A stretch of 64,000 bases of DNA from an uncultured Candidatus Saccharibacteria bacterium. GTDB taxonomy: Bacteria; Patescibacteriota; Minisyncoccia; Phycocordibacterales; UBA9973. The translations under genes were made by a program, and so were the position numbers. The notes under the pieces were generated by a model. It did not search any database. It was not told where the DNA came from and saw nothing but the letters and a program-made list of their open reading frames with translations. Below are positions 1 to 64,000 of this stretch, one piece after another. The stretch covers positions 6,338 through 70,337 of the forward strand of contig CAZSWF010000002.1 of assembly GCA_964610995.1 (NCBI GenBank), given 5' to 3'. Positions within the stretch are counted from its first letter, which is position 1; the number at the start of each line of letters is the position of its first letter.

Positions 1-568
1 CGACCGTCCAGATATTCGCACTGACAAAGAAGATCCGAACCTTCTCGCATTTTGCTGGGTGGTAGATTTCCCATTCTTTGAACGCACTGACACGAGCGAC
101 AACCCTCAAGCAGAAGGTGAGTGGACATTTACCCACAATCCATTTTCTCGTCCGATCGAAGAACATATGAGCAATCTGATGGAGAAAAAAGATCTCGCAT
201 CTATCCTTACCACGCAATACGACATTTGTCTCAACGGCTACGAGATCGGGGGAGGATCTATCCGTAACCATACCTATGATGCGCTCGCAAAAGTATTTGA
301 AATACTTGGACACAAGACAGAAGACATCGAAGCAAACTTTGGCCATATGCTGACTGCATTCAAAACAGGTACTCCTCCACACGGTGGTATTGCGTGGGGT
401 CTCGACCGTCTCCTTATGCTCCTCCTCAACGAACCCAACATCCGCGAAGTCATGGCATTCCCCAAGACCGGAGAAGGCAAGGATCCGATGATGCAAGCAC
501 CGTCTGAGATATCTCAAAAACAGTTGGATGAGCTCAATATTGTATTGAAAAAAGTTGAGAAGAAATAA
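1..568 (+). CDS. aspS: aspartyl-tRNA synthetase, C-terminal fragment (5' end outside the window)
   Basis: The frame is open from position 2. Motifs AFCWVVDFPFFE, GGGSIR and FGHMLTAFKTGTPPHGGIAWGLDRLLMLL (class II aaRS motif 3) match AspRS. Confidence 0.85.
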   Translation, partial: DRPDIRTDKEDPNLLAFCWVVDFPFFERTDTSDNPQAEGEWTFTHNPFSRPIEEHMSNLMEKKDLASILTTQYDICLNGYEIGGGSIRNHTYDALAKVFEILGHKTEDIEANFGHMLTAFKTGTPPHGGIAWGLDRLLMLLLNEPNIREVMAFPKTGEGKDPMMQAPSEISQKQLDELNIVLKKVEKK

Positions 569-612
569 GAAAAGCCCCAATATTGGGGCTTTGATTTTAA
601 AGTAATAAGATC

Positions 613-858
613 CTACTTTTGAGCCAGGATAATCTGGTCAAATACTGAAAAGAAATTTTCTTTGAGCTTCTTTTGAGCAGCATCTACTGCCACCTCAAGA
701 ATTTCGCGAATCTCTTTGGGATCTTGACCAGATTCCTTCATTGCTTTGTATAAAGGATCTTTTAAAATTTCCGCTTCAAACTTTGAAATCGAGTTATTGT
801 CGATTTTCTTGTACTGATGAAACGGTCCGAAAACTCTTTTTTCTACAGCCATGTTCAC
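613..858 (-). CDS. hypothetical small protein
   Basis: 81-aa ORF with a charged, helical composition and no recognisable motif. Confidence 0.35.
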   Translation of the reverse strand: MNMAVEKRVFGPFHQYKKIDNNSISKFEAEILKDPLYKAMKESGQDPKEIREILEVAVDAAQKKLKENFFSVFDQIILAQK

Positions 859-1439
859 AAGCTGTTGGATGAATTATTTTTTCATCTTTATTAATTTAAA
901 TGTACAAAGCGCCACTTCCTAGAATTGAACGCTTATTTGGTGATATCTAGGATGTTAGTATTATATATTATTTTTTGTAAAAAGTCAAGCATTTTTCTAT
1001 GTAATAATTGCATATATTCGTCGTCTCTAAAGTGTAGATAGGATAGTATTCTCCATCTACGATTTGTTCATTCCCAAGGGCATATGAACACACTGAAACT
1101 ACGAGGGTGATGACATCGATACTCTGTATCTATCTTCACAAAGGAATATATCCTCTCAAACCGGTGTGCTCATAATATGTAATCTTACCCAGACTATCTC
1201 ACGATAGATCTGGCACCAGCGAGCTTTTCTTCTTCCGGTATATCTCTACATTTCTGATATACCATTCCACTTTCGCATAGATACATTTCTTTGCTCCTCA
1301 CCCACAACTTCATACTATTGTTCCTTTTAGCCCTTTTCTCACAATCCAATACCACCGCTTATATATAAGCATCGCCAAACACCCCTCTTCACTATAGTGA
1401 TAGGGGTGCCATTTTTTATACGGTATACTAGATACATTC

Positions 1440-2186
1440 ATGGAACCCCACGCTACCACCGCTGCACACTTCAGCGTCAAACACGACACCTTTGAAGGAC
1501 CAATCGAGGTCTTGCTCGAGCTCATCGAGAAACGCAAACTTTTCGTTAATGACGTGTCGCTCGCGTCCGTCACCGACGACTTCATCTCGTTTATCCAGAC
1601 CAAGGGTATGCACCCGGAGATGGTCGCGCACTTCCTCGCGGTCGCTGCGACTCTCATCTTGATCAAGGCGCGATCGCTCCTGCCGACACTTGAGCTGACA
1701 ACCGAAGAATCCGAATCGATCACCGACCTCGAACGACGTGTGGTGCTCTATCAGATCATCTCGCATATCTCGGGTGACCTGATCAAGCACTATGGCAAGA
1801 AAATATCATTTGAAGGAGTGGGGCGTGCTAGTGGGCCTGTGTTTGCACCGGACCCGAGCCTTGCGCTTGCAGACCTACCCCAGCTGATCAATGGACTCGT
1901 CGAGCGTATGCCCGCTACTGCTCCTGTGAAGCCCGAGGCGCGCGTGACAGCTACGGTATCTATCGGAGAGGTCATAGACACCCTGATCGAGCGGATATCG
2001 CGTATGACAACAGGTACCTTTAACAGTATTCGTATGCAGTCACCCGATGCCGATGATAGAAGCCAAAAAGTCTATACGATCGTGTCGTTTCTTGGTATGC
2101 TAGAGCTTGTCAGACGCGGTCTGGTGGCAGCAGAGCAGTCCAGCCAGTTCGAAGACATTCATCTCGAGCGACCCCACACTATATGA
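1440..2186 (+). CDS. scpA: segregation and condensation protein A
   Basis: N-terminal FEGPIEVLLELIEKRKL..DVSLASVTDDF is the ScpA signature. Its TGA stop overlaps the ATG of the next gene. Confidence 0.85.
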   Translation: MEPHATTAAHFSVKHDTFEGPIEVLLELIEKRKLFVNDVSLASVTDDFISFIQTKGMHPEMVAHFLAVAATLILIKARSLLPTLELTTEESESITDLERRVVLYQIISHISGDLIKHYGKKISFEGVGRASGPVFAPDPSLALADLPQLINGLVERMPATAPVKPEARVTATVSIGEVIDTLIERISRMTTGTFNSIRMQSPDADDRSQKVYTIVSFLGMLELVRRGLVAAEQSSQFEDIHLERPHTI

Positions 2187-2707
2187 AACACGCTATTGAA
2201 GCCATCCTCCTTGCTACCGGTGAGCCACAAACATTTGCGGCGCTCGCCAAGCACCTCGACACGGATACTGACTCTATAGCTCGCGCTGTCGCCGAGCTCA
2301 TCGCGAGTATGGACGATCACGGGATCATGGTCACCGAGCTCGGTGGAGTCGTGAGCCTCGTCACACGAGCAGAGCATAGTGCACTGATCGAGAGTATTCG
2401 CAAAGAAGAACTTTCTAAAGAACTCTCCAAAGCATCTGCCGAAACACTCGCGGTAGTCGCATACAAACCAGGAGTGAGCAAAAGTCAGATCGAGTTTATT
2501 CGCGGAGTGAACGTTTCGTATAGCTTGCGATCACTGCAGATGCGTGGACTGATCGAAACCAAAGGGTCGGGGAGAAGTGTGGGATATCATCCGACATCAG
2601 ACTTGCTCCATCACTTTGGTATTGCGCAGCTCTCGGAGCTACCCGCGTATGCAGAGACAACTGCGAAACTCGACGCGCTTATCAGTCGTACTGACGAAAC
2701 ACAATGA
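2183..2707 (+). CDS. scpB: segregation and condensation protein B
   Basis: TLAVVAYKPGVSKSQIEFIRGVNVSYSLRSLQMRGLI is the ScpB winged-helix motif, and the gene is translationally coupled to scpA. Confidence 0.85.
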   Translation: MKHAIEAILLATGEPQTFAALAKHLDTDTDSIARAVAELIASMDDHGIMVTELGGVVSLVTRAEHSALIESIRKEELSKELSKASAETLAVVAYKPGVSKSQIEFIRGVNVSYSLRSLQMRGLIETKGSGRSVGYHPTSDLLHHFGIAQLSELPAYAETTAKLDALISRTDETQ

Positions 2708-3777
2708 TCACCCTCAACGTTATCAAAATCTTTTTACCTACTGCACTTGCCTTCCTTATAGGTATTGCGATCACGCCCACACTCACGGACTTTATGTATC
2801 GTCACAAGCTCTGGAAACGCAAACCTCGTACCGAAGGAGAAACCATCACCAATGCTGACTTTGCCAAACTTGAAAACAAAGCAGAGACCTCTACACCGCG
2901 TGTCGGTGGTGTGATCATCTGGTTGGCTGTACTCGCAACTGTTGCACTCATGTGGCTCGTATCACGAGTGTTTCCTACAGAACTCTTGGCCAAGCTCGAC
3001 TTCTACAGCCGCAACCAAACATTGATCCCGCTTGCGAGCCTTGTATTTGGCAGCTTGCTCGGACTGCTCGATGACTTTTTTGAGATTCGTGGCAGAGAAG
3101 GTGTGACCCATAGCAACGACAAAGAAATCCGTTTTCGATATATAAAGATCGGGCTCATCTGTGTGATCGGGCTCGTGATCGGAGCATGGTTTTATGTGAA
3201 GCTCGGCATGACCGGTATTTCGATACCATTTAGTACAGCGATCCTACCGCTCGGTACATTGTTTATTCCTTTTTTCATTTTGGTGCTGGTGGCAGTGTTC
3301 TCAGGCGGAGTGATCGATGGCATGGACGGACTTGCGGGTGGGGTGCTCGCGATCATTTTCTCTGCGTATGCGATTATTGCATTTGGGCAAAGCCAGATCG
3401 ATATCGCAGCGTTTTGTGGAGTAATCGCAGGATCAATACTCGCATTTCTATGGTTCAACATTCCACCTGCGCGTTTCTACATGGGAGAAACAGGAATGAT
3501 GGGACTCCTTGTGGTACTTACTGTTGTAGCATTTCTTACTGACACTGTACTCTTGCTACCACTGATCGCACTCCCACTCGTGGTTTCGAGTGCGTCGTCT
3601 TTGATTCAAATCTTTTCATACAAGTACTGTGGCAAACGCAGGGTGTTCAGGGTTGCGCCATTGCACCACCACTTCCATGCACTTGGCTGGTCTCGTGAGA
3701 AAATAGTCATGCGATACTGGGTTGTTTCTATTATTGTCGCGATTCTCGGTGTCGTAATTGCACTGAGTAGCAAATAG
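2704..3777 (+). CDS. mraY: phospho-N-acetylmuramoyl-pentapeptide transferase
   Basis: Multi-TM protein with DGMDGLAGG, FNIPPARFYMGETG and APLHHHFHALGW, which are MraY hallmarks. Confidence 0.9.
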   Translation: MITLNVIKIFLPTALAFLIGIAITPTLTDFMYRHKLWKRKPRTEGETITNADFAKLENKAETSTPRVGGVIIWLAVLATVALMWLVSRVFPTELLAKLDFYSRNQTLIPLASLVFGSLLGLLDDFFEIRGREGVTHSNDKEIRFRYIKIGLICVIGLVIGAWFYVKLGMTGISIPFSTAILPLGTLFIPFFILVLVAVFSGGVIDGMDGLAGGVLAIIFSAYAIIAFGQSQIDIAAFCGVIAGSILAFLWFNIPPARFYMGETGMMGLLVVLTVVAFLTDTVLLLPLIALPLVVSSASSLIQIFSYKYCGKRRVFRVAPLHHHFHALGWSREKIVMRYWVVSIIVAILGVVIALSSK

Positions 3778-3778
3778 C

Positions 3779-4900
3779 ATGCGCAGTATTTTACACAAAG
3801 AATCACAAAAGCCATTTGATCGATACTTTCTTGGTATTGTTGCAGTGATCACACTTATTGGGCTATTTTCTTTTGTATCTGCATCGCTCGGTATACTAGA
3901 GAAAAGTGAGAGTAAGTTCTATGGGGTACTGTTCAACCAAATAGTACTCGGACTCGTCGGCGGATCCCTCGCCTTGTGGATCACGATGCATATCCCATAT
4001 CTATTTTGGCGCAAGCACGCGTTTTATATATTTTTAGCAACACTTGTATTAACAATGCTTGTATTTGTTCCAAGTCTTGGGTTCGAACATGGGGGAGCAC
4101 AACGGTGGATCTCTATCGGCCCTCTATCCTTTCAACCAGCAGAATTTCTCAAGCTCGGCTTTATCATTTATTTTGCGACATGGCTTGCCTGGACACACAA
4201 ACAGCAACAAGATATGAAGTTCAAAATCGTACCATTGATCGTACTCCTCGGCATTATTGCTACGATTCTTTTAAAACAACCTGATAATAAAAGTTTGATC
4301 CTCATCACCACGGCAGCATGTGCTATGTTGTTTGTCTCTGGAGTTTCTTGGAAAAAGGTAGGGCTGATTATCGGTATAGGGATCGTCGGCATTGTGTCAC
4401 TTGCATTTTTTCGACCATACGTCATGGAGCGTATCGAAACGTTTATCAATCCATCCTCTGACCCTCGAGGATCATCGTATCAGTTGCAGCAATCTCTGAT
4501 TGCTATTGGGTCAGGAGGGTTGTTTGGGCAGGGTTTGGGACAGAGTGTGCAAAAGTTTGGATACCTACCAGAACCACAAGGTGACTCAGTGTTTGCGGTC
4601 ATAGGTGAAGAATGGGGATTTATCGGATCAGGCATTTTGGTTATATTATATATTTTCTTGGCAGTACGCGGACTCAAAATAGCGATGCGTGCACCTGACA
4701 ACTTTGCACGATATCTGGTAGTAGGTATTACGACATTGATCGTAGCTCAATCGTTTCTCAACATTGCGTCTCTGCTCGGACTGTTTCCATTGACCGGCGT
4801 ACCACTCGTCTTTATTTCTCATGGAGGGACCTCGCTTGCGATCGCGCTCGCAGCAGTCGGCATTATTCTCAACGTGTCAAGATATCAAAAAAAGGTATAA
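3779..4900 (+). CDS. ftsW: SEDS-family cell division/elongation protein (FtsW/RodA)
   Basis: RWISIGPLSFQPAEFLK, GQSVQKFGYLPEPQGDSVFAVIGEEWGF and PLVFISHGGTSL are SEDS motifs. The gene sits between mraY and murG. Confidence 0.85.
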   Translation: MRSILHKESQKPFDRYFLGIVAVITLIGLFSFVSASLGILEKSESKFYGVLFNQIVLGLVGGSLALWITMHIPYLFWRKHAFYIFLATLVLTMLVFVPSLGFEHGGAQRWISIGPLSFQPAEFLKLGFIIYFATWLAWTHKQQQDMKFKIVPLIVLLGIIATILLKQPDNKSLILITTAACAMLFVSGVSWKKVGLIIGIGIVGIVSLAFFRPYVMERIETFINPSSDPRGSSYQLQQSLIAIGSGGLFGQGLGQSVQKFGYLPEPQGDSVFAVIGEEWGFIGSGILVILYIFLAVRGLKIAMRAPDNFARYLVVGITTLIVAQSFLNIASLLGLFPLTGVPLVFISHGGTSLAIALAAVGIILNVSRYQKKV

Positions 4901-4910
4901 TACTCAGTAT

Positions 4911-6047
4911 ATGAAAATCTTACTCACAGGCGGTGGTACCGGCGGACACTTCTACCCACTCATGGCTATAGCCGAAGAACTCAACAAGCTTGCAGACGAA
5001 GAGCGCATTATCAACATGAAGCTCTACTATATGGCAGACAAGCCATATGACCCCGACATACTCGAAGAACAATTTATTACCTTCATCCCAATCACTGCAG
5101 GCAAGCTACGTGTCTACTTTTCATTGAAAAACATACTCGACATTGGCAAAACCATGATCGGTGTGGTCACTGGGCTAGTAAAAGTGTTCCAGCTCTACCC
5201 AGACGTCATCATTTCCAAAGGAGGGTACGCGGCGTTCCCAGTACTTGTGGCGGCCAAACTCTTGCGCATACCGACAATCATCCATGAGAGCGATACCGTA
5301 CCAGGGAGAGTCAATAAATGGTCAGGTAAGTTTGCACGACGTGTCGCACTTTCGTACCCTGAAGCTGCACAGTACTTTGATCCCAAGAAAATATCAGTTA
5401 CCGGTCAACCCGTCCGCAAGAACCTCATTCACCCCGTACGCGAAGGTGCAAAAGAATTTTTTGAATTACCCAACAATTTACCAGTCATTGGTATTTATGC
5501 AGGATCTCTCGGTGCAAAAGCGATCAATGATGTGGTTGTGACGATCGTGCCCGAACTCATAAAAAAGTATCAAATCATTCATCAAACAGGAGACAAGACA
5601 TATGACGAGATCACCACAGAAGTACGCATCTCACTCGGAGACGACACCAAGCGCAGTCGATACAAAGCATTCAAATCACTCAACAGTGTGCAGTCCAAGG
5701 TATTTGCGGGCGCAGTAGATCTCGTGATCGGCCGAGCAGGGTCTACAATATTTGAGTTTGCAGCATGGGGCAAGCCATCAATCATCATTCCCGGCAGAGG
5801 AGAAGTATTTCACGGAGACCACCAACGCAAAAATGCGTATCACTACGCTCGTACAGGGGCCTGTGTAGTCATCGAGGAAGCAAACCTCACTGCTTCGGTA
5901 CTATTGAGCGAGATCCAGTCCATTCTCGACAACAAAGAGCTCTACGAAGCCATGAGCAAGCACGCGCACGATTTCTTTATACCTACCGCAAGTCGTATGA
6001 TCGCTACTGAAGCCCTCACTATTGCACTGTCTCACGAGAAGCAATAA
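4911..6047 (+). CDS. murG: undecaprenyldiphospho-muramoylpentapeptide beta-N-acetylglucosaminyltransferase
   Basis: MKILLTGGGTGGHFYPLMAI is a GT28 N-terminus. The start is trimmed to the ATG at 4911 to avoid overlap with ftsW; the 4821 start in the ORF track is unlikely. Confidence 0.85.
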   Translation: MKILLTGGGTGGHFYPLMAIAEELNKLADEERIINMKLYYMADKPYDPDILEEQFITFIPITAGKLRVYFSLKNILDIGKTMIGVVTGLVKVFQLYPDVIISKGGYAAFPVLVAAKLLRIPTIIHESDTVPGRVNKWSGKFARRVALSYPEAAQYFDPKKISVTGQPVRKNLIHPVREGAKEFFELPNNLPVIGIYAGSLGAKAINDVVVTIVPELIKKYQIIHQTGDKTYDEITTEVRISLGDDTKRSRYKAFKSLNSVQSKVFAGAVDLVIGRAGSTIFEFAAWGKPSIIIPGRGEVFHGDHQRKNAYHYARTGACVVIEEANLTASVLLSEIQSILDNKELYEAMSKHAHDFFIPTASRMIATEALTIALSHEKQ

Positions 6048-6879
6048 CTCCTTTGTGATCTGCGTACACGTAGGTAAACGATGCGCCCAGGAAAAATATC
6101 TGAGCGGAATAGTATATCCATACGAGTATACCCACAAGCGAAGATGCACCCCCAAATACGTCGACATGCACGAGTAGCTTGATGTACTGTGCGATCAACA
6201 CATTGCCGAGCATGAACAGTGCTGCGGTAACAAACGCTCCAACAAAAAGTACCCGCCACGGTAGCGTACGGTTGGGCATGATGCGGTACATACCCATAAA
6301 CAACAATGTACCGAGCACTACTGGCGCGACAAACTGTAACAGAGTTGCAATACCCGCAAAGGATGAGGGGAAGGGAAGCGCCGTCTGTATAAAAGAAAAC
6401 AGTACTGTGGCACCCATCGAAAGCATGAGCAGTACTGCGAGTATAGGGATAAATGACAACAGTGCAATCTTGGTCCGAAAGAAATGGGTAATCCGTGCAG
6501 TCAGCGAAGCGTGTGTCGTGCGTTGTACCGGTACATCCCACAGCTCATCAATATCTCGATCAAGTTCAGCAAATGCTCCAATAGAAGCCACAAGTACAAT
6601 ACTTGCTCCCACTACTGCGGCGGTGACCGATACATCGGCTATTGGGACGTTATGCAATATCTCACTAATGTACATCGCCGCCTGTGGACCGATTGTAGTG
6701 ATCAGCTGGTGCATGAGTGCGTACTCGACCGTATCTTTACTAAAGAGCATCGCCGCTGCAGTGACCACAAGGAGAATGAGTGGCACAAATGACAGCATCG
6801 CGTAGTACGAGAGCGCTGCACCCATTCGTGGCGCATTGTGTGAGCGCCAGTGTCGGATGGATCTGATCAAGATATTCAT
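6019..6879 (-). CDS. YihY/BrkB family inner membrane protein
   Basis: N-terminal GAALSYYAMLSFVPLILL followed by multiple TM segments is the YihY/virulence factor BrkB pattern. Confidence 0.75.
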   Translation of the reverse strand: MNILIRSIRHWRSHNAPRMGAALSYYAMLSFVPLILLVVTAAAMLFSKDTVEYALMHQLITTIGPQAAMYISEILHNVPIADVSVTAAVVGASIVLVASIGAFAELDRDIDELWDVPVQRTTHASLTARITHFFRTKIALLSFIPILAVLLMLSMGATVLFSFIQTALPFPSSFAGIATLLQFVAPVVLGTLLFMGMYRIMPNRTLPWRVLFVGAFVTAALFMLGNVLIAQYIKLLVHVDVFGGASSLVGILVWIYYSAQIFFLGASFTYVYADHKGVIASRETVQ

Positions 6880-6936
6880 GCATGTAGTATATATGTTTTT
6901 TACGAGACTGACTTATCCACAGTCTTTTTCTTGCAT

Positions 6937-6952
6937 GTGAACGTTCGTTCAC
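6937..6952. promoter_or_regulatory. putative LexA (Cheo/DinR-type) operator GTGAAC-N4-GTTCAC
   Basis: A perfect inverted repeat GTGAACgttcGTTCAC matches the Gram-positive SOS box core GAAC-N4-GTTC. It lies between divergent yihY and the small ORFs leading to lexA. Confidence 0.5.
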
Positions 6953-7004
6953 CTATACTAAATACAGGTCGCGATTATTACAAATAACTTGTCTTAACAC
7001 TTTT

Positions 7005-7193
7005 ATGACACGACACCAATACACACAAAACATACACAAACAACTTCAAGCGTTAAACGAACGGATCGATTACAAGATCATGCACGGACAGAGTTATGCC
7101 GATGATTCTCGCCGTCACAAAACACTCTTGCGTCAGATCGCTCGACAATCGAAACAAGGGTTCCTCGCACGTTTATTTCCAAGCCTCGCCTAA
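7005..7193 (+). CDS. hypothetical small protein (possible SOS-regulated)
   Basis: 62-aa ORF directly downstream of the putative LexA box and in the same orientation as lexA. Confidence 0.3.
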   Translation: MTRHQYTQNIHKQLQALNERIDYKIMHGQSYADDSRRHKTLLRQIARQSKQGFLARLFPSLA

Positions 7194-7198
7194 CTACT

Positions 7199-7384
7199 AT
7201 GAACACTCCATTCCAATCTCTCGTTCACCAAGAAATGATACGCCTCGAACAGCTCGTCCATGAAAACGACTCGTTCTCTAACAGCCTCGCGCAGTATGCC
7301 CGGAAAAACGGTATACTTCTGGGGAGACGTAGTCCTACCTGGGGGTGGCTCTCTATGGTACGCGTTATGCAGTTTCTCCTCTAA
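7199..7384 (+). CDS. hypothetical small protein (possible SOS-regulated)
   Basis: 61-aa ORF between the previous small ORF and lexA, with tight spacing. Confidence 0.3.
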   Translation: MNTPFQSLVHQEMIRLEQLVHENDSFSNSLAQYARKNGILLGRRSPTWGWLSMVRVMQFLL

Positions 7385-7390
7385 TCATTT

Positions 7391-7954
7391 ATGGATACCG
7401 ACTACAAAAACAAACTGATCGCATTTCATCATAGTCACAAACGTATGCCGACATATACGGAAATGATGTCGCTTTTTGGATTCAAATCCAAGAACGCGGT
7501 CGCACGTATCGTCAGCAAAATGATTGCAGCAGGTATCGTCACCAAGGACGCACTGGGCAAACTACTACCCACCACCATGTTTACCGGCATGCCATTGCTC
7601 GGCTCGGTCAAAGCAGGGTTCCCATCAGCAGTAGATGAAGTCCTCGAAACACTCAACCTCGAAGACTACCTAATCAAGAAAAAGCGTGAGACATATATGG
7701 TAGAAGTAGATGGCTACTCGATGATCGATGCACACATCACCGATGGCGATATCGCAATCGCAGAGCGCACCAACGTCGCTAAAAATGGTGACATCGTGAT
7801 CGCCAACATTGACGGAGAGTTCACTATGAAGTATTTACGAACCGACGGAAAAAAAACTTGGCTCGAACCCGCTAACAAAGATTTCAAACCTCTCTATCCT
7901 CGAGAAAGTCTAACGGTGGTAGCGATCATTAGGGGAGTGATACGCAAATACTAG
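7391..7954 (+). CDS. lexA: LexA repressor (S24 peptidase)
   Basis: N-terminal wHTH, Ala-Gly cleavage region (VKAGFP), VDGYSMIDAHITDGDIAI and GDIVIANIDGEFTMKYL are S24 Ser/Lys dyad motifs. Confidence 0.85.
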   Translation: MDTDYKNKLIAFHHSHKRMPTYTEMMSLFGFKSKNAVARIVSKMIAAGIVTKDALGKLLPTTMFTGMPLLGSVKAGFPSAVDEVLETLNLEDYLIKKKRETYMVEVDGYSMIDAHITDGDIAIAERTNVAKNGDIVIANIDGEFTMKYLRTDGKKTWLEPANKDFKPLYPRESLTVVAIIRGVIRKY

Positions 7955-8904
7955 TCAGAACCTTCAACGCTCACTCTTTGTGCTGCCTCTTTCTCTATAG
8001 CAGGGAGGTTTTCTGTTATTAGAGTATTGAGGTCATCAGCCGTCAAAGTTGTCGCGGTAGGATCCTCAGCAAGCTTTTTCCAAGGAGCAGTCTTGCCATA
8101 GCCATACTCTCCAAAAATAATAGTAGGGGTACCTGTAGCCAGCACCTGCTGCTCATCAGGGCTAACTATCCATTGATCTGCCCATTCGTATACCCACTGC
8201 GCATCGGCTTCTGTCATACGCACACAGGAATGACTTGCTGGGTATCCAGGAAGCTCGTATTGATGGAGAGAAATACCTTGTGCGTTGTCGAGGTTGAAAT
8301 ACCAGGGAAGAATCCACTCATCTTTGATACTACTAATGACAAGTTTACCTTTCCAGTTGGTGAAGTAGAGTTTACTAGGCGTTGGGGTATCTTTTTTGCC
8401 AGTACTTGTAACCATCCACCGCACAAGTGTACCGTTTTCGTATGCGCCAATAGCTTGAATGCGTTGGGAAACTAAGAGAAGTTTCGGAATATCTTTGGCG
8501 GCGTCGAGGACACTAGGGAATGGGGAGAGTGCACTCCAATCTGTAAGCTCAGAAGGAATTGTGATCGTCGTGTTTTTTACAATGTGTTTATCGTCGAGAC
8601 GGTTAAACGTCAGTACAAAAGGGACCTTACTCAACCCAACTTCATCTGCGATTTCTGCACCAGGTTTGTCACTGGTTACGACAATAGACCGGTACGAAAT
8701 CTTTGATTCAGGAGGAGCAATAGGTGCTTGGGGGTCGACTACTATATCTTTTGCTGGTGTGTCTAGAGCAACAGACACACCCTTGTCTGGTCCCGTAGCA
8801 ATAAAATAAAGACCAGTACCGACCAAAACCAACAAGAGCGTCGAAATCACGTGGTGTTGTTTGATCATTTTGTGCTTCATATATCTATTGTAACGCACAA
8901 TCAC
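7951..8904 (-). CDS. L,D-transpeptidase (YkuD domain) with N-terminal membrane anchor
   Basis: The C-terminal GTPTIIFGEYG...HSCVRMTEADAQWVYEW matches the L,D-transpeptidase catalytic His/Cys motif. Confidence 0.75.
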   Translation of the reverse strand: MIVRYNRYMKHKMIKQHHVISTLLLVLVGTGLYFIATGPDKGVSVALDTPAKDIVVDPQAPIAPPESKISYRSIVVTSDKPGAEIADEVGLSKVPFVLTFNRLDDKHIVKNTTITIPSELTDWSALSPFPSVLDAAKDIPKLLLVSQRIQAIGAYENGTLVRWMVTSTGKKDTPTPSKLYFTNWKGKLVISSIKDEWILPWYFNLDNAQGISLHQYELPGYPASHSCVRMTEADAQWVYEWADQWIVSPDEQQVLATGTPTIIFGEYGYGKTAPWKKLAEDPTATTLTADDLNTLITENLPAIEKEAAQRVSVEGSD

Positions 8905-9531
8905 TTATTTCTTTACACGAGCGTGTTCGACAAGTTTGCCAGCAGCAATCTCTACCGTATCAGCCTTGCGGAGTACGAGACCTGGAGGTACAAGAGATGT
9001 GTGCGGACTATCATCAAGGTCTGCACCTATTTCCCACAAATCCTCGGTACTTGTGATCCAGTCAGTACCATAGCGTTGTAATGAAAATGCACGTGAATAC
9101 TCTCGCAATGTTTTCTCTCCAGTATCGAGGAAGTACTCATGAAAATACGACAGTGCAAGTTCGCGAATACTTTTATAGATAGGTTCTCTGTACCGCAGCA
9201 CCGCATGGTTTGTTTTAGAAATAGCACCCCAGTATCCATTGCGACGAAACAGTGCCACGACATGATCGAGGTCTCGTCGTGTACTACGCAAGTCGAGCAA
9301 AAGTGGCCGCTCTCCGTGATACCACAGTATCGCAGCTGCGAGATATGCGCCTTCGAGACAGTGCGCGCAGCCATGTACGAGCACCTGACGAGGAGATCGA
9401 CATGTCTCACCACCTGTTTCGAAGTTGTACGAAAGTGTGTTGAGAAAGTCTTGGATCTGGACGGGAGTAGCGAGCTTTTTAAACACGGATTCCTCGTGAG
9501 GACTGAGACCAAACATACTACAGTATAGCAA
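8905..9531 (-). CDS. hypothetical protein with Cys/His motif (possible papain-like/C39-like peptidase fold)
   Basis: VLVHGCAHCLEGAYLAAAILWYHG resembles the Cys-containing N-terminal motif of C39/transglutaminase-like peptidases. The assignment is tentative. Confidence 0.3.
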   Translation of the reverse strand: MLYCSMFGLSPHEESVFKKLATPVQIQDFLNTLSYNFETGGETCRSPRQVLVHGCAHCLEGAYLAAAILWYHGERPLLLDLRSTRRDLDHVVALFRRNGYWGAISKTNHAVLRYREPIYKSIRELALSYFHEYFLDTGEKTLREYSRAFSLQRYGTDWITSTEDLWEIGADLDDSPHTSLVPPGLVLRKADTVEIAAGKLVEHARVKK

Positions 9532-9536
9532 ACGTT

Positions 9537-10239
9537 TTATACTTTGAGCTGTGCTATGTCACCAGTACGCAGTTTCTTGGTCGTGCCAGGCTTCATCATA
9601 CCGAGCATAAGATGTCCTATAGCGATACGGGTGAGCGACTCAATCGTGAGTTTACACGCATCGCACATACGTCTGATCTGGTGCTTGCGTCCTTCATGGA
9701 GTGTGATGAGAAATGACGTTCGGGATCCACGCGAGACTTCTGCGGGCTTGGTCTTGACCTTGTCGAGCACAATACCTTGTGCCATACGCAGGAGTGCTGC
9801 ATCTGGTACCGACTCACGAACCACTACACGATATGTTTTGCCCACGGACGAACCAACTCTCGTCAATGCCTTGGTCAGTGTACCGTCATTGGTCATGATG
9901 ATGAGGCCTTCACTGTCTTTGTCGAGTCGACCGATAGGTGCGAGGTGTTTGAGGGTGGGGAACTGATCATGCAAGTCTCTGGTACCAGAACTTGTTTTGG
10001 TCGTTTCTATGCCACGAGGTTTGTACACGAGATACGACTCCTTGGCCTGTGTGTCTGCGATCTCTATCACGTCACGATCAAGCACAATGCCGTGCCCTGG
10101 TTCAGTCACGAGTACACCATTGACGCGTACCTTACCAGACACAATTAGCGCTTTTGCTTCACGACGAGATGCAAGCCCTCGATGTGCAATCGCACGCTCG
10201 AGACGTTCGCAACCAGCAGGGAGGGTAGAAGGTGTTTTC
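9537..10239 (-). CDS. pseudouridine synthase, RsuA/RluB family
   Basis: S4 domain (GRLDKDSEGLIIMTNDG) plus the catalytic HEGRKHQIRRM motif. The start is set at MKTPSTL. Confidence 0.8.
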
Positions 10240-10315
10240 ATGACTAAAGTATAGCAAAAATAAAAACATATGTACACAAGAAGTCAAGACTGTGTAGGGT
10301 GTATGATGCGACCAT

Positions 10316-10657
10316 ATGCAGACAGACAACAACTACAAACCATTCCTGACCGCCCTTATTATCATTGGGATTATCATCATTATCATGCTCGCACGCCCAC
10401 ATGTAGGCCAGCAGCGTTCGTACTCTATGAACGGGTACAACCTCAGTGCGAGCGCGACTCGCTACATGCCCATAGAGCCCACACATGGCACCTACAGCGT
10501 GATCCGATACATCCCCGAGCGTCGTACTATACCGACCTCATACAACTACTCATACACAGACGGATACAGCACTGACACGAGCAGCGGGGTTATGTTCCCA
10601 GATGGATGCACGCTCACGAGTCCGTACAGTCTCACGACAGGACTGCCGTGTAGTTAA
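10316..10657 (+). CDS. hypothetical membrane-anchored/secreted small protein
   Basis: N-terminal hydrophobic stretch ALIIIGIIIIIML and a Tyr/Ser/Thr-rich C-terminus ending GCTLTSPYSLTTGLPCS. Confidence 0.4.
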   Translation: MQTDNNYKPFLTALIIIGIIIIIMLARPHVGQQRSYSMNGYNLSASATRYMPIEPTHGTYSVIRYIPERRTIPTSYNYSYTDGYSTDTSSGVMFPDGCTLTSPYSLTTGLPCS

Positions 10658-10665
10658 ACAAAAAA

Positions 10666-10701
10666 ACATCCCCGCGATATGCGGGGATGTTGTGTATTTT
10701 T
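10666..10701. terminator. bidirectional rho-independent terminator
   Basis: ACATCCCCGC-gatat-GCGGGGATGT hairpin flanked by an A-run upstream and a T-rich tract downstream, lying between convergent genes. Confidence 0.7.
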
Positions 10702-10704
10702 ACA

Positions 10705-11229
10705 TTAGACTCCTTGCAAGAATCCAGCGCAACTATTGGCATTGCCTGGCATAGTAAGCCCTACACCATAATCCCAACTTCCACTTGTACAGAAGAAAAG
10801 GAAATGCCGTTCACAGGTCCAAGTAGCAGTACCATATGTAATCGTGCCATTACCATTGACCTCACACCAAAATTTTTCTCTTCTCCTATTGAACAGTCCC
10901 GAGGTCTTTACGAGTGATTCTTGTGTACCGGTATCGATAGAAGTTGTTTCTTTTATTGGAGAAACTATTGGAGAAACTTGAGTTTCTGATGAAGGTTCTG
11001 TTTTATTTGGGCCAGCAGGATCAACTACAAGATCGGTTTTTTGAGGCAACAAAACTCCTCCCTTAGGTACAGTGGTACTATTATTAACAGCAGGACCAAT
11101 CCTTTGATTGGTACCTAGAGGTACAATTTTTGATGTCTGTGCTGGCTGAGGATCTATACCGCGACCAATACTCATTACAACTACCACAATAGCAAGTGTA
11201 GCGACACTTATTCCAATAATTTTCTTCAT
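10705..11229 (-). CDS. hypothetical secreted Cys-rich protein
   Basis: N-terminal signal/TM segment MKKIIGISVATLAIVVVVMSIG and a C-terminal Cys-rich segment (WCEVNGNGTITYGTATWTCE...NANSCAGF). Confidence 0.5.
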   Translation of the reverse strand: MKKIIGISVATLAIVVVVMSIGRGIDPQPAQTSKIVPLGTNQRIGPAVNNSTTVPKGGVLLPQKTDLVVDPAGPNKTEPSSETQVSPIVSPIKETTSIDTGTQESLVKTSGLFNRRREKFWCEVNGNGTITYGTATWTCERHFLFFCTSGSWDYGVGLTMPGNANSCAGFLQGV

Positions 11230-11803
11230 TACTATAAATAATTACTTCTAATGCCCGTAGTATACTAGCAAAACGCATTTTGCCATAGAAAAACCCTTGC
11301 TTGGTAGCAAGGGCTAAGGGGTTGTAAAAACGATACGGAGTACCCTGTATCAATCTCATAATACGCTGATTGGAGAGATGTTGTAGTATCCACTTCTTTT
11401 TACTGAAAATGGTTTTCGATCGATATCGTACTACACCACTGACACCTTCGTATGAATAAATGATGTTTATACCATTTTTCAACAAAAACGTATCGAGTCT
11501 TTTGGGATCTTGGGTCACCCAAATATGCCTCCATGCACCAGTGGCTTGTACGGGGCTCAGAGCTATATCGTACCTGGTGGGAATCCCAGTCATAATACGC
11601 GGCAAGTCCTTGCTGATAGGAGTGCAATAGCTAACGTATGCAATGAAGCGTTCAGTTTTAGAAAGGGTAGATAGCCTTTGAGAGGTTCCGGTCTTGATCA
11701 TTCCACAAGCAGCAATCAAGAGGTACAAGAGTTTTTTCATGGCAATATTTTTAATGATGAAAATTGTTTTGTTTATACTAAAATAAATATGGACATATGT
11801 CAA
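11084..11803 (-). CDS. hypothetical lipoprotein (3' end uncertain)
   Basis: Probable start MKKLLYLLIAACG (lipobox LIAAC) near 11740. The ORF reads through a terminator-like hairpin at 11289-11309 and overlaps the next gene by about 146 bp, so its 3' end is unclear. Confidence 0.45.
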   Translation of the reverse strand: MTYVHIYFSINKTIFIIKNIAMKKLLYLLIAACGMIKTGTSQRLSTLSKTERFIAYVSYCTPISKDLPRIMTGIPTRYDIALSPVQATGAWRHIWVTQDPKRLDTFLLKNGINIIYSYEGVSGVVRYRSKTIFSKKKWILQHLSNQRIMRLIQGTPYRFYNPLALATKQGFFYGKMRFASILRALEVIIYSNEENYWNKCRYTCYCGSCNEYWSRYRSSASTDIKNCTSRYQSKDWSCC

Positions 11804-11850
11804 GTTTGTGTTACTCTATACTTTTATACAAGCGTGATAAAATAAATAAC

Positions 11851-12519
11851 ATGAACATCCTCATCATTGATGATGACGCAGATATACGCTCGTATCTTTG
11901 CGAAGCATTTCTTGATGAAGGATTTATAGTTGATGAAGCTGCAGATGGTTATACTGGCCTACAAAAAGCTCGCATGTCTCAATATGACATCATCGTGCTC
12001 GACTACAACCTTCCACATAAAACAGGTGCAGATATTTGCACAGAAGTGCGCCGGACCAACACCACTACTCGCATTATCATGCTCTCGATTGTCGGCACTG
12101 TTCCTGTGAAAGTCGACTTGCTCAACAGTGGTGCTGATGACTACCTCACCAAGCCATTTGTGTTTAGTGAACTACTTGCACGAGTGCGTGCACTCTTGCG
12201 CAGACCAGAGAAACTCCAAGACCGTGTGCTCAATATGGGGACACTCACGCTCGACACCGATCGTCATCTCGTCACCAACAAAGATAAACAGATACTCCTG
12301 ACTCCCAAAGAATTTGCTCTTCTCGAATACTTTATGCGACATCCTGGACGCATACTCTCGCGTATGGCAATCCTCGAACATGTATGGGGAGTAAATGCAG
12401 ATCCATTTACCAATACCATAGAAACACATGTATTGAACTTGCGTCGCAAGCTCGGTGATCAAACAAATAAAGAAATTATCCACACGATACCTGGTGTCGG
12501 ATACAAGATAGTAGGGTAG
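11851..12519 (+). CDS. OmpR-family response regulator
   Basis: MNILIIDDD receiver domain with a Lys-Pro-Phe motif and a C-terminal winged helix (LTPKEFALLEYFMRHPGRILSR...GYKIV). Confidence 0.85.
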   Translation: MNILIIDDDADIRSYLCEAFLDEGFIVDEAADGYTGLQKARMSQYDIIVLDYNLPHKTGADICTEVRRTNTTTRIIMLSIVGTVPVKVDLLNSGADDYLTKPFVFSELLARVRALLRRPEKLQDRVLNMGTLTLDTDRHLVTNKDKQILLTPKEFALLEYFMRHPGRILSRMAILEHVWGVNADPFTNTIETHVLNLRRKLGDQTNKEIIHTIPGVGYKIVG

Positions 12520-12546
12520 TAGTGCGCTATACTATAGAGATAGAGG

Positions 12547-13332
12547 ATGCTCGAGTCCCGAGTATGGTCCATGCGCTCCAAAAAACAGGTGCCGGCACAC
12601 AGCCAGCACATCCATCAACTTGAAAAGATTCGCGAGTTGTATAGATTCGCAGAGTTTGGCCGACTATCGTCTGGTCTTTTTCATGACATCATCAACCCGT
12701 TGACTGCTGTGTTGTTAAACATAGAACAAGCTCGCTCGAACCACCACAACCTTACAAAGGTCAAGAAGTGTCTCGACCAGGCATGCGGTGCGGCGCATCA
12801 TATGGAGCGATTTATTGTTGCGATCAAGCACCAACTCCACGACGAGAAAACACTCGCATACTTTTGCCCATGTACAGAGATCAGATCGGTCGGAGACATT
12901 CTCTCGCACAAAGCTCGTCTCGCGGGTGTGCGACTATCGTTTTCATTGACGGCTACCACACCACTCTATGGCAGTACTACACATTGGACACAGATCATGC
13001 TCAACCTCATCAGTAACGCGATCGATGCATACGACGACTCTGATCAGAAAAAACGACAACGTGTCGTCAGTGTCACGTGTACCAGTGTTGATGCCATGCT
13101 CGAGTGCACGGTATCCGATCATGGTGTAGGTATCGCACGATGTCATTTGCGCAAAATATTTGATGCATTTTTCAGTACGAAAATAACCTGCATGGACAAG
13201 GGGACAGGGGTAGGGCTGTCTATCGCCAAAGACTTGGTAGAAAAAGAGTTTGGTGGCACGATCACCGTACAGAGTGTGCGACGGTATGGCACGACGTTTA
13301 CCGTGAGCATACCGATACTCCGGAAACTTTAG
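12547..13332 (+). CDS. sensor histidine kinase (soluble, no TM predicted)
   Basis: H-box FHDIINPLT, N-box NLISNAIDA, G1 DHGVGI and G2 GTGVGLSIAKDLV. It lies downstream of the response regulator. Confidence 0.8.
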   Translation: MLESRVWSMRSKKQVPAHSQHIHQLEKIRELYRFAEFGRLSSGLFHDIINPLTAVLLNIEQARSNHHNLTKVKKCLDQACGAAHHMERFIVAIKHQLHDEKTLAYFCPCTEIRSVGDILSHKARLAGVRLSFSLTATTPLYGSTTHWTQIMLNLISNAIDAYDDSDQKKRQRVVSVTCTSVDAMLECTVSDHGVGIARCHLRKIFDAFFSTKITCMDKGTGVGLSIAKDLVEKEFGGTITVQSVRRYGTTFTVSIPILRKL

Positions 13333-13389
13333 GAAATCTTTATTTTTTATTTATCGTATCTTTATACACGGTGGCTATACTACCACCAT

Positions 13390-13545
13390 ATGCATCACCA
13401 CGATCTCTACGACTATCGTTGTACGTGCGGCAAACTCTTGTGCAAGGGCGCAATCATCCAAGGCATCGTCGAGGTCAAATGTAAACATTGCCACGAAGTC
13501 ATGCGGTTTTCGGGAACAACAAGGACGCCATATCCGGTATATTGA
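13390..13545 (+). CDS. Com-like zinc-ribbon small protein (51 aa; not in ORF track)
   Basis: My manual translation gives MHHHDLYDYRCTCGKLLCKGAIIQGIVEVKCKHCHEVMRFSGTTRTPYPVY*. This is a CxCGK...CKHC two-pair zinc ribbon like phage Mu Com-family regulators. Confidence 0.55.
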   Translation: MHHHDLYDYRCTCGKLLCKGAIIQGIVEVKCKHCHEVMRFSGTTRTPYPVY

Positions 13546-13601
13546 CTTTATCTACTTTTTATGTACAATATAGGCAAACAAACCCCTTAAACTTTTTACG
13601 T

Positions 13602-13982
13602 ATGGCTCTTTTATTGAAAGAAATTACAACAGAGAGAATCTCTAAACAACAGTTTACAAAGTACCTCAAAAATGAATTACTTCCTTGTGAGGAACACGCC
13701 TGGTGCCGACAGCAAGCGCAAGAAATCTTTGCCATGTTTGGCCCACACTTTTGTGTACATGTTGCATGTGTCTTAACGCATGGCGTACAGATCGAAAGGT
13801 TTGGCATCGTACACAAAGCACTCAAGAGGGTATACTTCAAGCACAACCTTGATCATCTGAATGTGTACAGGTTAGATACACGCCACATCGAACTCATCAG
13901 AAAAGAGCTGCAAATTTGTGCAGCAGGATTTGAAACAAAAACAAAGCAAAGAAAAGAGATGCCAGCTAAACAAGTAGCTTAA
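13602..13982 (+). CDS. hypothetical protein downstream of Com-like ORF
   Basis: ORF with start trimmed to MALLLKEIT, Cys/His-rich, with no recognisable motif. A strong terminator follows it. Confidence 0.4.
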   Translation: MALLLKEITTERISKQQFTKYLKNELLPCEEHAWCRQQAQEIFAMFGPHFCVHVACVLTHGVQIERFGIVHKALKRVYFKHNLDHLNVYRLDTRHIELIRKELQICAAGFETKTKQRKEMPAKQVA

Positions 13983-14005
13983 GTATCACAACAAAAGAGA
14001 ACTGG

Positions 14006-14031
14006 CCCCGCATGTAGATGCGGGGTTTTTA
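14006..14031 (+). terminator. rho-independent terminator
   Basis: CCCCGCAT-gtag-ATGCGGGG followed by TTTTTAAT. Confidence 0.7.
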
Positions 14032-14139
14032 ATATGTAGAATGTACTCCCTATATAGTGTCGTAAAAGATATATTGTGCGACGTTAATAGCATAGAGAGG
14101 AAGGGCCGACAAAGCCCTTCTCCCTCTCTGTTTACAGAT

Positions 14140-15027
14140 CTACTTTTGATATTGTGCTAAACACGTATTGAACCCAGAAACTTGTGTATTGTACTGTTTG
14201 ATTTGTTCTTGTGAGATAACAAGGGTAGTGTTGTACTCTGACACAAGCTTGTTGAAAGCTTCGACCTCTCTTCGGTACTCTTCCCCGCCGGGGTGCCCAG
14301 GAGTTTCGAGACGAGCCTTTTCAGTTACTATTTGTACTTGTCGAGCTTTAAGATCAGCATTCATTGCATCAATTTTTTTCTTGAGTACCGGATCAATCAA
14401 CGGACACGCGTTTCGTCCAGTACCAAAGTGCTGCACTGCAAACCATACCTCACGACCTTGATATTGCGCTTTGACTGCGTACACTCCTATTTCCTGATAA
14501 TTAGGATTGAGAATATTGGCACGGTGCCCCGGACTCTGCATCCACGCTTTGACAACATCAGTACTCTCTTCAAACACACCAAGTGCGAGATTTTCACCCA
14601 TTACCACATACTCATACCCAGCATCTCTTCCCAAATCTGAAACACTTTTACCTGATGGTGAATCATGTTCAAAGTATTGCTTGTCAATCATATCGTTGGT
14701 TTTCACTAATGCAGACGTTTCAAGTTTGACGTTGATCTGTAGCGGCAAAAGCCCAGCATTGATACGCTCAATATTGGTCGCATCAACAATTCCACTACTC
14801 GTGATGGCGTCCGTGTCGCGAACGTTGGTATGTATGATTCCCAGAGGTGCAATACTCTGCACATATGAACTTATAGACCTTGGAACAAGTGGAGAGGCAC
14901 TTTCTTTTTGTATAATAGAATCGAGTACTTGATTCGCAAATTTAGTACTAACGTCGGGAACTACCAACGTGACAAGGAGCATCACGATTGCACTACCGAT
15001 GAAAATGTTACTGAATGTCTTGTACAT
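14140..15027 (-). CDS. CAP/SCP/PR1-like domain protein, membrane anchored
   Basis: N-terminal TM segment and C-terminal GENLALGV...AWMQSPGHRANILNPNYQEIGVYAV, the CAP-domain signature. Confidence 0.7.
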   Translation of the reverse strand: MYKTFSNIFIGSAIVMLLVTLVVPDVSTKFANQVLDSIIQKESASPLVPRSISSYVQSIAPLGIIHTNVRDTDAITSSGIVDATNIERINAGLLPLQINVKLETSALVKTNDMIDKQYFEHDSPSGKSVSDLGRDAGYEYVVMGENLALGVFEESTDVVKAWMQSPGHRANILNPNYQEIGVYAVKAQYQGREVWFAVQHFGTGRNACPLIDPVLKKKIDAMNADLKARQVQIVTEKARLETPGHPGGEEYRREVEAFNKLVSEYNTTLVISQEQIKQYNTQVSGFNTCLAQYQK

Positions 15028-15028
15028 G

Positions 15029-15427
15029 TTAGCAGTTTGCAGGTGTATACCCCTGCAGCGTAGCATCTTCTATCGTCTGAAACCAGATACGATTTTCCGG
15101 CTTGATACGTTGGAGGCCGGCACAATCCGGGGTGTAGTATTTAGTACCATTTTTAGAACCCGCAAAGGCTCCTTGGGGTGTATCTGAAGAGGTTGTAGTC
15201 GTACCAGAAGGGGTCGTAGCTCCCAGTACCGCCCCTTTCCCTAGTTTTTCTACTGGTATAGTAAGACTAGAAACAACCTCTGGAGCGCAGCGCAACTCTA
15301 TACCACTCTGTGCCCTCTTGTCACCAAAACTGCCGTATAACATTCCACAATAAAAAGCCAATCCGGCAATAGAGAGGATCAGTACTACAAAAAAGGGTTG
15401 ATAATACTTGGTCAAAAAGGCTTGCAT
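15029..15427 (-). CDS. membrane-anchored protein with C-terminal small Cys-containing domain
   Basis: Start trimmed to MQAFLTKYY. One TM segment, a Thr/Ser-rich linker, and a C-terminal KYYTPDCAGLQRIKPENRIWFQTIEDATLQGYTPA (Ada/'sunset'-like small domain). It is adjacent to the CAP gene. Confidence 0.45.
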   Translation of the reverse strand: MQAFLTKYYQPFFVVLILSIAGLAFYCGMLYGSFGDKRAQSGIELRCAPEVVSSLTIPVEKLGKGAVLGATTPSGTTTTSSDTPQGAFAGSKNGTKYYTPDCAGLQRIKPENRIWFQTIEDATLQGYTPANC

Positions 15428-15505
15428 ACTGTACCTGCTAGTATACCCTACCCTTCTAAAGAGTGCATTGACAGGAAGGCGTATTGTAGGGTAAGATAGG
15501 CACCT

Positions 15506-15784
15506 ATGGCACATAAGAAAGCCCAAGGAGCAGCAAAAAACCTTACGGATTCAAACCCGCAATATCTCGGTACTAAACTCTATGATGGCCAGTTTGCAAC
15601 AGCTGGTTCTATCATCGTGCGTCAGCGTGGCACCAAAATCCTCGCGGGTACCGCAGTAGGTATTGGGAAAGATCACACTCTCTACGCACTCAAGGATGGC
15701 ACTGTGAAGTTCAGTAGCAAGCGCAAACAAAACTTCAACGGTACTACCTCTGTTCGCAAAGCTGCAAACATTATCGAGCAATAA
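15506..15784 (+). CDS. rpmA: 50S ribosomal protein L27
   Basis: [22 protein letters not shown]...[11 protein letters not shown]...[16 protein letters not shown] aligns to L27. Confidence 0.9.
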
Positions 15785-15807
15785 CATACATCCCTCACAT
15801 GAGGGAT

Positions 15808-16254
15808 TTATTGTTGGACTATATCTATAGTAAATGTAGAGTGGTAGCCGTCATCAGCGACATCAATACGGTACTGCCCTACTTTCTTGATCGGACCGTT
15901 CTGTACCGTCATAAGCTTGGGATCAAGTGAGATACGGTGCGCGGACATAAGGTAGGCTGCAACGTCGCTCGTATCTATTTTTGAAAACAAGTTACCTTGA
16001 TCGTTGGCCTTGACCGGCATAGTAACAGCAAGGTCTCGCACGGTGTTGATAGCTTCATCAAGTAGCTTGTGGTGCAGAGCTCGCTCACTGACCATGCTTG
16101 CCTGACGACGTTTGAGCTCACCAAGCGCTTTTTCGGTAGCAAGAATTGCAAGTTTTTTTGGAAAAAGTGAATGCTCAGCATAGCCTTGTGCGACATCGAC
16201 AACGTCATACTTTTTACCTACTTTTTGTACATTTTGTTTAAGAATAACTTTCAT
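15808..16254 (-). CDS. rplI: 50S ribosomal protein L9
   Basis: MKVILKQNVQKVGKKYDVVDVAQGYA...GNLFSKIDTSDVA matches the L9 N- and C-domain pattern. Confidence 0.85.
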   Translation of the reverse strand: MKVILKQNVQKVGKKYDVVDVAQGYAEHSLFPKKLAILATEKALGELKRRQASMVSERALHHKLLDEAINTVRDLAVTMPVKANDQGNLFSKIDTSDVAAYLMSAHRISLDPKLMTVQNGPIKKVGQYRIDVADDGYHSTFTIDIVQQ

Positions 16255-16266
16255 ACAAGTGCTTAA

Positions 16267-17499
16267 CTATTTCTTAAAAAGTTCAATTGCTTTTTCTAGT
16301 TGAATATCACGATCATCCGTAGTTTCAGTAAATGGAATTTTTACACTCGGAGTAAGTCCACTATCAGAAATAGAAACACCTTGTGGGGTATACCATTTTG
16401 CAACAGTGATCTTGAGCGAGGTGTCTTTGGTGAGCTTGACCACTTCTTGGACCGATCCTTTGCCATATGTTTGTTCTCCAGCTAGTATACCGATCCCTTG
16501 TTCAGAGAGTGCCCCTGCAAGAATCTCCGACGCAGATGCAGAGCCCTTGTCGACCAAAACAACTAGCTTTGATCCTTTTGGAAAGAGAATTGGCCCCTTG
16601 CTTGTGTGCACAGAAACATCAGTTTCAGTTTTACCAATCTCTTTGACAATTACTTGCCCCTCAGGAATAAACCATCCAGCAATAGTAACTGCTGCATCGA
16701 GGTATCCTCCAGGGTTGCCACGTAAATCAAGCACAAGATTTGTGTACCCAGAGTTACGATACTCACGAAGCGCATCATAAAAAAGTTGTGGTGACTGCGC
16801 AGAGAAGTTGTACAAATGAATAACAAACGTCTGAGTGTCTGCGCGCTGCTCAGTGTCTACGGTGGGCAAATCAATGTTTTCTCGGGTCACTGTAAACACG
16901 CGAGGCGCCGGAAGTCCTTCACGGACAATAGTCAGATCGACAGTTGTCCCCGCCTTGCCCCTGATCAATGAAATTGCCTTATCGATACCAAGCTCGTTGG
17001 TACTCGTCTCTCCAATCGCAATGATCTTGTCGGCTGCACGCAACCCTGCCCGTTCTGCGGGGGTATCTTTCAGTGGAGCAATAATGGTTAACACGCCATC
17101 CTTCTCCCCTATTTCGATACCGATACCATCAAACGTGCCTGCGATTTCTGACTCAAAAATCTCATTTTCTGAAGGAGTAAAAAAAGTGGTGTACGGATCA
17201 TCAAATGACGCGAGCATACCCTTGATTGCACCGTATACACGGTCCTGGGCACTAGTCTCGTCTGCATCGGCAAGCTTTTCATCCACCACAGCCCATGCCT
17301 TCCAGAATGGATCAAAGTCGGTGGTCTGTGCCACGAGTGAGTCTTTGTGGATCACTGAGGTTATACGCTGTGCGATGGGACGATTCTCATAGCCTACATA
17401 TACACCGACGAAAAAAAGTACTCCTCCTAAAAGAAGTGTTTTAACCATCTGTAGTGCTCGAGCTTTTTTGTTAGATTGTTGTTCCATGAATACTCTCAT
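16267..17499 (-). CDS. ctpA: carboxyl-terminal processing protease (S41)
   Basis: PDZ domain plus LDLRGNPGGYL and VLVDKGSASASEILAGAL, which are S41 catalytic motifs. N-terminal TM segment. The exact start is uncertain. Confidence 0.8.
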   Translation of the reverse strand: MRVFMEQQSNKKARALQMVKTLLLGGVLFFVGVYVGYENRPIAQRITSVIHKDSLVAQTTDFDPFWKAWAVVDEKLADADETSAQDRVYGAIKGMLASFDDPYTTFFTPSENEIFESEIAGTFDGIGIEIGEKDGVLTIIAPLKDTPAERAGLRAADKIIAIGETSTNELGIDKAISLIRGKAGTTVDLTIVREGLPAPRVFTVTRENIDLPTVDTEQRADTQTFVIHLYNFSAQSPQLFYDALREYRNSGYTNLVLDLRGNPGGYLDAAVTIAGWFIPEGQVIVKEIGKTETDVSVHTSKGPILFPKGSKLVVLVDKGSASASEILAGALSEQGIGILAGEQTYGKGSVQEVVKLTKDTSLKITVAKWYTPQGVSISDSGLTPSVKIPFTETTDDRDIQLEKAIELFKK

Positions 17500-17704
17500 C
17501 AGTAGGTGCTAGAGGCTGTGGTGCACCTTGGCGGAGCTCAAATCGTAGCTTCTTGTATGCGTATCTAAGTCGAAATGTCAGAATAATCAGGAGTATTCCA
17601 ATCCCTATAGTAAGTGCTGTCTTGATAACATCTACAACACCAAAAAATGGGAGGAATAACAATACAATCCCGATCCAAAGTAGTAGCCGTAATTTTCCAA
17701 CCAT
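17471..17704 (-). CDS. hypothetical small membrane protein
   Basis: 77 aa with two hydrophobic helices. Confidence 0.4.
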   Translation of the reverse strand: MVGKLRLLLWIGIVLLFLPFFGVVDVIKTALTIGIGILLIILTFRLRYAYKKLRFELRQGAPQPLAPTDESIHGTTI

Positions 17705-17725
17705 GGCCTCTAGTATACCAAAAAG

Positions 17726-18418
17726 TCAGGCGCTGTGGTAGTTCGGTGCAACCACTACTACAAACTCCCCTTTGACCTTGTCTGGATGCTCGGTGTAGTA
17801 TGCCAAAAGTTCGGCGGCAGTACCTCGCGGGTATTCTTCAAATGCTTTAGTCATCTCTCGCCCGATCATGAGCTGGCGAGCACCAAGTACATCTTTCAGG
17901 GCTTCCAATGTCTTCAAGACCCGGTGCGGTGATTCATAAAAAATGACCGTATGCTCAGTTTCTGCAATGTGTGCAAAGAGTGTCTGTCTCCCCTTCTTGT
18001 GTGGAATAAACCCCAAAAATTCAAAATGATTTCCAGGAAATCCTGATACAGAAAGTGCCGATACTACAGCTGATGCACCAGGTATTGGTACGATAGTTGC
18101 CTCTGGATATTTCTTGCGAAATTCGTCAATAAACAATGAGCCCGGATCAGATATCGCCGGAGTACCTGCATCTGTAACAAGTACCATAAATTCGTGTTCA
18201 GCGCATCGCTCCAATGCTTTGATTACCGCGGTGTCACTGCTCTGTGCGTGAGACGAAACGAACTCTTTTTTCCCTTGTATTTCTAAAAGCTTAAACAGTT
18301 GTCCTGTCGTACGTGTGTCTTCTGCAAGAACTAGTGTGGCCTGTTCAAGCACCTCCTTTGCCCGAAGTGTTATATCTTTGAGGTTCCCTATTGGAGTTGC
18401 GACAACAGAGAGAATCAT
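17726..18418 (-). CDS. rsmI: 16S rRNA (cytidine1402-2'-O)-methyltransferase
   Basis: MILSVVATPIGNLKDITLRA...LAEDTR is the RsmI/TP-methylase N-terminus. The start is set at the ATG 18416-18418 because the upstream ATG would overlap the tRNA. Confidence 0.8.
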   Translation of the reverse strand: MILSVVATPIGNLKDITLRAKEVLEQATLVLAEDTRTTGQLFKLLEIQGKKEFVSSHAQSSDTAVIKALERCAEHEFMVLVTDAGTPAISDPGSLFIDEFRKKYPEATIVPIPGASAVVSALSVSGFPGNHFEFLGFIPHKKGRQTLFAHIAETEHTVIFYESPHRVLKTLEALKDVLGARQLMIGREMTKAFEEYPRGTAAELLAYYTEHPDKVKGEFVVVVAPNYHSA

Positions 18419-18419
18419 G

Positions 18420-18491
18420 TGCGTGTACATGGAATCGAACCATGGACCTCTGTCTTATCAGGACAGCGTTCTACCACTGAACTATACACGC
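18420..18491 (-). tRNA. tRNA-Ile (anticodon GAT)
   Basis: Manual fold: acceptor GCGTGTA/TACACGC, D-arm GTTC-AGTGGTA-GAAC, anticodon stem CTGTC/GACAG with loop CTGATAA (GAT), T-arm CATGG-TTCGATT-CCATG, discriminator A. CCA is not encoded. Confidence 0.8.
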
Positions 18492-18640
18492 GTGGTGGCA
18501 TTACTATATCAAATTTTCAAGTTTTTTCAAGCATCAGACACTGTGCGAGTTGCCGTCTTGCGCAGGGCGTCTGGCCCGAGCAGGAGCAAAATTTCACCAG
18601 AAATTTATGCGACGGCAAGGCGTACAGTGCCTGATGCAAA

Positions 18641-19576
18641 TCATTCTTCTTCTGCCTCCCCTACTTCTCCTGCCTGCATCGCATCGATCATCTTGTCGAT
18701 TTTGCCGAGCATGATGCCTTCGATGTTGGAGAAATTTTGACGGATGCGGTGATCGGTGACACGGTCTTGGGGGAAGTTGTAGGTGCGGATCTTCTCAGAA
18801 CGATCAGCAGTACCAATCTGGTTCTTGCGGTCCCCTGAATACTTTGCAGCTTCTTCCTCTTCCTTGAGCTGCTGGAGCTTGGCAGTGAGGATCATGAGTG
18901 CCTTCTCTCTGTTGTCTACCTGAGATCGCTCTGCAGTACTACGCACGTCGATACCGGTAGGCTTGTGAATGAGACGCACTGCCGTCTCAACTTTGTTGAC
19001 GTTTTGTCCGCCAGCTCCCCCTGAGCGTGAGTACTCCATTTCGAGGTCTGATGGATTGATCACAAACTTCACTTTTTTACGAATCGGAAGAATCGCGATC
19101 GATGCAGTCGAAGTGTGGATGCGACCCATTTTCTCGGTGACTGGTACACGCTGTACGCGATGCACCCCTGTCTCAAAGCGCAGGAGTTTGTATACATCAG
19201 TACCTTTGATCTCGAGCGTATAGTCATCTAGATGCTTACTCTTCCATCCACGTGCATCTGCAAACCGCTCGTACATCGCGACAAGCTCAGTAGCAAATAA
19301 CGCTGCCTCATCTCCTCCGGCACCAGCACGGGCCTCAAGAATGATCTCGTTTGGAAACTCTTCTTCTTCCTTTTCACTTTCTTCGATCGCCTTGACTTGG
19401 TCTTCAATCGCAGTCTTTTGGACAGTGAGTGCTACTAGTTCATCAGCTGCAATATCGTTCATCGACGGATCACTCTCGATCATCGCCCGAACTTCTTGCT
19501 CCTGCTTCAAAAGACGCTCGTATTCAGATGCGAGGTATTGGGTTTTGTGATTCTTTTTTAATTCTTCGAGATTCAT
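18641..19576 (-). CDS. prfA: peptide chain release factor 1 (short form)
   Basis: GGQ motif ([11 protein letters not shown]) and a PVT tripeptide in the [14 protein letters not shown] context, which is the RF1-type PxT and not the SPF of RF2. Confidence 0.8.
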
Positions 19577-19681
19577 AAAGTGCTCTGCAAATCGAGGCGA
19601 GGATATGTATTTTTGGAGAACTGTTTGAGCGAAGCGAGTTTTCAGAGAAAATATATATTCTCGGCGAGGTTTGCTCTTACA

Positions 19682-19933
19682 TTATTTCTTTGCAGCTGCC
19701 GCACGCTTCTTGAAGCGGTCTACACGTCCTGCGGTGTCGATCACCTTTTCGTTTCCAGTATAGAACGGGTGTGACGCACTCGAGATTTCGACACGATATG
19801 CATCGTACTCTGCACCCTTGTAGGTTGCCTTTTCTGATGTCTTGACGGTAGATCCGATCAAAAACTGAGCATCAGAAGAGTTGTCGATAAATACGACTGG
19901 GCGAAAGTTGGTGGGATGGATGTCCTTTTTCAT
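19682..19933 (-). CDS. rpmE: 50S ribosomal protein L31 (non-Zn type)
   Basis: MKKDIHP...[23 protein letters not shown] aligns to L31 and lacks the CxxC pairs. Confidence 0.85.
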
Positions 19934-19978
19934 AGGGGCTCAGTATAGCACAAGCGTATTGGAAATCAATACAGAGAG

Positions 19979-21349
19979 CTATCTTCTCGAAACACCATAT
20001 TGTATGAGATAGTCAATATCTGCCTGAATAGCTCTAGTATGCGCCATGACAGAGTTGCCATACCCTGCAACAGCCGCACTTGTCGAACATGCGCGCCCAG
20101 AGTAGTAGCGACACGCTGCGGTTCGCTCGTTTGCCTCCCCTCCAACCGCACCGTTTGCTTTGTGGAGCATACCAGAGGCCATAATCGCATCTCGTGCTAT
20201 CCAAGGATTTGATGTCGCTTTCCCAAGTGCTGCTGCGACTTTACCTTGATACATTTCCCATGTGGATGGGATGAACTGTGACGGCCCCATTGCTCCTCCC
20301 CAGCCGAGCGTACCGATACGACAAGAAACAGGTGTTGTCTCAGGATTGAGTCCGAGTGCTTTGGTAATACGCAAAAACGGTGGAATATCTCGAGTCGGAT
20401 GCATCATTGCGGTGTAGCTCTTTGATGGTGGATCTCCTGCTCTGTTACAAGTACCGACATTGGCACCAAGGTTGGACTCTTGCTTGAGTGTGCCGAGGAT
20501 GAATGCTGCTCGTACACCAGTGGCCGCTTCTGCTTCCTTGGCATAGGCATAGGCTTCTTTGAACGGAATAGCCTTGGTCGCACCTCCCGCAAAACTAAAG
20601 AGTTTGCTTTCGATTGCAGAGACTTTCTTTTGTTGTTCTGCTACGGTTGCCGCAACTCGTTGCTCTTCGGTCTTGCTCGTATCGAGCAAGACTTTGGCTT
20701 CTTTTTGAGAAACAGTTAGTTTACTCTTTTCACTTTCCAGAGCGTTTTTTGCATCTTTTGCCTGTTCTTGTTTGTCGAGAAGTTCAGTTTTCTGCTCCTC
20801 GGTTGCAGAGCGAATGCGCTTGATCTTGTCGAGTGATGCGTAGAGCGACTTCTTGACCGCCATAAAGTCGTCGAGGTCCTGATAAAAGTCGGTCACCGAC
20901 TGCGCTGAGAGTACCACATACGCAGCACCTTTCTGGTCGAGTTCATTGGTGCGCTTGACGAGCTGTTCCATAGATTGTCGCTCACGGTCGAGCTCTCCTG
21001 AGAGACTCGTGATGGCTTTTTCTTTTTCACCAATTTGTTTTGAGAGTGTACCGATCGAGGTGATCTGGTTTTTGATCTTGGTCTGTGTACTGTTGATCTG
21101 GGAGATGATTTTGTTGACGTTGGATTGGAGTGCGCCACTCTTGGATTTCTGCGTGGCGAGCTGACTCTGAAGCTCCTTGAGACGAGCGGTCTCTACTGCG
21201 TAGTCACGACATGCCTGTGCAATGTCTTCAGACGTAGGGTTCAGACAGACTGCTGGCTGTGTATCCGCAGCCTCGGTAGGCACAAGGACTAGGAGTGATA
21301 CTCCGATAGAACATACAAGCGCTATTACAATGAAAAATCTTTTTACCAT
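19979..21349 (-). CDS. secreted coiled-coil protein with C-terminal lytic transglycosylase-like domain
   Basis: Signal peptide, a long heptad-rich region of about 250 aa, then GTLKQESNLGANVGT...GPSQFIPSTW, an MltB/SLT-like motif. Confidence 0.6.
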   Translation of the reverse strand: MVKRFFIVIALVCSIGVSLLVLVPTEAADTQPAVCLNPTSEDIAQACRDYAVETARLKELQSQLATQKSKSGALQSNVNKIISQINSTQTKIKNQITSIGTLSKQIGEKEKAITSLSGELDRERQSMEQLVKRTNELDQKGAAYVVLSAQSVTDFYQDLDDFMAVKKSLYASLDKIKRIRSATEEQKTELLDKQEQAKDAKNALESEKSKLTVSQKEAKVLLDTSKTEEQRVAATVAEQQKKVSAIESKLFSFAGGATKAIPFKEAYAYAKEAEAATGVRAAFILGTLKQESNLGANVGTCNRAGDPPSKSYTAMMHPTRDIPPFLRITKALGLNPETTPVSCRIGTLGWGGAMGPSQFIPSTWEMYQGKVAAALGKATSNPWIARDAIMASGMLHKANGAVGGEANERTAACRYYSGRACSTSAAVAGYGNSVMAHTRAIQADIDYLIQYGVSRR

Positions 21350-21425
21350 ATATGAAGTAAGACCCTTAGTATACCAAGAGTCTTACATCGCGATCTATTG
21401 ATTTATAGTCCAATCTATTGCGTAC

Positions 21426-22058
21426 TTATTCAGCAGCAGGTTCAGCTTCTTCATCTTTCTTGCCTTTTTCTACAACTTCGATAGCACTGAGATCCATTGG
21501 AGCTGATTCTTTTTCTTCTTGGAATGCAGCAATGAGCGCAACGACTTCTTCACCATCAGTCACCATAGTCACACCCTTAGGAAGTGCGATATCTTTAACA
21601 TTGATCTGCATATCAACAGATGCAAGTGGTGTTACGTCCACCTCAAACGCGTGTGGCAAATCTGCAGGGAGCGCTCGTACTTCGACTTCGTGAAGCACTT
21701 TCACAAGTGTACCGAGTCCAACTTTTTCTGCTTCAGCGAGACCTGTGAATTCGATAGGTACAGCGACTTCGATCTCCTTTTTCATGTCGATCACGAGGAA
21801 GTCTACGTGTGTTGGGACGTTCATGATCGGTTCGAGCTGCATGTCGTGGATCAGTGTGGTTACCTTTTCGCCTTCTACATCGAGCGTGACTGCGGTGGTC
21901 TCACCGGCCTCTTTCCATACCTTTGTAAAGTCTTTGGAAGAAATAGTGATAGATACCGCGTCTTTGCCCATGCCGTAGTACACAGCAGGTATCTGGTCAG
22001 CAGCACGGAGTGTCGCAGGGGTCTCGGTGCCTCGTTTGGTTGCAGCTAATGTAATCAT
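21426..22058 (-). CDS. rplY: 50S ribosomal protein L25/general stress protein Ctc
   Basis: MITLAATKRG...IPAVYYG N-terminus and an acidic C-terminal tail, typical of L25/Ctc. Confidence 0.8.
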   Translation of the reverse strand: MITLAATKRGTETPATLRAADQIPAVYYGMGKDAVSITISSKDFTKVWKEAGETTAVTLDVEGEKVTTLIHDMQLEPIMNVPTHVDFLVIDMKKEIEVAVPIEFTGLAEAEKVGLGTLVKVLHEVEVRALPADLPHAFEVDVTPLASVDMQINVKDIALPKGVTMVTDGEEVVALIAAFQEEKESAPMDLSAIEVVEKGKKDEEAEPAAE

Positions 22059-22117
22059 AGTGGGGATACTATACACAATAAGTGTGAGTTTGTAAAATAT
22101 TTGACAATACGTTGTTT

Positions 22118-23791
22118 TTATTTCTTTGTAGCTTCGCCATAATCCCCCTTACTCAAATACTTGGCAATATCATCTTTAGTAACACCTACCTTTTTGTGAG
22201 GGTTCAATATATACATGGGGTCAAAGATTTCTTTGGTTTCTTGGAACAAATTGGTGACGATAGAACCATACTGTTTCTCGAGATAGGGCGAGCGAATGAT
22301 CCCGTCATTGTGCTCGGCAGTGATCGAGCCTTTGAACTCTAGCACCAGATCGTAGACTTTTTCAGAGAGCGTGAGAATGATATCTCGAGTTTTGGGATCC
22401 TTGAGATCCATGAGCGGGATAATGTGAAAGTTGCCATCTCCTGGGTGCCCCGCGATCGTGTACGTGAGATCGTATTTCTTGAGTATGGTGTCGAGCTTGG
22501 GCAAGAACTCTGGCAAGTATTCGGGCTTGACTACAAAGTCATCGATGAATGGCGCGGTGTGTTTACCTTGGACATGCTTGCGGAGCAAATTGAAACTCTC
22601 GTGACGTACATCCCAATACTTTGCTTCTTCGCCTTCACTATGAGTGACATGGGTGAGTACCTTGAACTGGTCTTTGAGCACGTGCGAGAGCGATGTTGCC
22701 TTTTGTTGAATACTCTCGTGATCGTCTCCGGCAAACTCGATGAGTAAGATCATTTTAGGAATACCACCCGCAAGCGTCATAAAAAACTCGGGGATAAATG
22801 AGAACATAAACTTGATCATGCCCCAGAGTTTCTTTTTCTTGAGGAAGTCTCCAAAGAACTTCACTGCAACTTTCAGTGTGTTGTCGTCATAACTTTCGAT
22901 ACTCTCAGGATGCTCAGCGCGCGCGACGTTTACGATACGACCGATATCTTTCATATCCTTGAGGAAGACAACGCAGAGTGTTGAGAACTTCTTGACTGGT
23001 ACCAGCTTGAACGTGATCTCGGTGACGATGCCAAGCGTGCCTTGTGAACCAACAATGAGTCTACAAAGATCAAATGTTTCAGTAGTAGGATCCCAGACGT
23101 TCCAGAGATAGTATCCGGCAGAGTTTTTCGATACGTCCGGTTTTGCACTTGTGATCGTCTTTATATTTTCAGTGATGAGCTTGTACAAGCGTTTGTACAT
23201 ATCTGCTTCAAATCCGACTTCCCCCACCTTGGTCATGAGCTCTTTGCGAGTCATGGGGCGCACGGTGTACTCGTAGCCGTCAGTGAAGACGACCTTGAGC
23301 TCGCGAATATAGTTTTCTACCTTTCCATAATAAATAGACTTCTCTCCCCCTGCATTGTTGGCAACCATTCCTCCCACCGCACACAGATCACGTGACGCAG
23401 TGTATGCAGGCATGATGAGTCCTGCTTTTTTTGTTTCAATATCAAAATCTCGATAGTACGTACCTGGCAACACTCTTGCCCATTGCTCGGCCGCGTTGAC
23501 CTCGAGTGTCCCTGTCATATACCGTGTAGTATCTATAATGATACTCTCGCCGAGTGCGCCCCCACTCATACACGTACCTGCGGCACGCATGGTGATAGCA
23601 AGTGTAGGGTCTGCCTTTTTTTGCTCAGCTACATACTTCACGACTGCCTGTATGTCTGCACTATCTTTGGGAAAGACAACGACCTGTGGTCGCATTTCAA
23701 ACAGTGACGCATCACGAGACGCAGTGTCGAGCGCTGTCTCACTTGTATCGACATCTCCTTTTAGTATTTTTTTCAAATCTTCGGCAAGCAT
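22118..23791 (-). CDS. FAD-linked oxidase (GlcD/D-lactate dehydrogenase family)
   Basis: FAD-binding PCMH-type N-domain (RAAGTCMSGGALG, VGGMVANNAGG) and C-terminal HGDGNFH. Confidence 0.75.
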   Translation of the reverse strand: MLAEDLKKILKGDVDTSETALDTASRDASLFEMRPQVVVFPKDSADIQAVVKYVAEQKKADPTLAITMRAAGTCMSGGALGESIIIDTTRYMTGTLEVNAAEQWARVLPGTYYRDFDIETKKAGLIMPAYTASRDLCAVGGMVANNAGGEKSIYYGKVENYIRELKVVFTDGYEYTVRPMTRKELMTKVGEVGFEADMYKRLYKLITENIKTITSAKPDVSKNSAGYYLWNVWDPTTETFDLCRLIVGSQGTLGIVTEITFKLVPVKKFSTLCVVFLKDMKDIGRIVNVARAEHPESIESYDDNTLKVAVKFFGDFLKKKKLWGMIKFMFSFIPEFFMTLAGGIPKMILLIEFAGDDHESIQQKATSLSHVLKDQFKVLTHVTHSEGEEAKYWDVRHESFNLLRKHVQGKHTAPFIDDFVVKPEYLPEFLPKLDTILKKYDLTYTIAGHPGDGNFHIIPLMDLKDPKTRDIILTLSEKVYDLVLEFKGSITAEHNDGIIRSPYLEKQYGSIVTNLFQETKEIFDPMYILNPHKKVGVTKDDIAKYLSKGDYGEATKK

Positions 23792-23795
23792 AGTG

Positions 23796-24666
23796 TTATG
23801 ACATTCTATTAAACTTCTTGAGCTTCTCGGTCACGACAGCTTCCATCGCCAGTGACGCATTGGTGCCGTATTTGTATGGAGCAATATCGTCAGGATTTTT
23901 GATAATGTATGACTTCAATGCATCTGTATACGCGCGACGGAGTTCGGTGTTGATATGTACTATAGCGATTCCTGCTTCGATCGCCGCATCAAAGTCTGCG
24001 TCTTCTCCACTGCCTCCATGGAGTACAAGTGGAGTGTTGGGAAGTGTTACAGAAATATTTCGTATACATTCTATATCGAGCCGCGGCTTGTCTGCATGTT
24101 TCAACATGCCGTGGAAGTTGCCCACTGCGGGCGCGAGCATGTCAGCACCTGTTGCTTCTATGAAGCTTTTTGCATCTGCAGGTTTGGTTGTCACTGCAAC
24201 ACCAGCAGGTATTTCATCACGCATCTTTGATCCTTCTCCAATAAATCCAAGCTCGATCTCAACTACAATATCTCGACCAGTCATTGTGATAACACTTCGC
24301 GCATATTCAACACATTGTTTTGAAATAGAAATATTTTCTTCAAGTGGTTTGCCGGCGCCGTCATAGATCACTGCGTCAAATCCTGCATCGATCGCGTCTT
24401 TGACCGTTGCAAAACTGTAATGATGATCGGCATTAAGAAATATATCGATACCCCAGTGTTCACGAATAGTTTTCACCAATGCGACTGCTTGGTGAGTACC
24501 GACTGCTTCTTGTTCACCTTCTGAAAGTCCGACAATGACGGGTACGCGCAAGGTCTTGGCAGCACGGGCAATAGCGTAGAGGCCCTCGATGTTGGAAAAG
24601 TTGAAATGCCCAATAGCGACCTTGTTCGCTCGAGCTTCGGCAACGCACTGACGGAGGGATTTCATG
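23796..24666 (-). CDS. fba: class II fructose-bisphosphate aldolase
   Basis: MKSLRQCVAEARANKVAIGHFNFSNIEG, LHGGSG and HINTELR match the FbaA/TBP aldolase family. The start is trimmed to MKSLRQ. Confidence 0.8.
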
Positions 24667-24714
24667 GGTGAAGTGTAGCATACTAGTACATTTGAAATGG
24701 TGTATAATCGGGTA

Positions 24715-25707
24715 ATGGATACCCAAATAGACTTCCTCGCCATTGGCGACATTGTGACCGACGCATTTATTCGTATCAAAGACGCTGAAGCAACCTGCGA
24801 CCTCGACAAGCGCAACTGTCGTCTCTGTGTCCGTTTTGGCGACAAGGTCCCCTACGAGTCTATGACTGAGCTCCGTGCTGTGGGAAACAGTGCAAATGCT
24901 GCAGTCTCTGCTGCACGACTTGGCGTCAAAAGTGCGCTCCTTACTCACCTCGGCAAGGATCTCAATGGGGAGAACTGTATCGCTGAACTCAAGAAAAACA
25001 ACGTCGACACTCACTATGTCTACGCCCACGAAGGTATGAAGACCAACTATCACTACGTGCTTTGGTATGACGTCGATCGCACGATCCTCATCAAGCATGA
25101 GTCGTACCCACTCCTCTTCCCTAGTATCCCTGTCGCTCCCAAAATGCTCTACCTCTCTTCTCTCGGCGACCATACAGAGAAATACCATCAAGATATCGCA
25201 GGCTATATCGCTGCACACCCAGACATGAAGGTAGTCTTTCAACCAGGAACATTTCAGATCAAGCTCGGTACTGATGCGCTCAAAGATATCTATGCGCACA
25301 CCTATGCATTCTTTTGCAATCTCGAAGAAGCAAAGCGTATATTGAACACTGACGAACACGAGATCCCAATGCTGATCAAGACACTGCACAAGCTCGGCCC
25401 CAAGATAGTCTGCATCACTGACGGTATCAACGGAGCGTATGCATCTGATGGTGTTGAAGCATGGTTTATGCCGGTATATCCACATGATCCATACGAACGC
25501 ACTGGTGCAGGTGACGCATTTGCTTCTACTGTCTCTGTGGCACTACTGAAAGGCAAATCACTCTCTGAAGCACTCACGTGGGGACCGATCAACTCTATGT
25601 CAGTCGTACAGTACGTGGGTGCCCAAGAAGGTCTGCTCGACGAGACCAAGCTCACCAAGTATTTATCAGACGCACCTGCGAGCTACGCTCCGCAGCCATT
25701 GTTTTAA
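24715..25707 (+). CDS. PfkB-family carbohydrate kinase
   Basis: N-terminal LAIGDIVTD and C-terminal DPYERTGAGDAFAS (the anion-hole/GAGD motif) are ribokinase-like. Confidence 0.75.
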   Translation: MDTQIDFLAIGDIVTDAFIRIKDAEATCDLDKRNCRLCVRFGDKVPYESMTELRAVGNSANAAVSAARLGVKSALLTHLGKDLNGENCIAELKKNNVDTHYVYAHEGMKTNYHYVLWYDVDRTILIKHESYPLLFPSIPVAPKMLYLSSLGDHTEKYHQDIAGYIAAHPDMKVVFQPGTFQIKLGTDALKDIYAHTYAFFCNLEEAKRILNTDEHEIPMLIKTLHKLGPKIVCITDGINGAYASDGVEAWFMPVYPHDPYERTGAGDAFASTVSVALLKGKSLSEALTWGPINSMSVVQYVGAQEGLLDETKLTKYLSDAPASYAPQPLF

Positions 25708-25720
25708 ATAAAAAATAATT

Positions 25721-26146
25721 ATGCTTCTTGAAGATTTTGGAAAATATTTCAACAATAAAGATATAAAAAAGGATGATGCCCAAGAACACATGAGTGAGAT
25801 GTTGTATGAAAAAGAAAAAAGTGTTGAATCAAGACATGCTTTGTATGAAGAATTTGAAAAACTTCAATCGTCGATTGAGAAATTGGATTCCGAAATCGAT
25901 GAGCTTATTCCTCAACAAAACAAAAGTGGTGTAAGCATGTCTATTGCACAAAAGCACGCAGAACTAAACAATTACCAACGAATACTCGAAGATTTTATTT
26001 TACGGTATCCCACTATTGCGGAAAAAGAACCTGCTAAGCTCGATGCTATGCGAAAGTGGCTAGAAACAAAGAAAGAAACATTGGCAAGCTTACAGAATGT
26101 TCCCTATGACATTACTAGTAAAATTAATAAAATTCGTAACAACTAA
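25721..26146 (+). CDS. hypothetical coiled-coil protein (AT-rich gene)
   Basis: 141 aa, Lys/Glu-rich, in a visibly AT-richer stretch than the flanking genes. Confidence 0.4.
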   Translation: MLLEDFGKYFNNKDIKKDDAQEHMSEMLYEKEKSVESRHALYEEFEKLQSSIEKLDSEIDELIPQQNKSGVSMSIAQKHAELNNYQRILEDFILRYPTIAEKEPAKLDAMRKWLETKKETLASLQNVPYDITSKINKIRNN

Positions 26147-27138
26147 CCCTTCCGTTCTATTGCTTTCATCACCGCAGCAGTGATTGCATCGCGGCCCATG
26201 CCATAGTGTTCGATGAGTTGGTTGGGCGTACCTGACTGTCCAAACTGGTCTTTGACCCCGACAAATTCCATTGGTACTGGATACTGTTGTACGAGCACTT
26301 CTGCGACAGCTGAGCCGAGCCCTCCTGCGATCTGGTGCTCTTCGACAGTCACGACGCATTTGGTTTCCCGCGCAGATGCAAGTATGAGCTCGCTGTCGAT
26401 CGGCTTGATCGTGTGCATGTTTACGACGAGTGCCTTGATATGCTTTGCTTCCAAATCTTTCGCAACTTTAAGTGCGTTTGCAACAAGTGCCCCTGTAGCA
26501 ACGATCGTCACATGTGCAATACCTTCTGGGCGAAAGAGGACTTGCCCTTTCCCTATTTCAAATGGAGTTTCGTCTGTGGTGATGATCGGAGTTTTCTCAC
26601 GAGCGAGACGTAGGTATGCGATGCGAGGTTTGTCAGATAGCGCGAGAGTCGCCCGCTTTGCCTGGATAGCATCGCATGGCGAGATGACAGTCATCCGAGG
26701 GATTACCCGCATGAGTGCGATATCTTCGACGGCTTGGTGTGTGCCACCGTCTGGACCCACAGAGATGCCCGCGTGCGAACCGACGACAACCGCAGGACGG
26801 TCGTTGTAACAGATAGTGGTGCGGATCTGTTCCCAGTTGCGTCCAGGGCTAAACATCGCATACGAAGAAAAGAATGGATACTTGCCCATCGCTGCCATAC
26901 CACTTGCGACCGTTGCGAGGTTTTGCTCAGCGACACCTATTTCAACAAATCGCTCTGAGAACTTGTCACGAAATGCGAGCATTTTCGTACTCTCGGTGAG
27001 GTCGGCACAGAGTGCGACAATGTCTTTGTTTATCTGCGCAGCTTGTACCAAGCCTTCGCCAAATCCATTGCGAATAGGAACCTGCTCGACATCGTCGGCA
27101 AATACTTTGGGGTTGAGTTTTAAGTCAGGGTTGAGCAC
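26143..27138 (-). CDS. tkt: transketolase, C-terminal (pyrimidine-binding) subunit
   Basis: FVEIGVAEQNLATVASGMA and GSHAGISVGPDGGTHQAVEDIALMR are the split-transketolase subunit B pattern. Confidence 0.85.
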   Translation of the reverse strand: MLNPDLKLNPKVFADDVEQVPIRNGFGEGLVQAAQINKDIVALCADLTESTKMLAFRDKFSERFVEIGVAEQNLATVASGMAAMGKYPFFSSYAMFSPGRNWEQIRTTICYNDRPAVVVGSHAGISVGPDGGTHQAVEDIALMRVIPRMTVISPCDAIQAKRATLALSDKPRIAYLRLAREKTPIITTDETPFEIGKGQVLFRPEGIAHVTIVATGALVANALKVAKDLEAKHIKALVVNMHTIKPIDSELILASARETKCVVTVEEHQIAGGLGSAVAEVLVQQYPVPMEFVGVKDQFGQSGTPNQLIEHYGMGRDAITAAVMKAIERKG

Positions 27139-27140
27139 GA

Positions 27141-27413
27141 CTATCGTCTCGATTTTGCTTCTAATTTACTAACGCGAAGTGAGAGCTGGTCAAATTCTCG
27201 GCGGTGAATGAATTTGTCGTGGAGTTCAAGGATATCCGCTTTCGTTGCCATTCTCTTTTCGATGTCTTCAAATCGAGCATCTACGCGTGCAAATCCCTTA
27301 AGCATCATCTCAGCAAGCTTGTCGACATTGCGCGAAAGAGTACTTACGGCACTTGAAAGATTATCAACCTTGGCTTCTAACGTCTTTGGTTGTTTTTTGA
27401 CCACCTTTTTCAT
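27141..27413 (-). CDS. hypothetical small coiled-coil protein
   Basis: 90 aa with charged heptads. It lies between the two transketolase subunit genes. Confidence 0.4.
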   Translation of the reverse strand: MKKVVKKQPKTLEAKVDNLSSAVSTLSRNVDKLAEMMLKGFARVDARFEDIEKRMATKADILELHDKFIHRREFDQLSLRVSKLEAKSRR

Positions 27414-27428
27414 ATCTCTAGTATACTC

Positions 27429-27641
27429 CTACTCTGACACGAGCGTAAAGCGAAGAACTATTTCACCATTATATTCTATCTCATTAAAAAATAAATTCAT
27501 CGGGCGAATATAAATCTTGCCACTATGTAGTTGTTCGTAGACAACCATATCTTCCGCTGTTTCAGAATGCTTGCCAAGAATAATGATCTTATAATCATTT
27601 CCCTTATAGTGCTTCCAAATTTGTCCGGGTTTGAGTTCCAT
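27429..27641 (-). CDS. DUF1653 family protein
   Basis: IWKHYKGNDYKII...HSETAEDMVVYEQL...YIRP matches the DUF1653 consensus. Confidence 0.65.
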   Translation of the reverse strand: MELKPGQIWKHYKGNDYKIIILGKHSETAEDMVVYEQLHSGKIYIRPMNLFFNEIEYNGEIVLRFTLVSE

Positions 27642-28507
27642 TATGTATGTTCACTCTTAATCTTCCCACCCAATGTTCGTAGCTCATCTAGTGCCATGTT
27701 TGCTTCTTCTTTGTTGGGAGCTTTGCCGTGCCATTGGAACTTGCGTTCGAACTCTCGGACGCCTTTGCCCGGGATCGTGCGCGCAATGATCACTGACGGC
27801 TTTTCGAACACTGCCTTTGCTTTGTTCACCGCATTGATCACCGCTTCGATGTTGTTGCCATCTATCTCTTGGACATGCCAGTTGAATGCTTCCCATTTCT
27901 CGGTGAGACTGTCGAGCGGCATGATGTCTTCGGTATAGCCGTCGATCTGGATGTTGTTGCGATCGACGATTGCGATCAGGTTGCGCAGCTTTTCTTTGCC
28001 GGCGAGCATGACTGCTTCCCAGTTGTTGCCTTCGTTGAGCTCACCATCTCCGAGTAGACAATATATGTATTTACTCGAGGTGATGCCATAGTCTATACGA
28101 TCTGCGATCGCCATGCCGACTGCCTGTGAAAGACCTGATCCAAGTGGACCAGAAGAGTTTTCAAGCATTGGCAAGAAGTCTCTGTGTGGATGCCCTTGCA
28201 GACGTGAGCCAAACTTGCGCAGTGTTTGTAATTCTTCTATCGGGAAATAGCCAGCGTGCGCCATTGTTGCATAGAGCACAGGATTGATATGACCGTTTGA
28301 GAGTACAAGTCTGTCGCGGTCTGCCCATGTAGGATCCTCGGGTTTGTGTCGCATGATGTCGAAGTAGAGTGCCGTGAACACATCTGCCATACCAAGTGGT
28401 CCTGCGGTGTGCCCACTTCCCGCTTCTACCAGCATTGAAATAATACTCTCACGAATATCGTTTGCTTTAATCTCTAGTTCTCTGATGGTGAAGTCGCCTG
28501 ATGACAT
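27641..28507 (-). CDS. tkt: transketolase, N-terminal (TPP-binding) subunit
   Basis: GSGHTAGPLGMADV, LSNGH and GDGELNEGNNWEA are TPP-binding motifs of split-transketolase subunit A. Confidence 0.85.
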   Translation of the reverse strand: MSSGDFTIRELEIKANDIRESIISMLVEAGSGHTAGPLGMADVFTALYFDIMRHKPEDPTWADRDRLVLSNGHINPVLYATMAHAGYFPIEELQTLRKFGSRLQGHPHRDFLPMLENSSGPLGSGLSQAVGMAIADRIDYGITSSKYIYCLLGDGELNEGNNWEAVMLAGKEKLRNLIAIVDRNNIQIDGYTEDIMPLDSLTEKWEAFNWHVQEIDGNNIEAVINAVNKAKAVFEKPSVIIARTIPGKGVREFERKFQWHGKAPNKEEANMALDELRTLGGKIKSEHT

Positions 28508-29187
28508 ATAGATTTGAACTTCTGTATTGTACCGTGCAAATCATTTGATTGAAAGATAGCGGAGCCCACCACGAGCACATCAGCACCTGCTTGTACCAAT
28601 GCTGCAGCGTTCTCAAGCGACACTGCACCATCGACTGCGATATGCTTGTCTGGGAAAAGTTGTCGTGCCTTTTTCACTTGCTCAATAACCCGCGGATCAA
28701 ATGGTTGCTTCTGGAAACCTACATTGACTATCCCCATACACTGCACGGTATTGATATATTCACTATAGGGCTGTACCAAAGCAGGATCAGTATCAACAGC
28801 AACCGCCATTCCAAACGATACGGTAGAGCGCACGATCTCCGGCAGGTTCTGTAGATACGGGATCATTTTTTCTGCATCGAGTCCTTCTATATGAAAAATG
28901 ATCTTGGATGGACCAAGCGCGATAAATGTATCGATGTGTGTGAGCGGATCTTTGACCATGAGATCAAACTCATAATCAATTTCTTCCCAATGTGGCAACC
29001 CTTCTTCTTGGGTGAGGAATGCTTCAAGTACATCTTCATTTTTGTTGTTGAACCACCACGTGCGATTGGTTGCAAAGTGTCCATCAACGAAGTCAACCTG
29101 CACAGTGTTAGCTGCACCAACGATTTTCTCGACACCATCTTTGATGTCGTAGTAGCGCATGGGTAGTATAGCGGGGATGATTTTCAT
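28474..29187 (-). CDS. rpe: ribulose-phosphate 3-epimerase
   Basis: MKIIPAILPM..., HIAVDGAV and VVGSAIF form the TIM-barrel Rpe pattern. The 34-bp overlap with the tkt start suggests the tkt start may be later. Confidence 0.75.
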   Translation of the reverse strand: MKIIPAILPMRYYDIKDGVEKIVGAANTVQVDFVDGHFATNRTWWFNNKNEDVLEAFLTQEEGLPHWEEIDYEFDLMVKDPLTHIDTFIALGPSKIIFHIEGLDAEKMIPYLQNLPEIVRSTVSFGMAVAVDTDPALVQPYSEYINTVQCMGIVNVGFQKQPFDPRVIEQVKKARQLFPDKHIAVDGAVSLENAAALVQAGADVLVVGSAIFQSNDLHGTIQKFKSICHQATSPSEN

Positions 29188-29188
29188 A

Positions 29189-29626
29189 TTAAAACTTACT
29201 CAGTCTTCTGACATGTCGCTCATCATTGGTAAATGCTGTCGCAAGCCATAGAGTGACTGCTTGCACAGATTCTTGGGGTGTTATAAACCGTGCGCCGAGT
29301 GAGAGCATGTTTGCCCCGTTGTGCTCACGTGAAAGCGTGAGTATGTCCGTCGGACCTCCGTAGTAGACTGCACAACGCACACCAGATACACGGTTGGCAC
29401 ACATTGCCTCCCCTTGCCCACTACCTCCAAAGATTACACCCATCGCATCAGGGTCAGTAGCTACAGCTTGGGCACACGGGAGCACATAGTCTGGATAGTC
29501 ATCCCCTTCCATCAGCTCGGTCGCACCATGATCCACGACCTCCACACCTTCTTGCCCAAGCAAGAATTCTTTTAGTGCTTCTTTGTGTGCGTATCCTGCG
29601 TGATCGGTAGCGAGATGGATAATCAT
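29189..29626 (-). CDS. rpiB: ribose-5-phosphate isomerase B
   Basis: MIIHLATDHAGY, GSGQGEAMCANRVSGVRCA and SREHNGANMLSLGARF match RpiB/LacAB. Confidence 0.85.
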   Translation of the reverse strand: MIIHLATDHAGYAHKEALKEFLLGQEGVEVVDHGATELMEGDDYPDYVLPCAQAVATDPDAMGVIFGGSGQGEAMCANRVSGVRCAVYYGGPTDILTLSREHNGANMLSLGARFITPQESVQAVTLWLATAFTNDERHVRRLSKF

Positions 29627-29674
29627 GACCCTAGTATAGCAAAAAGTCCCCGATCTGGGGACTTCGCCAAAACC

Positions 29675-30334
29675 TTATCGAACCGGTACTACGATTGACA
29701 CTTCGATCGTCTCATTTGCAAATGCCTGGCTAATGCCGAAGTCTTTGAGGTTGAGAGTGAAGGTGCTCTTGTAGGATTTGGTATACGCCATACGTACATT
29801 TGCTGCAGGGACCACTTCTGTGTAGGTAACTGGGAAGCTAATAGTTTTCTTTACTCCATGGAGTGTGAGGTCGCCAGTCATGACAAACTTTCCTTGTGCT
29901 GCGTCAGTCATGTCCCATTTTGTAGGAGTAAATGTTGCAGTCGGATACTTGGCCGTGTCAAAGAAGTCTGCTGTCTTGAGATGTGCAGTCACCTTTTCAT
30001 TGTCGGTCGTGAGGGAGTTGACATCGATCACCGCAGATCCACTAAATGCGCCGTCTTTGTATGAGAGTGTAGAAGTCACCTTGCCAAATGCGCCAGTATG
30101 CTCTTTACCTGGACCGAAACCTTTGAACGATATAGTGACAAGGTCGTTGGCAACGACAACTGTTTGCTCTTGGGTACCACCAGCTGCAGGGTTGGCTACT
30201 ATATCAGTAGGTGTGTCTGTAGTCGTATCTCCTACTGTTGCTGCAGGAGTCGCTGGATCAGGCTTGGTCTGTATCGCCTGCCATCCGAGGTAGCCGAGTA
30301 CTGCGATGATGATAAGAATAAAAAATGTTTTCAT
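29675..30334 (-). CDS. YceI-like periplasmic protein
   Basis: Signal/TM segment, then FKGFGPGKEHTGAFGKVTSTL...TADFFDTAKYPTATF...GDLTLHGV is the YceI family pattern. Confidence 0.7.
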   Translation of the reverse strand: MKTFFILIIIAVLGYLGWQAIQTKPDPATPAATVGDTTTDTPTDIVANPAAGGTQEQTVVVANDLVTISFKGFGPGKEHTGAFGKVTSTLSYKDGAFSGSAVIDVNSLTTDNEKVTAHLKTADFFDTAKYPTATFTPTKWDMTDAAQGKFVMTGDLTLHGVKKTISFPVTYTEVVPAANVRMAYTKSYKSTFTLNLKDFGISQAFANETIEVSIVVPVR

Positions 30335-30346
30335 AAAAAATAAAAA

Positions 30347-31375
30347 TTATTGAGTAATTGTGTTACCTGTTTTAATAACATGATCCACAAGCGTATACGT
30401 ATACCCCATCTCATTGTCGTACCATCCCATGACTTTCACGAGGTTGCCACCGACGACGCGAGTCATTTCGAGATCTGCTATGGACGCGTGGCGGTTGCCG
30501 AGGATGTCGCTCGACACAAGTGGTTCGTTGGTCACTGCAAAAATATTTTTCCATCGTGGATCTGCTGCTGCCTTGGTGAGGATGTCGTTTACCTCTGCCG
30601 CAGTTGTATCCTTTTTACTAATAAATGTGACGTCGACGATCGAGCCTGCAGGTACTGGTACGCGGATAGAGATACCATCGAACTTGTCGGTGAGCTCCGG
30701 GTACGCCTTGGTCACTGCGATGGCTGCACCAGTCGATGACGGGACGATGTTTTGCGCAGCGGCGCGGCCTTCACGCAAGTCTTTCTTGCTCGGACCATCG
30801 ACGAGTGACTGTGATGCGGTGTAGCCATGGACGGTGTTGAGGATCGCCTTTTCGATACCGAGTGCGTCGTGGAGGATACCGATCAGTGGAGACGCGGCGT
30901 TGGTGGTACACGATGCATTGCTGGTGATGTCGCATGTGCCAAACTTTTCTTCGTTGACACCGAGCAGTATGGTCTCACCAGGAAATGATCCATCACCCTT
31001 GGATGGTGCAGAGATCACGACCTTTTTTGCACCTTGGTCGAGGTGGAACTTCGCCTTTTCGTATGCGGTAAAGAGTCCTGTGGACTCGACGACGACGTCT
31101 ACTCCGAGATCCTTCCATGGGAGTTTCGTAGTGTCTTTTTCGGAAATGAATTTGATAGTCTTGCCGTCAATCGTAAGGTCGGTACCACTGACCTGTACAT
31201 CGTGTCCCCAGTCTCGATAGACCGTGTCGTGTCGGAGGAGGTACGCGAGGCTCTCGATGGAGCCGAGGTCGTTGACTGCGACTATCTCGATCTCGGGTCG
31301 CATCCATGCGACCTTGAGAAATGCTCGACCAATGCGCCCGAAACCGTTGATAGCTACTTTGATTGTTTTATCCAT
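30347..31375 (-). CDS. gap: glyceraldehyde-3-phosphate dehydrogenase
   Basis: INGFGRIGR, SNASCTTNAASP and WYDNEMGYT. Confidence 0.9.
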   Translation of the reverse strand: MDKTIKVAINGFGRIGRAFLKVAWMRPEIEIVAVNDLGSIESLAYLLRHDTVYRDWGHDVQVSGTDLTIDGKTIKFISEKDTTKLPWKDLGVDVVVESTGLFTAYEKAKFHLDQGAKKVVISAPSKGDGSFPGETILLGVNEEKFGTCDITSNASCTTNAASPLIGILHDALGIEKAILNTVHGYTASQSLVDGPSKKDLREGRAAAQNIVPSSTGAAIAVTKAYPELTDKFDGISIRVPVPAGSIVDVTFISKKDTTAAEVNDILTKAAADPRWKNIFAVTNEPLVSSDILGNRHASIADLEMTRVVGGNLVKVMGWYDNEMGYTYTLVDHVIKTGNTITQ

Positions 31376-31467
31376 GATCTAGAGTATAGCAGAAATAAAA
31401 AAAGCGCTTCTTTAGAAAAAGATGCGCTCGTTTACCCAAAACTCTGCCAAAAACGGCATTACTTGCA

Positions 31468-32844
31468 TTAAATCATTTCTTTGAGTATTTGCAAGGTGAG
31501 CGCTGGGTTTGCTGCGCCTTTGGTAGCTTTCATCACTTGCCCCACTAGGCCTTGGAGCGCTGCTTCCTTTCCAAACTTATAGTCTGCAACTATCTTTTCA
31601 TTGTCTTTGATGACTTGCTCAATGATAGGCTTGAGATCATCGGCATTGTTTTGCTGGAGCAATCCTTTTTCTTTTGCAATACTTTCTGGATCTCCACCAT
31701 GCTCTATCAATGTTGCAATTATGGTTTTACCCGCAGTAGACGTCACCACACCATCTCCAATCATATCGATCGCCTTGCCGAAGTTTGTAACATCAGTTTT
31801 TCCAATATCTGCCCCGACAACACTCGAAACTATGTAGTTTGCTTTGAGTTCTGGATACTTGGTCGGGATTGCTTCAAACATTTTTTTGCGTTCTATGTCT
31901 TGGACGAATATCTCGATGAGTTCTGGATTTTTAATACTTTCTTTAAGCTTTTCTCTCGCTTGCCACGGCAGTTCCGGCAATTCTTTTTTCATTACATCGA
32001 GATCAAATGCACTATGGAGCTGCATTTTCGGTAGATCTGGATCTGGGAAGTACCGATAGTCATTCGCATTTTCTTTGGAGCGCTGACTAAAGGTGCTCTG
32101 TTTGTTCTCGTCCCATCCACGTGTCTCCTGCACGATTTCATCTTGTCGACCTGCTTCGTAGAGTGCTTGCATACGTGCAAGTTCGTATTCGATAGCTTTT
32201 TCGACACTTTTAAATGAGTTGAGGTTTTTGACTTCTACCTTGGTCCCAAATGTGTTTGGGTCATCAGAGAGAGAAATGTTGGGCTCAACACGCATTTCAC
32301 CTTTTTCGAGATTGGCTTCGGATACACCAAGCGTACGGAGAAGAAGCTGCAACTCTTTTGCAAAATCTGCAGCATCCTTTGCAGAGTGAATGACTGGCTC
32401 AGTGACAAGCTCCATCAGCGGCACCCCTGCGCGGTTGTAGTCGACGAGCGTGAAGTCTCCTCTGTCATGTTTGGACAGTCCAGTGTCTTCTTCAAGGTGG
32501 ACACGTGTGATCGCAAAACCTTTTAGTGTCCCTCCTGACACGATCGGGTACTTGTACTGAGAGATCTGATAGCCCTTGGGGATGTCGGGATAGAAATAGT
32601 TTTTGCGGTCAAACTCTGAGAAGTCTGCGATCTCTGACCCGAGCGCGAGACCGACTTGGATCACCTTTTTGATCGCGTCATGGTTTGCCACTGGCAATGT
32701 CCCTGGGTGTGCCATACATATGGGGCAAATGTTTACATTTGGGCGAGTCTCGTCTGGGTCATTTTTGCACCCACAAAACATTTTGCTCTGGGTCGCAAGC
32801 TCTGCATGTATTTCGAGCCCTATCGTCGGGTAGTACTGCTTCAT
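31468..32844 (-). CDS. gatB: Asp/Glu-tRNA amidotransferase subunit B
   Basis: MKQYYPTIGLEIHAEL...KMFCGC...PICMAHPGTLP N-terminus and a C-terminal GatB/YqeY domain. Confidence 0.85.
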   Translation of the reverse strand: MKQYYPTIGLEIHAELATQSKMFCGCKNDPDETRPNVNICPICMAHPGTLPVANHDAIKKVIQVGLALGSEIADFSEFDRKNYFYPDIPKGYQISQYKYPIVSGGTLKGFAITRVHLEEDTGLSKHDRGDFTLVDYNRAGVPLMELVTEPVIHSAKDAADFAKELQLLLRTLGVSEANLEKGEMRVEPNISLSDDPNTFGTKVEVKNLNSFKSVEKAIEYELARMQALYEAGRQDEIVQETRGWDENKQSTFSQRSKENANDYRYFPDPDLPKMQLHSAFDLDVMKKELPELPWQAREKLKESIKNPELIEIFVQDIERKKMFEAIPTKYPELKANYIVSSVVGADIGKTDVTNFGKAIDMIGDGVVTSTAGKTIIATLIEHGGDPESIAKEKGLLQQNNADDLKPIIEQVIKDNEKIVADYKFGKEAALQGLVGQVMKATKGAANPALTLQILKEMI

Positions 32845-32939
32845 AGGCACCCAGTATACCACAGTCCCCTTCCCTACTTGACATTTGGTGGAATATTGGT
32901 AGTATAAGGAAAAATATTCACAATTTAAAAAATACTACT

Positions 32940-33767
32940 ATGCCACTATCAAAAGATGTAGATGTCAAAGCCAGAGAGTTTATAACAAATGGAAAAGGTT
33001 CAGGTCTCGACAGATTTGAACGTAATTCTTTTTTGAATAGCTTAAGTGACGAAGAAGTCAATTTTTTAATGACCAACGCTGAACAGCTCAATGGTGACAT
33101 TAAAAAATATCTTGCGTTAACAAACGAAGATGATCGTAAAAAAGCACTGATCGAGCTACAAGAAAAAATTAATGCATCAAAAAAAGTTGCTGACCACCAA
33201 CCTGTTCCCCAAATCTCGAAAAAAGATGAATCGGTTGCCAAAAAAGACATCAAGGCCGATCTCAACACACGCCGCTTACTGATTGACTTTGCTGCGATAG
33301 TGTTCGATGTTCAACCAGAAAGTAATACACTTCCTGACGTATTAGCAAAGGTAAGAGAACGTCATCAGGCATTTTGCAACAAAGCCTCTTCTTTTCTGGA
33401 ACACATCGCACCGGGAAGTACCGCCATAAAAGCAGCGGTTGAAGGACACGGTACAGTGCAACTTTTTGCAAACTTTTTTGGTATTCAGCCACCGGTTGAC
33501 TCGATCAATGAATCCAGTGAGCTGGGCGCCCTGACGACAGTGTGGGTAAACACCTACAAAAAAGAATGGGCTGGCACAAATGCAGAAATGTCTGATGCAG
33601 ATCGGATACTTCGTTTCGAAGAAAAAAAGAAACGGATTATTGAAAAAACTGCTGATGAAATAGCTGCTTTTGCTGGCTACGAATCCAAAGAAGATCTGAT
33701 CAAAGAATTGACCGACATCTTTAAGACTGCGGTCGATATCATCAAAGAGCATGTTACGTCTCGGTAA
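32940..33767 (+). CDS. hypothetical protein (AT-rich gene)
   Basis: 275 aa, helical and charged, with no TM segment and no recognised motif. Confidence 0.4.
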   Translation: MPLSKDVDVKAREFITNGKGSGLDRFERNSFLNSLSDEEVNFLMTNAEQLNGDIKKYLALTNEDDRKKALIELQEKINASKKVADHQPVPQISKKDESVAKKDIKADLNTRRLLIDFAAIVFDVQPESNTLPDVLAKVRERHQAFCNKASSFLEHIAPGSTAIKAAVEGHGTVQLFANFFGIQPPVDSINESSELGALTTVWVNTYKKEWAGTNAEMSDADRILRFEEKKKRIIEKTADEIAAFAGYESKEDLIKELTDIFKTAVDIIKEHVTSR

Positions 33768-33785
33768 AGCGATTGCCCGAGAACG

Positions 33786-33813
33786 ACCGTCCTTATCTAA
33801 GGACGGTTTTTTT
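33786..33813 (+). terminator. rho-independent terminator
   Basis: ACCGTCCTT-atct-AAGGACGGT followed by TTTTTTT. Confidence 0.7.
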
Positions 33814-33899
33814 ATTCCCCTATTGACGAAAATCGTAAAAAGAGTAGAATAAAGGAAACAACAACCCATTCTTTCACCTTTTAACCCCTCCTAGTTTTT

Positions 33900-34106
33900 A
33901 TGGCTAAAAAATCGTCACCAAAACCGATTAAAAAGTATGGCCCTTTGTGCCAGGAATTACTCCTGAGTGCACTTGAGTCAAAGTTTAGAAGAATGTTTTC
34001 TGAAGAAAACCCTGTAGAACAATCGAAACAATTGTTTACAAAAAAGAGAACTGATTTCAACTATGACATGAGTCGCCTGTCAAATGTGCGCCTTGGAATT
34101 CATTAA
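33900..34106 (+). CDS. hypothetical small basic protein
   Basis: 68 aa, Lys-rich, and followed by a hairpin terminator. Confidence 0.3.
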   Translation: MAKKSSPKPIKKYGPLCQELLLSALESKFRRMFSEENPVEQSKQLFTKKRTDFNYDMSRLSNVRLGIH

Positions 34107-34136
34107 TTACAATGATTTTTAGCTCTTAAAATTTTA

Positions 34137-34167
34137 CCCCGGTATTGCCGGGGTTTAATTTATTTTT
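34137..34167. terminator. hairpin terminator (plus-strand; possibly bidirectional)
   Basis: CCCCGG-tattg-CCGGGG followed by TTTAATTTATTTTT. It lies 7 nt downstream of the obg stop on the other strand. Confidence 0.5.
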
Positions 34168-35131
34168 GGAGAAACTTCACGAGCTCGTCTTTAAAGCCTT
34201 TTACTACTCCTTCATCAAAGAGCGTCACGACGTACACTTTTTTACCCAGCGCTTCAAACTTCTGTTTCATTGCGGTGATCGTTGCTTCATCTACAACGTC
34301 TGTTTTTGTAAGCAAAATAATTTCTTCTTTTTCATCGAGTCCATTGCCATACTTGGCAAGCTCTGCACGAATAGTGTCATAACTTTTCATCATGTTCATA
34401 CCATTTTCAAATGACACGAGGTGCAGCAGTACCTTGGTGCGAGAAATGTGTCGGAGGAACTTGTGTCCCAGACCCTTGCCTTCACTTGCGCCTTCGATGA
34501 TACCAGGGATGTCTGCAATGATGTATCCGTAGAGATCGCCCAGGTTGGGATCGAGTGTCGTAAATGCATAATCACCCACTTTGGCTTGCGCGTTGGTCAG
34601 TGCGTTGAGCAGTGAGCTCTTGCCCGCGTTGGGGAAGCCTACGAGTCCGACATCTGCAATGAGCGATACCTCGATGTGTAGCTGCGCTGCTTCGCCTGGT
34701 TTGCCAAGCGTTGATTCGGTCGGTGTCTGGTTCGTAGAAGCTTTGAAGTGTTCGTTGCCGTGTCCACCAGTGCCACCGTGAAGTATTTCTATTTCTTCGT
34801 TCTCTCGCGTGAGGTCGTACTTGATATCGGTATCGATGTTGGTTATTGTGGAACCGATCGGAAACTCGAGGTACAGATCTGCACCGTTGCCACCCTTGAG
34901 CGAGCGACTACCCCCTTCTTGTCCATCTTCTGCAGCGTACTCTTTCTTGCCTTTGTAGAGGTCGAGCACACGTAGACTACGCACTGCACGTATATATACG
35001 TTGCCACCACGGCCACCGTCGCCCCCTGCCGGTCCACCCTTGGGGATAAACTTCTCCTGTCTCCAACGAACGACTCCGTCGCCTCCCTTACCCGCTGCTG
35101 CATGAATTGTGATTTCGTCGAGAAATGCCAT
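34160..35131 (-). CDS. obg: GTPase Obg/CgtA
   Basis: N-terminal Gly-rich Obg fold (GGDGGRGG), G1 GFPNAGKSSL, and DIPGIIEGAS. Confidence 0.9.
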   Translation of the reverse strand: MAFLDEITIHAAAGKGGDGVVRWRQEKFIPKGGPAGGDGGRGGNVYIRAVRSLRVLDLYKGKKEYAAEDGQEGGSRSLKGGNGADLYLEFPIGSTITNIDTDIKYDLTRENEEIEILHGGTGGHGNEHFKASTNQTPTESTLGKPGEAAQLHIEVSLIADVGLVGFPNAGKSSLLNALTNAQAKVGDYAFTTLDPNLGDLYGYIIADIPGIIEGASEGKGLGHKFLRHISRTKVLLHLVSFENGMNMMKSYDTIRAELAKYGNGLDEKEEIILLTKTDVVDEATITAMKQKFEALGKKVYVVTLFDEGVVKGFKDELVKFLQK

Positions 35132-35135
35132 ATGT

Positions 35136-36020
35136 CTATGACTCTACCGCACTTTGCGCCAATGCCCAAGCCCCTTCTTTGGTGCGAGCCACTGCAATGA
35201 ACCCTTCGTTGTGGCAAAAGACTGCGTCGAGCACACCAGTCACTGTTGCAAATTCTTGATCACGAAGCCCTTTCCATGTATCAGGAAGTGATTTGCGTAC
35301 TGCAAATTCTGCAGGAATTTGGCGGACAGCCTTGACGCTCCACTTGCCATCGGTGCGTTGATAGATAACAAACAAGGGTTCTGGATGTCGTGCCATCACT
35401 TCATACCACCCAGGATACTCAGTCCCGATGTCGACGATGCGTTTGTCTGCTGCCTGATCATATGCGCGTTCGAGCAAGTGCTCAGCATTTTTAAAACTAG
35501 TCGCATGCGCAACAAGTCGAGTGATGATCATACGAGCAAATGATACTGCCTCGAGAAATGCATCAAACAAACTTTTGTCTTCTTGCCAAGTCGGACGAAA
35601 TGCAGTGATTGTATCAATAATCGAATACATGTAGACACCCTTGTCAGCGACTCGATCGATCACTCCAGTGTCAGCACCATCAATACCTTGCACGAGCTGC
35701 TCATCGATGAACGCTGCATTCTCTACACTCCCTGCGACCATGTGTCCGTACTCTTTCCATACGAGTCCAAATGATGCATACGGTATACCGTTGTCTCGAG
35801 CACCTGCACCACCCTTTTGGTGATGATCAAATCGTCCTGTCGCTGGGTCATATACACCCCCGACATCAAACACGATACCTCCTCGCGCTATGTCTCGTTC
35901 ATCGCGTGATCGAACGATCTCTATGTCTTGGTCTTTGAACACGAGCGATAGCGTCGCACACGCAAAGACGTCGTCGGTGTGAAATGTACCGTCATGAGTT
36001 ACGAGTGTCAGCTTTTTCAT
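35136..36020 (-). CDS. MYG1/UPF0160 family metal-dependent hydrolase
   Basis: LVTHDGTFHTDDVFACA N-terminal signature and HH..G motifs of the UPF0160 family. Confidence 0.7.
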   Translation of the reverse strand: MKKLTLVTHDGTFHTDDVFACATLSLVFKDQDIEIVRSRDERDIARGGIVFDVGGVYDPATGRFDHHQKGGAGARDNGIPYASFGLVWKEYGHMVAGSVENAAFIDEQLVQGIDGADTGVIDRVADKGVYMYSIIDTITAFRPTWQEDKSLFDAFLEAVSFARMIITRLVAHATSFKNAEHLLERAYDQAADKRIVDIGTEYPGWYEVMARHPEPLFVIYQRTDGKWSVKAVRQIPAEFAVRKSLPDTWKGLRDQEFATVTGVLDAVFCHNEGFIAVARTKEGAWALAQSAVES

Positions 36021-36025
36021 AGTAG

Positions 36026-36361
36026 TTAGTCGTTGACGAAATGACTGACGATCCAGTTGATGATCGAGATCACGAGCGCGCCGACTACCGCTGCGGTGAA
36101 CGATGCAACCGTAAATCCACTAATGATCTGCGCCACAAACCAGAAAAATACTCCGTTGAGTACGATAGAGAAAAGTCCGAGCGTGAGAATGTTGATCGGG
36201 AGCGTGAGTATGGTCACGATCGGCTTGATCACCATGTTGATAAAGACGAGACATGCAGAAACGATAAGTGCGGTAACGATCGACTGTACTGCTACCCCAT
36301 CCACAAAGTATGGCAGTGCAAATACAGCGAGCGTCGTGATGAACCAGCGAAGTAATATCAT
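36026..36361 (-). CDS. DUF360/phage-holin-4-like membrane protein
   Basis: 111 aa with 3-4 TM segments. NMVIKPIVTILTLPINILTLGLFSIVLN matches the YvlD/holin_4_2 pattern. Confidence 0.6.
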   Translation of the reverse strand: MILLRWFITTLAVFALPYFVDGVAVQSIVTALIVSACLVFINMVIKPIVTILTLPINILTLGLFSIVLNGVFFWFVAQIISGFTVASFTAAVVGALVISIINWIVSHFVND

Positions 36362-36374
36362 AGGGATAAGTATA

Positions 36375-36827
36375 TTATAGAAATAGATCTTCGACTACCT
36401 TTTTCACCAGTACACCATCTGCGTTGCCTGCGCACTCTTTCATCACTGCACCGACGAGTATGCCGAGTTTGCTCGTGTCGGTCACACCGAGCTCTGCTTT
36501 TTTCTTTTCAGCGATTGCCTTGATATCAGCCTCACTCATTTGTGCTGGCATAAAGACTTCGAGAAGTGCGAGCTGCGCGCGATCTGCGTCTGCGAGATCG
36601 GTACGTCCTGCACCGTCAAACTGAGCGATCGCATCTTTGCGTTGCTTGATCGTTTTCTTGATCACAGAGAGCGCGATGTCGTCAGAGACTTCGTCTTGTG
36701 GAGTTTTGCCCGCAGCTACTAGCTCGTTGGTAAATGCAGTAATGAGCCCGCGATAGGTATCGAGCGCAGTCTGGTCCTTGGCACGCATAGCATCTTTGAG
36801 TTTTTCACGGATGTCGGTGGAAATCAT
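36375..36827 (-). CDS. GatB/YqeY domain protein
   Basis: LKDAMRAKDQTALDTYRGL...IKKTIKQRKDAIAQFDGAGRTDLADAD...VMKECAGNADGVLV is the YqeY family pattern. Confidence 0.75.
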   Translation of the reverse strand: MISTDIREKLKDAMRAKDQTALDTYRGLITAFTNELVAAGKTPQDEVSDDIALSVIKKTIKQRKDAIAQFDGAGRTDLADADRAQLALLEVFMPAQMSEADIKAIAEKKKAELGVTDTSKLGILVGAVMKECAGNADGVLVKKVVEDLFL

Positions 36828-36916
36828 AGAGAAAGTATAGCAGAAAATAACCTCAATCTTTTATTTGACTTATATCTTATATATGATATAATGTAGATAA
36901 ATTTAAACGTACAGTT

Positions 36917-37435
36917 ATGTCACTTATTCAGTTCCTTGAAATAGTGATTTCTCTTCTATTGTTTAGCAATAAATTATTAGTATTGATCGATAAAAAAAGT
37001 GGTTGGGTAATAGGTGCCATTGGGTGCTTCATTGCAATGTGGTATCTCTATCTTCTCAAGTTGTATGTATTCACAATCCTTGAAATTGGACTAATAGTAC
37101 TCATGCTGTACGGCTATTTAGCTGGTAAAGAAAAGAAAGATTCTGTTGAAAGAATGATTATCGCTTTTCTTATCTTAGTTATGGCAAGTCTGACTTATTT
37201 CTTATTTGAAGGATCAATCACTACATATCAATTTATTGGAGGAATAGCACTAACTATTGGTACCTATTATTTGACTCATGGTAAAGCTATTACTGGATGG
37301 ATACTGTATTGTATTGGACATATAGTAACAGCATACCTTGGGTATCAAAAGCACCAATTATTTTTTGCTGATTTTCAAATCGCTTCCGCTATTGTTTCTA
37401 TCATTGCTATTATAAAAATTAGAAGAAAACACTAA
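36917..37435 (+). CDS. hypothetical polytopic membrane protein (AT-rich; possible PnuC-like)
   Basis: 172 aa, about 5 TM segments, Trp/Tyr/Gly-rich loops, and a strong AT bias. The PnuC-like assignment is tentative. Confidence 0.35.
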   Translation: MSLIQFLEIVISLLLFSNKLLVLIDKKSGWVIGAIGCFIAMWYLYLLKLYVFTILEIGLIVLMLYGYLAGKEKKDSVERMIIAFLILVMASLTYFLFEGSITTYQFIGGIALTIGTYYLTHGKAITGWILYCIGHIVTAYLGYQKHQLFFADFQIASAIVSIIAIIKIRRKH

Positions 37436-37493
37436 CTTTTGGGCTCCTCACAATATGTGATGGAGCCTTTTGTTTTTATGGTAAAATCATTCT

Positions 37494-38210
37494 ATGAAAA
37501 TCTACTTTTTCGATACCGAAACTACAGGCAACACGCATGACGATCGGTTGTGTCAGCTCGCGGTCAAGGAGCACGGCGTGGCGGAACCATTGATCAATGA
37601 GCTATTCAAGCCACCGATTTCTATCCCATATGAAGCAAGTGCGGTCCATCACATCACCAACAAAATGGTTGTGGACAAGCCTTCATTTGCGTCCTCTACA
37701 CGCTACGCTGAGATCAAGGCACTGTTTGAGTCCCCCGACACTATCGTGGTCGCACACAATGCATCGTTTGATGTGGGGATGCTTGTACCAGAAGGCATCA
37801 ACCCGACCAACGTCATCTGTACGTACAAAACTATCCATGCACTCGATGGGCATGGCGAGTTTGCCCAGCACAAGCTCCAGTACCTACGCTACGCGCTCGA
37901 CATGGAGCTCGATGTCCCTGCACACGACGCATTTGCCGACGTACTCGTGCTCGAAGGACTCTTTGACTACCTCCTCGCTCGTTTAGTAAAAAGTGGTAAG
38001 ACAGAAGCAGAAGCACTCACAGAAATGATGCGTATCAGTAGCGAGCCGATGTTTATGCGAGAGTTCACCTTTGGCAAGCATAAAGGTATGCGCGTCGAGG
38101 ACGTCGCACATGTCGATCCTGGGTATCTGTCATGGCTTCTATCTGAGAAAATGAAAAACCCTGCAGGTGAAGAGGACTGGATCTATACGCTCCAGAAGTT
38201 TGTGAAGTAA
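37494..38210 (+). CDS. DEDDh 3'-5' exonuclease (DnaQ-like) with ExoX-like C-terminal domain
   Basis: FFDTETTG (Exo I), AHNASFDVGML (Exo II), HDAFADV (Exo III), and a C-terminal FGKHKGMRVEDVAHVDPGYLSWLL. Confidence 0.75.
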   Translation: MKIYFFDTETTGNTHDDRLCQLAVKEHGVAEPLINELFKPPISIPYEASAVHHITNKMVVDKPSFASSTRYAEIKALFESPDTIVVAHNASFDVGMLVPEGINPTNVICTYKTIHALDGHGEFAQHKLQYLRYALDMELDVPAHDAFADVLVLEGLFDYLLARLVKSGKTEAEALTEMMRISSEPMFMREFTFGKHKGMRVEDVAHVDPGYLSWLLSEKMKNPAGEEDWIYTLQKFVK

Positions 38211-38259
38211 ATTGACTTTGTTAAAAAATAGTGTAAAATGCTGAAAAACAATTTACATT

Positions 38260-38751
38260 ATGCCAAAAGTTCTTGTGAGATTTCATCTCAAAAATAATCG
38301 CGACTGTGATAATGGCACCCTTATCACTGGTACCACTGAAGTAGGACACATCCTAAACAGCTACAAAAACAACAACATTCATGCGGTTGGAAATCTGATT
38401 GATATGTACTTCCTTTGTGAAAACATTATCAGCGAAAGAAATGATCTCCCTCCTGAAGGTATCCGGTTCACTTTTTTAAATCCTTTTACACCAAAAGATT
38501 TGCGTGGACTAAAACTAGAAGTACTAACTCTACCCCACAAAAAGGACTTCGTTGTACGTGCATTAGGTGTCCCTATTGAGTACATGTCCAAAGAAATGAA
38601 AACTGTTTTATTTGGACAAGATGACGTACGAAAGCATTTCGGAACAATGCTCTGGCAAGCTGAAAAGCTTGTAGCAGAACATTTCAAAAAAGACCCCATT
38701 CTCAAAGATGACGTAATCCAATTTATGGTGAATCATTTTGAGATCAGTTAA
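38260..38751 (+). CDS. hypothetical protein (AT-rich)
   Basis: 163-aa ORF with no known motif, followed by a strong terminator. Confidence 0.35.
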   Translation: MPKVLVRFHLKNNRDCDNGTLITGTTEVGHILNSYKNNNIHAVGNLIDMYFLCENIISERNDLPPEGIRFTFLNPFTPKDLRGLKLEVLTLPHKKDFVVRALGVPIEYMSKEMKTVLFGQDDVRKHFGTMLWQAEKLVAEHFKKDPILKDDVIQFMVNHFEIS

Positions 38752-38756
38752 GTACC

Positions 38757-38784
38757 AGCCGGACCTCACCAGTCCGGCTTTTTT
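38757..38784 (+). terminator. rho-independent terminator
   Basis: AGCCGGAC-ctcacca-GTCCGGCT followed by TTTTTT. Confidence 0.75.
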
Positions 38785-38804
38785 GCGCATGGTACAATCG
38801 TGGT

Positions 38805-39854
38805 ATGCAAATCATATTGATCATTATTGGGGTTGCTATCGGAGGCCTCGTCGTATACCTACTGACCCGCAAGTCTGCGGCACCTGCTCCCGATAACACT
38901 GGATTCTCCCTTCTCATGCAGCAAGTCGCCGACTTGCAAAAGGTAGTGGATCACAAGCTCTCACAGAGCGAACAGTCGATGCGCGAGAGTATGCGTGACC
39001 AGAGTACACAGAGCGCGCGCATCATTTCCGACATCACTGAGCGTCTCACCCGACTCGATGAGGGCAACAAACAGGTGCTCGGTTTTGCCGAAGGACTTGC
39101 ACAGCTCCAAGACATATTGAAAAATCCAAAACAACGCGGCGTGCTCGGTGAGTACTATCTCGAAACATTGCTCAAAAACATTTTGCCGCCGTCTGGATAC
39201 TCTATGCAGTACAGCTTCCCCGATGGCACGATCGTCGATGCAGCGGTCTTTGTCAAAGACAAGGTGATCCCTGTCGACTCCAAGTTCTCGCTCGAGAACT
39301 ACAACCGCATGACCGAGGAAAAAGAACCCGCCCGCAAACGGGATCTCGCAAAAATATTTGAAAATGATCTCAAGAACCGTATCGCCGAGACATCCAAATA
39401 CATTCAACCCGAGAACAACACGATGGACTTCGCATTTATGTTCATTCCACACGAAGCAATTTATTATGATCTGCTCGTTGGTACGGTCGGTGCAGGCGAA
39501 GAAGCTGAGAACTTGATCCAACGTGCGGCGTCCAAATACCGCGTGATCATCGTCTCGCCCACATCATTCCTTGCGTACCTGCAAACCGTACTTCAGGGAC
39601 TAAAGGCAATGCAAATCGAAGAAAGCGCCAAAGAAATCCGCAAGCGTGTCGACGAGCTCGGCCGACACTTGGCAAGCTATGAGGAATACCACAACAAGCT
39701 CGGCACTACACTCAAAACAGTGGTAAATCACTACAACAGTGCTTCCAAAGAGCTCAAAAAGGTAGACAAGGACGTTATGCGCATCGCCGGTACCGAGGCA
39801 GCACTCGAGCCACTGATCCTCGGAGAAAGTGAGGTAGAGCGAACGATAGAATAA
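38805..39854 (+). CDS. rmuC: DNA recombination protein RmuC
   Basis: N-terminal TM segment plus coiled coil, GVLGEYYLETLL, IVDAAVFVKDKVIPVDSKFSLENY and MDFAFMFIPHEA are RmuC family motifs. Confidence 0.8.
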   Translation: MQIILIIIGVAIGGLVVYLLTRKSAAPAPDNTGFSLLMQQVADLQKVVDHKLSQSEQSMRESMRDQSTQSARIISDITERLTRLDEGNKQVLGFAEGLAQLQDILKNPKQRGVLGEYYLETLLKNILPPSGYSMQYSFPDGTIVDAAVFVKDKVIPVDSKFSLENYNRMTEEKEPARKRDLAKIFENDLKNRIAETSKYIQPENNTMDFAFMFIPHEAIYYDLLVGTVGAGEEAENLIQRAASKYRVIIVSPTSFLAYLQTVLQGLKAMQIEESAKEIRKRVDELGRHLASYEEYHNKLGTTLKTVVNHYNSASKELKKVDKDVMRIAGTEAALEPLILGESEVERTIE

Positions 39855-39871
39855 GGGTATAGTAAAAAAAT

Positions 39872-39970
39872 AAAAGAGCTTTTGGAGTCGCGTAATTTTC
39901 TGCTGAAAATTCGCTGATACTCGGACCAGTCGTCCTGCGTAACACTCCAAAAGCTCTTTTATTTTTACTT
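39872..39970. terminator. long bidirectional stem-loop terminator with structured loop
   Basis: A perfect 17-bp stem AAAAGAGCTTTTGGAGT / ACTCCAAAAGCTCTTTT encloses a loop of about 55 nt that itself contains small hairpins. It is flanked by A-run and T-run and sits between convergent genes. Confidence 0.55.
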
Positions 39971-40729
39971 ACTAAACAATTCCGGATTTGCAATAGACTT
40001 AAACGCTGAGGTCGGCACGAGTATGCTCTGTGTACCTGCTGAGTATGGCGCTACTTGATACGGATCAAATATAAAGGTTACGCCGTTGTCGATAATAACG
40101 AAGTTTTGATAGTTGTCGATGATCGGTCGAGTACCTTCGGTGATCCATGATGCGTCACTGACATTTTTCTTGACTAGTTCTCGCTCCACAAATGTTGCAA
40201 CAGTTTCGAGCCCTTTGGCGCCGTTGGTAAAGAGTTTCTCGAGTGTGATCACTTCCCCTTTTTCATTAAATGCGTACGTGCGAGTCGCCTGCAGGCCATG
40301 TGCACCTCCGGTGTATGACGCGATCGTAAACACGTATGTGTTGGCTCGAGTCGCTATCGTTTCTTGGTAGGTAATATCGAGCGACAGCACGCCACGCGAA
40401 CTACTATCGATCGATGGATCCATCACCCACGATGTGTCTTCTATGAACTGTGCGATCTGTCCTTCGACAAACGACTTGAGCATATCGCTCGTGCGTGCAT
40501 CACGAGTCACAGGGTACTCGGCTTCTATTGCATAGTACTGATTATCCTGACGGAGTACTTCTTTGCGCACCTCAAGAGATGGCCAACTGATCACTTGATC
40601 ACTTGATGGTGGTACTGCTGCTGGATCTGGTGTGTGGTTTTTGCCCACCATGACCAGCCACACAATAAATGCTATACCAATGATGGTAATAAGTATGCTG
40701 CCTACTGATAGTTTGTGTGTTGTTTCCAT
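39965..40729 (-). CDS. DUF3298/DUF4163 (RsiV-like) domain protein, membrane anchored
   Basis: N-terminal TM segment. IASYTGGAHGLQATRTYAFNEKGEVITLEKLF is the DUF3298 signature. Confidence 0.7.
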   Translation of the reverse strand: METTHKLSVGSILITIIGIAFIVWLVMVGKNHTPDPAAVPPSSDQVISWPSLEVRKEVLRQDNQYYAIEAEYPVTRDARTSDMLKSFVEGQIAQFIEDTSWVMDPSIDSSSRGVLSLDITYQETIATRANTYVFTIASYTGGAHGLQATRTYAFNEKGEVITLEKLFTNGAKGLETVATFVERELVKKNVSDASWITEGTRPIIDNYQNFVIIDNGVTFIFDPYQVAPYSAGTQSILVPTSAFKSIANPELFSK

Positions 40730-40735
40730 AAAGCG

Positions 40736-41206
40736 TTAAAGAGTGATTTGTACTTCGAGTGCGTCGTCAAACTGTGGCTCACCGCTTGCATTGTTCTTTT
40801 TCAATATCAAGAACCCGCGACGATACGGTGTCTCGGCTGGCAGTGTGTACTCGATGCTCGCGGTAAACGGTACGTACTCAGTCGTCATCCATTCCCCTTG
40901 CGCGGTCGCATAACCTTCGGCAATGATAAGTCCATCCCAGTTTGTAAGAATAATAGGAAATGATCCCTCAAAGAACCAGTTGCCGCGAGCCTTGCCCCGG
41001 ATCGCTATCGGAGACCCTACGGTCGCCTGTGGACGCGGAGTCTCGAGGATGATCATGTCACCCTTTTGTGCAGGAGGTGCTTCGGGAGCAAGGGTAGGCT
41101 GTGGTAATGGCTGTATCACCACTGGTGCACTCGCATCTCGCAACAGTGCCCAAAATACGGCTGCGAAGCCTATGATCAGTACTAGTACCAAATATCGTTT
41201 TTTCAT
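40736..41206 (-). CDS. Gmad2 immunoglobulin-like domain protein
   Basis: Signal peptide. IRGKARGNWFFEGSFPIILTNWDGLIIAEGYATAQGEWMTTEYVPFTASIEY matches the Gmad2 family, which often partners DUF3298. Confidence 0.7.
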   Translation of the reverse strand: MKKRYLVLVLIIGFAAVFWALLRDASAPVVIQPLPQPTLAPEAPPAQKGDMIILETPRPQATVGSPIAIRGKARGNWFFEGSFPIILTNWDGLIIAEGYATAQGEWMTTEYVPFTASIEYTLPAETPYRRGFLILKKNNASGEPQFDDALEVQITL

Positions 41207-41270
41207 ACCCTTGAATTATACACCTCTCTCGGATATAGTATGCAAGCACTTACACATGTCGCCACACACT

Positions 41271-41342
41271 GGCCCTATCGTCTATCGGTTAGGACGAAAG
41301 CTTCTCAAGCTTTAAAGCCGGGTTCGATTCCCGGTAGGGTCA
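41271..41342 (+). tRNA. tRNA-Glu (anticodon CTC)
   Basis: Manual fold: acceptor GGCCCTA/TAGGGTC (one G-U), D-arm GTCT-ATCGGTTA-GGAC, anticodon stem AAAGC/GCTTT with loop TTCTCAA (CTC), T-arm CCGGG-TTCGATT-CCCGG, discriminator A. Confidence 0.75.
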
Positions 41343-41458
41343 CAGATTTTAAATACTTATTTATCAAGTTATTTTAAGACACCCGAATACATGTTCGGAA
41401 CTTTGTAATAAAAAACCACCCTTTTCCAAGAGCGGTTTCTCGTTTTTACTTGTTTTGA

Positions 41459-42475
41459 TTACAACGATTTTTCAAGTTCGATGAGCTTTTTAACTCCATT
41501 ATAAAGTTGCTCATAAATCTCACGTTCAGTTACCCCTAAACGACGTTTGTTGGAAATGTCGTAAATACCATCTGAAGACTCAGAATGCTCTCCGTGTACT
41601 CCACGGATCGAAAGTCCTAAATCTTTGCATACTTCATTGAAGTTACCCGAAGCAGAAAGCTTAGGAATTCTGATATGCACAGACGCGCGCATTGCTGTTC
41701 CAAGATTGGTTGGGCAAGTTGTGTGGTAGCCACGAACATCATCAAATGCGAAGTTAATCTTTTCATTGATGAAGTTGAGCGCAGTTGCGAGCCGTGTAAA
41801 GACTTCGGCAATGTCAGCTCCTGGCTGCATGCTAATGATGCGCATACTATCTTCTTCTGAAACCCATACAAGGAATTTCTTGTCATCAGAAAAGAAAATG
41901 CCGCGGTTCTTTGGCCAGTCACGGTTTACACCTGCACTTTCCAAGAAACGGTCACCCTGTTTGAACAAGAAGTGATCTTCCACCATTTTTGCACGAACTT
42001 CTTCACTCATGCCATCAAGGGGGAAATATTCACCCTTCAATGCTCCGGGAAGCTGTTTTAATGCTTCAATAATTTCAGACTCCATAGCAGCTCGATCTTC
42101 GCTGGAAATAGCTGAAGGAAATGCGTACTTCGCAAAATTGCGACCAACACGGATACGGGTGGATACCACATAATTACCCTCAGGATCCAAATTTTCAACA
42201 GGAAGCCCAGTGAGCGAAAAATCACTTTTGTGACCGCTCATATCATAATGGTGGTATTCCTTGATAATTGGATCAAGAAGTGGCGAAAGCATGGTATAGG
42301 ACTCAGGATCACCTGCGTAGATGCCAATACTCGAATCTGGATTATCAATACCAGATTGAATTGCTTTTTGTAGTGTCCAGCCATGTGGTGTTACTACGTT
42401 TTCTAACTGCATTTTCACTACTTCACTGTAGTGTTTTTTCATTAACATGTCGGGGTTTGTTGTAATTTCTGTCAT
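41459..42475 (-). CDS. arginine kinase (eukaryote-type phosphagen kinase)
   Basis: CPTNLGTAMRASVHI active-site signature. GIYAGDPESY...LDPIIKEYH, FLFKQGDRFLESAG...RGIFFSDDKKFLVWVSEEDSMRIISMQ and RGVHGEHSES...DISNKRRLG closely parallel invertebrate arginine kinases, not McsB. Confidence 0.85.
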   Translation of the reverse strand: MTEITTNPDMLMKKHYSEVVKMQLENVVTPHGWTLQKAIQSGIDNPDSSIGIYAGDPESYTMLSPLLDPIIKEYHHYDMSGHKSDFSLTGLPVENLDPEGNYVVSTRIRVGRNFAKYAFPSAISSEDRAAMESEIIEALKQLPGALKGEYFPLDGMSEEVRAKMVEDHFLFKQGDRFLESAGVNRDWPKNRGIFFSDDKKFLVWVSEEDSMRIISMQPGADIAEVFTRLATALNFINEKINFAFDDVRGYHTTCPTNLGTAMRASVHIRIPKLSASGNFNEVCKDLGLSIRGVHGEHSESSDGIYDISNKRRLGVTEREIYEQLYNGVKKLIELEKSL

Positions 42476-42544
42476 AAGAACAATAGTTTACTGTGAATTT
42501 TTAAATAATACTATCTTATAAGGCTTTTTTGTCAATTACACAAC

Positions 42545-42571
42545 AAACCCCCGTTTTGTGAACGGGGGTTT
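42545..42571. terminator. GC hairpin (terminator-like)
   Basis: AAACCCCCGTT-ttgtg-AACGGGGGTTT, lying downstream of the minus-strand ORF 42578-42895. Confidence 0.5.
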
Positions 42572-42577
42572 CATGAT

Positions 42578-42895
42578 TTAGGGTTTCTTTTTTCTGAGAT
42601 CGTAATAATTACTAATTTTAATGAACTCTATTTCTCCCTCCCAGTCCATATTTTTCAAAATCTCATGTACTTTGTGAACAATAACGTATTCACTACTAAA
42701 AAGACGAAGAAATGGTCGATCATCTTTTTGTGTACCCACAACCTTTGCGGTGATTTCAGAAAAAGTAAGATTTTTGTAATCATCTGGAGAAAGAATCTTT
42801 TCGAGCTTCTCCGATAGTTGATCTTTCAATTTCATAAATTCGGAATGAACATACCCATGAAATTCAATCAATGGGGAGTAACTGTTTTTCTGCAT
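42578..42895 (-). CDS. hypothetical small protein
   Basis: 105-aa ORF flanked on both sides by similar G5/C5 hairpins. Confidence 0.4.
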   Translation of the reverse strand: MQKNSYSPLIEFHGYVHSEFMKLKDQLSEKLEKILSPDDYKNLTFSEITAKVVGTQKDDRPFLRLFSSEYVIVHKVHEILKNMDWEGEIEFIKISNYYDLRKKKP

Positions 42896-42968
42896 AGTTT
42901 AATTTTCATAGAACTATAGTGCTTTTTGCACTAATGTCAAATAACACGTTCTACTGACTAGATAAAAC

Positions 42969-42993
42969 AAAACCCCCTGTATAAGGGGGTTTT
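42969..42993 (-). terminator. rho-independent terminator for the upstream minus-strand gene
   Basis: AAAACCCCC-tgtata-GGGGGTTTT. On the minus strand it is followed by GTTTTATC. Confidence 0.6.
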
Positions 42994-43012
42994 AAATGAT
43001 AGAAACAATGTA

Positions 43013-43420
43013 TTACATTGCTTCTGCATAGGTAGGTTGCAACGGCTTTTTTTCTTTGGGGTTCAAAGTATGCAGTACGCCAGGCTTGGGTTGATCGATC
43101 AATCGTTCGATTTTTTGCTCAAGCATTTTTACATCAGCAAACATGAACTTTTGTCTTTTGGCATACTTGTGCAGTTCGTCGCGCAGTTGTACCGACTGTC
43201 TTTTGTGCTCTGACATATCAGCAAGTACAAATGCAGTAACCATTCGTTCCTTTTTCGCAGTGATTGCAATATCAATAATCATTGCTGTAAAAACACATAC
43301 GATGCAGGTCACAAAAATAGGACCATCGAGGCTCTGGTACGCGAGATATCCAGTCAACATACTTCCTACAGCCACCAGGGGTGTATGGAGGGCAAGCAAT
43401 CGAAAGATTCTTTTTTTCAT
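43013..43420 (-). CDS. hypothetical small membrane protein
   Basis: 135 aa with two N-terminal TM helices and a charged C-terminus. Confidence 0.4.
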   Translation of the reverse strand: MKKRIFRLLALHTPLVAVGSMLTGYLAYQSLDGPIFVTCIVCVFTAMIIDIAITAKKERMVTAFVLADMSEHKRQSVQLRDELHKYAKRQKFMFADVKMLEQKIERLIDQPKPGVLHTLNPKEKKPLQPTYAEAM

Positions 43421-43545
43421 AATTTCAAATAAGGGGTTTAAGGTTTGTTTTCTCTATAATATCATACTATACACATATGTCAAGTATCCCCTCCCCGACC
43501 TTTTGACAATGGCTCAAAATCAAGTACAGTAAAGAAAAAAAGCTC

Positions 43546-44007
43546 ATGGAAAATCAAATAGAAAAACCTGTATACGAAACAGAGTCTGCTATTCTTTCTT
43601 TTTCAGGAAGTGGCAACTTTTTCCTTTGTGATGACTATGCTGCACCAATCAAAGTAGGTAGTACGGTGTACCCATCGGTACGTGCTGCGGTGGTTGCTCA
43701 CAAAACTAAAAATCACCGTATAAAAGCAAAGATTCGCAACGCAATGACTGCTATGAATCTCAAAGAAATAGAACGAAGTATCCCTGCCCCCTCACACTGG
43801 ACCAAAGAGTACATCATTGGCAAAATGACTGAGCTTACGATGCAAAAGTTTCTCAAACACCCAGAACTTAAAAAACGATTTCTCGCTACAAAACCAAAGT
43901 GGCTAACAAACCAAACCGAACCGACACTTCAACGATTGGAGATCGACGAAGTATGCGACGAACAAACATATGCAGACATCCTGATGAATGTTCGTGAACA
44001 ACTGTAA
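43546..44007 (+). CDS. NADAR/YbiA-like (DUF1768) domain protein
   Basis: FLCDDYAAPIKVGSTVYPSVRAAVVAHKTKN...HWTKEYIIGKMTELTMQKFLKHPELKKRFLAT is consistent with the NADAR N-glycosidase family. Confidence is moderate. Confidence 0.5.
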   Translation: MENQIEKPVYETESAILSFSGSGNFFLCDDYAAPIKVGSTVYPSVRAAVVAHKTKNHRIKAKIRNAMTAMNLKEIERSIPAPSHWTKEYIIGKMTELTMQKFLKHPELKKRFLATKPKWLTNQTEPTLQRLEIDEVCDEQTYADILMNVREQL

Positions 44008-44011
44008 GTAA

Positions 44012-44039
44012 AACCGCCTTTCGGCGGTTTCTTTTTTAT
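44012..44039. terminator. bidirectional rho-independent terminator
   Basis: AAACCGCC-tttc-GGCGGTTT followed by CTTTTTTAT. It lies between convergent genes. Confidence 0.7.
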
Positions 44040-44713
44040 ACGATATCTGCTTGTTTGGCTTCGATGGGAGTCTCGGCTATCGGCTCGATAGTGATCGCGC
44101 CTCCGTCACGACGTGTGAGTGTACGGTAGAGGTATGCGAGGAGAAGTGTCGCAACTGGGTATGTGACGATGATACCAATACCAAACAGTAGCATCCCCAC
44201 TATCGCCAAACACACCACGACCAATATGGTCAACAGTACCGTCCAAAACACATCTCGGGTGACGAGTCTCCATGAGTCCTTGATTGCAGCGATTGCGCGG
44301 CCTTTGTTGTCGATGAGTGAGAGCTGTGAGAACGCCAAGCGTGTCATGAAATAAATACCAGGAATGATGAGAAGGATAAATCCACCAAGCACCATCAGTG
44401 CGGTCAGGATCGCCACCTCGACGAGGAGGATGAACTGCCGCAGTGTGGGCAAGTGCTTGCCGAGTGCACGAAACGACAGCAGGTCATGCTTGGCATCCAC
44501 CGCAGCGAGCGACACCGAGAGCCATATGTACGAAAAGATAAGCGACAAGATCATCGCAAATATTTGCAAGAGTACGTGTTGGTCGCCAAGCTCTCCGGGA
44601 GCACTGAGCACAATGAGTATGAGCGTCATGCCCATGTAGAACCATGGTCGCTCTCTAAATAGGCCCCAACAAGTGCGGAGCGCTGCTTTGATCGAAAAGG
44701 TGAATGTAGTCAT
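44036..44713 (-). CDS. hypothetical polytopic membrane protein
   Basis: 225 aa with about 5 TM segments and no diagnostic motif. Confidence 0.45.
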   Translation of the reverse strand: MTTFTFSIKAALRTCWGLFRERPWFYMGMTLILIVLSAPGELGDQHVLLQIFAMILSLIFSYIWLSVSLAAVDAKHDLLSFRALGKHLPTLRQFILLVEVAILTALMVLGGFILLIIPGIYFMTRLAFSQLSLIDNKGRAIAAIKDSWRLVTRDVFWTVLLTILVVVCLAIVGMLLFGIGIIVTYPVATLLLAYLYRTLTRRDGGAITIEPIAETPIEAKQADIV

Positions 44714-44718
44714 AGATG

Positions 44719-46437
44719 TTAGCGGTCGGGTGGTATTTCGTAATAGTTACCAAGGAATTGTACCATATCAAAGAATGGATCACCCAGTGTTTGTATAGCA
44801 AAGAGAGCTTCTTTGGGGTACACATTGAAAAGGTAGAGCACGTAGCGTGGCTGTGATGCCGGGAAAAATCCGATGATCGAGTGCAAGTTGCGATCAGTAT
44901 AGTATCCAGTACCATCAGGGCGTGCGATCTGTGCGGTCCCCGTCTTTGCGGCGACACTGTAATGTGGTAGTCCTCGGTCGTAGCCATCGTCAACGACACG
45001 TATCAACATAGCCTTGATTGTGGTGAGCGTCTCAGGTTTGAGTAGTTGTTTGGTTGATTGTTCGGGTTCTATGGTGCGTTCGTACCCGCTTTGCTCTATG
45101 ACCGAGGTCGCGACGTGTGGAGTGACGAGCACCCCACCGTTGGCCAGTACTGCAAATCCGCGCACGATGTTGATCGGACTGGTCGCGATACCTTGCCCAA
45201 ACGATGCTGCTGCGAAGTTGATGTCGTTGTTGTCTTTGAGACTTCCTACTGCGCCGTTGACCTCTCCAGGCAGATCCACCCCTGTCTTGTCTCCAAGCTG
45301 ATAGCGATCGACGAGATATTCCCGAAATGCATTTCTCCCCATTTTTTGCTCGGCAAATATCATACCCGTGTTGAGTGACTCACTGAGCACCTGCTGCATG
45401 GTCACACCTTGACCACGACCTTTTTTGTCGAAGTTGTTGAGTGTCTTGCCATCGATCGTGACCGAACCTGTGTCGTTGTATGAGGTTGTAGGTGTAACTG
45501 CGCCTACATCGATCGCTGCAGCCATCACAAGCGGTTTGACGATGGATCCCATTTCATAGCGACCTTGCACGACAGGGTTTGTATACAAACTCGGATTTTT
45601 CACTGATCCGTACGCGTTGAGGTCAAAGCCGGGTGCCCCTGCCATTGCCACGATTCTGCCCGTGTGTGGATCCATAACTACCCCACCGACCATTTCACTG
45701 CCCCACTTGTTCTGGATCGTGTTGACCGTCTGTTCGAGTTGTGACTGCACCGTCGGCTCGATCGAGGTGACAATATCTCCAGTTGCAGCAGTATTTTTAA
45801 ATACGCCTGATTTTACATTTGCAAATATTTCAGCAAAAAAGTTGGTATAAAATTTGGTGCCGGTACGAGAAAGTATCTCGTTGTAGTATTCTTCGAGACC
45901 GTAGCTACCTGAGAGTGTATCCTTTTTGTACGAGACAAATCCAATAAGCTTGGATGCGAGGTCATTCCCAGGATAAAAGCGCCATTTTTCTCGATGCAAT
46001 GACACTCCCGGCAATCCCAACTCAGTCAAGAGCGCTGCATCATCTTCTTTGATACGGTTTTCTATTTCTTCGTACGGATCATTTTTCTTGGCAGCTTTGG
46101 CTAGAAATGCATCGCGTTCTATAGGTACAATTGCATTGATGGATTCATAGGTACGCTCAGGATCTGTAACAAGGCTTGGGTTGATCGCAAGCTTAAATCC
46201 GCTAACAACAGTCGCTGCTGCTACTGTCGTCTGGTCTTTGGTCGTCATGTAAATGTTGCCTCGATCAAAGCTTGCATTGGTCGGAGTGACGTAGTTGCGT
46301 TGTGCTTTTTCTTTATACATCGTCGTATTGACGATTTGTAACGAAAAAAGACGCATAATCACGATTGCTCCAACAAAGACGACAGTGCCGATCAAAAATC
46401 GTATCCGTGAGCGATGTATCGTATTAGCGTCCGACAT
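44719..46437 (-). CDS. ftsI: class B penicillin-binding protein (division transpeptidase)
   Basis: MGSIVKP (SxxK), SESLNT (SxN) and AAKTGTAQ (KTG). It lies downstream of ftsL-rsmH-mraZ. The start is trimmed to MSDANT to limit overlap with ftsL. Confidence 0.8.
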   Translation of the reverse strand: MSDANTIHRSRIRFLIGTVVFVGAIVIMRLFSLQIVNTTMYKEKAQRNYVTPTNASFDRGNIYMTTKDQTTVAAATVVSGFKLAINPSLVTDPERTYESINAIVPIERDAFLAKAAKKNDPYEEIENRIKEDDAALLTELGLPGVSLHREKWRFYPGNDLASKLIGFVSYKKDTLSGSYGLEEYYNEILSRTGTKFYTNFFAEIFANVKSGVFKNTAATGDIVTSIEPTVQSQLEQTVNTIQNKWGSEMVGGVVMDPHTGRIVAMAGAPGFDLNAYGSVKNPSLYTNPVVQGRYEMGSIVKPLVMAAAIDVGAVTPTTSYNDTGSVTIDGKTLNNFDKKGRGQGVTMQQVLSESLNTGMIFAEQKMGRNAFREYLVDRYQLGDKTGVDLPGEVNGAVGSLKDNNDINFAAASFGQGIATSPINIVRGFAVLANGGVLVTPHVATSVIEQSGYERTIEPEQSTKQLLKPETLTTIKAMLIRVVDDGYDRGLPHYSVAAKTGTAQIARPDGTGYYTDRNLHSIIGFFPASQPRYVLYLFNVYPKEALFAIQTLGDPFFDMVQFLGNYYEIPPDR

Positions 46438-46756
46438 TCCAAGCAAAGGCACGCTGTGATGGTGCAAATGATATTGATGTAGGCTCGACAAACCCTTTTT
46501 CTCGAGCATAACTTTCAGTTAGTACTTTTTGTGCGGAGAGAAACTCGAGCTCCTCTGTGCCCATCGATGAAATGAGTGCACGAGTTTCTTGTTGGAGTTC
46601 TTTTTCTTTAACGACAGAAAATGTGATTGCTCCGACGAAATACACATACCCGACAAAGAGTACGCCAGCGGCGATCCAGGTGTAGAGTGTGATCGATCTC
46701 AACGTTTTGTTGATATCGAGTGCTGCGGTATGAGTATGTCGGAGTGTAGTGTTCAT
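46424..46756 (-). CDS. ftsL: cell division protein FtsL-like
   Basis: 110-aa bitopic protein with a single TM segment, located between rsmH and ftsI. Confidence 0.6.
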   Translation of the reverse strand: MNTTLRHTHTAALDINKTLRSITLYTWIAAGVLFVGYVYFVGAITFSVVKEKELQQETRALISSMGTEELEFLSAQKVLTESYAREKGFVEPTSISFAPSQRAFAWNVGR

Positions 46757-47625
46757 GCGAAAGTAGGTTTTTCTATAATGCGAAGTTTGGCGCTACGCGA
46801 TCGAGGGTTGGTTGATAATTCGAGAGTACTAGGAACAATAGGTTTTTTTGTGATAACGCGTTCATGCGATTTCATCCAGTGTTTTACGATACGATCTTCG
46901 AGACTATGAAAAGTGATAACGGCGATACGACCCCCTGGTGCCAGCGCATCCCACCATGAGGCAAGTGCGGTCTGGATGACGGCGAGTTCATCGTTGACCG
47001 CGATACGCAATGCTTGGAAGGTCTTGGTAGCAGGGTGAATCTTGCCGCGTCGTGGGACACGGGCGAGAATGATGTTGGCAAGTTGTGCAGATGTAGTGAT
47101 AGGTCCCTGCGCACGGGCGTCGACTATGGCTTTGGCTATTTTACGAGAGCCTCTATCCTCACCATACGCATAGATAATGTCGGCAATGGATTCTTCACCC
47201 CATTCGTTGACAATGTCCCATGCTGTAAATCCAGTGTGCGATCCAGCCACTGAAAACGTCATGGTAAGCGGTGTGTCAGACATAAATGAAAATCCTCTCG
47301 TGTCACCGAGCAACTGAAATGTGCTCGTCCCCAAATCGAGCAACACCTTGTCTACCTGCGACAGTCCTGCCTGCGCGAGGATAGTGTCTACATCTTTGAA
47401 GTTGGCATGGACAAAGGTTGCCCTCGATCCAATGCTTTCTGTGAAGCGCACTTGTGCTGCTTCGTCGAGGTCGACACATACAAGCGTGATACCAGGGTAT
47501 CGCTCGAGCATGGCAGTAGAGTGTCCTCCACCACCAAACGTGCCATCGACTACTCGATCACTATCCGACAGCGCGAGACCTTCTATGCTTTCTTCTAAAA
47601 GAACCGAGATATGGTGTGTCTGCAT
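46753..47625 (-). CDS. rsmH: 16S rRNA m4C1402 methyltransferase
   Basis: HISVLLEESIEGL..., VDGTFGGGGHS and DLGTSTFQL are MraW/RsmH motifs. The start is trimmed to the second Met, which abuts the mraZ stop. Confidence 0.85.
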   Translation of the reverse strand: MQTHHISVLLEESIEGLALSDSDRVVDGTFGGGGHSTAMLERYPGITLVCVDLDEAAQVRFTESIGSRATFVHANFKDVDTILAQAGLSQVDKVLLDLGTSTFQLLGDTRGFSFMSDTPLTMTFSVAGSHTGFTAWDIVNEWGEESIADIIYAYGEDRGSRKIAKAIVDARAQGPITTSAQLANIILARVPRRGKIHPATKTFQALRIAVNDELAVIQTALASWWDALAPGGRIAVITFHSLEDRIVKHWMKSHERVITKKPIVPSTLELSTNPRSRSAKLRIIEKPTFA

Positions 47626-47626
47626 A

Positions 47627-48061
47627 CTAGAGCACTCCGATCCCACCGAGTCTCTCTGCGAGCTCGTCTGCACGAGTCTCTACGGTGCGCTTGTATGTTT
47701 TCCAGGTGTCTTCGTCCCAGAGTTCGACACGTGTATGGACACCGACCACTGCTATCTTGCCACTGAGTCCTGCCCTATCCCGCAAGAAATCCGGGATAAG
47801 TATGCGTCCATTTTGATCGACCGAGACTTCGGTTGCACCTCCGAGGAGGTAGCGGTTGAAGCTACGGGTATCAGCTTGGAGCATTGAGCTCTCTGCGAGT
47901 TTGCTCGTGATACGTGCCCACTCTTTGGTTGTAAATACAAACAGACACTTGTCGAGCCCTGGGGTTACTACCACACTTTTGCCCATTTCCTTTCTGAACT
48001 TCACTGGAAATGAGAGCCGTTTTTTATCATCAATTGTGTGGATGTATTCGCCGATTAACAT
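47627..48061 (-). CDS. mraZ: transcriptional regulator MraZ
   Basis: Duplicated DxxxR motifs (IDDKKRLSFP, VDQNGRILIP) are typical of MraZ. Confidence 0.85.
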   Translation of the reverse strand: MLIGEYIHTIDDKKRLSFPVKFRKEMGKSVVVTPGLDKCLFVFTTKEWARITSKLAESSMLQADTRSFNRYLLGGATEVSVDQNGRILIPDFLRDRAGLSGKIAVVGVHTRVELWDEDTWKTYKRTVETRADELAERLGGIGVL

Positions 48062-48186
48062 GATTTCTTTACTTTACCACTATTTCCCACTTCGTTCCAT
48101 TATACTCCACTTCTTTCCACAAGCGCAAACATCGTATGTGTGGATAACAAAATCCCCCAGTATCCTGGGGGTTTCAATACTAGTAT

Positions 48187-48645
48187 CTAACTCACACTAA
48201 CCACACTGTAACTAACTTCGCCTTTGGGAGTGATGACGGCGATAGTGTCTCCTGCTACTTTGCCATAGAGAGCTTGGCCGAGCGGACTCTTGTACGAGAT
48301 CTTGCCAGAGAGCATATCGGTTTCTTCGCTGCCGACTATCGTGATAGTGCGTGTGTTTGCCTCGCCTTCCTTTTGGATCACGACAACAGAGCCGACGTTG
48401 ATGATGCCATCGGTGGCGTGCTCGATGACTTCGGCATGCTTGAGCACGTGTTCGATCATCGCAATGCGCTCTTCGAGTTTGCCTTGTTCTTCGCGAGCGA
48501 TGTGATACTCAGCGTTTTCGGACAAGTCACCCAGTGACTTGGCGTATTCGATCGCTTTGATGATTTCGGGACGCTTGACTGTCATGAGCTCGTGGAGCTC
48601 TGCTTCGAGTGCGTCTTTATTTGCTTGGGTGACGTATTCTTTCAT
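48187..48645 (-). CDS. greA: transcription elongation factor GreA
   Basis: N-terminal coiled coil (SLGDLSENAEYHIAREEQG) and C-terminal FKBP-like domain (GSEETDMLSGKISYKSPLGQALYGKVAGD). Confidence 0.85.
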   Translation of the reverse strand: MKEYVTQANKDALEAELHELMTVKRPEIIKAIEYAKSLGDLSENAEYHIAREEQGKLEERIAMIEHVLKHAEVIEHATDGIINVGSVVVIQKEGEANTRTITIVGSEETDMLSGKISYKSPLGQALYGKVAGDTIAVITPKGEVSYSVVSVS

Positions 48646-48697
48646 GAAGTGATTACTATATCGCAAATGTGCTATTGGGTCAAAACCCAATAGTTTA

Positions 48698-50371
48698 CTA
48701 TTGGTCTAATAATTGAGGGGTAGACTCAAACAATGCCACCACTGACTTGAACGCATGGGACGCTCCAGCAGAGACCTTGGGACCGTTCTCCATGAGCACC
48801 GTGAATGCATAACGCGGGTTGTCATACGGGAAAAAGCCGATCACCCATGAGTTGACTCGGGTGTTGTTTTTGATCTGGGCAGTACCAGTCTTTGCGGCGA
48901 CACGCACGCTCGGGTTGTTGAGTGACTGCGTGGTACCATCGGTAACGACTTGACGCATACCCTCGATCACGGGAGTGTACTCATTGTATGTAAATGGAAG
49001 TGTACTCGTACCGATTGCGCGCTCTGTGGGAATGATCGTTGGGGTCACGAGTGTACCGCGCGCCGCAATTCCTGCAACTGCGCGTAGCATTTGTATTGGA
49101 GTGACCTGGAAGCCATACTGCCCGATCGATGTGTTGTACGTATCCCCGATACGCCATGGATCTCCAGGAAACCGTTTCTCTTTCCATGCAATACTCGGAA
49201 TCGTACCGTCTATTTCACCCGAAGCATTGATTCCTGTCTTTGATCCGATTCCAAAGAGCTTCATATACTTTTCTATGTTGGCAATACCGATACCGCGCTG
49301 GTCCCCAAACCCTCCTCCAATTTGATAAAAATATACGTTTGAAGAAAATTGTAATGCTTTGCGCATGTCGACTGCACCATGGTCTGCATTGTCTTTGAAA
49401 ATAGTGAAGTTGGTCGGGTTGTATGGGTTGGGCACCTTGAGCTCTCCGGTCGTATAGATTACTTTTTCTGGAGTGATCACACCTTCGTGCAGCGCTGCGA
49501 GTGCGAGAAATGGTTTGACTATAGATCCAGGCGTATACACACCCTCGGTCATACGGTTGAGAAATGGTCGTGTCGAGCTTTGGATGTAGCCGTTGATCGT
49601 GGCACGATCAGAACCATCGGCGATGATTTGTTGGTTGTACTCAGGGTATGTAGTAAATGCGAGGAGCTCTCCGGTCGCAATATCCATGACTGCACCAGCA
49701 CCTCCAATATAGCCTGATTGCTCTGCAAGATCACGTATACCTCGAGCCAACGTTTCTTGGACACGAGTATCAATCGTAAGTGTGAGATTTGCACCTTGAG
49801 TAGGGGTATCGATAGTATTTTCTGAAGTGATAGCTCCAGTAACATCAGTTTCAATCAGTGTTGTACCATTTATACCAGCTAGTAGAGTATCGAACTGTTG
49901 TTCTATACCATCCTTGCCCACTGTTTGTGCTTGCCAGTATTTACCTGACCTATCTTTGGTTGGATACGAGACGTAGCCGAGTATGTTGGCAAAGCCGGGG
50001 GTCGATATATATGAACGCAGCGTTGGACCATTCTCAGATGGCAAACTGTTCCAGGCGAGCTCATTACCATTGCGATCATAGATCACTCCTCGATCCGCAA
50101 TAATCGGCGTATGATCGAGACTGTTTTGTTCACTTTTAAGCGCGTAATATTTTTCTTGTATGATCTGCAAATATCCTAGTCGTCCTACAAAAAGAATTGC
50201 GATCGAAACCATAACCACAAAGAGCGTGCGCAGCGTACCGCGTGCTATTGGTTTTTCGAGTCGCCCTTCAAACTGCTGTCGATCAAATGCCGGCAAATTG
50301 CGGACGTCGAGCAAGATGTCGTCAGGGTTGAGCTCAATGATTTTTCGTTTGTTATTTCTTGATCGCAGCAT
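48698..50371 (-). CDS. mrdA: class B penicillin-binding protein 2 (elongation transpeptidase)
   Basis: GSIVKPF (SxxK), SSNVYF (SxN) and AAKTGTAQ (KTG). It lies immediately downstream of mreD. The start is trimmed to MLRSRNNK. Confidence 0.8.
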   Translation of the reverse strand: MLRSRNNKRKIIELNPDDILLDVRNLPAFDRQQFEGRLEKPIARGTLRTLFVVMVSIAILFVGRLGYLQIIQEKYYALKSEQNSLDHTPIIADRGVIYDRNGNELAWNSLPSENGPTLRSYISTPGFANILGYVSYPTKDRSGKYWQAQTVGKDGIEQQFDTLLAGINGTTLIETDVTGAITSENTIDTPTQGANLTLTIDTRVQETLARGIRDLAEQSGYIGGAGAVMDIATGELLAFTTYPEYNQQIIADGSDRATINGYIQSSTRPFLNRMTEGVYTPGSIVKPFLALAALHEGVITPEKVIYTTGELKVPNPYNPTNFTIFKDNADHGAVDMRKALQFSSNVYFYQIGGGFGDQRGIGIANIEKYMKLFGIGSKTGINASGEIDGTIPSIAWKEKRFPGDPWRIGDTYNTSIGQYGFQVTPIQMLRAVAGIAARGTLVTPTIIPTERAIGTSTLPFTYNEYTPVIEGMRQVVTDGTTQSLNNPSVRVAAKTGTAQIKNNTRVNSWVIGFFPYDNPRYAFTVLMENGPKVSAGASHAFKSVVALFESTPQLLDQ

Positions 50372-50645
50372 AGAGATGATGAGCCGACTCACCCAAACGG
50401 GTCTCGTGTACGACCACGTACCAAGTCGCAAGCATACCGCCAACTATACCTGTCATGATGAAATGCCCAAGCGCAAAATCTGTACTCGGAGCGTATACCA
50501 CATCAGCTACGATTGCGGGTAGCAAGAACAAAAGTCGATATGGAAACACTAGTATCGCGAGTATAAAAAGCGCAATTTGTACCCATACTGGCAACCACAG
50601 TACGGCGACCAATAACCCTCCTATCGACACAATAGTCCGTATCAT
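50352..50645 (-). CDS. mreD: rod shape-determining protein MreD-like
   Basis: 97 aa with 3 TM segments, sitting directly upstream of PBP2 where MreD is expected. Confidence 0.5.
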   Translation of the reverse strand: MIRTIVSIGGLLVAVLWLPVWVQIALFILAILVFPYRLLFLLPAIVADVVYAPSTDFALGHFIMTGIVGGMLATWYVVVHETRLGESAHHLYAAIKK

Positions 50646-50667
50646 ACCTGGGATTGTACCATAGGCA

Positions 50668-51159
50668 CTACCTGGAAAATCGTGAAAAAATAAATCGCAC
50701 TATAAACAGTGTACATAGAATGATTACTACATAGTAGAGTGCTCTATGAGAGAAAAATCCTTCTCCTGCCCACGCATACCCATATCTGAGGTATTCGATT
50801 GTCTGCTCATTGGACTCCTCGGCTGATACGTCAGCCTCCTCTGTTGTAGAAGATGATACATCAGGCGCCATAATTGTGGTGATATCTTTGATCGTAGTCT
50901 CAGCAATAACGTCTTTGTGCTTTTCTTTGAGTTCAGTGAAGTACGCAAGCTGTCGCATACGGAAGCTCTCGAGATATGTGATCACCTTATTCATCAGAGT
51001 TTTGACTTGCACTACTGCGTCATTTTGCTCGGGCGTAGTAGTCTCTGCACTAGTTTCTACTTTTGTCTCTACAGCAGCCTTGGTAGTCGTCGTTGGTGCG
51101 GCATGCACACCGATCACGAGCACACTCCAGAGCACTAGTACTGCACAGAGGTTCTTCAT
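50668..51159 (-). CDS. hypothetical secreted protein with C-terminal TM anchor
   Basis: Signal peptide, a Thr-rich low-complexity region, and a C-terminal hydrophobic helix. Confidence 0.4.
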   Translation of the reverse strand: MKNLCAVLVLWSVLVIGVHAAPTTTTKAAVETKVETSAETTTPEQNDAVVQVKTLMNKVITYLESFRMRQLAYFTELKEKHKDVIAETTIKDITTIMAPDVSSSTTEEADVSAEESNEQTIEYLRYGYAWAGEGFFSHRALYYVVIILCTLFIVRFIFSRFSR

Positions 51160-51162
51160 ATA

Positions 51163-51879
51163 TTAGCGAAGTGAGAAGGTTGCCTTGACTGTGACCGTGA
51201 TCTGTTTTTCGATCTGAGACGTGTCGTAGCTACCATAGTCAGAGACATCGGTAGAGTTGCGAGACTGTACTTGGACTACGCCACTGGTTGCACTCTTGAG
51301 TGAGCCGACTTTGCTACCAGAGTTTTTTGCAAGCTCGGTTGCGCGCGCCTTCGCATCGTCGATAGCACTCGAGAGTAGCTGGATACGAGCCTCAGGAAGC
51401 TTGGAGTAGTAGTATTCAAGCGAAAGACTTGAAAAGATAACACCCTGATTAATGATACCCGAGAGATTATTTGAAGCTTTGGTGAGTTTTGCTACATCAG
51501 TAGACTGGACGGTAAATGTCTGGGAAAGTGTGTAGCGTTTTGGTGCACCAGAGTCCTGACTATAGACTTCAAACATGGACACTGGGGTCGCAGAAAGTTC
51601 GGTATCAATAATACCTTGTGCGGTAAAAAATGCTCGAGCCTTGGTCGCATCTTGGGCGATCTGGGCGTATCCACTCTTGAGATCGCTCTCATATACAGTG
51701 CGGGTGACTTGTGTTGTCCACTTCCCCTGATCTGAGGTTACTTCCATCTTTGCTGAGCCAGTTACTGAAACAACATCAGATCGCAAGCGAGATATCGTAC
51801 CCATAGAAATGAGTACTGCGACGAGGAAGCTGCCGCCAAGAATCATACCGAGCTGTACAAGTGGGTGTAGGTTTTTCAT
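51163..51879 (-). CDS. SIMPL (DUF541) domain protein
   Basis: N-terminal TM segment. The Ala-rich repeated helices and C-terminal pattern (SAIDDAKARATELAKNSGSKVGSL) match the SIMPL family. Confidence 0.6.
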   Translation of the reverse strand: MKNLHPLVQLGMILGGSFLVAVLISMGTISRLRSDVVSVTGSAKMEVTSDQGKWTTQVTRTVYESDLKSGYAQIAQDATKARAFFTAQGIIDTELSATPVSMFEVYSQDSGAPKRYTLSQTFTVQSTDVAKLTKASNNLSGIINQGVIFSSLSLEYYYSKLPEARIQLLSSAIDDAKARATELAKNSGSKVGSLKSATSGVVQVQSRNSTDVSDYGSYDTSQIEKQITVTVKATFSLR

Positions 51880-51892
51880 ATATACCAGTATA

Positions 51893-52186
51893 CTACACTT
51901 TTGCTATTACTTCTTGTGCAAGCAATGCACGCTTTGCACGAGGACCGCCGCGGTTGTACTCTCCGACGCTTCCATCAGAACGAACCACGCGGTGACACGG
52001 CACAGTTGGATCGTAGTTACCTTTCATCACTGTCCCCACAGCACGAGCAGCGTTAGCATTCCCAGCTTTCTTTGCAACTTCTGCATAGGTCATCGTCTTG
52101 CCTTTTGGGATCTGACGCACAACATCACGCACCTTATCTGCAAATGATTTCACGTGCGCATTATTTGACGATCGGGTGTGGGACAT
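51893..52186 (-). CDS. MGMT-family protein (O6-alkylguanine-DNA alkyltransferase DNA-binding domain)
   Basis: TYAEVAKKAGNANAARAVGTVMKGN...PCHRVV contains the PCHRV active-site motif. Confidence 0.8.
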   Translation of the reverse strand: MSHTRSSNNAHVKSFADKVRDVVRQIPKGKTMTYAEVAKKAGNANAARAVGTVMKGNYDPTVPCHRVVRSDGSVGEYNRGGPRAKRALLAQEVIAKV

Positions 52187-52460
52187 TGAGCACTTCTTTG
52201 AAAAATGTCACGATCACAGTATTTTCACCTTCGGTGATGAAGTCGGTGTTGAAGGTACAGTTATAAGCGACAGTTTGGCGATACCCAAATGCAACTTTGG
52301 TAAAACTCAGGTCATCGATCGAAAGGTTGCAGCCTTCTTGGAGTGTGGACTGACTTTCGTACACTTTGTTGTAGATCAGCTGACGAGCATCTGCAGGCTC
52401 AAACCATGGACACCATGCAACAATAATAAGTCCTACAACTATAAGTGCGAAAAATGCTTT
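52161..52460 (-). CDS. hypothetical small membrane-anchored protein
   Basis: Probable start MKAFFALIVVGLIIV. About 100 aa. Confidence 0.35.
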   Translation of the reverse strand, partial: KAFFALIVVGLIIVAWCPWFEPADARQLIYNKVYESQSTLQEGCNLSIDDLSFTKVAFGYRQTVAYNCTFNTDFITEGENTVIVTFFKEVLNVPHPIVK

Positions 52461-52641
52461 CATATAAGTACTAGTATAGCGCACTAGTAGAAATGGCACC
52501 AAGTTTCGTGTGGACTCCAGTATGGTTTTTGTAAACCAGATAGCTAAGGAATTGGAGTATCTGGCTTGGGTACTAAAAGGAGATTATGAGAAAAGTGTCT
52601 AAATTACTGTCGGTACTGTCTTTAGTGTCTAGATATTAAAA

Positions 52642-52665
52642 AGCCCCTTCAAGAATGAGGGGGCT
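52642..52665 (-). terminator. rho-independent terminator
   Basis: AGCCCCTT-caagaatg-AGGGGGCT. On the minus strand it is followed by TTTTTAATAT, downstream of the 52689-54539 gene. Confidence 0.65.
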
Positions 52666-52688
52666 GTATAAAGAACTTCTTCTAATTA

Positions 52689-54539
52689 CTATTTACCAAA
52701 GTTGGTAATTCGACGTCCTAAGTTGTTTACTGGATTTTCAAGTATGGCAGGCTTTGCCCATACACCAGAAATCAATCCTGTATTTGCGGTCTTGGACTTC
52801 GTGATTCTTTGTTTTAGGAAAAATGGTTCAACCTCTACGTTGTAAAAACTAGCGGCCGCACTATCCATTTCGGAAAGCTTCCTATAAGCAAGAAGAACAT
52901 GTTTAGTGCTCCCGATGGAAATAGCTGACCGAAGCATTGCTGCTAATATCGCAAGAGATTTTATATTGCCCTGATCTAACCATTCACATAAAGATTTGTA
53001 TTCCCCATAGTGAAGCAGTTTTGCGGCCTTTCTCTCTTCTGCGATTCTTAATTTTTCAACCTCAGTTGTCGCTGTTTTAAAAGTTCCAAGTAGGTTAAGT
53101 TTTTTCTGTAAGAGACTAAGCCGATTCAAATCCTTTTCCTCTGTAGGTACAAATTCTGAATAGAACTCGAGTGATCTTACTGTCAATTCACATTCCTTTG
53201 TCTGTAGGGCTACTAAATCCTTTTGAATCTTTTCAACTGCCCGAAGAATGGTGTCGTGATACTCTAGAAAAAGTATCCTTTCTAGCACAACCTTAACAGC
53301 GTATTCATTTTTAGTTTTCATCGCACGACAAAGGAGACTGGAAAGGACGTTAGCAGATGTTGTTTTTGCAACACTGTGTTTAATCATTGCTTCTATCTCA
53401 GTATCGGAAGAAAAAGATCCTTGCTTGAATAAGCCATAAAGTACATCACGGTCGAAGGGTTTAATCGTATATGCCTCTTTACAGGACTTGATAAGGGCAG
53501 GATGCCGATAATCTATCGTAAGCGCCTTTCTACAATCCTCAAGCCTTTTTGCCAACCAGATCGGTCTGTCTTTAAACAGCATAATTTCAAGATTTGGAGG
53601 AACTTCAAAACCACTAATCGCGGCCATTCTATTGAATAGGACTTTTGAATTAACCTTTTGTACTAACCACCACAAAATGAGAGATTCTGTCTGAGAATTA
53701 TTTTTCCCTTGGCAATACAAGCACATTGGTACAAAAGTTGTTAAAGAGCCTCTCTCTACTAACCTCTGTACATCATTGGCTATAATTTTTTTATACCGCT
53801 TCTCGAATGTCTCAGCTGTATCAACAGCCCAGGCAACATCTTCCCGAACAAACGGTATTTGAAATATATCCTTTTGACCCTCATTTTCTAAAGAAGAAAA
53901 ACAGGTTGAAAATATAATTTCAGCTATTTCTCTTTCTCCTAGGTACAAGTAGTACCAGTAAAATGAGAGTAAAAGGTTTCTGCACCCGTATTCAAGGAGT
54001 TTTGATGTAAGGGCAACAAGACAATCGGTTCTCTTTTCATCTTTGGTTCTTAAACAAAAACGATACATTGCATCCCATGCTACCCACTGCCAGCTACTTT
54101 TGCGAGCTTTAACCGCAATTACTTTTTCAACAAATTGCAGTTGCTGGTCATTAATGGGCCACATTCTTTTATGAGCAAGAAGGAATACAATTGTTGATTC
54201 CACACCTTTGTCTAATACATATAGAGTGATCATATCTTCATAGGTGGAAAAGAAATAGGGTTCATTTTCAATTTTATTGAAGAAATCACTTTCTTTATAA
54301 GCATGAATTTCTTTAGCCCTTTTTGTATTTATCTTGCATCCTGTTAAATCTTCAATGAGGGATAAGCGCTCAGCCCCCATTAAATCACGGTGATAACACA
54401 AAACTATAAATGCTTCCGTGTTTTTACCTTCTTCGATAAGCGATTTTGCTTTGGAAATAATTCCTTGTTCATCCGATGTACCGATTTCTAAATCGGACAT
54501 CCTGTTGGATTGATTGGCGAAACGTGTCTTTTTCTCCAT
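52689..54539 (-). CDS. large hypothetical protein (616 aa), AT-rich island gene
   Basis: Long uninterrupted ORF of low GC, predicted helical, with no recognisable catalytic motif. It is the last gene of a three-gene minus-strand operon. Confidence 0.5.
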   Translation of the reverse strand: MEKKTRFANQSNRMSDLEIGTSDEQGIISKAKSLIEEGKNTEAFIVLCYHRDLMGAERLSLIEDLTGCKINTKRAKEIHAYKESDFFNKIENEPYFFSTYEDMITLYVLDKGVESTIVFLLAHKRMWPINDQQLQFVEKVIAVKARKSSWQWVAWDAMYRFCLRTKDEKRTDCLVALTSKLLEYGCRNLLLSFYWYYLYLGEREIAEIIFSTCFSSLENEGQKDIFQIPFVREDVAWAVDTAETFEKRYKKIIANDVQRLVERGSLTTFVPMCLYCQGKNNSQTESLILWWLVQKVNSKVLFNRMAAISGFEVPPNLEIMLFKDRPIWLAKRLEDCRKALTIDYRHPALIKSCKEAYTIKPFDRDVLYGLFKQGSFSSDTEIEAMIKHSVAKTTSANVLSSLLCRAMKTKNEYAVKVVLERILFLEYHDTILRAVEKIQKDLVALQTKECELTVRSLEFYSEFVPTEEKDLNRLSLLQKKLNLLGTFKTATTEVEKLRIAEERKAAKLLHYGEYKSLCEWLDQGNIKSLAILAAMLRSAISIGSTKHVLLAYRKLSEMDSAAASFYNVEVEPFFLKQRITKSKTANTGLISGVWAKPAILENPVNNLGRRITNFGK

Positions 54540-54617
54540 GTTTTTATTTTTTTGTAAGTGAACAATTTTATATCGACTTTATACTACATTGCATATTTAA
54601 TATGTCAATGTCATCAG

Positions 54618-55088
54618 TTACTGAACTTTGCTTCTAAACACTTCCAGGAGAAAAGGTATTTTATCTTTTAGAATGTTTATATTATTACCTATGTCGTTTA
54701 CCTTATCACTCATACCTGAAAGAATTGTAGTAGTTTCTTTTTGTTTTACTTCCAAGACTTCAATTTTATCCCCATGAGAATAGACTAAATAGCCCATCCA
54801 AACTAAAGCTGCGATTGCCGCCACAATAAGGCTAACAAAAATATTACTTAACAGATTTTCAAAACCAAATGCATCTCTTAGTCTCAAACGAAAAGGTTTC
54901 TTTGTCTTTCTACTTTTTTGAGGCTTTTTTTCCTCCTCAAAATTTGAAGAATCAGTTGTATCAACAGTATTAAATTTCTTTTCAGTTGTTTCTAAACCTG
55001 AAGATTTTAATAAAAAACGCTTATATGCATTTTTCTCATAAGGAGTTTTTCCTACATGTTCAGATCTAATGTATCTACTATTTTTCAT
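54618..55088 (-). CDS. hypothetical single-pass membrane protein
   Basis: 156 aa with a basic N-terminus (KPQKSRKTKKPFRLRLR), one TM segment (IFVSLIVAAIAALVWMGYLVY) and a coiled C-terminus. Confidence 0.45.
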   Translation of the reverse strand: MKNSRYIRSEHVGKTPYEKNAYKRFLLKSSGLETTEKKFNTVDTTDSSNFEEEKKPQKSRKTKKPFRLRLRDAFGFENLLSNIFVSLIVAAIAALVWMGYLVYSHGDKIEVLEVKQKETTTILSGMSDKVNDIGNNINILKDKIPFLLEVFRSKVQ

Positions 55089-55776
55089 TTTCGTTAAAAA
55101 TCCAAGGATAATACTTATTATCTAAGTATGAAATAGCATCTTTTATAAAAGCTTCTGTATCGCAGTCTCTTAGATCGTAGAAACTTGGATCATAGTAATA
55201 TTGGAAATCCAAATTTGCTTCAAACTTACCATCTTTTATTTCAGTAAAATTATAAATATAATTTTTGAAATCGTTTACATTTTTTCTATAAAGAGATTCT
55301 TTACTCTCTTCTTTTGATGAGAATGTTAAGTTTATGTTCTGAGCTTTATTTATTTTTGAGTTTGTAATTAATGGTATAACTGCTTTGAGTTTTTCTATAT
55401 TTGAAACTTCATGTCCAAAAATAACACCTATTCTGCTAATATTAACTAGCTCAAATTTTCTAAAAATGTGCTCTTTTAAATAAGGCAATACCTTATCGTT
55501 TAGGAATTTTATTTTTGTATCAAAATTACCTTCGACTTTCAATTTTATAATTAAATCATCTGTATTGATTCTAATATATTCATCTGTTTCAGTATTATAT
55601 AAGATTCTTTCTCGAAGATTGGTATCTCGAACCTCTGGGAACATTTCTGCTCCAAATGGCGACTCTTCGTCGTACAAAATATGGTCTATAATCCTTCCAG
55701 CCTCGTCTCTCAAACGAAAAGATCTCGAATGTCGTATACCTAGAATAACTGAAGTTATGTCCTTTTTTAGATTCAT
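55078..55776 (-). CDS. hypothetical protein (232 aa)
   Basis: AT-rich ORF whose stop overlaps the next gene's start by about 10 bp, with no motif I can assign. Confidence 0.45.
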   Translation of the reverse strand: MNLKKDITSVILGIRHSRSFRLRDEAGRIIDHILYDEESPFGAEMFPEVRDTNLRERILYNTETDEYIRINTDDLIIKLKVEGNFDTKIKFLNDKVLPYLKEHIFRKFELVNISRIGVIFGHEVSNIEKLKAVIPLITNSKINKAQNINLTFSSKEESKESLYRKNVNDFKNYIYNFTEIKDGKFEANLDFQYYYDPSFYDLRDCDTEAFIKDAISYLDNKYYPWIFNENEK

Positions 55777-56046
55777 AGTTAGAGCTTAATATATCATTAG
55801 TATCAAAAATGTCCATGGGGAAGCTTAAGTTGCAATGGTTCCAATTCCCCGAAGGCATTACGTTCGATGGAAAGGATTATGGAACCGTACAAACAGCAGG
55901 TGTTTTCAAGACAAAAGAGGCATTTCTGCCCCTTCAGTCTTCTACGGTGGACTTGGGAGTTCAATTTTGGAACAGATTTGCTGTGGAGTGTCAATATCTT
56001 GTCCATATTATGCGTGAATACAATGCTGACTTGAAAAGATAAAAAA

Positions 56047-56520
56047 CTACCTCCACTGCGTATCACTATTCTTTATGTCTCTCAAGGTCTTCCAGCTCAT
56101 CTCTTCAACACCGCCCGCACGGTCCACGAAAAAAATATAGAGGTTCAATTTATCCATCACATCAAATGGCATTTTTCTCAAGACCATCTTCTTAAATGAA
56201 ATTGGAAAAGCTACACCGTATTTATAGCCGTATTTGTACCCACGCTTGCCGTTGCGGTGCATTCTTGTAATGATTTGTCCTACGGCTGAATTGAAACAGC
56301 TACTCATACTACCAGCGGGACTTTTTACGATAATTGATGGGTCGCCCTTTGCCTCAATCAACCAATAGCGAGAAAAGTTATCGTTTCTGACTTTGATGTC
56401 TACACCCTGTTCCCAGAGTTCGGCATTTCGCAGTGAAGTACTCCATCCTTTTCTCTTCAAATACGCAACCACGTTTTTTTGCACAAAGCTCTCTGTAATT
56501 ATTTCTCGTGTAGCCTTCAT
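56047..56520 (-). CDS. putative PD-(D/E)xK nuclease-fold protein
   Basis: GVDIKV...YWLIEAKG has the spacing of a D...ExK restriction-endonuclease-like core. It is 17 bp downstream of the RT gene on the same strand. Confidence 0.4.
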   Translation of the reverse strand: MKATREIITESFVQKNVVAYLKRKGWSTSLRNAELWEQGVDIKVRNDNFSRYWLIEAKGDPSIIVKSPAGSMSSCFNSAVGQIITRMHRNGKRGYKYGYKYGVAFPISFKKMVLRKMPFDVMDKLNLYIFFVDRAGGVEEMSWKTLRDIKNSDTQWR

Positions 56521-56536
56521 ACTCTCTTTTATAGCA

Positions 56537-57655
56537 TTAGGACATACTCTTCACCAGCTCTTTGACTTCGCTTGTGATTTTCTTGGCATTGCCATGACTT
56601 AATAATCCAAGATAGGACTGCACGGTCTCCTCTTTTGCACCCATCTCCGCGATACGCTTGTACATGCGACGCTTGGTCACGGTCCGCACCGCACGATGGT
56701 CTGGAAAGTGGACCCATCCAAGGAAATCAACGCCCGAGGCGAGCGTCTTTATGAAAACTTTATCTGGATGTAATAAAAGTTTTAACTTTTCTTTAAGAAA
56801 AATTGATATTTTCGGGAGAATACCCTCAAGTACCGCTTTGTCATCGGACAGGAATACGAAATCATCGGCATAGCGGATGTAGTGCTTCGCTTTGAGCGTA
56901 TGCTTCACGAACTGGTCAAACTCGTTCATATAGATATTGACCAAGAGTTGTGAGGTAAGGTTGCCAAGCGGCAGTCCTCTCCCTTTTTGAGTTGAATGAA
57001 AACTGCCAACAATTTCAGCCAAGAGTTCTACGATGTCCTTGTCTGCGATAGAACTTTTAATGATGTTCAACAGGATGTCGTGGTCCACCGATGCAAAGAA
57101 CTTCCGTATGTCGCATTTCAAAACCCAGACAGTGCGTGTGTCATTCTTTGAGACCTTGTAGGACAGAGTACGAAACCGCTGCATTGCCTTGTGGGTGCCT
57201 TTGTTTTGTCTGCAAGAAAATGAGTCAGCAATAAATGTGTGGTCAAAAAATGGATAGAGCTGACGATACAGTGCGTGGTGCAACAATCGGTCCGCAACGG
57301 ACGCCTTGTGAATGTTTCGCGGTTTCGGGTCAGAAATGTTGAACGCTTCGTACGATGAGTGTCGGTATGTTTTCGCTACAAGCGTGCGGTGCAGAGCGAT
57401 GACGTTGCCCATCAGATTTCTTTCAAATAGCAAAACATCTTTTCTTGATTTTTTACCCGACACAAACTCTTGCCACGCAAGGAGGAGGTTTTCGAGAGAA
57501 ATGATATGCTCGTAGCTATGAATAAACCGAGTCCGAGCAATACAATGACCATCACCCCCCCCCGACAATTTTGCCCGTGCTTCAAAAGCTGAAAACTGTC
57601 TATATTCATTGGTATGGATATTATCACGAACTCCCCAAGACACACCGCCACTCAC
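56537..57655 (-). CDS. diversity-generating retroelement reverse transcriptase
   Basis: RT motifs include IRYADDFVFL (YADD box). LPLGNLTSQLLVNIYMNEFD is the DGR-type [ILV]GxxxSQ motif, replacing the QGxxxSP of group II introns. A 9-nt G-run lies in the 5' region, and the start is uncertain. Confidence 0.85.
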   Translation of the reverse strand: MSGGVSWGVRDNIHTNEYRQFSAFEARAKLSGGGDGHCIARTRFIHSYEHIISLENLLLAWQEFVSGKKSRKDVLLFERNLMGNVIALHRTLVAKTYRHSSYEAFNISDPKPRNIHKASVADRLLHHALYRQLYPFFDHTFIADSFSCRQNKGTHKAMQRFRTLSYKVSKNDTRTVWVLKCDIRKFFASVDHDILLNIIKSSIADKDIVELLAEIVGSFHSTQKGRGLPLGNLTSQLLVNIYMNEFDQFVKHTLKAKHYIRYADDFVFLSDDKAVLEGILPKISIFLKEKLKLLLHPDKVFIKTLASGVDFLGWVHFPDHRAVRTVTKRRMYKRIAEMGAKEETVQSYLGLLSHGNAKKITSEVKELVKSMS

Positions 57656-57918
57656 TCGGAGTACGCATTGATACGCTGTTCATAGAAATAATGGAGTCAA
57701 TCGCCGTGGCAAGTTTTCTCGCTCGTATTGAAAAACAACCCTATGTACGGATTGCTATACGAAAAATTGATACGCTCAAAGTACTCATGATGGTGCTTTG
57801 GGAAACGAAGTCGCTCGATGACAAGAAGTACATCGCACTGTCGGTACAAATCGAAGAAATCGGGAAGATGCTCGGCGGCTGGAACGGGCAACTCACAAAA
57901 CAAAACTCTCCCAACTAA
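57571..57918 (+). CDS. DGR accessory variability determinant (Avd, four-helix-bundle protein)
   Basis: LPKTHRHSLGVRIDTLFIEIMESIAVASF...IALSVQIEEIGKMLGGW parallels Bordetella phage Avd (PRKHGVAREMF...AEVGRILGSWIA). It starts at TTG 57571 or a later ATG, on the strand opposite to the RT and TR. Confidence 0.65.
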   Translation: MPVLQKLKTVYIHWYGYYHELPKTHRHSLGVRIDTLFIEIMESIAVASFLARIEKQPYVRIAIRKIDTLKVLMMVLWETKSLDDKKYIALSVQIEEIGKMLGGWNGQLTKQNSPN

Positions 57919-57945
57919 TAAAAGTTGAGAGAGAAATGAAGAGAG

Positions 57946-58069
57946 TTGCCGAGAGAGCAGCAGGGTTGTTGCCATTGAAGTCATTGCTCAACCAGTTGTT
58001 GCTCCAGTTCCACTGACCATCGTTCCAATACAGGTAACGGACATAGAGGTTGTCGTCAGAGTTGCGGTT
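57946..58069 (-). repeat. DGR template repeat (TR)
   Basis: 124-bp repeat. Versus the copy at 58434-58557, every one of the 19 mismatches falls where this copy has A on the minus strand, so this is the adenine-bearing template. The first 20 bp are identical in both copies (IMH-like GC-rich end). Confidence 0.85.
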
Positions 58070-58428
58070 ATGTATGGCGTGCCATCCATTCCACCATCCT
58101 TTGAATACTCTCGGGATTGTATCGTATCTGTGATAGTAATCACCCAGCACGTCATACCAAGTATCTTCAATTTTTTGAAGTTTCTACATACACCACCCTA
58201 TCTGAAGCCGTGACCGCAGATATTCTCGATGTATGGATACTAGCTTCGGCAGTCGGAAGCCGTAACCGCCGTCATATTCGCCAGAAGCCGTTCTCATGGT
58301 ATCACAAAAAAATAACCCCTATATGAAAAATATAGGGGTGAAGATTTGTAAAACCTTCAAAACTTTTTTATCGCGAACAAAGGACAAAGGGTCACAGCTC
58401 ATAGAGCACAGTGTTCGAGGGTATAGTA

Positions 58429-59019
58429 CTAACTTGCCGAGAGAGCAGCAGGGTAGTGGCCATAGAAGGCATAGCTCAACCAGCGGTTGCTCCAGAGCCA
58501 CTGACCACCGTCCCAATACAGGCAACGGACACAGAGGCGGCCGTCAGAGTCGCGGTAGATGGTCCCCCAGAAGAAAATATATTTTCCTTTCCATTCTTCA
58601 GGAATGGCTTTGGGGTTCGCCAATAGGTAGTCCAATACATTTGCGTTCAGTACTTTCTTGCCTTTTAATTCTTCACGCAGTTTGTTGCCTTCGATGCTAC
58701 CGTTCTTCTGTTTCTTGGAGAGATAGAGTTCAACTTTTGAAGCGTCAAACTTAATGTTGCCGTTCTTTTGGTGTTCCTCTACTTTCCAACAACTTGGAAT
58801 GAATGGTGCTGCATCGCAGTCAATAACGTGTTCAATGCCTTTTATTTCGTGGGTGCCGCGTAGCACACCGAGGACCAATTTCATCAGATTTTCATCTTTT
58901 GAAAAATCGTCCATGTTTTTTGGTTCCCAGCCTACTTTTGCGGCTGAAAGGGTAACTTCCCCCATGAGGGTACAGCTAAACTCATTTGATTTTGCCATTG
59001 TTTTAGGTTTGTGACACAT
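58429..59019 (-). CDS. DGR target protein with C-terminal variable (C-type-lectin-like) region
   Basis: 196-aa ORF whose last roughly 40 codons are the VR, with no obvious signal peptide. The start may be the internal MAKSNEF. Confidence 0.75.
   Translation of the reverse strand: MCHKPKTMAKSNEFSCTLMGEVTLSAAKVGWEPKNMDDFSKDENLMKLVLGVLRGTHEIKGIEHVIDCDAAPFIPSCWKVEEHQKNGNIKFDASKVELYLSKKQKNGSIEGNKLREELKGKKVLNANVLDYLLANPKAIPEEWKGKYIFFWGTIYRDSDGRLCVRCLYWDGGQWLWSNRWLSYAFYGHYPAALSAS
58434..58557 (-). repeat. DGR variable repeat (VR) at the 3' end of the target gene
   Basis: This is the counterpart of the TR. TR Asn/Tyr/Asp codons (AAC, TAC, GAC) correspond to R/C/L/Y/H/G/A codons here: TR-encoded NLYVRYLYWNDGQWNWSNNWLSNDFNGNNPAALSA becomes RLCVRCLYWDGGQWLWSNRWLSYAFYGHYPAALSA. 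It ends 2 nt before the stop codon. Confidence 0.85.
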
Positions 59020-59199
59020 CCGCTTTTTGCGGACTCATCGGTGAAAAAATGTATTAAAGAACTGATAGTATTATAGCACCATTTCGTTATATAGTCAATA
59101 AACCCTTATTCCCCTATGCCGAGAGCAAAAAGCCGCGTGTAGCACCGCAGCTCTCCGCTGATAACCGTATTCTTTTGTTGAGGTTGAGATAGTAAAATC

Positions 59200-60546
59200 C
59201 TAGAAATTAGTAAGTAGTGATAAAATCCTTTTCTGTACCTCACTACTTGGAATGGTGGACTCATGGTAACAGTCGTCCTTTTCCGAGAACACAACAAAGT
59301 CCGTACCATCGAATGTATTGATTGGTATCCAAAAAAACCTATCAACAGGGTCGTGACGGTCAATGGCGACACTCACACCAAGAATATAGTCATAATTTTT
59401 CATGTACCCTTTGATGGTGAAGCACCAGTTTGCAACGCCGTCCACTGTGAAGCGTGCCCCAATCGCCATCGGCAGTTTCCTGACTGCCATGTCAGCGTCG
59501 TCAATTTCCATGCCGTTACTCATAAGAAGAGCAGAGATTTCCGTCTGAAGACCACGTCTTGCTTTTCGCACAGCGTATGCACCCTTTTGCCATTTGGTGG
59601 GCATGAGCCAATACAAGCGGTCTTGGGCAGCGTTGAACATCTCCGAAGAAACGATACCTTCAAATGCGTTCGGTTGGATGACCCACTCACTTCGCGGATT
59701 GCGACGGTGCTTCTGTTTCAATCGACCCCATGTCTTGTTGTAGATACGGGTACCAGTGTATATCTCGTTCGTGAGGACATGGAGTACACCAATAGACTTC
59801 CATGTTTTGCCCTGTGCAGTGAGAACGCCCCGTGCGTTCAGTATCTCTGCGATTGTCTGGGGTGACTCCCATTTCTCCACTAACAGCTCGTACATTTCTT
59901 TGACTACCTCACTCGTCCCGTCATCGGCAGGGGCGAAGGTGACACGCTCATTTGAGATTGATTTCCACTCTCCCTTTTTGAGCTTTCGCAACGGCTTCTT
60001 GTCTACGTCGAGGAGCATACGTGTCATGCCAAACGGAGGTTGACCTCCTGCTGAAAACCCTTGCTCGGATACTTTGACACAGCCATGGAACACCTTGCCA
60101 CTCAACTGACGAGAGTATTCAGCAGCCATATAGCGACCAATGGATGTCTGAAGTGTAGAAATGAGCTGTTCATCTTCTTTGGGAAATCCCTGCGAGACGT
60201 ACACGACTTTCTTCCCATTCTGCTTACAAGTGTATTCGTAGTGAGCAGCCTCGTTCTGGTCCTGAAATCGTCCCCAACGGGATACATCGTAGACAAAGAC
60301 ATAATCGAAGGCAGGAGCAAAAGGGTTCTTAATCCAATCATCAAACAGACGTTGAAAAGCAGGTCGGTCCGCCGATAACCCACTTTCTCCCTCATCAGCT
60401 TCCTCATGGATGATTTCGATGTTATGCGTCTTTGCAAATGCTTGCGTATGTCCCTGCTGAATAGCAACCGAGTTCTCTTGCTTGTCCTTTGCGGAGTGAC
60501 GATAGTACGCCACGCCTGTCTTGCGTATCGGTTCTGATATAGACAT
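59200..60546 (-). mobile_element. large serine recombinase (integrase)
   Basis: The N-terminal resolvase catalytic domain (AYYRHSAKDKQ with the catalytic Ser, FDYVFVYDVSRWGR), a recombinase domain and a Cys/His-containing C-terminal region are typical of large serine integrases. Confidence 0.8.
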
Positions 60547-60548
60547 GG

Positions 60549-61424
60549 CTAGACAATTTTAATCGTCTTTCTAATAAGAGCTTGAAGTTGAACGAGAGAT
60601 GCTTTTTCGTTCTTCGTGAAAGATGTGCCATTCTCTTTCTTTTTCGTAATCTTCTTGATGAGGTCGCCGCACATGAGGGCAAATCCCGTCTGGCGTGTCC
60701 GTAGCTCAAGCTCATTTGCAGTCATGGGTATTTTTATCAAGAACTCATGGAGCTCGTCCTCATTGATTGTCGCCTGCATAAATACCTTACCAATCTTTCG
60801 TATGTCGAGTGACTTGGTGATGACCTTTTTCTCAATTTTTGCAAATATAATCGAAATAATATCGTCGACCTCGAGTTTTTTGATTTTCTGAAGTTTCTTA
60901 AACAGGTTGAGCATTGCCATACGAACACTCCTTGGTACGTCGTAACGCTCCATCATTGTCAAGTTCGATATTCTTTGTTTTCGCATCTGCATGGCAAGCT
61001 GGACCGATGACCTACTCATACCGAGATAATCTGCAAGCTCGTGATTACTCTTGAACCCATAGGAGTACTTGATACGCTCCAGAGCTTCAGATTTTTCTAA
61101 CGGGTTCCATGCACGACGATTATTCTGCATTTCATATCGTCGTGTCTCAAACTCACCGTCCGTCATCTTGGGGTAGATACGACACGGCACATGTTTCATT
61201 CCTAACTTCTGGGCACAAATAAATCGACGATGACCGTCGATTATGATGTAACGTTTTTCCGCTATCTGACTTACTTTGATTGGCTCTTCAATGCCATAGT
61301 TTTTAATCGACAGTTTGAGCTTGTTCTTCTCGGCTTCGACTCCGAAGTCTTGTCTCGGTTGATTTTGGTCTCGCTGAACTTGTCCAATAGGTAACTCTGC
61401 AAATATGAACTTTGGTTTTAGCAT
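60549..61424 (-). CDS. ParB/Srx-like nuclease domain protein
   Basis: IGQVQRDQNQPRQDF...LSIKNYGIEEPIKV...IIIDGHRRFICAQKLG is the ParB N-terminal domain signature. It lies 3 bp upstream of the serine recombinase. Confidence 0.7.
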   Translation of the reverse strand: MLKPKFIFAELPIGQVQRDQNQPRQDFGVEAEKNKLKLSIKNYGIEEPIKVSQIAEKRYIIIDGHRRFICAQKLGMKHVPCRIYPKMTDGEFETRRYEMQNNRRAWNPLEKSEALERIKYSYGFKSNHELADYLGMSRSSVQLAMQMRKQRISNLTMMERYDVPRSVRMAMLNLFKKLQKIKKLEVDDIISIIFAKIEKKVITKSLDIRKIGKVFMQATINEDELHEFLIKIPMTANELELRTRQTGFALMCGDLIKKITKKKENGTSFTKNEKASLVQLQALIRKTIKIV

Positions 61425-61643
61425 ACACTTTTACTTTTTTGTGTTATTTAATAATTCCGAAGAAAGAAGTTCCGTGCAAAAGACGGGACCGCGGTCAACG
61501 GATATATTAAGTAGCCCTCTCCGTGTTTTAGAGATAGTGTCTTTTTTCAAAATATATTCATATTAACATTTTGCCCCACTGTGCTCATCACTATATCTAT
61601 GAGTTTTCTGACATCGTAGCAACCCTGTTATCAGGTTTATTTC

Positions 61644-62153
61644 TTATTGATTTCGGAACTTTTTCTGTAATCGAATAAGTGTCTTGTTAATTCCTACTGC
61701 CGCAATCCATGAAATAATCCCTGCAAACAAAATATCAATCAGGAAATCCCGAACGAGCATGAGGACTGGAGCTTCTGATGAGTTAAAAGTTGCAGGCCAT
61801 ACCCATGTATAGCTATTAGCAGTAGCCACTGTTTCTGATAATACATATCCTAGTGCAATGTTTATTCCAACAATCATGAGTACGAGTGAAAGGGTGTATG
61901 CGAGCAATTTTGCCATCCGTGCGGACATCTTTGTAAGAGTGGACAGAACATTCAGAGCACTGGTGTAGGTGAAGACTCCAAGGGCCCCAACGACAGCAAC
62001 CATGAACACGATGTGTCCCTGACTGAAGTAAGTGTGACTAGGAACGTTCAAGGTATAGCCGAGCACCTTGAAAAATGGAGGGATTGTTTTTGCAAGAGCG
62101 AGTGCAGGTAAGAGTAACAGGATAAATATATCGAAGGTTTCTATTTTTTTCAT
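61644..62153 (-). CDS. hypothetical polytopic membrane protein
   Basis: 169 aa with about 5 TM segments and AT-rich sequence. Confidence 0.4.
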   Translation of the reverse strand: MKKIETFDIFILLLLPALALAKTIPPFFKVLGYTLNVPSHTYFSQGHIVFMVAVVGALGVFTYTSALNVLSTLTKMSARMAKLLAYTLSLVLMIVGINIALGYVLSETVATANSYTWVWPATFNSSEAPVLMLVRDFLIDILFAGIISWIAAVGINKTLIRLQKKFRNQ

Positions 62154-62161
62154 GATAATTT

Positions 62162-64000
62162 TTATATAGTGGTTAAAGTTTTAATCGTTTCAAAAAGTTC
62201 TCTTTGACGCTCTTGTAGATGAGCATCAAAGATGACTTTATACTCAAAATCCTTGTTTATTTTTTGAAAATCAAGGAAACCAAGTTCTTTGGCGTACACG
62301 TCGTTGAAGAGTGATGTGACGGTTCCGTCATAGCGTTTCTTATTTGCCTCGTATTCCGTCTTTTCGGACCCTGATTTCACTTCCAGCACCAAGAACCTTC
62401 CTTTGTCAGTTTCTATGAGGAAGTCTGGGAAGTATTTTGATATACGTTGTTCTGTGGGGTTCCAGTACTCAACATAGAAATCGTTGTGAGCATCAGTGGT
62501 GACACCTCCAGTGAAGTAGACATCCTTAATAGTTTCGTTGGTTGTCAGAAATTGGCGGAATTGTCGGAAAAGGTCCCGTTCGTCACTACTGTCGAAGTTG
62601 TAGGGGTTGATATGAAAACCGAGGCGACTTGTTGCTCCGTCCGTCTCTTCTTTTTCCTTGAAGATGACGAGTGCTTTTTTACCTTCCTCCTTGCTCATTT
62701 TGAAGGGATACTCCTTGGTGAGCTCGATTTCTTCCTCTGTTGTTGTCTCGGTCTCCGTATACTGATAAACAGTTTCAAGAACAGTTTGAATGATGAATGG
62801 GAGGAACCCCACACTCGTATTCACTTTATCTACTAACTCACTCCTAGATAATCCGATATTTTCCGATAATTTACTTACCGAAAGGCATGGCAAATGGGTA
62901 TAGCGGTTTATGAGCTCAACGATTTCATAGTAGGTATATGAATTGGTCTCTTTGATTTTCTTTGAGCCGAGCGTGTCGTGCTTGAGGATTGCCTTGCCAG
63001 AACCATCTATGACAAGCTCCGAGCCCAAGAGATAGTGCTCGTACTTTTCGGCCTTGTACTTCTTAATATCAATCTTAATGTCGCTCGTGTCTCGGGCTTG
63101 GGTTGACACGATGTCTCGGATGAGCTTTTTGACAGTGATAGTCTTTTTCTTTTCAACCTTAATTTCAAACTCAAAGCTCTCTTGTTCTTGGTTGTTGATG
63201 TCTTGGATACTTGAGGCAAAGTTGTTCTTGAGTTCTTTGTCGAGGACCTTGTAGTTCTCTTTGGAGAGGAAGATATGGGCTCGTGTTGAATTATCTCCAA
63301 TGGACCGCATGCAGCGTGTGGACGCTTGGAGCACGAAGATTGAGCTCGATGGCTTGCGGTACAGTGCACACGCGACCAGCGAGCGACAGTTCCACCCTTC
63401 CGTACCCTTACCAACAAGAAGCACGAACTGCTTGGTGCTATCTATCGTATCGAGCGTTCGAAACTCATCCTTGTTATCTTCGGCTTCTGTATGGTACTCA
63501 AGGACCTTATCGAGCGATATATTCATCTCCGCAAGCACTCGCTCAATGCGTGGTTTGAGTTCGTTTCGCAAATTATCAATACTTGGAGCATAGAACGCCA
63601 TTTTGGGCAGACGACCTTCTAGGCGGTTTTCTCCGTACTCGGACCAGAATGTCCCAAGGACTTCTTCAATGAAAACCTCTGAACGAACCTCTCCGAAATC
63701 CAGTATCTTTACCTGTTTCAGAATACCTTTCTCTATGCCTTGTTTGAGCCCGAAATGGTACACAACGTCATCTATCATCCTGTTGTTGATATACGGCGTT
63801 CCTGTGAGGTTTACGACCCCTACGAGAGGTGTATTGCCGTGCAAATAGTCAATCGTCTGACGCGTCTTCTTCAAAGCACCTTCGAGATTGACTCCGTACG
63901 AGTGATGGGCTTCATCAACAAATATGACGAGGTTGTTGAGCTCACGGATTGCTCGGAGGCGTGCGTTCTCTACCTCACGCTTGGCAAGCTCACTCTTATC
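62162..64000 (-). CDS. DEAH-box SF2 helicase with C-terminal PD-(D/E)xK nuclease domain (type III restriction Res-like), 5' end beyond window
   Basis: The frame stays open upstream of the ORF-track TTG start. My translation of 63875-64000 gives ...LNNLVIFVDEAHHSYG (DEAH motif II), followed by NLTGTPY (motif III) and helicase C-domain motifs. The C-terminal PDFLIETDKGRFLVLEVKSG is a PD...ExK core. Confidence 0.6.
   Translation of the reverse strand, partial: DKSELAKREVENARLRAIRELNNLVIFVDEAHHSYGVNLEGALKKTRQTIDYLHGNTPLVGVVNLTGTPYINNRMIDDVVYHFGLKQGIEKGILKQVKILDFGEVRSEVFIEEVLGTFWSEYGENRLEGRLPKMAFYAPSIDNLRNELKPRIERVLAEMNISLDKVLEYHTEAEDNKDEFRTLDTIDSTKQFVLLVGKGTEGWNCRSLVACALYRKPSSSIFVLQASTRCMRSIGDNSTRAHIFLSKENYKVLDKELKNNFASSIQDINNQEQESFEFEIKVEKKKTITVKKLIRDIVSTQARDTSDIKIDIKKYKAEKYEHYLLGSELVIDGSGKAILKHDTLGSKKIKETNSYTYYEIVELINRYTHLPCLSVSKLSENIGLSRSELVDKVNTSVGFLPFIIQTVLETVYQYTETETTTEEEIELTKEYPFKMSKEEGKKALVIFKEKEETDGATSRLGFHINPYNFDSSDERDLFRQFRQFLTTNETIKDVYFTGGVTTDAHNDFYVEYWNPTEQRISKYFPDFLIETDKGRFLVLEVKSGSEKTEYEANKKRYDGTVTSLFNDVYAKELGFLDFQKINKDFEYKVIFDAHLQERQRELFETIKTLTTI

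Follow-up and report, generated by a model that had tools for sequence, protein, structure and literature searches.

The 3.4-kb segment between positions 52516 and 55946 of the window (the whole stretch of 64,000 nucleotides that we analysed, from an uncultured Candidatus Saccharibacteria bacterium) is what is left of a small, now decayed integrative element that was mobilised by a large serine recombinase and inserted at the 3' end of a tRNA-Ala gene, with a second island now lying upstream in tandem. The remnant holds two unrelated cargoes: the overlapping genes A and B, which form a widespread, uncharacterised and horizontally mobile two-gene cassette that is always AT-rich and found across several phyla by record labels, and gene C, an independent and hypervariable cargo gene outside this cassette that diverges extremely fast between related genomes. 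Judging from genomic context, A+B most likely has the role of a defence-associated accessory module, and a decayed element with two cargoes of which A+B acts in this way is the best overall explanation of the locus, one that we hold with moderate confidence. The genes and signals of the locus are the following:

55939-55957, minus strand: attL-type junction, CCCAAGTCCAC/CGTAGAAG, with core GTCCAC at 55947-55952
55803-55952, plus strand: remnant of a serine recombinase gene, about 50 codons of its 3' end
55788-55815, minus strand: promoter-like site upstream of A, TGGACA-16-TATATT with TG before the -10 (promoter scan)
55078-55776, minus strand: gene A, 232 aa (listing of open reading frames)
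54618-55088, minus strand: gene B, 156 aa (listing of open reading frames)
54540-54617, minus strand: B-C intergenic region with C's own promoter-like element and a conserved leader
52689-54539, minus strand: gene C, 616 aa (listing of open reading frames)
52637-52665, minus strand: intrinsic-terminator-like hairpin and U-run after C (folding energy)
52503-52520, minus strand: attR-type junction, CTGGAGTCCAC/ACGAAAC, with core GTCCAC at 52510-52515

The original prediction had described the three genes as a tightly packed operon at the edge of a mobile island and as a candidate defence module. The three minus-strand reading frames lie exactly at the coordinates that it gave, and the start of B overlaps the stop of A by 11 nt (55078-55088), but B and C are 78 nt apart, and this gap contains a promoter-like element (TTGACA-16-TAGTAT at 54608-54581 in the promoter scan) and a conserved leader, with a putative start of C's transcription at about 54575, so that the tight packing holds for A and B only. 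No terminator was detected between B and C. Correctly recognised were the AT-richness of the genes, with a GC content of 28.2% for A, 30.4% for B and 37.9% for C versus 42-51% in neighbouring genes and 45.3% in the window, and the terminator after the last gene, which has a folding energy of -17.5 kcal/mol (z = -3.05; 0/200 shuffles as stable). GC3 is 34% in C, 22% in A and 21-22% across A and B. The A+B copy of the window is not coupled to a restriction-modification (R-M) operon and its expression probably starts at the promoter-like site that precedes A, a consensus match only, in a region where the number of such sites does not exceed the shuffled expectation.

The locus has an integrase remnant and GTCCAC cores with matching arms, and related genomes show a tRNA target, as for a large-serine-recombinase element at a tRNA gene. 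The remnant at 55803-55952 shares 58% identity with residues 414-462 of a serine recombinase that is intact (470 aa) in L001, the locus with the closest relative of the window's A+B copy, and 89% nucleotide identity with the equivalent remnant in the related locus L074. The attL-type junction separates the decayed element from the tandem island that carries a diversity-generating retroelement (DGR), a serine recombinase and a Type III R-M system; the element side of this junction is identical to the sequence at the L074 tRNA-Ala junction, and three independent assemblies break no more than 40 nt away from it. The attR-type junction separates the element from the conserved core (orf100/113, MGMT-like, SIMPL and PBP2), whose synteny with related genomes begins at 52466-52593. 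A tRNA-Ala(UGC) gene is found at attL in L074 and L001 and, in the island-free relative L072, at the position of the attR junction, which represents the empty site. Both junctions are visible only by comparison with related genomes, and generic repeat finding gave no convincing flanking repeats. The element is decayed because its integrase is truncated to about 50 codons, and it is presumably no longer mobile. The genes thus do lie in mobile DNA that borders on the conserved core, as had been proposed, but the DGR, integrase and Res-like gene that had been assigned to the same island belong to the separate tandem one. An upstream ORF of 157 aa (D) had no match in Pfam, NCBIfam, PADLOC or PHROGs.

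Gene A encodes an acidic (pI 5.55), soluble alpha+beta protein whose AlphaFold2 model has a pLDDT of 80.9 and a pTM of 0.82; D31, R115, D190 and Q192 belong to its conserved face. Its family comprises at least 413 representatives at the 50%-identity level (272 of them at E <= 1e-10), and the record titles name Syntrophaceae, Gammaproteobacteria, Bacilli, Bdellovibrionales and several lineages of Patescibacteria, a taxonomy that is taken from the labels of metagenome-assembled genome (MAG) bins into which mobile DNA is easily mis-binned. The window copy had no significant match among the curated families of Pfam, NCBIfam, PADLOC and PHROGs, and 62 diverse members of the family had none in Pfam or NCBIfam. 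Foldseek comparison of the model to the PDB gave no match at E <= 1e-3, the fold search of BFVD returned uncharacterised proteins only, and no relatives of A were found in phage, plasmid and IMG/VR collections. Searching the PDB with the A1 and A3 profiles produced only synthetic beta-trefoil repeats, in which a short hairpin motif was counted three times, and we attribute these matches to chance. A glutamine synthetase or guanido-kinase fold (arginine kinase, McsB, GCL, PafA, GatB cradle) was considered for A but not adopted because this lead lacked sequence support.

Gene B encodes a bitopic membrane protein with one transmembrane helix at about residues 83-101, in agreement with the single transmembrane segment that had been predicted; its one strong hydrophobic segment lies around residue 83. 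The conserved positions of B cluster in its N-terminal region (residues 1-75), which is basic (pI 10.1) and cytoplasmic, while the external C-terminal tail is variable and coiled-coil-like. Together with the gene overlap and the acidity of A (pI 5.55), the basic character and conservation of this N-terminal region point to a possible interaction of the two proteins. B had no significant match in Pfam, NCBIfam, PADLOC or PHROGs: The best PADLOC match of the window copy was a partial, non-significant one to PDC-M33C (E = 0.015), and PHROGs gave only non-significant matches of coiled-coil type. Searches with A and B found no HTH controller or Vsr endonuclease domain in Pfam and no ATPase or nuclease signature in Pfam and NCBIfam. 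The earlier statement that A, B and C lack any recognisable motif therefore stands for Pfam, NCBIfam, PADLOC and PHROGs, and the homology to housekeeping or phage structural proteins that would have spoken against the original prediction was not found in Pfam, NCBIfam or PHROGs; tblastn against 50,697 phage records likewise gave no match.

Wherever an examined locus is long enough to contain it, a homologous B partner overlaps the end of A (about 42 distinct contexts), including relatives at 22-28% identity. The architecture of this partner is constant in all 22 of the 22 loci that were studied in detail, with 130-181 aa and one transmembrane helix at residue 67-88, and the B profile finds partners even in the distant branches of A, with E values from 1e-5 to 3e-11. 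The GC content of A+B is below that of its flanks in 30/30 loci, by 9.6 points on average. Serine recombinases occur alongside A+B in L001, L002, L011, L012, L019 and L048, two of which (L011 and L019) also carry a RepSA/G2P-type replication initiator; besides its places next to R-M genes, the cassette occurs alone amid housekeeping genes or on serine-recombinase elements. A non-exhaustive full-text search of the literature found no described system with the architecture of A+B, and none of our sources has a name for A, B, C or the C homolog C631 of L074.

The role that we propose for A+B comes from its neighbours in other genomes. Among about 36 informative contexts, 19 have an R-M system that directly abuts the cassette, with about ten kinds of system represented (among them EcoRI, NgoPII, HinP1I with or without Vsr, Eco47II, CfrBI, HNH, PADLOC REase_II, TaqI_C type and Type III Mod/Res). 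L011 and L012 carry an NgoPII-C5-A-B unit, and the versions of L013 and L017, likewise with a native R-M system upstream, are gammaproteobacterial. The usual position of A+B is at the 3' end of the R-M operon on the same strand with a gap of 0-38 nt, and all same-strand upstream genes that end within 38 nt of A are R-M genes (15/15). At a distance of up to 3 genes from A+B, 18 of 164 genes encode methyltransferases, versus 0 of 95 genes further out in the same loci (Fisher p = 2e-4), a comparison made with HMMs built from genes near A+B that could miss distant methyltransferases of other families. Close relatives of A adjoin different types of R-M, and the Vsr protein that accompanies some of these systems is encoded separately upstream of A in L027 (PF03852, E = 5.6e-28), with homologs at the same position in L031 and L033. 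The window copy and its closest relative in L001 form an outlying branch with no R-M system alongside. The peptide patterns used for sampling the loci all came from one subfamily (A1, since the diverse A3 alignment was too divergent for pattern design), and the adjacency to R-M of around 50% may therefore not hold family-wide. Enrichment beside defence genes, a check suggested with the original prediction, was thus seen for A+B in the form of R-M genes, and the candidacy as a defence module is supported for this pair, via direct same-strand R-M adjacency in about half of the informative contexts, but not for the unit of three genes.

As a defence-associated accessory module, A+B might work through docking of the acidic cytosolic A on the N-terminal region of B, which is conserved, basic and cytoplasmic. 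The result would be a membrane-anchored complex with A as a sensor or enzyme and B as a membrane effector or anchor, and its most likely form would be a second-line, abortive-infection-like system that complements restriction. Against a defence role speak the lack of homology to known defence proteins (PADLOC, window copies), the absence from phage, plasmid and IMG/VR collections and the occurrence of copies amid housekeeping genes; in addition, the linkage to R-M could reflect shared carriage on mobile elements and not shared function. A more far-reaching version, which we regard as conceivable but rather doubtful, would see in A+B an unrecognised and widespread anti-phage or anti-plasmid module that plugs into any R-M operon as a generic second layer, e.g., as an abortive-infection switch that acts on the membrane once restriction is inhibited or no longer copes, and would separately see in C a hypervariable specificity or surface determinant with an arms race playing out between conserved termini.

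Shared carriage is at the heart of a different explanation, in which A+B would be a maintenance or exclusion module of integrative elements, either as a toxin-antitoxin or addiction module (with B as membrane toxin and A as its neutraliser) or by entry or superinfection exclusion, and R-M would merely be common co-cargo. The overlap of A and B resembles that of typical toxin-antitoxin pairs, the cassette is carried by serine-recombinase/Rep elements at the end away from their integrase, its DNA is foreign and AT-rich in all cases, and it persists in the decayed element of the window that has lost its integrase. However, this overlapping two-gene layout is the only feature that fits type II toxin-antitoxin families. 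Pfam and NCBIfam give no domain for either protein: With 232 aa, A exceeds the usual size of antitoxins and has no DNA-binding or known antitoxin domain in these databases, and B matched no known family of membrane toxins or holins in Pfam or PHROGs. Many copies also lie amid housekeeping genes with no recognisable element, and the gaps of 0-38 nt to about ten kinds of R-M together with the swapping of R-M types among close A relatives suggest coupling at the level of the operon and not mere co-residence. We consider this explanation unlikely. The same operon-level arrangement, seen as a near-zero gap on the same strand downstream of R-M operons in 15 loci, would also fit a functional accessory of R-M that tethers or regulates restriction at the membrane, the entry site of foreign DNA, or that controls the establishment of R-M in a new host. 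The cassette appears to work with unrelated families of restriction endonucleases and methyltransferases, which implies a generic partner function, and the strongly basic N-terminal region of B could bind nucleic acid. Yet about half of the contexts, including the window and L001, have no adjacent R-M system, and A+B therefore functions, or at least persists, alone; moreover, the known accessories (C proteins and Vsr) are unrelated to A+B, with a true Vsr encoded separately in L027, L031 and L033. Such a dedicated accessory function strikes us as quite improbable.

Least probable is that A, B and C form one three-component candidate defence system of a large helical, a small membrane and a soluble protein, an idea that is largely refuted by synteny. 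The three genes do share a strand and the same decayed element, all are lower in GC than the genes around them, and read-through from B into C is possible given that no terminator was detected between them. However, conserved synteny of all three failed at C: None of 69 loci has a C homolog next to A+B, and in L001, the nearest relative, B is followed by 400 nt of non-coding DNA. Conversely, C631, the only homolog of C that was detected, occupies the same chromosomal position in L074, which lacks A+B; it is a full-length relative of 631 aa with 26% identity to C (E = 8e-53) in a genome whose flanking DNA is 80-89% identical, and the sequence upstream of it aligns with the promoter-like element and leader of the B-C intergenic region. 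With its own conserved promoter-like leader and a GC3 of 34% versus 21-22% for A and B, C is thus not part of a three-gene operon as had been predicted. C is a real open reading frame (the chance of 616 stop-free codons at this composition is about 1e-20), but its description as a large helical protein was not borne out beyond a single-sequence model of low confidence (pLDDT 41.5) in which it is mostly alpha-helical. Its N-terminus is conserved, and its C-terminal part carries the motif PAILENPVNxLGRRIxNF. It had no significant match in Pfam, NCBIfam, PADLOC or PHROGs (the best PADLOC match of the window copy was partial and non-significant, REase_II with E = 0.0085), searches of the PDB by sequence found no match for C alone or for a profile of C and C631, and no relatives were found in phage, plasmid and IMG/VR collections. 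An indexed search had returned C alone, but the resulting view of C as an orphan was withdrawn: This outcome reflects a limit of sensitivity because the comparison of synteny found the homolog at 26% identity.

Should A+B be a defence-associated module as we propose, its two genes would form a compact system of about 1.2 kb that lacks homology to catalogued systems. With at least 413 sequence clusters in lineages that range from Patescibacteria to Gammaproteobacteria (by the titles of MAG records) and a physical coupling to many unrelated R-M systems, it could then become a tractable model for membrane-associated partners that back up or extend restriction. Whatever its function, A+B is a new family pair with a defined architecture and thus a clean candidate for curation, and the locus illustrates how integrative elements line up in tandem and decay at a tRNA-Ala hotspot of a bacterium with a small genome. 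The divergence of C, with 26% protein identity between genomes whose flanking DNA is 80-89% identical, is a separate observation.

Accessory genes within or against R-M operons, as seen for A+B elsewhere, have precedents in the R-M-embedded abortive-infection genes PrrC and RloC, which encode anticodon nucleases within Type I R-M loci and are regarded as a second line when restriction is bypassed. These are single ABC-ATPase/nuclease proteins linked to Type I systems, whereas A+B shows no signature of an ATPase or nuclease, comprises a membrane protein and lies beside Type II and Type III systems of many kinds. RexAB of phage lambda and Kiwa (KwaAB) share with A+B the combination of two genes for one cytosolic and one membrane protein on mobile DNA, but they have no sequence similarity to A+B and differ in the sizes and order of their genes, and PADLOC gave no significant match for A or B; RexB and KwaA are multi-pass membrane proteins, whereas B is single-pass with an external coiled-coil-like tail. 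B also resembles the class III holin T of phage T4 (with antiholins RI and RIII) as a bitopic protein with N-in/C-out topology and a cytoplasmic N-terminus to which a soluble regulator could bind. However, T has no homology to B, the external part of B is only about 55 aa and thus well below the periplasmic domain of T, and A was not found in phage collections. At the level of the whole locus, the closest comparison is with large-serine-recombinase elements at tRNA 3' ends: Though the window copy is decayed with about 50 integrase codons left, it shares with these elements a recombinase remnant, junctions with GTCCAC cores, tandem occupancy of the site and, in its relatives, a tRNA-Ala target.

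The original prediction described three minus-strand genes, here A, B and C, as a tightly packed operon and a candidate accessory or defence module at the edge of a mobile island. The ORFs lie exactly where it had placed them:

55078-55776, minus strand: gene A, 232-aa ORF, GC 28.2%, GC3 22%
54618-55088, minus strand: gene B, 156-aa ORF, GC 30.4%, GC3 21%
52689-54539, minus strand: gene C, 616-aa ORF, GC 37.9%, GC3 34%
52637-52665: hairpin plus U-run 3' of C, -17.5 kcal/mol, z = -3.05

The predicted AT-richness was confirmed, with the block forming a GC trough between flanking genes of 42-51% GC and 41-52% GC3, and the terminator-like element past C and the stop/start overlap of A and B were likewise found. 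A stop-free ORF of 616 codons would arise by chance with a probability of ~1e-20 at the local composition. In agreement with the reported lack of recognisable motifs, A, B and C had no significant match in Pfam, PADLOC, NCBIfam or PHROGs. The tight packing holds for A and B, which overlap by 11 nt, but not for B and C, which are set apart by 78 nt containing a promoter-like element of C.

Comparison with other genomes separated the three genes. Close homologs of A (44-77% identity) are directly followed in every retrieved genomic context by an overlapping gene of ~150-170 aa that is a homolog of B by tblastn and clustering. An exhaustive profile search found 413 representatives of the A family at the 50%-identity level (272 with E <= 1e-10), nearly all of them single-domain proteins of ~230 aa, and even distant members (22-28% identity) have an overlapping downstream gene for a 130-181-aa single-TM protein, which the B profile picks up at E = 1e-5 to 3e-11. 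No homolog of C or of the upstream ORF D adjoins A+B in the 69 loci surveyed, which represent 42 non-redundant contexts, and these synteny data essentially refute a three-component A-B-C system. Instead, A and B form a strictly conserved two-gene cassette that is AT-rich, moves horizontally and has no curated family: its GC content is below that of the flanks in 30 of 30 loci and stays at 24-35% throughout, while host flanks vary from 30% to 58%. Record titles place it, with the usual caveat of MAG binning, in Syntrophaceae, Gammaproteobacteria, Bacilli, Bdellovibrionales, Saccharibacteria and several more Patescibacteria lineages; searches of phage, plasmid and IMG/VR collections found no copy. 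Pfam, NCBIfam, PADLOC v2 and PHROGs v4 have no entry for the pair, and literature searches did not find it.

Several loci carry a small third gene overlapping the B stop by 4 nt:

L009:1306-1806: 166-aa TM protein
L013:7144-7476 (= L043): 110-aa protein
L014:7165-7458: 97-aa winged-helix-like protein with weak Csa3/SoFic-type matches

Since these genes do not cluster with each other at E <= 1e-6, the position after B is a variable third slot. In one further locus (L067:180-1898), residues 2-113 of an A homolog, its N-terminal half, are joined in frame to a RecG-like DEAD-box helicase (PF00270, PF00271, RecG_dom3_C), probably as a deletion remnant or assembly chimera rather than a functional fusion.

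Gene C is independent of A+B. A word-indexed homology search returned only C itself, but its apparent orphan status was rejected because the same collection holds a full-length homolog that the index search lacked the sensitivity to detect; orphan calls of this kind need a synteny check for fast-evolving proteins. The homolog, a 631-aa protein that aligns end to end with C at 26% identity (pairwise E = 8e-53), is encoded at the same position (L074:368-2263) in a related genome, GCA_964432275.1 (L074), which lacks A+B. The stretch upstream of this gene can be aligned with the B-C gap of the window, the two sharing the leader "AAAATTGTTCACTTACAAAAAAAT" and a promoter-like element (TTGACA…TATAA), so that C has its own conserved promoter-like region. 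Its identity of 26% compares with ~80% for core genes and core DNA and ~89% for flanking non-coding DNA between the two genomes, and the termini are well conserved, including "SGVWxxPAILENPVNxLGRRIxNFxK" in the last ~30 residues; C thus seems to be hypervariable between its conserved ends. The description of C as a large helical protein fits its mostly helical model, but at a pLDDT of only 41.5 its structure could not be predicted, and a profile of C and its homolog had no match in the PDB or viral contigs.

The surroundings of the three genes point to an integrated element. In an island-free relative (L072), tRNA-Ala(UGC) lies directly upstream of orf100, and the element of L074 is bounded by "…GGTCCAC|CGTAGAAGACTG" at the tRNA end and by "CTGGAGTCCAC|AAAGAAACTA" before orf100. 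The window contains the corresponding features:

52503-52520: attR-type junction matching the L074 junction before orf100
55939-55957: attL-type junction, its outer arm only a degenerate tRNA-like end
55803-55952, plus strand: 50-aa remnant of the C-terminus of a large serine recombinase, 58% identical to residues 414-462 of an intact 470-aa enzyme (L001)

Upstream of A, 133 nt (55820-55952) match L074 49-181 at 89% identity, and L074 keeps an 81-aa remnant of the recombinase. Between this remnant and the C promoter, the window has A+B (~1.2 kb) in place of ~110 nt in L074; A+B may have been gained in the window or lost in L074. In L001, from another organism, the element is intact and runs from the tRNA-Ala 3' end through the serine recombinase and small regulators, then a 282-aa protein, to A and finally B. 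The A-B-C element at tRNA-Ala is a decayed one, and a second island lies in tandem with it; a degenerate outer arm at the attL-type junction is expected if this second island used the same integration site. Within ~40 nt of this junction, three independent assemblies end, which suggests that strains differ in the elements occupying the tRNA-Ala site; contig ends of this organism and a relative (L070, L071, L074, L076) cluster at ~55915-55957. A 113-aa minus-strand ORF at 52161-52502 is probably over-extended: in relatives the start is at ATGAAAGCA and the protein has 100 aa, while the 13 extra codons here overlap the attR-type junction.

The DGR, integrase and Res-like gene that had been assigned to the same island as A-B-C are indeed nearby, but belong to the second island, across the attL-type junction. 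This island contains ORF D, the DGR, a 448-aa serine recombinase, a ParB-like protein and, partly past the window end, a Type III-like R-M system and a Toprim primase-like gene, with a DUF5659 gene also lying further out:

56047-56520, minus strand: ORF D, 157 aa, flanked by the DGR RT and the att junction
56537-59019: DGR with RT, bAvd-like ORF, TR/VR and target gene; RT (PF00078, E = 1.2e-24) probably 291 aa with a start near 57412
57571-57918, strand opposite to the RT: bAvd-like ORF, 39.4 bits, just below the cutoff of 40
57946-58068 and 58434-58556: TR/VR pair, 123 nt, 86% identity
58429-59019: DGR target gene, 196 aa, VR at its 3' end
62162-64000 and beyond: ResIII protein, 850 aa, C-terminal 611 aa in the window
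Outside the window, preceding the ResIII gene: N6_N4 methyltransferase, 563 aa

The R-M system (62162-64000 and beyond; L076:5744-9992) is complete because this methyltransferase precedes the ResIII gene. ORF D by eye resembles a PD-(D/E)xK nuclease core (GVDIKV…LIEAKG); it had no match in any library or the PDB, and its sole cluster-mate is a 145-aa protein.

In other genomes, A+B mostly neighbours R-M systems, which are of unrelated kinds, share its strand and in most cases lie directly upstream.

R-M genes beside A+B (L numbers are loci in other genomes)
L006: EcoRI REase, MTase
L011, L012: NgoPII, C5-MTase
L015/52: C5-MTase, HinP1I
L027, L031, L033: C5-MTase, HinP1I, Vsr
L017/56: Eco47II, C5-MTase
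L037: N6-MTase, CfrBI
L010: N6-MTase, HNH
L014: MTase, REase_II, MTase
L039, L040: 248-aa protein, N6-MTase
L046, L062: TaqI_C-type enzyme, 244-aa protein
L009: Type III Mod and Res, downstream of A+B
L008, L022, L051: MTase cut by contig end

Of the ~36 contexts with at least one flanking gene, 19 have an R-M system adjoining A+B, an enrichment of the kind that the original prediction proposed to look for next to known defence genes. An internal control on these loci counted 18 methyltransferases among the 164 genes at most three genes away from A+B and 0 among the 95 more distant ones (p = 2e-4). Each of the 15 same-strand upstream genes that end <=38 nt from A is an R-M gene. In the A-protein tree, close relatives adjoin different R-M types; the cassette therefore recombines among R-M operons. 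The remaining contexts are housekeeping genes (BipA, aminotransferase, amidohydrolase, SPFH protein, DD-carboxypeptidase, MM-CoA mutase).

The A model (nine-sequence alignment; pLDDT 80.9, pTM 0.82) has two beta-alpha-beta(n)-alpha repeats, with no Foldseek match in the PDB at E <= 1e-3 and only uncharacterised proteins matched in BFVD; sequence profiles support no enzyme family. Across 62 diverse members, D190 and Q192 are invariant and G13, F20, G27, D31, F41, R115, G117, F152, I174 and P197 nearly so. A is acidic (pI 5.55; family median 5.7). The N-terminal region of B (residues 1-75, pI 10.1) is basic and conserved, holding 24 of the 31 positions conserved at >=80%; it is followed by one TM helix and a coiled-coil-like tail of low conservation. 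In most homologs, Lys/Arg counts on the two sides of the helix favour an N-in orientation. Given the gene overlap, charge complementarity and conservation pattern, A would dock on the cytoplasmic N-terminal region of B, and the two may form a membrane-anchored complex.

From association alone we infer a defence-related role for A+B, and our best guess is that it would act as a second-line, abortive-infection-like module complementing restriction. Its strong link to R-M operons is shared ground with a rival explanation in which A+B is a direct accessory of restriction; the window's A+B, on an outlying branch of the A tree, has no adjacent R-M system, the nearest being the Type III system of the neighbouring island, whose Res gene ends ~6.4 kb upstream of A. 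The cassette might also be an addiction or exclusion module of its carrier elements: it occurs on serine-recombinase elements too, with large serine recombinases in six loci (L001, L002, L011, L012, L019, L048) and RepSA/G2P-type initiators in two (L011, L019). The genomic evidence for A+B is clear and the family broad, the window's own copy lying in a decayed element. The architecture of A+B resembles that of known sensor-plus-membrane-effector systems, without any homology to them.

Follow-up and report, generated by a model that had tools for sequence, protein, structure and literature searches.

A predicted XisH-like PD-(D/E)xK nuclease of a restriction-linked family stands beside a DGR reverse transcriptase and is not part of the DGR

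In the 64,000-nucleotide stretch of DNA that was analysed here (the window), a small open reading frame, ORF157, directly follows the reverse transcriptase (RT) gene of a DGR, which raises the question of whether its product serves the DGR or belongs to something else. The initial annotation had offered two answers: a nuclease-fold accessory factor of the DGR or an unrelated abortive-infection-type gene that hitch-hikes on the island. The features that surround the junction are as follows.

56047..56520, minus strand: ORF157, 157 aa, ATG start, predicted XisH-like PD-(D/E)xK protein, free-standing
56521..56536, minus strand: spacer between the RT and ORF157, 16 nt, with the RBS-like AAGAGAG
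56537..57655, minus strand: DGR reverse transcriptase (RVT_1 E 1e-24, PADLOC RT models)
57571..57918, plus strand: Avd-like DGR accessory gene, on the opposite strand to the RT
57946..58068, minus strand: TR (template repeat), 86% identical to the VR
58429..59019, minus strand: DGR target gene, 196 aa, with the VR (58434-58556) at its 3' end

The initial annotation, which did not name the strand, was right that a 157-aa frame follows the RT on the same strand (minus), but its spacing of 17 nt has to be corrected to 16 nt, as the RT stop codon occupies 56537-56539 and the ATG of ORF157 occupies 56518-56520. On the coding strand, the spacer reads TGCTATAAAAGAGAGT, which is purine-rich and includes the RBS-like AAGAGAG. 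Because a consensus scan revealed neither a terminator-like site nor a promoter-like site above the background between the two genes, the co-transcription of the RT and ORF157 in this strain is plausible. The junction is strain-specific: nucleotide homology to other loci ends inside each of the flanking CDS, and the only locus that spans it, a 1.7-kb contig (L123), is 100% identical to the window and therefore comes from the same strain. Downstream of ORF157 (52689-55776, minus strand), there are three co-directional genes that encode proteins of 232 aa, 156 aa (with a membrane helix) and 616 aa. The 616-aa protein gave a REase_II match at chance level, none of the three could be assigned to a recognised family, and no relatives of them were found in any of the homologue or RT loci that were fetched.

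The element beside ORF157 is a true and complete CPR-type DGR. Of the differences between TR and VR in the compared stretch, 23 affect adenines of the TR (coding strand), and the 17 of other kinds are located almost exclusively outside the 123-nt repeat. The RT likely starts near 57544 (335 aa), because its relatives align from residues 1-10 of this shorter version; with the alternative start, a GTG at 57655, it would overlap avd. The layout of the element, target-TR-(avd)-RT or 'B3', is complete without ORF157. This is the layout that Wu et al. described in 90% of the CPR DGRs, and the known classes of DGR accessory proteins, i.e., Avd, HRDC, MSL and CH1, include no nuclease (PMC5758913).

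A DGR accessory nuclease would be a protein that aids mutagenic retrohoming; it might, for instance, nick the VR target or process the cDNA. ORF157 starts 16 nt past the RT stop, in the same orientation and without an intervening terminator. This position, which makes co-transcription probable, fits such a role, as does one other locus (L010, RT 66% identical) that also has a homologue in the same island. However, the linkage did not hold in either direction. Among the 80 closest RT loci in metagenomes (L039-L118, RTs 59-70% identical), 59 of which have at least 500 bp downstream of the RT, not one had a homologue of ORF157 within about 6 kb of the RT. In the homologue-side set, which consisted of 35 loci (31 species-level genome loci and the loci that were looked up for individual homologues), an RT was found within 8 kb of the homologue only in L010, and 34 loci had none. 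Even in L010, it is a Type III res gene that directly precedes the homologue, and the DGR with its RT lies 3 kb further downstream, so the homologue and the RT are not adjacent. The likeness of ORF157 to Avd, HRDC, MSL and CH1 is limited to its position as a small gene beside an RT; it is not conserved with DGRs, it has a different fold, and the DGR in the window already has its Avd. The recurrence of homologues next to DGR RTs in related genomes, for which the initial annotation had recommended a search, was thus not found, which refutes a conserved association, and the accessory role that it had proposed is scarcely credible. The position of ORF157 after the RT is a local accident, and the RT is not functionally tied to it, which discards a tempting wrong lead, namely a nuclease cofactor for DGR retrohoming. 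As a separate observation, nearly all of the 80 RT loci have avd on the opposite strand with its start at or just upstream of the RT start, and the divergent orientation of avd and the RT is stable in this DGR lineage.

The initial annotation had also suspected a nuclease fold because of a D...E-A-K core, and here it was borne out by the AlphaFold2 model, Foldseek, the family profile and hhalign, which all lead to PD-(D/E)xK. The motifs that it quoted are present in ORF157 as GVD41IKV and YWLIE56AK58G. The model (pLDDT 79.8, pTM 0.78) has a single domain with a core of helix 10-23, strands 27-28, 42-45 and 52-57, helix 72-88 and strand 99-106, which corresponds to the alpha-beta-beta-beta-alpha-beta core of the PD-(D/E)xK proteins. 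The catalytic signature is also present, with an acidic residue on helix 1, a D that opens strand 2 and a (D/E)xK on strand 3; the candidate catalytic residues are E10, D41, E56 and K58, together with the helix motif G81-Q82...R86. The comparison with restriction-endonuclease-like folds that had been suggested thus returned this core fold, and two XisH structures, 2inb and 2okf, were the top Foldseek matches and the only ones with an E below 1e-3. As modelled, ORF157 belongs to the PD-(D/E)xK fold and is probably a nuclease with an intact active site.

Sequence searches with the single protein were uninformative: the window protein had no match among the Pfam (E up to 1), NCBIfam, PHROG and PADLOC models, and phmmer against the PDB sequences returned nothing. 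A scan of 81 diverse family members with NCBIfam was equally empty, and PADLOC gave at most chance-level matches for ORF157 and the 81 members, which means that the family corresponds to no described defence system. A profile of close homologues (A1) had only chance matches to Na+/H+ exchangers in the PDB, and XisH emerged only with the profile of the 81 diverse members (A2), which found 2okf and 2inb by sequence alone (E 0.004, full length). The alignment between A2 and XisH covers the ExK strand, the (A/S)LGQ(I/F)xxR helix motif and the strand after it, and hhalign gave a probability of 82% (E 1e-5). When the 81 members were scanned individually with Pfam, all of the matches were below the curated thresholds: Mrr_cat in 26 (best E 1e-5), NOV_C in 24 and the XisH model in two, weakly (best E 0.018). 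The best viral structure matches (BFVD) were MmcB-like small phage nucleases with a TM of about 0.5. The small PD-(D/E)xK domains of the Mrr_cat, NOV_C and MmcB-like types share the superfamily and the core motif with ORF157, and a minority of members match them weakly; however, these matches are sub-threshold, there is none for ORF157 itself, and the structural scores are lower than those for XisH.

XisH (PF08814; 2okf and 2inb), which controls the excision of the fdxN element in heterocystous cyanobacteria, resembles the family in its size (about 130-157 aa), its single PD-(D/E)xK domain, the shared elements hh-E-x-K, (A/S)-(L/V)-G-Q-(I/F)-x-x-(R/Y) and a Y-h-A-h-P strand, and in that some family members adjoin large serine recombinases. 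In contrast to XisH, to which the identity is only about 17%, ORF157 is unmatched by the Pfam XisH model, no xisI partner occurs beside the genes of its family, the hosts are mainly CPR/Patescibacteria rather than cyanobacteria, the dominant neighbours are restriction-modification genes, and the family adds the elements ELWE and GDPS and a YKYGYKYG hairpin. On these comparisons, the ORF157 family is to be regarded as separate from Pfam XisH and as its distant sister.

A search of 5.8 billion proteins returned 319 homologous clusters for ORF157, the best 120 of which are 68-99% identical, about 150 aa long and all unnamed; the labelled members among these 120 come from Patescibacteria/CPR. When 1.84 billion cluster representatives were searched exhaustively with HMMER, just 225 clusters at 50% identity were found (E up to 1e-3), and the family is therefore rare. 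The acidic and lysine residues of the D...E-A-K core that had been noticed are highly conserved: E10, D41, E56 and K58 are invariant in 45 aligned homologues, in which there are about 50 invariant positions in all, and the additional elements ELWE, GDPS and YKYGYKYG are conserved as well. In the 81 diverse members (25-57% identity), E10, G39, D41, E56, K58, G59, G81, R86 and P106 are each at least 90% conserved. Moreover, a comparison of ORF157 with 14 homologues yielded a pN of 0.12-0.31 per site and a pS of 0.7-0.94, which is saturated; the copies are therefore old, and the protein has been under strong purifying selection. By its many homologues, its invariant residues and its pattern of substitution, ORF157 is a real gene and not a chance ORF. 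Frameshifted or truncated family copies are also found (L030 235-686, L033 4407-4838 and L038 4268-4480), so the gene decays in some genomes.

The company that the family keeps was determined by annotating the genes upstream of the homologues with Pfam. Usually, the homologue closes a cluster of co-directional genes; it overlaps the upstream gene or follows it with a gap of no more than about 22 nt in approximately 17 of 27 loci. Type III Mod-(OLD)-Res genes lie upstream in L001/L011, L010, L019 and L023, with Res directly upstream in L001, L010, L019 and L023, and a Type III-like MTase-Res...S49 peptidase array precedes the homologue in L120. Type I genes are found as HsdM-HsdS in L009, HsdR in L015 and HsdS-BroN-HsdR-YgjP-RadC in L003, in each case with a Type I gene directly upstream, and as HsdR...Cas4-like nuclease in L029. 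Other upstream genes are an N6_N4 methyltransferase (directly, in L025 and L027), an EcoRI-type MTase-GmrSD-Shedu array (L022, Shedu directly), an EcoRI-type MTase-Schlafen/AlbA_2 array (L034, Schlafen directly), a gene for a 1721-aa SF1 helicase-REase (directly, in L031), DUF4238 (L032), Fic (L026) and RhuM (L028). In a few loci, the context is unrelated to defence: the gene follows DnaK (L012) or PilB (L013) or has ribosomal protein genes as neighbours (L006). No conserved downstream gene was detected by clustering; the downstream genes that were scanned encode a glyoxalase, NUDIX, GIY-YIG and unknown proteins.

This association was measured against the RT loci as controls by tblastn with twelve restriction-modification proteins, in which a match to a protein from the same locus was disregarded. 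Fifteen of the 35 homologue loci contained restriction genes, compared with one of the 80 RT loci, in a jackknife that undercounts the homologue loci and with about 376 kb of loci of at least 7 kb in each set. In a neighbour-joining tree of the homologues, the restriction contexts are scattered over all of the major branches. Furthermore, in L024 and L124-126, a C-terminal remnant is what is left of res upstream of the intact homologue, which indicates that the homologue is kept when res decays. The family thus travels with restriction-modification and defence genes and not with DGRs. As for the second answer of the initial annotation, an unrelated gene that rides on the island is essentially correct, but nothing was found that supports abortive infection, and the recurrent partner is restriction-modification. 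The window itself carries part of such a system.

62162..64000, minus strand: Type III res, C-terminal part, cut by the window end, with its own PD...EVK motif intact

The res gene of the window lies 5.6 kb upstream of ORF157 and encodes a protein with 83% identity to the Res of L010, a MAG contig; phmmer of the res fragment against the PDB sequences gave no informative match. The mod gene that matches this res should lie beyond the window. ORF157 as a replacement nuclease for an adjacent Type III Res was considered and rejected: the Res proteins of the window, L010, L019, L023, L001 and L120 all keep their C-terminal PD...E-x-K domain, and the homologue is therefore no stand-in for a lost nuclease.

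Frequent proximity to methyltransferase genes, along with the weak Mrr_cat matches in 26 of the 81 members (best E 1e-5), could also mean that ORF157 is itself a small restriction endonuclease, of Type II or of Type IV (Mrr-like), with a specificity of its own for a sequence or a modification. This is very improbable. A Type II enzyme is expected to have a constant cognate methyltransferase, whereas the methyltransferases adjacent to the homologues are from four unrelated classes (Type I HsdM, Type III Mod, N6_N4 and EcoRI-like) or are absent altogether. The protein has no reader or recognition domain, and homologues in differing restriction-modification contexts are 70-87% identical, unlike the fast-diverging Type II enzymes. 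In the case of the Mrr-like enzymes, neither an Mrr_cat match above the threshold nor an N-terminal DNA-binding domain was found; the window protein has a single domain and no Mrr_cat match.

Additional genes within restriction-modification operons that are co-expressed with them, for which the gene of PrrC (an anticodon nuclease) and the rlo genes of Type I hsd loci are examples, offer a parallel. As in those cases, ORF157 would be a nuclease-type gene added to a restriction operon and a candidate for a second line of defence. PrrC, however, is an ABC-ATPase-like anticodon nuclease with no relationship to ORF157 in sequence or fold, and there is no sign here of activation by anti-restriction factors or of RNA targets.

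Taken together with the fold, it is very likely that ORF157 encodes a free-standing XisH-like PD-(D/E)xK endonuclease with an intact active site, which belongs to an unannotated, restriction-linked family and is expressed from the operon that it terminates. The best overall explanation, to which we assign a probability of about 60%, is that of an intact nuclease that is not part of the DGR, acts as a restriction or defence auxiliary and came to stand beside the RT through a rearrangement of the island. According to this explanation, the protein would be made by read-through from the upstream operon, here the RT transcript, and the family would consist of promoter-less, operon-terminal genes in restriction and defence neighbourhoods, mostly in CPR/Patescibacteria. 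The protein, which has no recognition domain apart from its nuclease domain, would act as a metal-dependent DNA endonuclease. It is extremely conserved and is paired with restriction systems that differ in specificity, which suggests that it may recognise DNA structure or DNA ends rather than sequence. Its most likely service would be to restriction-based defence as an auxiliary or back-up DNA nuclease, a role that we propose tentatively and rate at somewhat less than even odds. Several observations count against it: there is no obvious need for an extra nuclease, since the Res proteins keep PD...EVK and the HsdR of L003 keeps HSDR_N, and several homologues stand in the non-defence contexts mentioned above (L012, L013 and L006). 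Defence islands gather unrelated genes, so enrichment near restriction genes is no proof of cooperation, and sequence conservation this strong is unusual among defence genes.

A more far-reaching possibility, which we regard as unlikely, is that CPR bacteria have in this family an unrecognised and unusually conserved partner of their translocating restriction enzymes (Type I and Type III). It could be a structure- or end-specific processing nuclease, which would finish off or process restricted DNA in genomes with minimal recombination and repair, or a latent guard effector that is freed upon inhibition of the restriction complex. A further version would be a solo XisH-type factor through which serine recombinases can move whole restriction-modification islands. 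If such cooperation with Type I/III enzymes or serine recombinases were true, it would add a component to CPR defence or island mobility and would provide a second, independent handle on the function of XisH-type proteins. As it stands, ORF157 is an ordinary defence-island nuclease gene, and its family is a new one of a well-known kind. The analysis defines an unannotated XisH-like nuclease family that is strongly conserved and consistently accompanied by restriction-modification genes. To specialists, it may be of interest for how unusually conserved it is, for its fidelity to restriction systems of more than one type and for the light that it may shed on XisH.

The way in which ORF157 came to its present position can be read from the DNA between res and the DGR and from that immediately downstream of ORF157, where the following features are found.

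61644..62153, minus strand: gene of a 169-aa predicted membrane protein, in the slot directly after res
61540..61657, minus strand: conserved intergenic block of about 120 nt, which matches L010 8448-8567
60549..61424, minus strand: ParB_N plus HTH protein, 291 aa, beside the recombinase
59200..60546, minus strand: large serine recombinase, 448 aa, with Resolvase and Recombinase domains, 2.7 kb upstream of ORF157
55809..56042, plus strand: 77-codon ORF, convergent with ORF157, which ends 4 nt from the ORF157 stop

In L010, L019, L023 and L001, the slot directly after res carries an ORF157 homologue, while in the window it carries the 169-aa gene. A blastn comparison of the minus strand of the window with L010 showed a shared order of res, the slot, the conserved 120-nt block, cargo and the DGR; ORF157 after the DGR is found only in the window and not in L010. 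The first 19 nt of the block (61657-61639, TCCGAAATCAATAAGAAAT) form the last codons of the 169-aa gene. The same 19 nt, TCCGAAATCAATAAGAAAT, correspond to the 3' tail of the L010- and L013-type homologues and are identical to that of L013. They are a relic of an older ORF157-type copy in the canonical post-res position. The slot thus presents the picture of a precise gene replacement that left the relic and the conserved block behind. The cargo between the block and the DGR differs, consisting of a Cas4-like nuclease gene and two other genes in L010 and of the ParB-HTH and serine recombinase genes in the window; being variable, it may be a mobile segment (59200-61424).

In the homologue tree, ORF157 itself groups with the L120/L124 sub-lineage and not with L010/L013. 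A convergent serine recombinase gene follows the homologue in L124, and a recombinase relic is present in L120. The 77-codon ORF in the window contains the FPEGITFDGKDYGT motif, which also occurs near the C-terminus of the L021 recombinase, and its matches to recombinases (tblastn E 0.008, hmmsearch E 1e-3) are weak and come from tiny databases. It is probably, on this slight similarity, a truncated C-terminal relic of a large serine recombinase. The simplest reading is that the gene arrived a second time, independently and along with a recombinase, beside the DGR; the adjacency of ORF157 to the RT would then be a by-product of this event.

The recombinases also lend themselves to the main rival of the restriction-auxiliary reading, in which ORF157 would be a XisH-like helper that assists or directs a serine recombinase to excise, integrate or invert the island, for example by mobilising restriction-modification cassettes. 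XisH is the nearest characterised relative by both structure and profile, and in Anabaena the large serine recombinase XisF depends on both xisH and xisI to excise the fdxN element, although the exact roles of these two remain unclear (PMC4874684, PMC11249958, PMC4853749). Serine-recombinase genes were found near the homologue in nine of the 35 loci compared with two of the 80 controls. Tail-to-tail pairs with ends that are 2-4 nt apart occur in L016, L017 and L020, with HsdM-HsdS following the pair in L016 and L017, and relics are present in L018, L030 and L120. In the window, a complete recombinase lies 2.7 kb upstream and the putative relic lies 4 nt from the ORF157 stop. We nevertheless consider this role rather improbable. 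No XisI-like partner accompanies the family and the downstream neighbours are heterogeneous; the tight pairing is limited to one clade of the homologue tree; the recombinases come from at least three unrelated subfamilies (23-35% identity or none); some three quarters of the loci lack a recombinase within 8 kb; and recombinases are general marks of mobile islands. The 3' end of ORF157 as an att site for the abutting recombinases was rejected, since the 3' ends and downstream DNA of 23 loci share no common core or repeat. A repeat search in the window found nothing convincing besides the TR/VR pair.

Repeated changes of place could also be the mark of a selfish endonuclease cassette, i.e., a promoter-less, homing-endonuclease-like gene that inserts at operon 3' ends and persists for its own sake. 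The rare and patchy spread (225 clusters at 50% identity among 1.84 billion proteins), the repeated switching between unrelated upstream operons across the homologue tree, the operon-terminal placement with tiny gaps, the replacement in the post-res slot that left the 19-nt relic and the two copies in one MAG (L020 and L023) agree with such a life style. Against it, synonymous sites are saturated between all of the compared copies, so no recent spread is visible, nucleotide homology never passes the CDS, no flanking repeats or target-site signature were seen, and there is no intron or intein context. The long and very strong purifying selection fits a function that is useful to the host better. 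A cassette of this type is quite improbable, and the restriction-auxiliary nuclease remains the preferred reading.

The MAG with two family copies, CAZUZL01, holds diverged versions on the contigs L020 and L023: one is paired tail-to-tail with a serine recombinase gene, and the other follows Type III Mod-Res directly. A scan of IMG/VR yielded one 'viral' contig (L119), which, because it has HsdM and a serine recombinase aboard, looks like an island rather than a phage.

Follow-up and report, generated by a model that had tools for sequence, protein, structure and literature searches.

Organization of the locus

The window, i.e. the whole stretch of 64,000 nucleotides that was analysed, contains a genuine and complete diversity-generating retroelement (DGR) in a Patescibacteria (CPR) chromosome. 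As claimed in a first-pass annotation of this DNA, reverse transcriptase (RT), Avd, template repeat (TR), variable repeat (VR) and target gene are all present, and the adenine signature is genuine (Table 1).

The coordinates correspond to architecture B3 as defined in PMC5758913, i.e. TR-(avd)-RT with avd in reverse orientation. In that survey, 90% of CPR DGRs were of this type (Wu et al. 2018, PMC5758913). The complete arrangement of target/VR, TR, reversed avd and RT was also found in 42 other species genomes, and avd has the same orientation in all related loci that possess it. The B3 CPR DGRs described by Wu et al. 2018 share with our locus the order, the reversed avd, the Patescibacteria host and a VR right at the C-terminal end of a small protein without recognisable domains, and there is no difference in layout. 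Judged from the sequence, a functional DGR with the standard CPR/Patescibacteria layout is highly probable. Earlier the cassette had been considered out of the ordinary. Since the layout is standard for CPR and the short target without signal peptide comes from a very large family, it is instead an ordinary example of the commonest CPR type and one more in an abundant lineage.

A DGR clade restricted to CPR has targets without recognisable domains (PMC8144416). This clade 2 of Roux et al. 2021 (PMC8144416; cellular, Patescibacteria-restricted) is likewise chromosomal and CPR-hosted, with targets lacking transmembrane or known domains, and host and target type suggest that our cassette is a member. 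A phage origin is unlikely because the window carries mraY-like, ftsW, PBP and gatB genes and members of the family hardly occur on viral contigs (4 loci in IMG/VR vs 340 in species genomes). Comparison of the related loci revealed no conserved neighbour genes besides target, avd and RT, and a PADLOC scan of the neighbour genes gave no defence-system match. Neither a second VR nor a target paralogue was found within the 64-kb window.

Table 1. Features of the DGR cassette (positions within the window)
Feature	Position	Strand	Remarks
DGR reverse transcriptase	56537..57541	-	334 aa from the most likely start ATT 57541; RVT_1 E 1.2e-24; bRT 8ub7 E 6.9e-40
G9 homopolymer	57555..57563	-	in the 29-bp gap between avd start and RT start
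avd (accessory variability determinant)	57571..57918	+	115 aa; opposite to RT, TR and VR
Stem-loop directly 3' of TR, followed by U-run	57897..57933	-	terminator-like; covariation in 5/7 pairs
Long-range helix, 3' strand (TCTTCATTT)	57934..57942	-	predicted to pair with 58164-58172; loop encloses P4-P6 and TR
Template repeat (TR)	57946..58069	-	20 adenine-containing codons, none mutable to stop; identical in L081
Structured 5' domain of DGR RNA (predicted)	58070..58290	-	P1 58253-58272; P2/P3 58187-58235; long-range strand 58164-58172; P4-P6 58072-58157
Putative extended -10 promoter (TGaTACCAT) of TR-containing RNA	58296..58304	-	motif TGnTAnAAT conserved there (43 loci)
Intrinsic terminator of target gene (predicted)	58305..58339	-	10-pair stem and T-run; in relatives GC hairpin and T-run at the same place
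Post-stop stretch with CTTNG heptamer repeats in relatives	58372..58428	-	copy in the window degenerate; two clear CTTTG units at 58378-58391
Target (variable protein) gene	58429..59019	-	ORF of 196 aa; helical N-terminus, C-terminal alpha/beta domain ending in VR (predicted)
IMH-like 3' segment of VR	58434..58454	-	identical to TR 3' end (CCCTGCTGCTCTCTCGGCAA plus one base)
Variable repeat (VR)	58434..58557	-	18 mismatches to TR, all at TR adenines; mutagenised part about 58455-58551
Putative sigma-70-like promoter, probably of target gene	59070..59098	-	TTGACT-17-TATAAT with upstream TG; 11/12 matches in consensus scan

Template and variable repeats

The two 124-bp copies had been placed correctly at 57946-58069 and 58434-58557. 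Their minus-strand sequences show 18 mismatches, and in 18/18 cases the RT-proximal copy has an A (8 A>G, 5 A>T and 5 A>C from TR to VR). Hence the restriction to minus-strand adenines stands, while the number of mismatches had to be corrected from 19 to 18; mismatches at non-A template positions were looked for in the alignment and amounted to 0/18. As the TR has 34 A in 124 nt, the hypergeometric probability of this distribution is 1.1e-12. In the 42 other loci, 617 of the 659 TR/VR mismatches (93.6%) are located at TR adenines, compared to an A content of 25.9%.

These values bear on an ordinary tandem duplication of a gene 3' end with normal divergence, near which an unrelated RT (group II intron, retron, defence) would lie by chance. 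The region upstream of the TR indeed translates weakly like target residues 136-155, and this remaining resemblance means that the TR did originate in a duplicated gene end. However, normal divergence is contradicted by 18/18 differences at a single kind of base in a single copy (P 1e-12) and by the same adenine bias in 42 other loci, and a chance neighbourhood by an RT closest to bRT instead of intron or retron RTs, by the presence of an Avd homologue and by an Rfam scan without any match to group II intron or retron RNA. An ordinary duplication is thus extremely improbable and effectively already refuted.

The copies had further been described as starting with 20 identical bases. They are identical there, but over 21 nt (58434-58454 / 57946-57966). 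This GC-rich segment with divergent flanks is the plus-strand start, i.e. the 3' end of the repeat on the minus strand, and shows no A-site change in the window or in the related locus L081. By analogy to BPP-1, it may have an IMH role. Upstream of it there are 29 TR-adenine positions. The first mismatch, 58557 (A/T), is situated at the edge of the homology and probably outside the mutagenised part because a close relative has the same T.

The VR lies inside the protein-coding target at its 3' end and is separated from the stop codon by 2 nt. AAC or AAT make up 11 of the 20 variable codons, and the changes of Asn, Tyr and Asp codons proposed in the first-pass annotation were confirmed, with Asn replaced by Y, D, R, L or H, Tyr by C, and Asp by G or A.

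Reverse transcriptase and Avd

The best solved relative of the RT is bRT of the Bordetella phage DGR (8ub7), to which it can be aligned nearly end to end; the match to group II intron RTs is weaker (E 5.9e-22). Both the LGNLTSQ motif and the YADD box reported earlier for the adjacent RT are present and align with IGSLTSQ and YMDD of bRT, respectively. Most likely the RT starts at ATT 57541 and not at GTG 57655, the mechanical extent of the ORF, which we have replaced. With this start, RT residue 10 is aligned to bRT residue 9. The position 13 nt past the G tract is occupied by ATG in most relatives and by ATT in the window and in L081. ATT is a known, though weak, bacterial start codon. Since it stands where relatives have ATG, RT expression may be weak.

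Avd is an accessory protein of most, not all, DGRs. By its profile matches the 115-aa ORF is an Avd homologue, though with scores just below both curated cut-offs (NCBIfam DivGenRetAVD: E 1.6e-17, 63.7 bits, cut-off 80; Pfam bAvd: E 9.6e-10, 39.4 bits, cut-off 40). Its presence in the cassette had been recognized before; its strand is corrected here to plus, opposite to RT, TR and VR.

Signs of recent activity

The closely related locus L081, originating from a different metagenome, has a TR identical to that of the window (124/124) and flanking genes 87-95% identical. Its VR differs from the VR of the window at 17 positions, 17/17 at TR adenines. The identical TR together with adenine-only VR differences indicates recent diversification. 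VR variation restricted to TR-adenine positions, which had been suggested as a check, is thereby observed between loci. Two Logan assemblies of the same organism show no difference from the window, not even in the VR.

This identity would also fit a recently inactivated relic with past TR/VR activity, in which the RT is no longer translated from its ATT and the VR is now fixed. The replacement of the ATG present in most relatives and the many target homologues without a cassette point in the same direction. Against this, the diverged L081 keeps ATT despite differing neighbour codons and G-tract length, and, although the TRs are identical, the two VRs differ at 17 adenine sites. ATT can moreover serve as a start, as mentioned above; the RT ORF is uninterrupted, has all motifs and aligns end to end with bRT, and TR, RNA helices and avd are intact as well. 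We therefore consider a relic improbable. As far as can be judged from sequence, the cassette is probably active, the part that it hypermutates being the tip of a small soluble protein. L081 represents a sister locus pointing to recent diversification, and the window provides a clean, compact reference with the components mapped to the base.

The target protein

The target of 196 aa reported earlier is valid as a mechanical ORF, but the real start is probably Met8 at 58998 (189 aa), a Met common to the homologues. The described lack of a signal peptide agrees with the absence of a hydrophobic N-terminus. At least 1,801 homologues were found, the best 120 of them without Pfam annotation, and the very large family comprises about 4,200 clusters at 50% identity. 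In the alignment the core is conserved and the last ~40 aa are hypervariable. For about 35 homologues there is no DGR within 6 kb, which means that the protein can be retained where a cassette is missing nearby.

Sequence and profile searches gave no match to PDB chains, and there was none in Pfam, NCBIfam and PADLOC. An AF2 model was obtained with a pLDDT of 90.5; Foldseek detected nothing significant for it in the PDB, and it only weakly resembles C-type-lectin folds, the closest known kind being DGR targets with this fold (Mtd 1yu0, TvpA 2y3c) and FGE-like domains. The first-pass annotation had proposed to check the C-terminus for a C-type-lectin/FGE fold, a check that yielded a confident model and a weak likeness only. 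The modelled variable domain may be a small, soluble C-type-lectin-like binding domain. The CPR VR classes UVR1-6 of Wu et al. 2018 (PMC5758913) are without fold assignment. With this confident model for the family, our results bear on the use of hypervariable, intracellular-looking proteins without secretion signals in CPR.

A conserved RNA structure around the template repeat

A putative extended -10 promoter, which we infer to be that of a TR-containing RNA, is followed by a structured 5' domain of roughly 220 nt (Table 1). RNAalifold and pair counts showed 95.3% of the cells in this domain to be paired, compared to 39-53% in slid controls, with compensatory changes at 43/55 pairs. The long-range helix was paired in 90.7% and showed compensatory changes in 6/9 pairs, with 23 compensated cells vs 3-9 in slid controls. 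A gap of 3 nt separates the end of P4 from the TR, and another 3 nt lie between the TR and the start of the long-range helix. The 3' stem-loop overlaps the avd stop codon on the opposite strand; besides this stem-loop, no further RNA structure was supported in the antisense-avd stretch.

The covariance model of this element (R1) had a single match in the window (E 3.5e-24) and also matched held-out DGR loci. Among 54 sources searched, the element was detected beside TRs only. An Rfam scan at gathering scores yielded tRNAs only, leaving the DGR RNA unmatched, and the sole hit among the Rfam motifs RT-1 to RT-19 was RT-6 with 20 bits (cut-off 46.7), located on the other strand at the terminator.

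Several further candidates were rejected. A protein-coding leader was dismissed because no frame is open in more than 4/42 loci and the length differences are not multiples of 3. Pairing of GGCAAC at the TR 3' end with a downstream AGTTGCC, and of TGGAATGG just upstream of the TR with CCGTTCCA, is not kept by the other loci in alignment A3. For a pairing between leader and TR interior predicted by RNAalifold (A3 columns 117-125 with 504-511), a compensatory change occurred in one sequence and one pair.

Alternatively, the conserved RNA between VR and TR might be an independent regulatory RNA or 5' leader, e.g. riboswitch-like and controlling transcription of TR/RT, with the 3' stem-loop as a mere terminator. 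Its own promoter would suit such a role, stem-loop and U-run fit an intrinsic terminator, and the link of the helices to cDNA synthesis is drawn by analogy. On the other hand, P4 and long-range helix approach the TR to 3 nt from either side, the element was seen nowhere but beside TRs, and in BPP-1 the RNA on both TR sides is essential, forming a duplex across the TR and an Avd-binding stem-loop right after it (10.1101/2023.10.23.563531). An independent RNA is thus unlikely, though it deserves more weight than a relic.

Comparison with the Bordetella phage BPP-1 DGR

Our cassette resembles that of BPP-1 (mtd-avd-TR-brt; Handa et al., 10.1101/2023.10.23.563531) in an RT homologous end to end, Avd, adenine mutagenesis, the IMH-like 3' identity, a stem-loop that immediately follows the TR and a duplex between the two flanks of the TR, here predicted from covariation. 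In contrast to BPP-1, avd is inverted and separates TR from RT; as a result, the RNA following the TR on its 3' side runs antisense to avd. In BPP-1 the avd coding sequence supplies the upstream strand of the duplex, but here this strand is situated about 95 nt before the TR in a structured domain with its own putative promoter. Furthermore, the BPP-1 target is a phage tail fibre, whereas the present one is small and cytoplasmic-looking.

Our locus also differs from BPP-1 in the lack of a cruciform after the VR. In 36 loci, RNAalifold gave no consensus GC hairpin or cruciform within ~140 nt (from 30 nt ahead of the stop codon to about 110 nt beyond it). A GC-rich inverted repeat downstream of the IMH is a minority feature present in 34% of DGRs (Wu et al., PMC5758913).

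G tract, heptamer repeats and a possible CPR-type design

A tract of G7-G14 occurs at the junction of avd and RT starts in 31/33 related loci, and the window has no G/C run of at least 7 besides G9. The tract might pair with an invariant CCAnCCnCC, both sides being without variation among the loci. Among the 12 best hits of a targeted literature search none tied DGRs to G tracts, an earlier description being possible. Downstream of the VR, CTTNG occurs 3.7 times per 70 nt in 43 DGR loci vs 0.49 in shuffles, with a modal spacing of 7-8 nt.

Tentatively, and with somewhat less than even probability, we suggest that DGRs of the CPR type (B3) use a template RNA design of their own: an RNA of about 390 nt transcribed from a separate promoter, with the roughly 220-nt 5' domain and the long-range helix clamping the TR on both sides, together with the hypermutable G7-G14 tract and the CTTNG heptamers. 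RNA fold, G tract and heptamers are neither in Rfam nor in the literature examined, including Wu et al. 2018 (PMC5758913), although they may have been described before. If they are required, they would define cDNA start and stop, expression control and target-site recognition in the most abundant cellular DGR lineage. In any case they represent testable cis-elements for a DGR class that was never reconstituted.

Proposed mechanism

The target gene would be transcribed from its own promoter to its own terminator, and the extended -10 promoter would give rise to a separate RNA of ~390 nt comprising the P1-P6 domain, the TR, the long-range helix and the 3' stem-loop with U-run. Its predicted start is near 58289, and it would stop near 57897 or read through into RT. 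RT and Avd, expressed from back-to-back divergent genes, would bind the TR RNA and reverse-transcribe the TR with misincorporation opposite adenines. The roles of RNA helices, G tract and heptamers are analogies. P4 at the 5' edge of the TR probably limits cDNA extension, and long-range helix and 3' stem-loop are probably the counterparts of the stop duplex and the Avd-binding stem-loop, respectively, in the Bordetella phage RNP. The cDNA would then replace the VR, anchored by the 21-nt IMH-like identity. Thereby up to 20 codons could be recoded to about 10^17.8 protein variants with 0 stops, the variable residues being located in the model on a beta-hairpin and the C-terminal strand.

A standard CPR retroelement

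The window carries a diversity-generating retroelement (DGR), and the first-pass annotation, which had read it as one, was right in substance: adenine signature, reverse transcriptase (RT), accessory variability determinant (Avd) and a target with variable repeat (VR) are all present (see table). The RT-proximal copy, the template repeat (TR), aligns with the VR without gaps over 124 nt. All mismatches fall on A of the TR (8 A>G, 5 A>T, 5 A>C; P = 1.1e-12, the TR having 34 A). The annotated pair and its restriction to adenines were reproduced, with 18 mismatches instead of the 19 reported, and the identical end common to both copies comprises their final 21 nt at the 3' side rather than 20. 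Immediately past it the sequences diverge (GTTAG... after the VR, CTCTCTTCA... after the TR), and the homology ends upstream of 58557/58069. Twenty TR codons bear adenine, from none of which a stop codon can be reached, and the diversification space amounts to about 10^17.8 proteins.

Compared with solved structures, the RT matches the Bordetella phage BPP-1 enzyme bRT (8ub7) with an E value of 6.9e-40 (residues 10 to 313) and group II intron RTs with 5.9e-22, its LGNLTSQ aligning with IGSLTSQ of bRT. Avd scores slightly under the curated cut-off with both models (NCBIfam, E 1.6e-17; Pfam bAvd, E 9.6e-10). [quoted passage not shown] A cellular DGR clade limited to Patescibacteria, with targets lacking transmembrane or known domains, was described by Roux et al. 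(PMC8144416). As a standard CPR DGR, it will not surprise specialists; the part deserving follow-up is the set of conserved cis-elements revealed by comparison.

Features of the retroelement in the window
Feature	Position	Strand	Remarks
Target ORF	58429-59019	-	196 aa; stop codon 2 nt past VR end
VR	58434-58557	-	
Heptamer stretch	58372-58428	-	window copy degenerate
Extended -10 promoter TGnTAnAAT	58296-58304	-	directly past target terminator; 43-locus alignment
Structured RNA domain, ~220 nt	58070-58290	-	covariation; abuts TR; own extended -10 promoter
P1	58253-58272	-	43-locus alignment
P2/P3	58187-58235	-	43-locus alignment
P4-P6	58072-58157	-	43-locus alignment; P4 ends 3 nt before TR
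TR	57946-58069	-	
Long-range helix	AAATGAAGA 58164-58172 + TCTTCATTT 57934-57942	-	3' strand begins 3 nt past TR
Stem-loop + U-run	57897-57933	-	covaries; stacked on long-range helix; overlaps avd stop codon
avd	57571-57918	+	115-aa ORF; opposite strand to all other parts
G9 homopolymer	57555-57563	-	sole G/C run of at least 7 in the 64-kb window
RT, mechanical ORF	56537-57655	-	RVT_1 match

Signs of recent diversification

A homologue sharing 89% identity with the target protein led to the locus of a close relative, L081, from a different metagenome. Its flanking genes share 87-95% DNA identity with the window and its TR is the same (124/124). The VRs differ at 17 positions, all 17 at TR adenines. 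The VR heterogeneity check proposed in the first-pass annotation is thereby borne out in a natural form. Judged from these sequences, the pattern argues for diversification since the separation of the two lineages.

Structured RNA around the template

The VR-to-TR spacer, a feature beyond the first-pass annotation, is conserved in its DNA sequence among distant CPR lineages. In an alignment of 43 loci, the RNA leader encoded there showed compensatory changes in 43 of 55 proposed pairs, and 95.3% of cells in its helices (P1-P6) were paired compared to 39-53% with slid partners; no shuffle matched the observed values. The long-range helix bridging the TR is paired in 90.7%, with compensation in 6 of 9 pairs. 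A coding function of the leader was considered and rejected; it is non-coding. Rfam gave no match to the leader RNA.

A covariance model of P4-P6 has one match in the window and also recognizes DGR loci outside its training set. Among loci scored as TR-less it matches two only (L011:1200-1329 and L080:191-299). In L080 the match precedes the target, so that this locus may be arranged differently or have a second cassette.

In the Bordetella element, RNA flanking the TR on each side is essential, an Avd-binding stem-loop directly follows the TR, and upstream and downstream sequences form a duplex that halts polymerisation (10.1101/2023.10.23.563531). The same study described comparable elements for other DGRs, CPR ones among them, on the basis of just 40 nt of upstream and 100 nt of downstream sequence. 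The likeness in logic to the window RNA is clear; a helix-by-helix equivalence would be drawn by analogy.

The avd/RT junction

The avd and RT genes start back to back (divergently), separated by 29 bp. Of 33 related loci, 31 carry a tract of G7-G14 within a few bases of the avd start, on its outer side, and the tract is usually followed after 13 nt by an in-frame ATG. The tract is non-coding, since its lengths are not multiples of three. At the expected RT start (57539-57541) the window has ATT, as does L081 after its G11. The ATG position in relatives and the non-coding tract point to ATT 57541 as the most likely RT start, which would put the RT N-terminus within one residue of that of bRT. 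The length predicted by gene callers for this RT, or for copies at least 90% identical (one of them from L081), varied: 372, 312 and 291 aa.

Possible roles of the tract are ribosome binding, switching of expression by slippage, and pairing with RNA. An invariant CCAnCCnCC at 57880-57888, antisense of Avd GGW codons, might base-pair with the tract, which lies about 320 nt further downstream; neither partner varies, and covariation gives no readout.

Distribution of the target family

Scanning one genome per species revealed 340 loci with target relatives, nearly all in Patescibacteria MAGs; from viral contigs the family is nearly missing (4 loci). It comprises 4,196 clusters at 50% identity. 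The conserved module is the C-terminal ~140 aa, the N-terminal ~50 aa differing from member to member. Some members, e.g. P0248 (481 aa), P0249 (804 aa) and P0054 (341 aa), contain 2-4 tandem VR-bearing domains of this ~140-aa length. Tandem copies and varying N-termini suggest a modular binding domain.

A TR was present in 42 of the 80 loci fetched for comparison, its start being offset from that of the VR by 378-1374 nt (median 468 nt). TR adenines take 617 of 659 mismatches (93.6%) there, at an A content of 25.9%. Reversed avd, then RT, is found at every related locus whose contig extends far enough. In about 35 of the 80 loci the target stands alone, flanks of up to 6 kb containing neither TR nor avd, RT or leader RNA (L001, L010, L012, L014-L016 and about 30 others); such targets might be fixed, or else diversified in trans. 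At L009, L025 and L059, two or three target paralogues lie beside a single cassette.

Downstream of the VR, no conserved hairpin was found at related loci. What relatives have there instead is a series of tandem CTTNG heptamers, at a density of 3.7 per 70 nt vs 0.49 in shuffles (about 7.6-fold). These follow the target stop codon in loci L005-L077 and also many target homologues without a local DGR. A role in target-site recognition would be a guess.

Genomic surroundings

The window is chromosomal and carries mraY-like, ftsW, two PBP and gatB genes; its GatB is nearest to Patescibacteria/Paceibacterota proteins. No neighbour gene co-travels with the cassette at the related loci compared. Positions 52000-56000 have a GC content of 0.32-0.40 vs ~0.46 and three ORFs (616, 156 and 232 aa), which gave no Pfam, NCBIfam or PADLOC match, nor did a 157-aa ORF (56047-56520) directly after the RT. 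The interval 59200-61424, which separates the target from a gene for a ResIII-type helicase, contains genes for a large serine recombinase and a ParB-like/HTH protein. L081 has two small ORFs in their stead, suggesting a small indel adjoining the cassette.

Follow-up and report, generated by a model that had tools for sequence, protein, structure and literature searches.

Where the divergent avd (accessory variability determinant) and RT (reverse transcriptase) genes of a CPR-type diversity-generating retroelement (DGR) meet in the 64-kb window (the whole stretch of DNA that we analysed), nine cytosines on the plus strand (C9), read as nine guanines on the minus strand (G9), lie between their start regions. 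A simple-sequence repeat is found at the same spot in about 93% of related CPR elements, and a stochastic on/off switch is therefore the role that we favor. We consider it probable, from the sequences compared here, that the junction repeat acts as a slipped-strand phase-variation switch on the DGR machinery.

The window holds a CPR-type DGR of architecture B3, with the target gene and its variable repeat (VR), the template repeat (TR), and RT on the minus strand and avd on the plus strand. TR and VR differ at 17 sites, every one of them a minus-strand adenine in TR. The protein-coding target gene is an ORF that had no Pfam match; it carries VR at its 3' end, and the repeat stops 5 nt short of the stop codon. 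The RT matches RVT_1 (E=1.2e-24), and its translation contains LGNLTSQ and YADD, in keeping with the [LIV]GxxxSQ and YxDD motifs by which DGR-clade RTs are defined; its homologs come nearly all from Patescibacteria. Beyond the target gene and VR lies a terminator-like hairpin. In DGRs, a GC-rich hairpin often follows IMH, the initiation-of-mutagenic-homing site that marks the end of VR, and the window's hairpin, which has a matching position, is presumably a candidate for that element. A second such hairpin, with a T-run, lies directly 3' of TR and overlaps the last codons and stop of avd on the other strand; an equivalent hairpin with a TTTTGTTTT tail is found in 95/135 related loci versus 22/404 random windows. 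An Rfam scan of 56000-59500 gave a sole, sub-threshold match, to RT-6 (20.2 bits against a gathering score of 46.7), and a simple sigma-70 consensus scan of 57300-58500 found no promoter.

Features of the DGR and its avd/RT junction, in window coordinates.
Feature	Coordinates	Strand	Basis or remark
RT, most likely frame, 343 aa	56537..57568	-	TTG 57568-57566, read through G9 as Ser-Gly-Gly-Gly
RT ORF extension, antisense to the avd 5' end, probably untranslated	57569..57655	-	longest-ORF call only
Short ATG-led ORF through the C tract	57545..57592	+	out of the avd frame at C9
C9 (plus) / G9 (minus) simple-sequence repeat at the avd/RT head-to-head junction	57555..57563		sequence
avd, 115 aa if the start is TTG 57571	57571..57918	+	family matches and fold match to 4DWL
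Terminator-like hairpin and T-run directly 3' of TR	57896..57933	-	overlaps avd stop and last codons on the other strand
TR	57946..58068	-	33 adenines on the minus strand, 17 substituted in VR
Terminator-like hairpin downstream of target gene and VR	58315..58339	-	position as for the hairpin after IMH
DGR target gene, 196 aa, VR at its 3' end	58429..59019	-	ORF call
VR	58434..58556	-	123-nt repeat, 86% identical to TR

The original prediction of a plus-strand, Avd-like ORF with GKMLGGW and PK..R.SLGVRID, antisense to RT, TR, VR, and target, agrees with the coordinates and strands we find, and its product has both family and fold matches to Avd. The two family matches are near misses of the curated sequence cut-offs: E=1.6e-17 and 63.7 bits against NCBIfam DivGenRetAVD (NF033474), under the 80-bit cut-off, and 39.4 bits against Pfam bAvd (PF22296), for which the cut-off is 40. 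A sequence-profile search of the PDB with the Avd alignment did not reach bAvd, and a fold search did. The AlphaFold model (pLDDT 93.9) is predicted to be a four-helix bundle and superposes on Bordetella phage Avd (4DWL) with a TM score of 0.80-0.88 and an rmsd of 1.5-1.8 Å, with similar superpositions on the Avd chains of 8UB7, 8UBB, and 8UBE. All four helices are already present, at residues 2-109, in the 115-aa form. Linkage of avd to a DGR RT is universal among the related loci.

The tract had been described as lying 7 nt before the avd TTG and as encoding SGGG on the RT strand. Its position is exact to the base, and the longest RT ORF reads ...AKLSGGGDGH... across it. It is the only G/C run of at least 7 nt in the window, where base composition predicts 0.16 runs of at least 9. 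Comparison with orthologous DGRs places avd on the opposite strand between TR and RT, as in the window, and divergent from RT in all 135 related loci having upstream DNA; a junction repeat is present in 125 of them. It is poly-G of 7-14 nt in 113 loci, a dinucleotide repeat in six, a tetranucleotide repeat in five, and a heptanucleotide repeat in one. The units other than poly-G, namely (CTGG)n, (TTGG)n, (GATTGCT)n, (CT)n, (GT)n, and (GA)n, include none that is a multiple of three, and direct reading of the GATTGCT heptamer gives TGA in every RT-strand frame and leaves all avd-strand frames open. The repeat persists even where Avd is only 30-45% identical to that of the window. G/C runs are also over-represented at this site, with 116 of at least 7 nt in the 135 junctions versus nine in the remaining 707 kb of the same loci (0.013 per kb). 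At the repeat, several contigs end or have N gaps. We set aside pairing of the G tract with a CU-rich stretch after TR, as an RNA element, since a role in sequence-specific pairing is hard to reconcile with the unrelated repeat units that can take the tract's place.

In related lineages, tract length differs among otherwise identical genomes. We compared contigs that came from different samples and had RT genes identical at every nucleotide, taking tract lengths from the assembly consensus, for which a one-base error is possible at G10-G12. The first set comprised one G10, six G11, and one G12 contig; over 5.8 kb, these differed otherwise only in VR, plus two bases in one contig, and the VR differences may indirectly reflect ongoing mutagenic retrohoming in that lineage. 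A second set contained G8 once, G9 five times, G10 once, and G11 twice, and a third G8 once, G10 once, and G11 three times; further sets with identical flanks had G11/10/10 and G10/8. Control A7, T7, and T8 runs in the same contigs never varied, and neither did the junction in a lineage where GGAGGAAAG replaces the tract (five contigs). Three repeat-bearing lineages were monomorphic (six contigs with G10, three with G9, and three with G9). Three related, non-identical loci carry 9, 10, and 11 copies of CTGG (L043, L106, and L158, not grouped as one lineage because they are only 79-88% identical). The nearest relative of the window itself (L182, RT 92% identical) has G11 versus G9 in the window; the window's junction flanks, searched with a variable gap, had no matches in metagenome contigs or in viral contigs, and a search of metagenomes for close relatives found none above 70% RT identity. 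The earlier suggestion that the tract is slippage-prone and plausibly a phase-variation switch is thus strengthened by conservation at the junction, by non-triplet replacements, and by length differences between identical contigs.

The relation of the tract to the RT frame depends on where the RT starts. An 85-nt overlap between avd and RT, proposed originally, exists in the longest ORF (56537-57655, minus) but requires that RT start at the first possible GTG (57655); both the overlap and the long N-terminal extension arise because the longest ORF was called. An assembly error, which had been offered as the cause of that extension, is not its source; most homologous RTs begin approximately 13 nt past the tract. 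Homologs of approximately 330-340 aa do not share, as protein, the part upstream of the tract, and homolog comparison places the conserved RT N-terminus near 57541. The window has no ATG, GTG, or TTG between the tract and the conserved FIHSYEHIISLENLL, and ATT 57541-57539 occupies the position of the homologs' ATG. The sole in-frame start near the conserved N-terminus is TTG 57568-57566, 5 nt upstream of G9, and tract length would therefore set the RT frame in the window. No start codon follows the repeat in 31/125 loci, and 15 of those 31 have an in-frame upstream start that reads through the repeat, often 4-8 nt before it. The window RT follows that pattern, with a start shortly before the repeat and in frame through it; its closest relative, L182, has no in-frame RT start at G11. 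Conceivably, the window RT starts at ATT 57541 and avd at TTG 57571, in which case neither frame would depend on the tract.

The avd start at TTG 57571 appears less certain than the original prediction had assumed, because the aligned codon is an ordinary Leu codon in about half of relatives (TTA in 27, CTA in eight, CTG in five, CTC in five, and CTT in one, against TTG in 42; n=90). From the repeat to this codon, the avd frame has no stops in 90/90 loci and a start codon in only four, and an upstream ATG is open into the repeat in all 90. In the window as assembled, the ORF from that ATG (57545) encodes MTITPPRQFCPCFKS followed by a stop. A hypothetical C10 would instead yield a 124-aa Avd starting MTITPPPTILPVLQK..., which resembles the ATG-led poly-Pro N-termini, such as MLPPPTILPVLQK, of 54/120 Avd homolog clusters. 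Consistent with such a relation, a G12 variant (L082) encodes a 124-aa Avd, and its G11 and G10 siblings are called as 114 aa. The upstream ATG is in frame in 25/44 lineages with a non-initiating first codon versus 8/40 with TTG (Fisher p=7e-4). This test is informative only once split by first-codon type; overall, we found no excess of in-frame (ON) upstream ATGs, with 34/90 observed versus 37.7 expected. Consensus genomes appear to be in the OFF frame for avd in 22/90 loci and for RT in 10/90, and frame arithmetic places the majority alleles of the three polymorphic sets out of frame with the upstream ATG.

In 28/90 loci the repeat possibly lies outside both coding regions, so frame-shifting cannot serve as the read-out in every locus. 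Where an RT start follows the tract, its spacing is regular: in 34 loci, 13 nt separate the RT ATG from the end of the tract, and other distances are mostly 1 modulo 3. A -10-like TAnnnT, with a background frequency of 1.5%, adjoins the tract in 25/39 loci having an ATG 12-14 nt downstream versus 4/40 with no downstream ATG (p=5e-7). Longer tracts tend to have shorter flanks in compensation (Spearman -0.32, p=0.003), with the sum of the two lengths peaking at 16-18 bp. As a proposed -35 element, TGGCAA or TGGTAA matches the consensus poorly.

The repeat is conserved and enriched at the junction, its type turns over, its length is polymorphic in identical backgrounds, and its relations to the reading frames can be read from the sequence. 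We propose that C9/G9 is the window's copy of a conserved hypermutable repeat where divergent avd and RT meet in B3 elements. Slipped-strand mispairing at replication would change tract length at high frequency and, because the two start regions are only approximately 20-40 bp apart, each change could alter expression of the DGR machinery. The repeat would then serve as a reversible, stochastic on/off (or rheostat) switch for mutagenic retrohoming, with a molecular read-out that varies among lineages. In roughly two thirds of loci, where the RT ATG follows the tract by approximately 13 nt and TAnnnT abuts it, the tract may sit in the promoter spacer of a near-leaderless RT mRNA. In about one quarter, the window included, RT has no downstream start and would be read through the tract as poly-Gly; in about half, avd has no usable post-tract start and would be read as poly-Pro from the upstream ATG. 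G9 keeps the RT initiated at TTG(57568) in frame, so the window RT would be ON, and a one-base change in the tract would break that frame. The window avd could start at TTG 57571, and C10 together with ATG 57545 would produce an N-terminally extended Avd. We infer from these relations that expression actually switches and that switching is adaptive. We put at even chances the broader proposal that, across hundreds of CPR species, a contingency locus gates the DGR by toggling Avd and/or RT, a form of bet-hedging between diversifying and non-diversifying states.

Part of the same evidence fits an account in which the G/C tract is a fixed cis-element for basal expression, whether as the spacer of a promoter, as an SD-like run of purines for RT, or as an insulator separating two overlapping divergent promoters, and in which its unstable length is tolerated as a side effect and not selected as a switch. 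The strongly conserved distance to the RT ATG, the adjoining -10-like motif, and the peak in summed flank and tract length all favor this account, as do the lineage with GGAGGAAAG at the tract position and the overall ON-frame fraction, which is not above chance. We nevertheless judge it unlikely. Six unrelated units, always non-triplet, replace the tract, which would be unexpected of a sequence-specific element; genomes that otherwise avoid G/C runs retain a highly mutable one exactly at the junction; and frame state is associated with avd having, or lacking, a start codon of its own.

Programmed transcriptional slippage or ribosomal frameshifting at the tract could instead supply a low, set level of in-frame Avd or RT from any DNA length, making the polymorphism minor. 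Homopolymers of at least 9 nt are known slippage sites for RNA polymerase, many consensus genomes are apparently OFF for avd or RT, and VRs in the first identical-RT set differ between samples even though the majority alleles of the three sets are out of frame. However, tetra- and heptanucleotide repeats, which are not known RNA-polymerase slippage sites, hold the same position, and the association of frame state with the first avd codon suggests that selection sees the DNA-level frame; we therefore hold this explanation to be improbable. We find it scarcely credible that sequencing or assembly errors produced the tract, or the variation in its length, and that the long RT extension is a mis-assembled frame: poly-G is error-prone on Illumina instruments and the repeat coincides with some contig breaks and N gaps, but more than 110 independent assemblies, produced by many projects, have the tract in the interior of a contig and between unique flanks (its presence in more than 90% of independent assemblies excludes the assembly error once suggested as its origin), differences of 2-3 nt exceed the one-base consensus error expected at G10-G12, the CTGG loci differ by whole units, A7, T7, and T8 runs are invariant in the same contigs, and ORF calling accounts for the extension.

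A phase-variable junction would bear on a broader question: to our knowledge, little is known of how DGR mutagenesis is switched on and off, and DGRs are densest in CPR bacteria. Rewriting a functional ligand-binding protein without control should carry a cost. If the switch that we propose is real, a conserved hypermutable repeat would give CPR bacteria a heritable, reversible control over targeted hypermutation, a two-tier evolvability system that could explain concretely how DGR targets alternate between diversification and selection, as has been proposed for them. The repeat also matters for annotation. Because of it, annotation often truncates, over-extends, or misses the avd and RT genes of these elements, with Avd called at 79, 95, 106, 114, or 124 aa and RT at 312 to 405 aa. 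Contigs often break at the tract, a further annotation problem.

The closest known arrangement is the CPR-type B3 cassette. In the searched parts of Wu et al. (2018, NAR; PMC5758913), architecture B3, TR-(avd)-RT with reverse avd, makes up 90% of CPR DGRs, and its order of target/VR, TR, reverse-strand avd, and RT is that of the window. Reverse-oriented avd, to which the original prediction drew attention, is thus already known and is not unusual but the standard architecture of CPR DGRs. Those parts of the paper contain no mention of a junction repeat, start-codon problems, or length polymorphism, and we found no prior description of the repeat in the searchable literature, where coverage of CPR DGR papers is partial. 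With the DGR of Bordetella phage BPP-1 (mtd-avd-TR-brt), the window shares an LGxxxSQ-type, YADD-bearing RT, an Avd four-helix bundle, and adenine-specific TR-to-VR differences. In BPP-1, however, avd, TR, and brt all point the same way and TR is followed in the RNA by a non-coding spacer, whereas in the window avd is inverted, a terminator-like hairpin follows TR, and the avd and RT starts face each other across the repeat.

Repeat-based switches are known in host-adapted pathogens. In Neisseria meningitidis, the promoter spacers of porA (poly-G) and opc (poly-C) contain such repeats, and in Haemophilus influenzae (TA)n lies within the overlapping divergent promoters of hifA and hifB. The hif repeat is common to two divergently transcribed genes, and one tract therefore sets both outputs. 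The DGR junction resembles these systems in having a short hypermutable repeat between or adjoining promoter elements, although its promoter role is suggested only by the -10-like motif and the spacing. It differs in what would be controlled: surface antigens of host-adapted pathogens in the one case, and targeted-hypermutation enzymes of CPR bacteria in the other.

For read-outs by frame, the nearest parallels are the intragenic poly-G/C contingency genes of Campylobacter jejuni and Neisseria; C. jejuni NCTC11168 alone has 29 loci with poly-G/C tracts of at least 7 nt (PMC4965091). Like them, the DGR junction has tracts of 7-14 nt at what is probably the 5' end of a frame, predicted ON and OFF frames, and tract lengths that differ between clonal relatives. 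Unlike them, a single DGR tract can lie in two head-to-head frames, as poly-Pro in avd and poly-Gly in RT.

A complete diversity-generating retroelement (DGR) lies within 56.5-59.0 kb of the window, and all 17 mismatches between its template repeat (TR) and variable repeat (VR) fall at TR adenines when the minus strand is read. Against two Avd families, NCBIfam DivGenRetAVD (E=1.6e-17) and Pfam bAvd, the 115-aa ORF gives matches slightly below the curated cut-offs. AlphaFold models it with four helices (pLDDT 93.9), and the model can be superposed on 4DWL, the Avd of Bordetella phage, at TM 0.80-0.88, as well as on the Avd chains in DGR ribonucleoprotein structures. Because the whole four-helix bundle is already present in this model, the TTG-initiated Avd is, as modelled, structurally sufficient. 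Re-checking the sequence confirmed the original prediction's observation as a whole, with the C9 run exactly where it had been placed relative to the avd TTG. This run is the sole G/C run of at least 7 in the entire 64-kb window; the window composition predicts 0.16 runs of at least 9.

Coordinates of DGR features in the window
Feature	Position	Strand	Remarks
Target ORF, 196 aa	58429-59019	minus	VR at 3' end
VR, 123 nt	58434-58556	minus	3' end of target ORF
TR	57946-58068	minus	
Terminator-like hairpin and T-run	57933-57906, tail to 57896	minus	directly 3' of TR
avd ORF, 115 aa, TTG start	57571-57918	plus	between TR and RT
C9 run	57555-57563	plus-strand C	7 nt before avd TTG
RT ORF, longest-ORF call	56537-57655	minus	RVT_1 E=1.2e-24

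The window reverse transcriptase (RT) falls in a very large Patescibacteria clade. GTDB genomes and metagenomes supplied 160 related loci; the 134 with enough upstream DNA were analysed along with the window, 135 in all. In all 135, avd is divergent from RT and directly upstream of it; none has a same-strand avd and none lacks avd. The antisense avd highlighted originally is thus real in the window but not unusual, and reverse-strand avd is already known as the B3 architecture, which Wu et al. 2018 (PMC5758913) write as TR-(avd)-RT, the parentheses denoting the reverse strand. The 85-nt avd/RT overlap and long RT extension, also part of that prediction, did not survive: judged against its homologues, the overlap is a product of ORF calling. 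Homologous RTs are mostly 330-340 aa, with the N-terminus M-[ASG]-R-I-Q-F-x-H-x-Y-x-x-I-I-S-L-E-N-L-L, which maps to ~57541, past the tract when the RT strand is read. The stretch 57569-57655 simply lacks stops in the RT frame, and relatives' longer RT gene calls show the same ...SGGG... read-through.

Where the avd and RT starts meet head-to-head, 113 of the 135 junctions carry poly-G of at least 7 on the RT strand (G7 in 7, G8 in 13, G9 in 26, G10 in 34, G11 in 26, G12 in 2, G13 in 4 and G14 in 1). Another 12 have a different repeat at the same site, (CT)/(GT)/(GA)n in six, (CTGG)n/(TTGG)n in five and (GATTGCT)n in one, and no replacement unit has a length that is a multiple of three. The remaining ten comprise nine below the repeat threshold, mostly G6 or shorter, and one with an N gap. 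Within one sub-clade the unit alternates between CTGG, TTGG and GATTGCT, and three related, non-identical CTGG-repeat loci (L043, L106, L158) differ by whole CTGG units. Outside the junction, the same loci contain only nine G/C runs of at least 7 in 707 kb. On this comparison, what the junction conserves is the presence of a repeat and not one particular sequence. Many contigs end in or within a few bases of the repeat (L131 1-38, L156 1-60, L109 1-30, L062 1-25, and also L030, L037, L048, L060 and L138), and N gaps fall at it in L009 and L072. Assemblies evidently break here, which would hide avd-RT linkage and bias DGR surveys.

On the best-supported reading, B3-type DGRs of candidate-phyla bacteria (CPR) share, as a conserved feature, a hypermutable repeat where avd and RT meet head-to-head. 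Most likely the repeat switches or tunes expression of the DGR machinery, by a route that would depend on lineage: RT frame, avd frame, promoter spacing or a combination. An in-frame RT ATG follows the repeat in 83 of 125 repeat-bearing loci, exactly 13 nt past it in 34 and at 12-14 nt in 39. Of the 39, 25 have a -10-like TAnnnT (background frequency 1.5%) right against the tract, versus 4 of 40 loci without a downstream ATG (p=5e-7). The 6-nt hexamer and the 7 nt to the ATG would give a near-leaderless mRNA, with the tract forming part of the spacer of the promoter. Longer tracts tend to be separated from avd codon 1 by fewer bases, as if in compensation (Spearman -0.32, p=0.003), and the total of tract and intervening bases peaks at 16-18 bp. 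We infer a promoter role for the tract from this geometry, within which a -35 element can be assigned only tentatively. A start codon after the repeat is absent in 31 of the 125 loci; 15 of these have a start whose frame continues across the repeat, usually 4-8 nt before it, and the other 16 have no in-frame RT start, so that RT appears to be OFF. The alternative that the repeat is a fixed cis-element whose length instability is tolerated seems unlikely to us, if not negligibly so.

Switching through the avd frame would act on the opposite strand. Of 90 loci, the codon aligned to the window TTG is TTG in 42, TTA in 27, CTA in 8, CTG in 5, CTC in 5 and CTT in 1; in relatives it is an ordinary Leu codon, and so cannot be the avd start in about half of loci. 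From the repeat to this codon the avd frame has no stops in any of the 90 and a start codon in only four, and an upstream ATG is open into the repeat in all 90. Among the best 120 Avd homologue clusters in the protein database, 54 have ATG-led N-termini in which the tract is read as poly-Pro (MLPPPTILPVLQK, MKQPPPPRLLPLLQK and MNKLNSSHTINSTPPPTILPVLQK among them), another 33 begin at the Leu/Pro position, and others carry HTHTHT or SHQPS peptides from the alternative repeats. Overall, the upstream ATG is in frame in 34 of 90 loci, not above chance (37.7 expected). With identical-flank lineages collapsed, 25 of 44 lineages with a non-initiating first codon have it in frame, versus 8 of 40 with TTG (Fisher p=7e-4). 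Since in-frame ATGs are commoner where the first codon cannot initiate, the DNA-level frame appears to be under selection in lineages whose avd depends on it. Given beside this DNA-level bias, programmed transcriptional or translational slippage on the repeat strikes us as distinctly improbable.

The window itself has the configuration without an RT start codon after the repeat, its G9 being followed by TGATGG, not TAnnnT, and then by ATT where homologues have ATG. Its sole nearby in-frame RT start is TTG 57568-57566 (M-S-G-G-G-D-G-H-C-I-A-R-T-R-F...), which G9 keeps in frame. Two bases separate this codon from the avd TTG, so the leader of each gene lies inside the other. A 15-codon ORF starting at ATG 57545 on the avd strand passes through C9 out of frame; by frame reading, C10 would yield a 124-aa Avd beginning MTITPPPTILPVLQK. 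Among relatives, L182 (92% identical) has G11, no in-frame RT start and ACG replacing the upstream avd ATG; L178 (75%) has G9, TTG-SGGG in frame and CTG as first avd codon; and L181 (81%) has ATG immediately before the first avd codon.

The hairpin 3' of TR lies opposite the last codons and stop of avd, which is on the other strand. Equivalents (CTCCCTC...GGGGGAG then TTTTGTTTT, stems varying) are present in 95 of 135 relatives versus 22 of 404 random windows, with sites placed in L001-L177. The position of the hairpin suggests that TR RNA is a separate transcript, with no antisense reading through avd, and that a promoter dedicated to RT is required at the junction, which would fit the -10-like element. 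The hairpin could end the TR transcript, or be a DGR RNA element replacing the Bordetella 'spacer'. A sub-threshold Rfam match to RT-6 RNA (58315-58384 plus; 20.2 bits versus a gathering score of 46.7, E=0.36) overlaps a hairpin downstream of VR, on the strand opposite the target gene. One flank of the DGR is low in GC (region 52000-56000; 32% at 54-56 kb versus a 45% mean), and the other holds a large serine recombinase (59200-60546, Resolvase and Recombinase domains) adjoined by a 291-aa ORF (60549-61424). The low-GC stretch and recombinase suggest that the cassette lies within or next to a mobile element.

Looking up RT homologues by exact protein match gave sets of contigs, drawn from different samples, without a single nucleotide difference in the RT gene. 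The eight contigs of lineage P0009 (lineages are named by RT protein) carry G10 once, G11 six times and G12 once. Across the compared flanks, which reach as much as 2.4 kb upstream and 3.4 kb downstream (~5.8 kb; L081-L088, eight samples), they otherwise differ only inside VR (1480-1605 of L081; at least three alleles) and at two bases in L083, so that mutability is almost confined to the tract and the VR that the DGR diversifies. L082 and L084 have one VR allele in common and tracts of G12 versus G11. The G12 member gives a 124-aa Avd, and its G11 and G10 siblings are called at 114 aa. These contigs could serve directly for relating tract state to diversification. Lengths also vary in P0016 (nine contigs; G8 once, G9 five times, G10 once, G11 twice), in P0113 (five; G8 once, G10 once, G11 three times) and in two more sets with identical flanks (G11/10/10 and G10/8). 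Control A7, T7 and T8 runs are invariant across the same contigs, and length differences of 2-3 nt exceed consensus error; we give almost no credence to the tract or its variation being an artefact. Judged from these contigs, the tract is hypervariable in nature.

Three tract-bearing lineages are monomorphic (G10 in six contigs, G9 in three and G9 in three). In P0050 (L188-L193), G10 is found in 6/6 contigs and avd is called only as 44-55-aa fragments, none intact; the DGR may be decaying and its tract frozen. P0085 (L198-L202) has GGAGGAAAG, an SD-like sequence, in place of poly-G, ~20-30 nt upstream of the RT ATG and invariant in five contigs, and may have lost the switch. A second poly-G, at L089 2554-2563 and correspondingly in L090-L096, lies 28 nt 3' of the RT stop and is followed by a PG_binding_1 gene and then an Lcl_C gene. 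This poly-G varies between G7, G9 and G10 among contigs with identical RT genes, where an A7 run is invariant, and is a candidate for another contingency locus beside a DGR.

Across these comparisons the junction repeat is real, conserved and hypervariable. The phase variation originally proposed is the best-supported explanation, the repeat being conserved at the junction and its length varying between RT-identical contigs. Full-text literature searching, whose coverage lay outside the key CPR paper (Paul et al. 2017), returned no paper linking DGRs with repeat-mediated phase variation, and the link is absent from the searched text of Wu et al. 2018. The junction repeat is probably a new regulatory variant in which a contingency locus would control a DGR.
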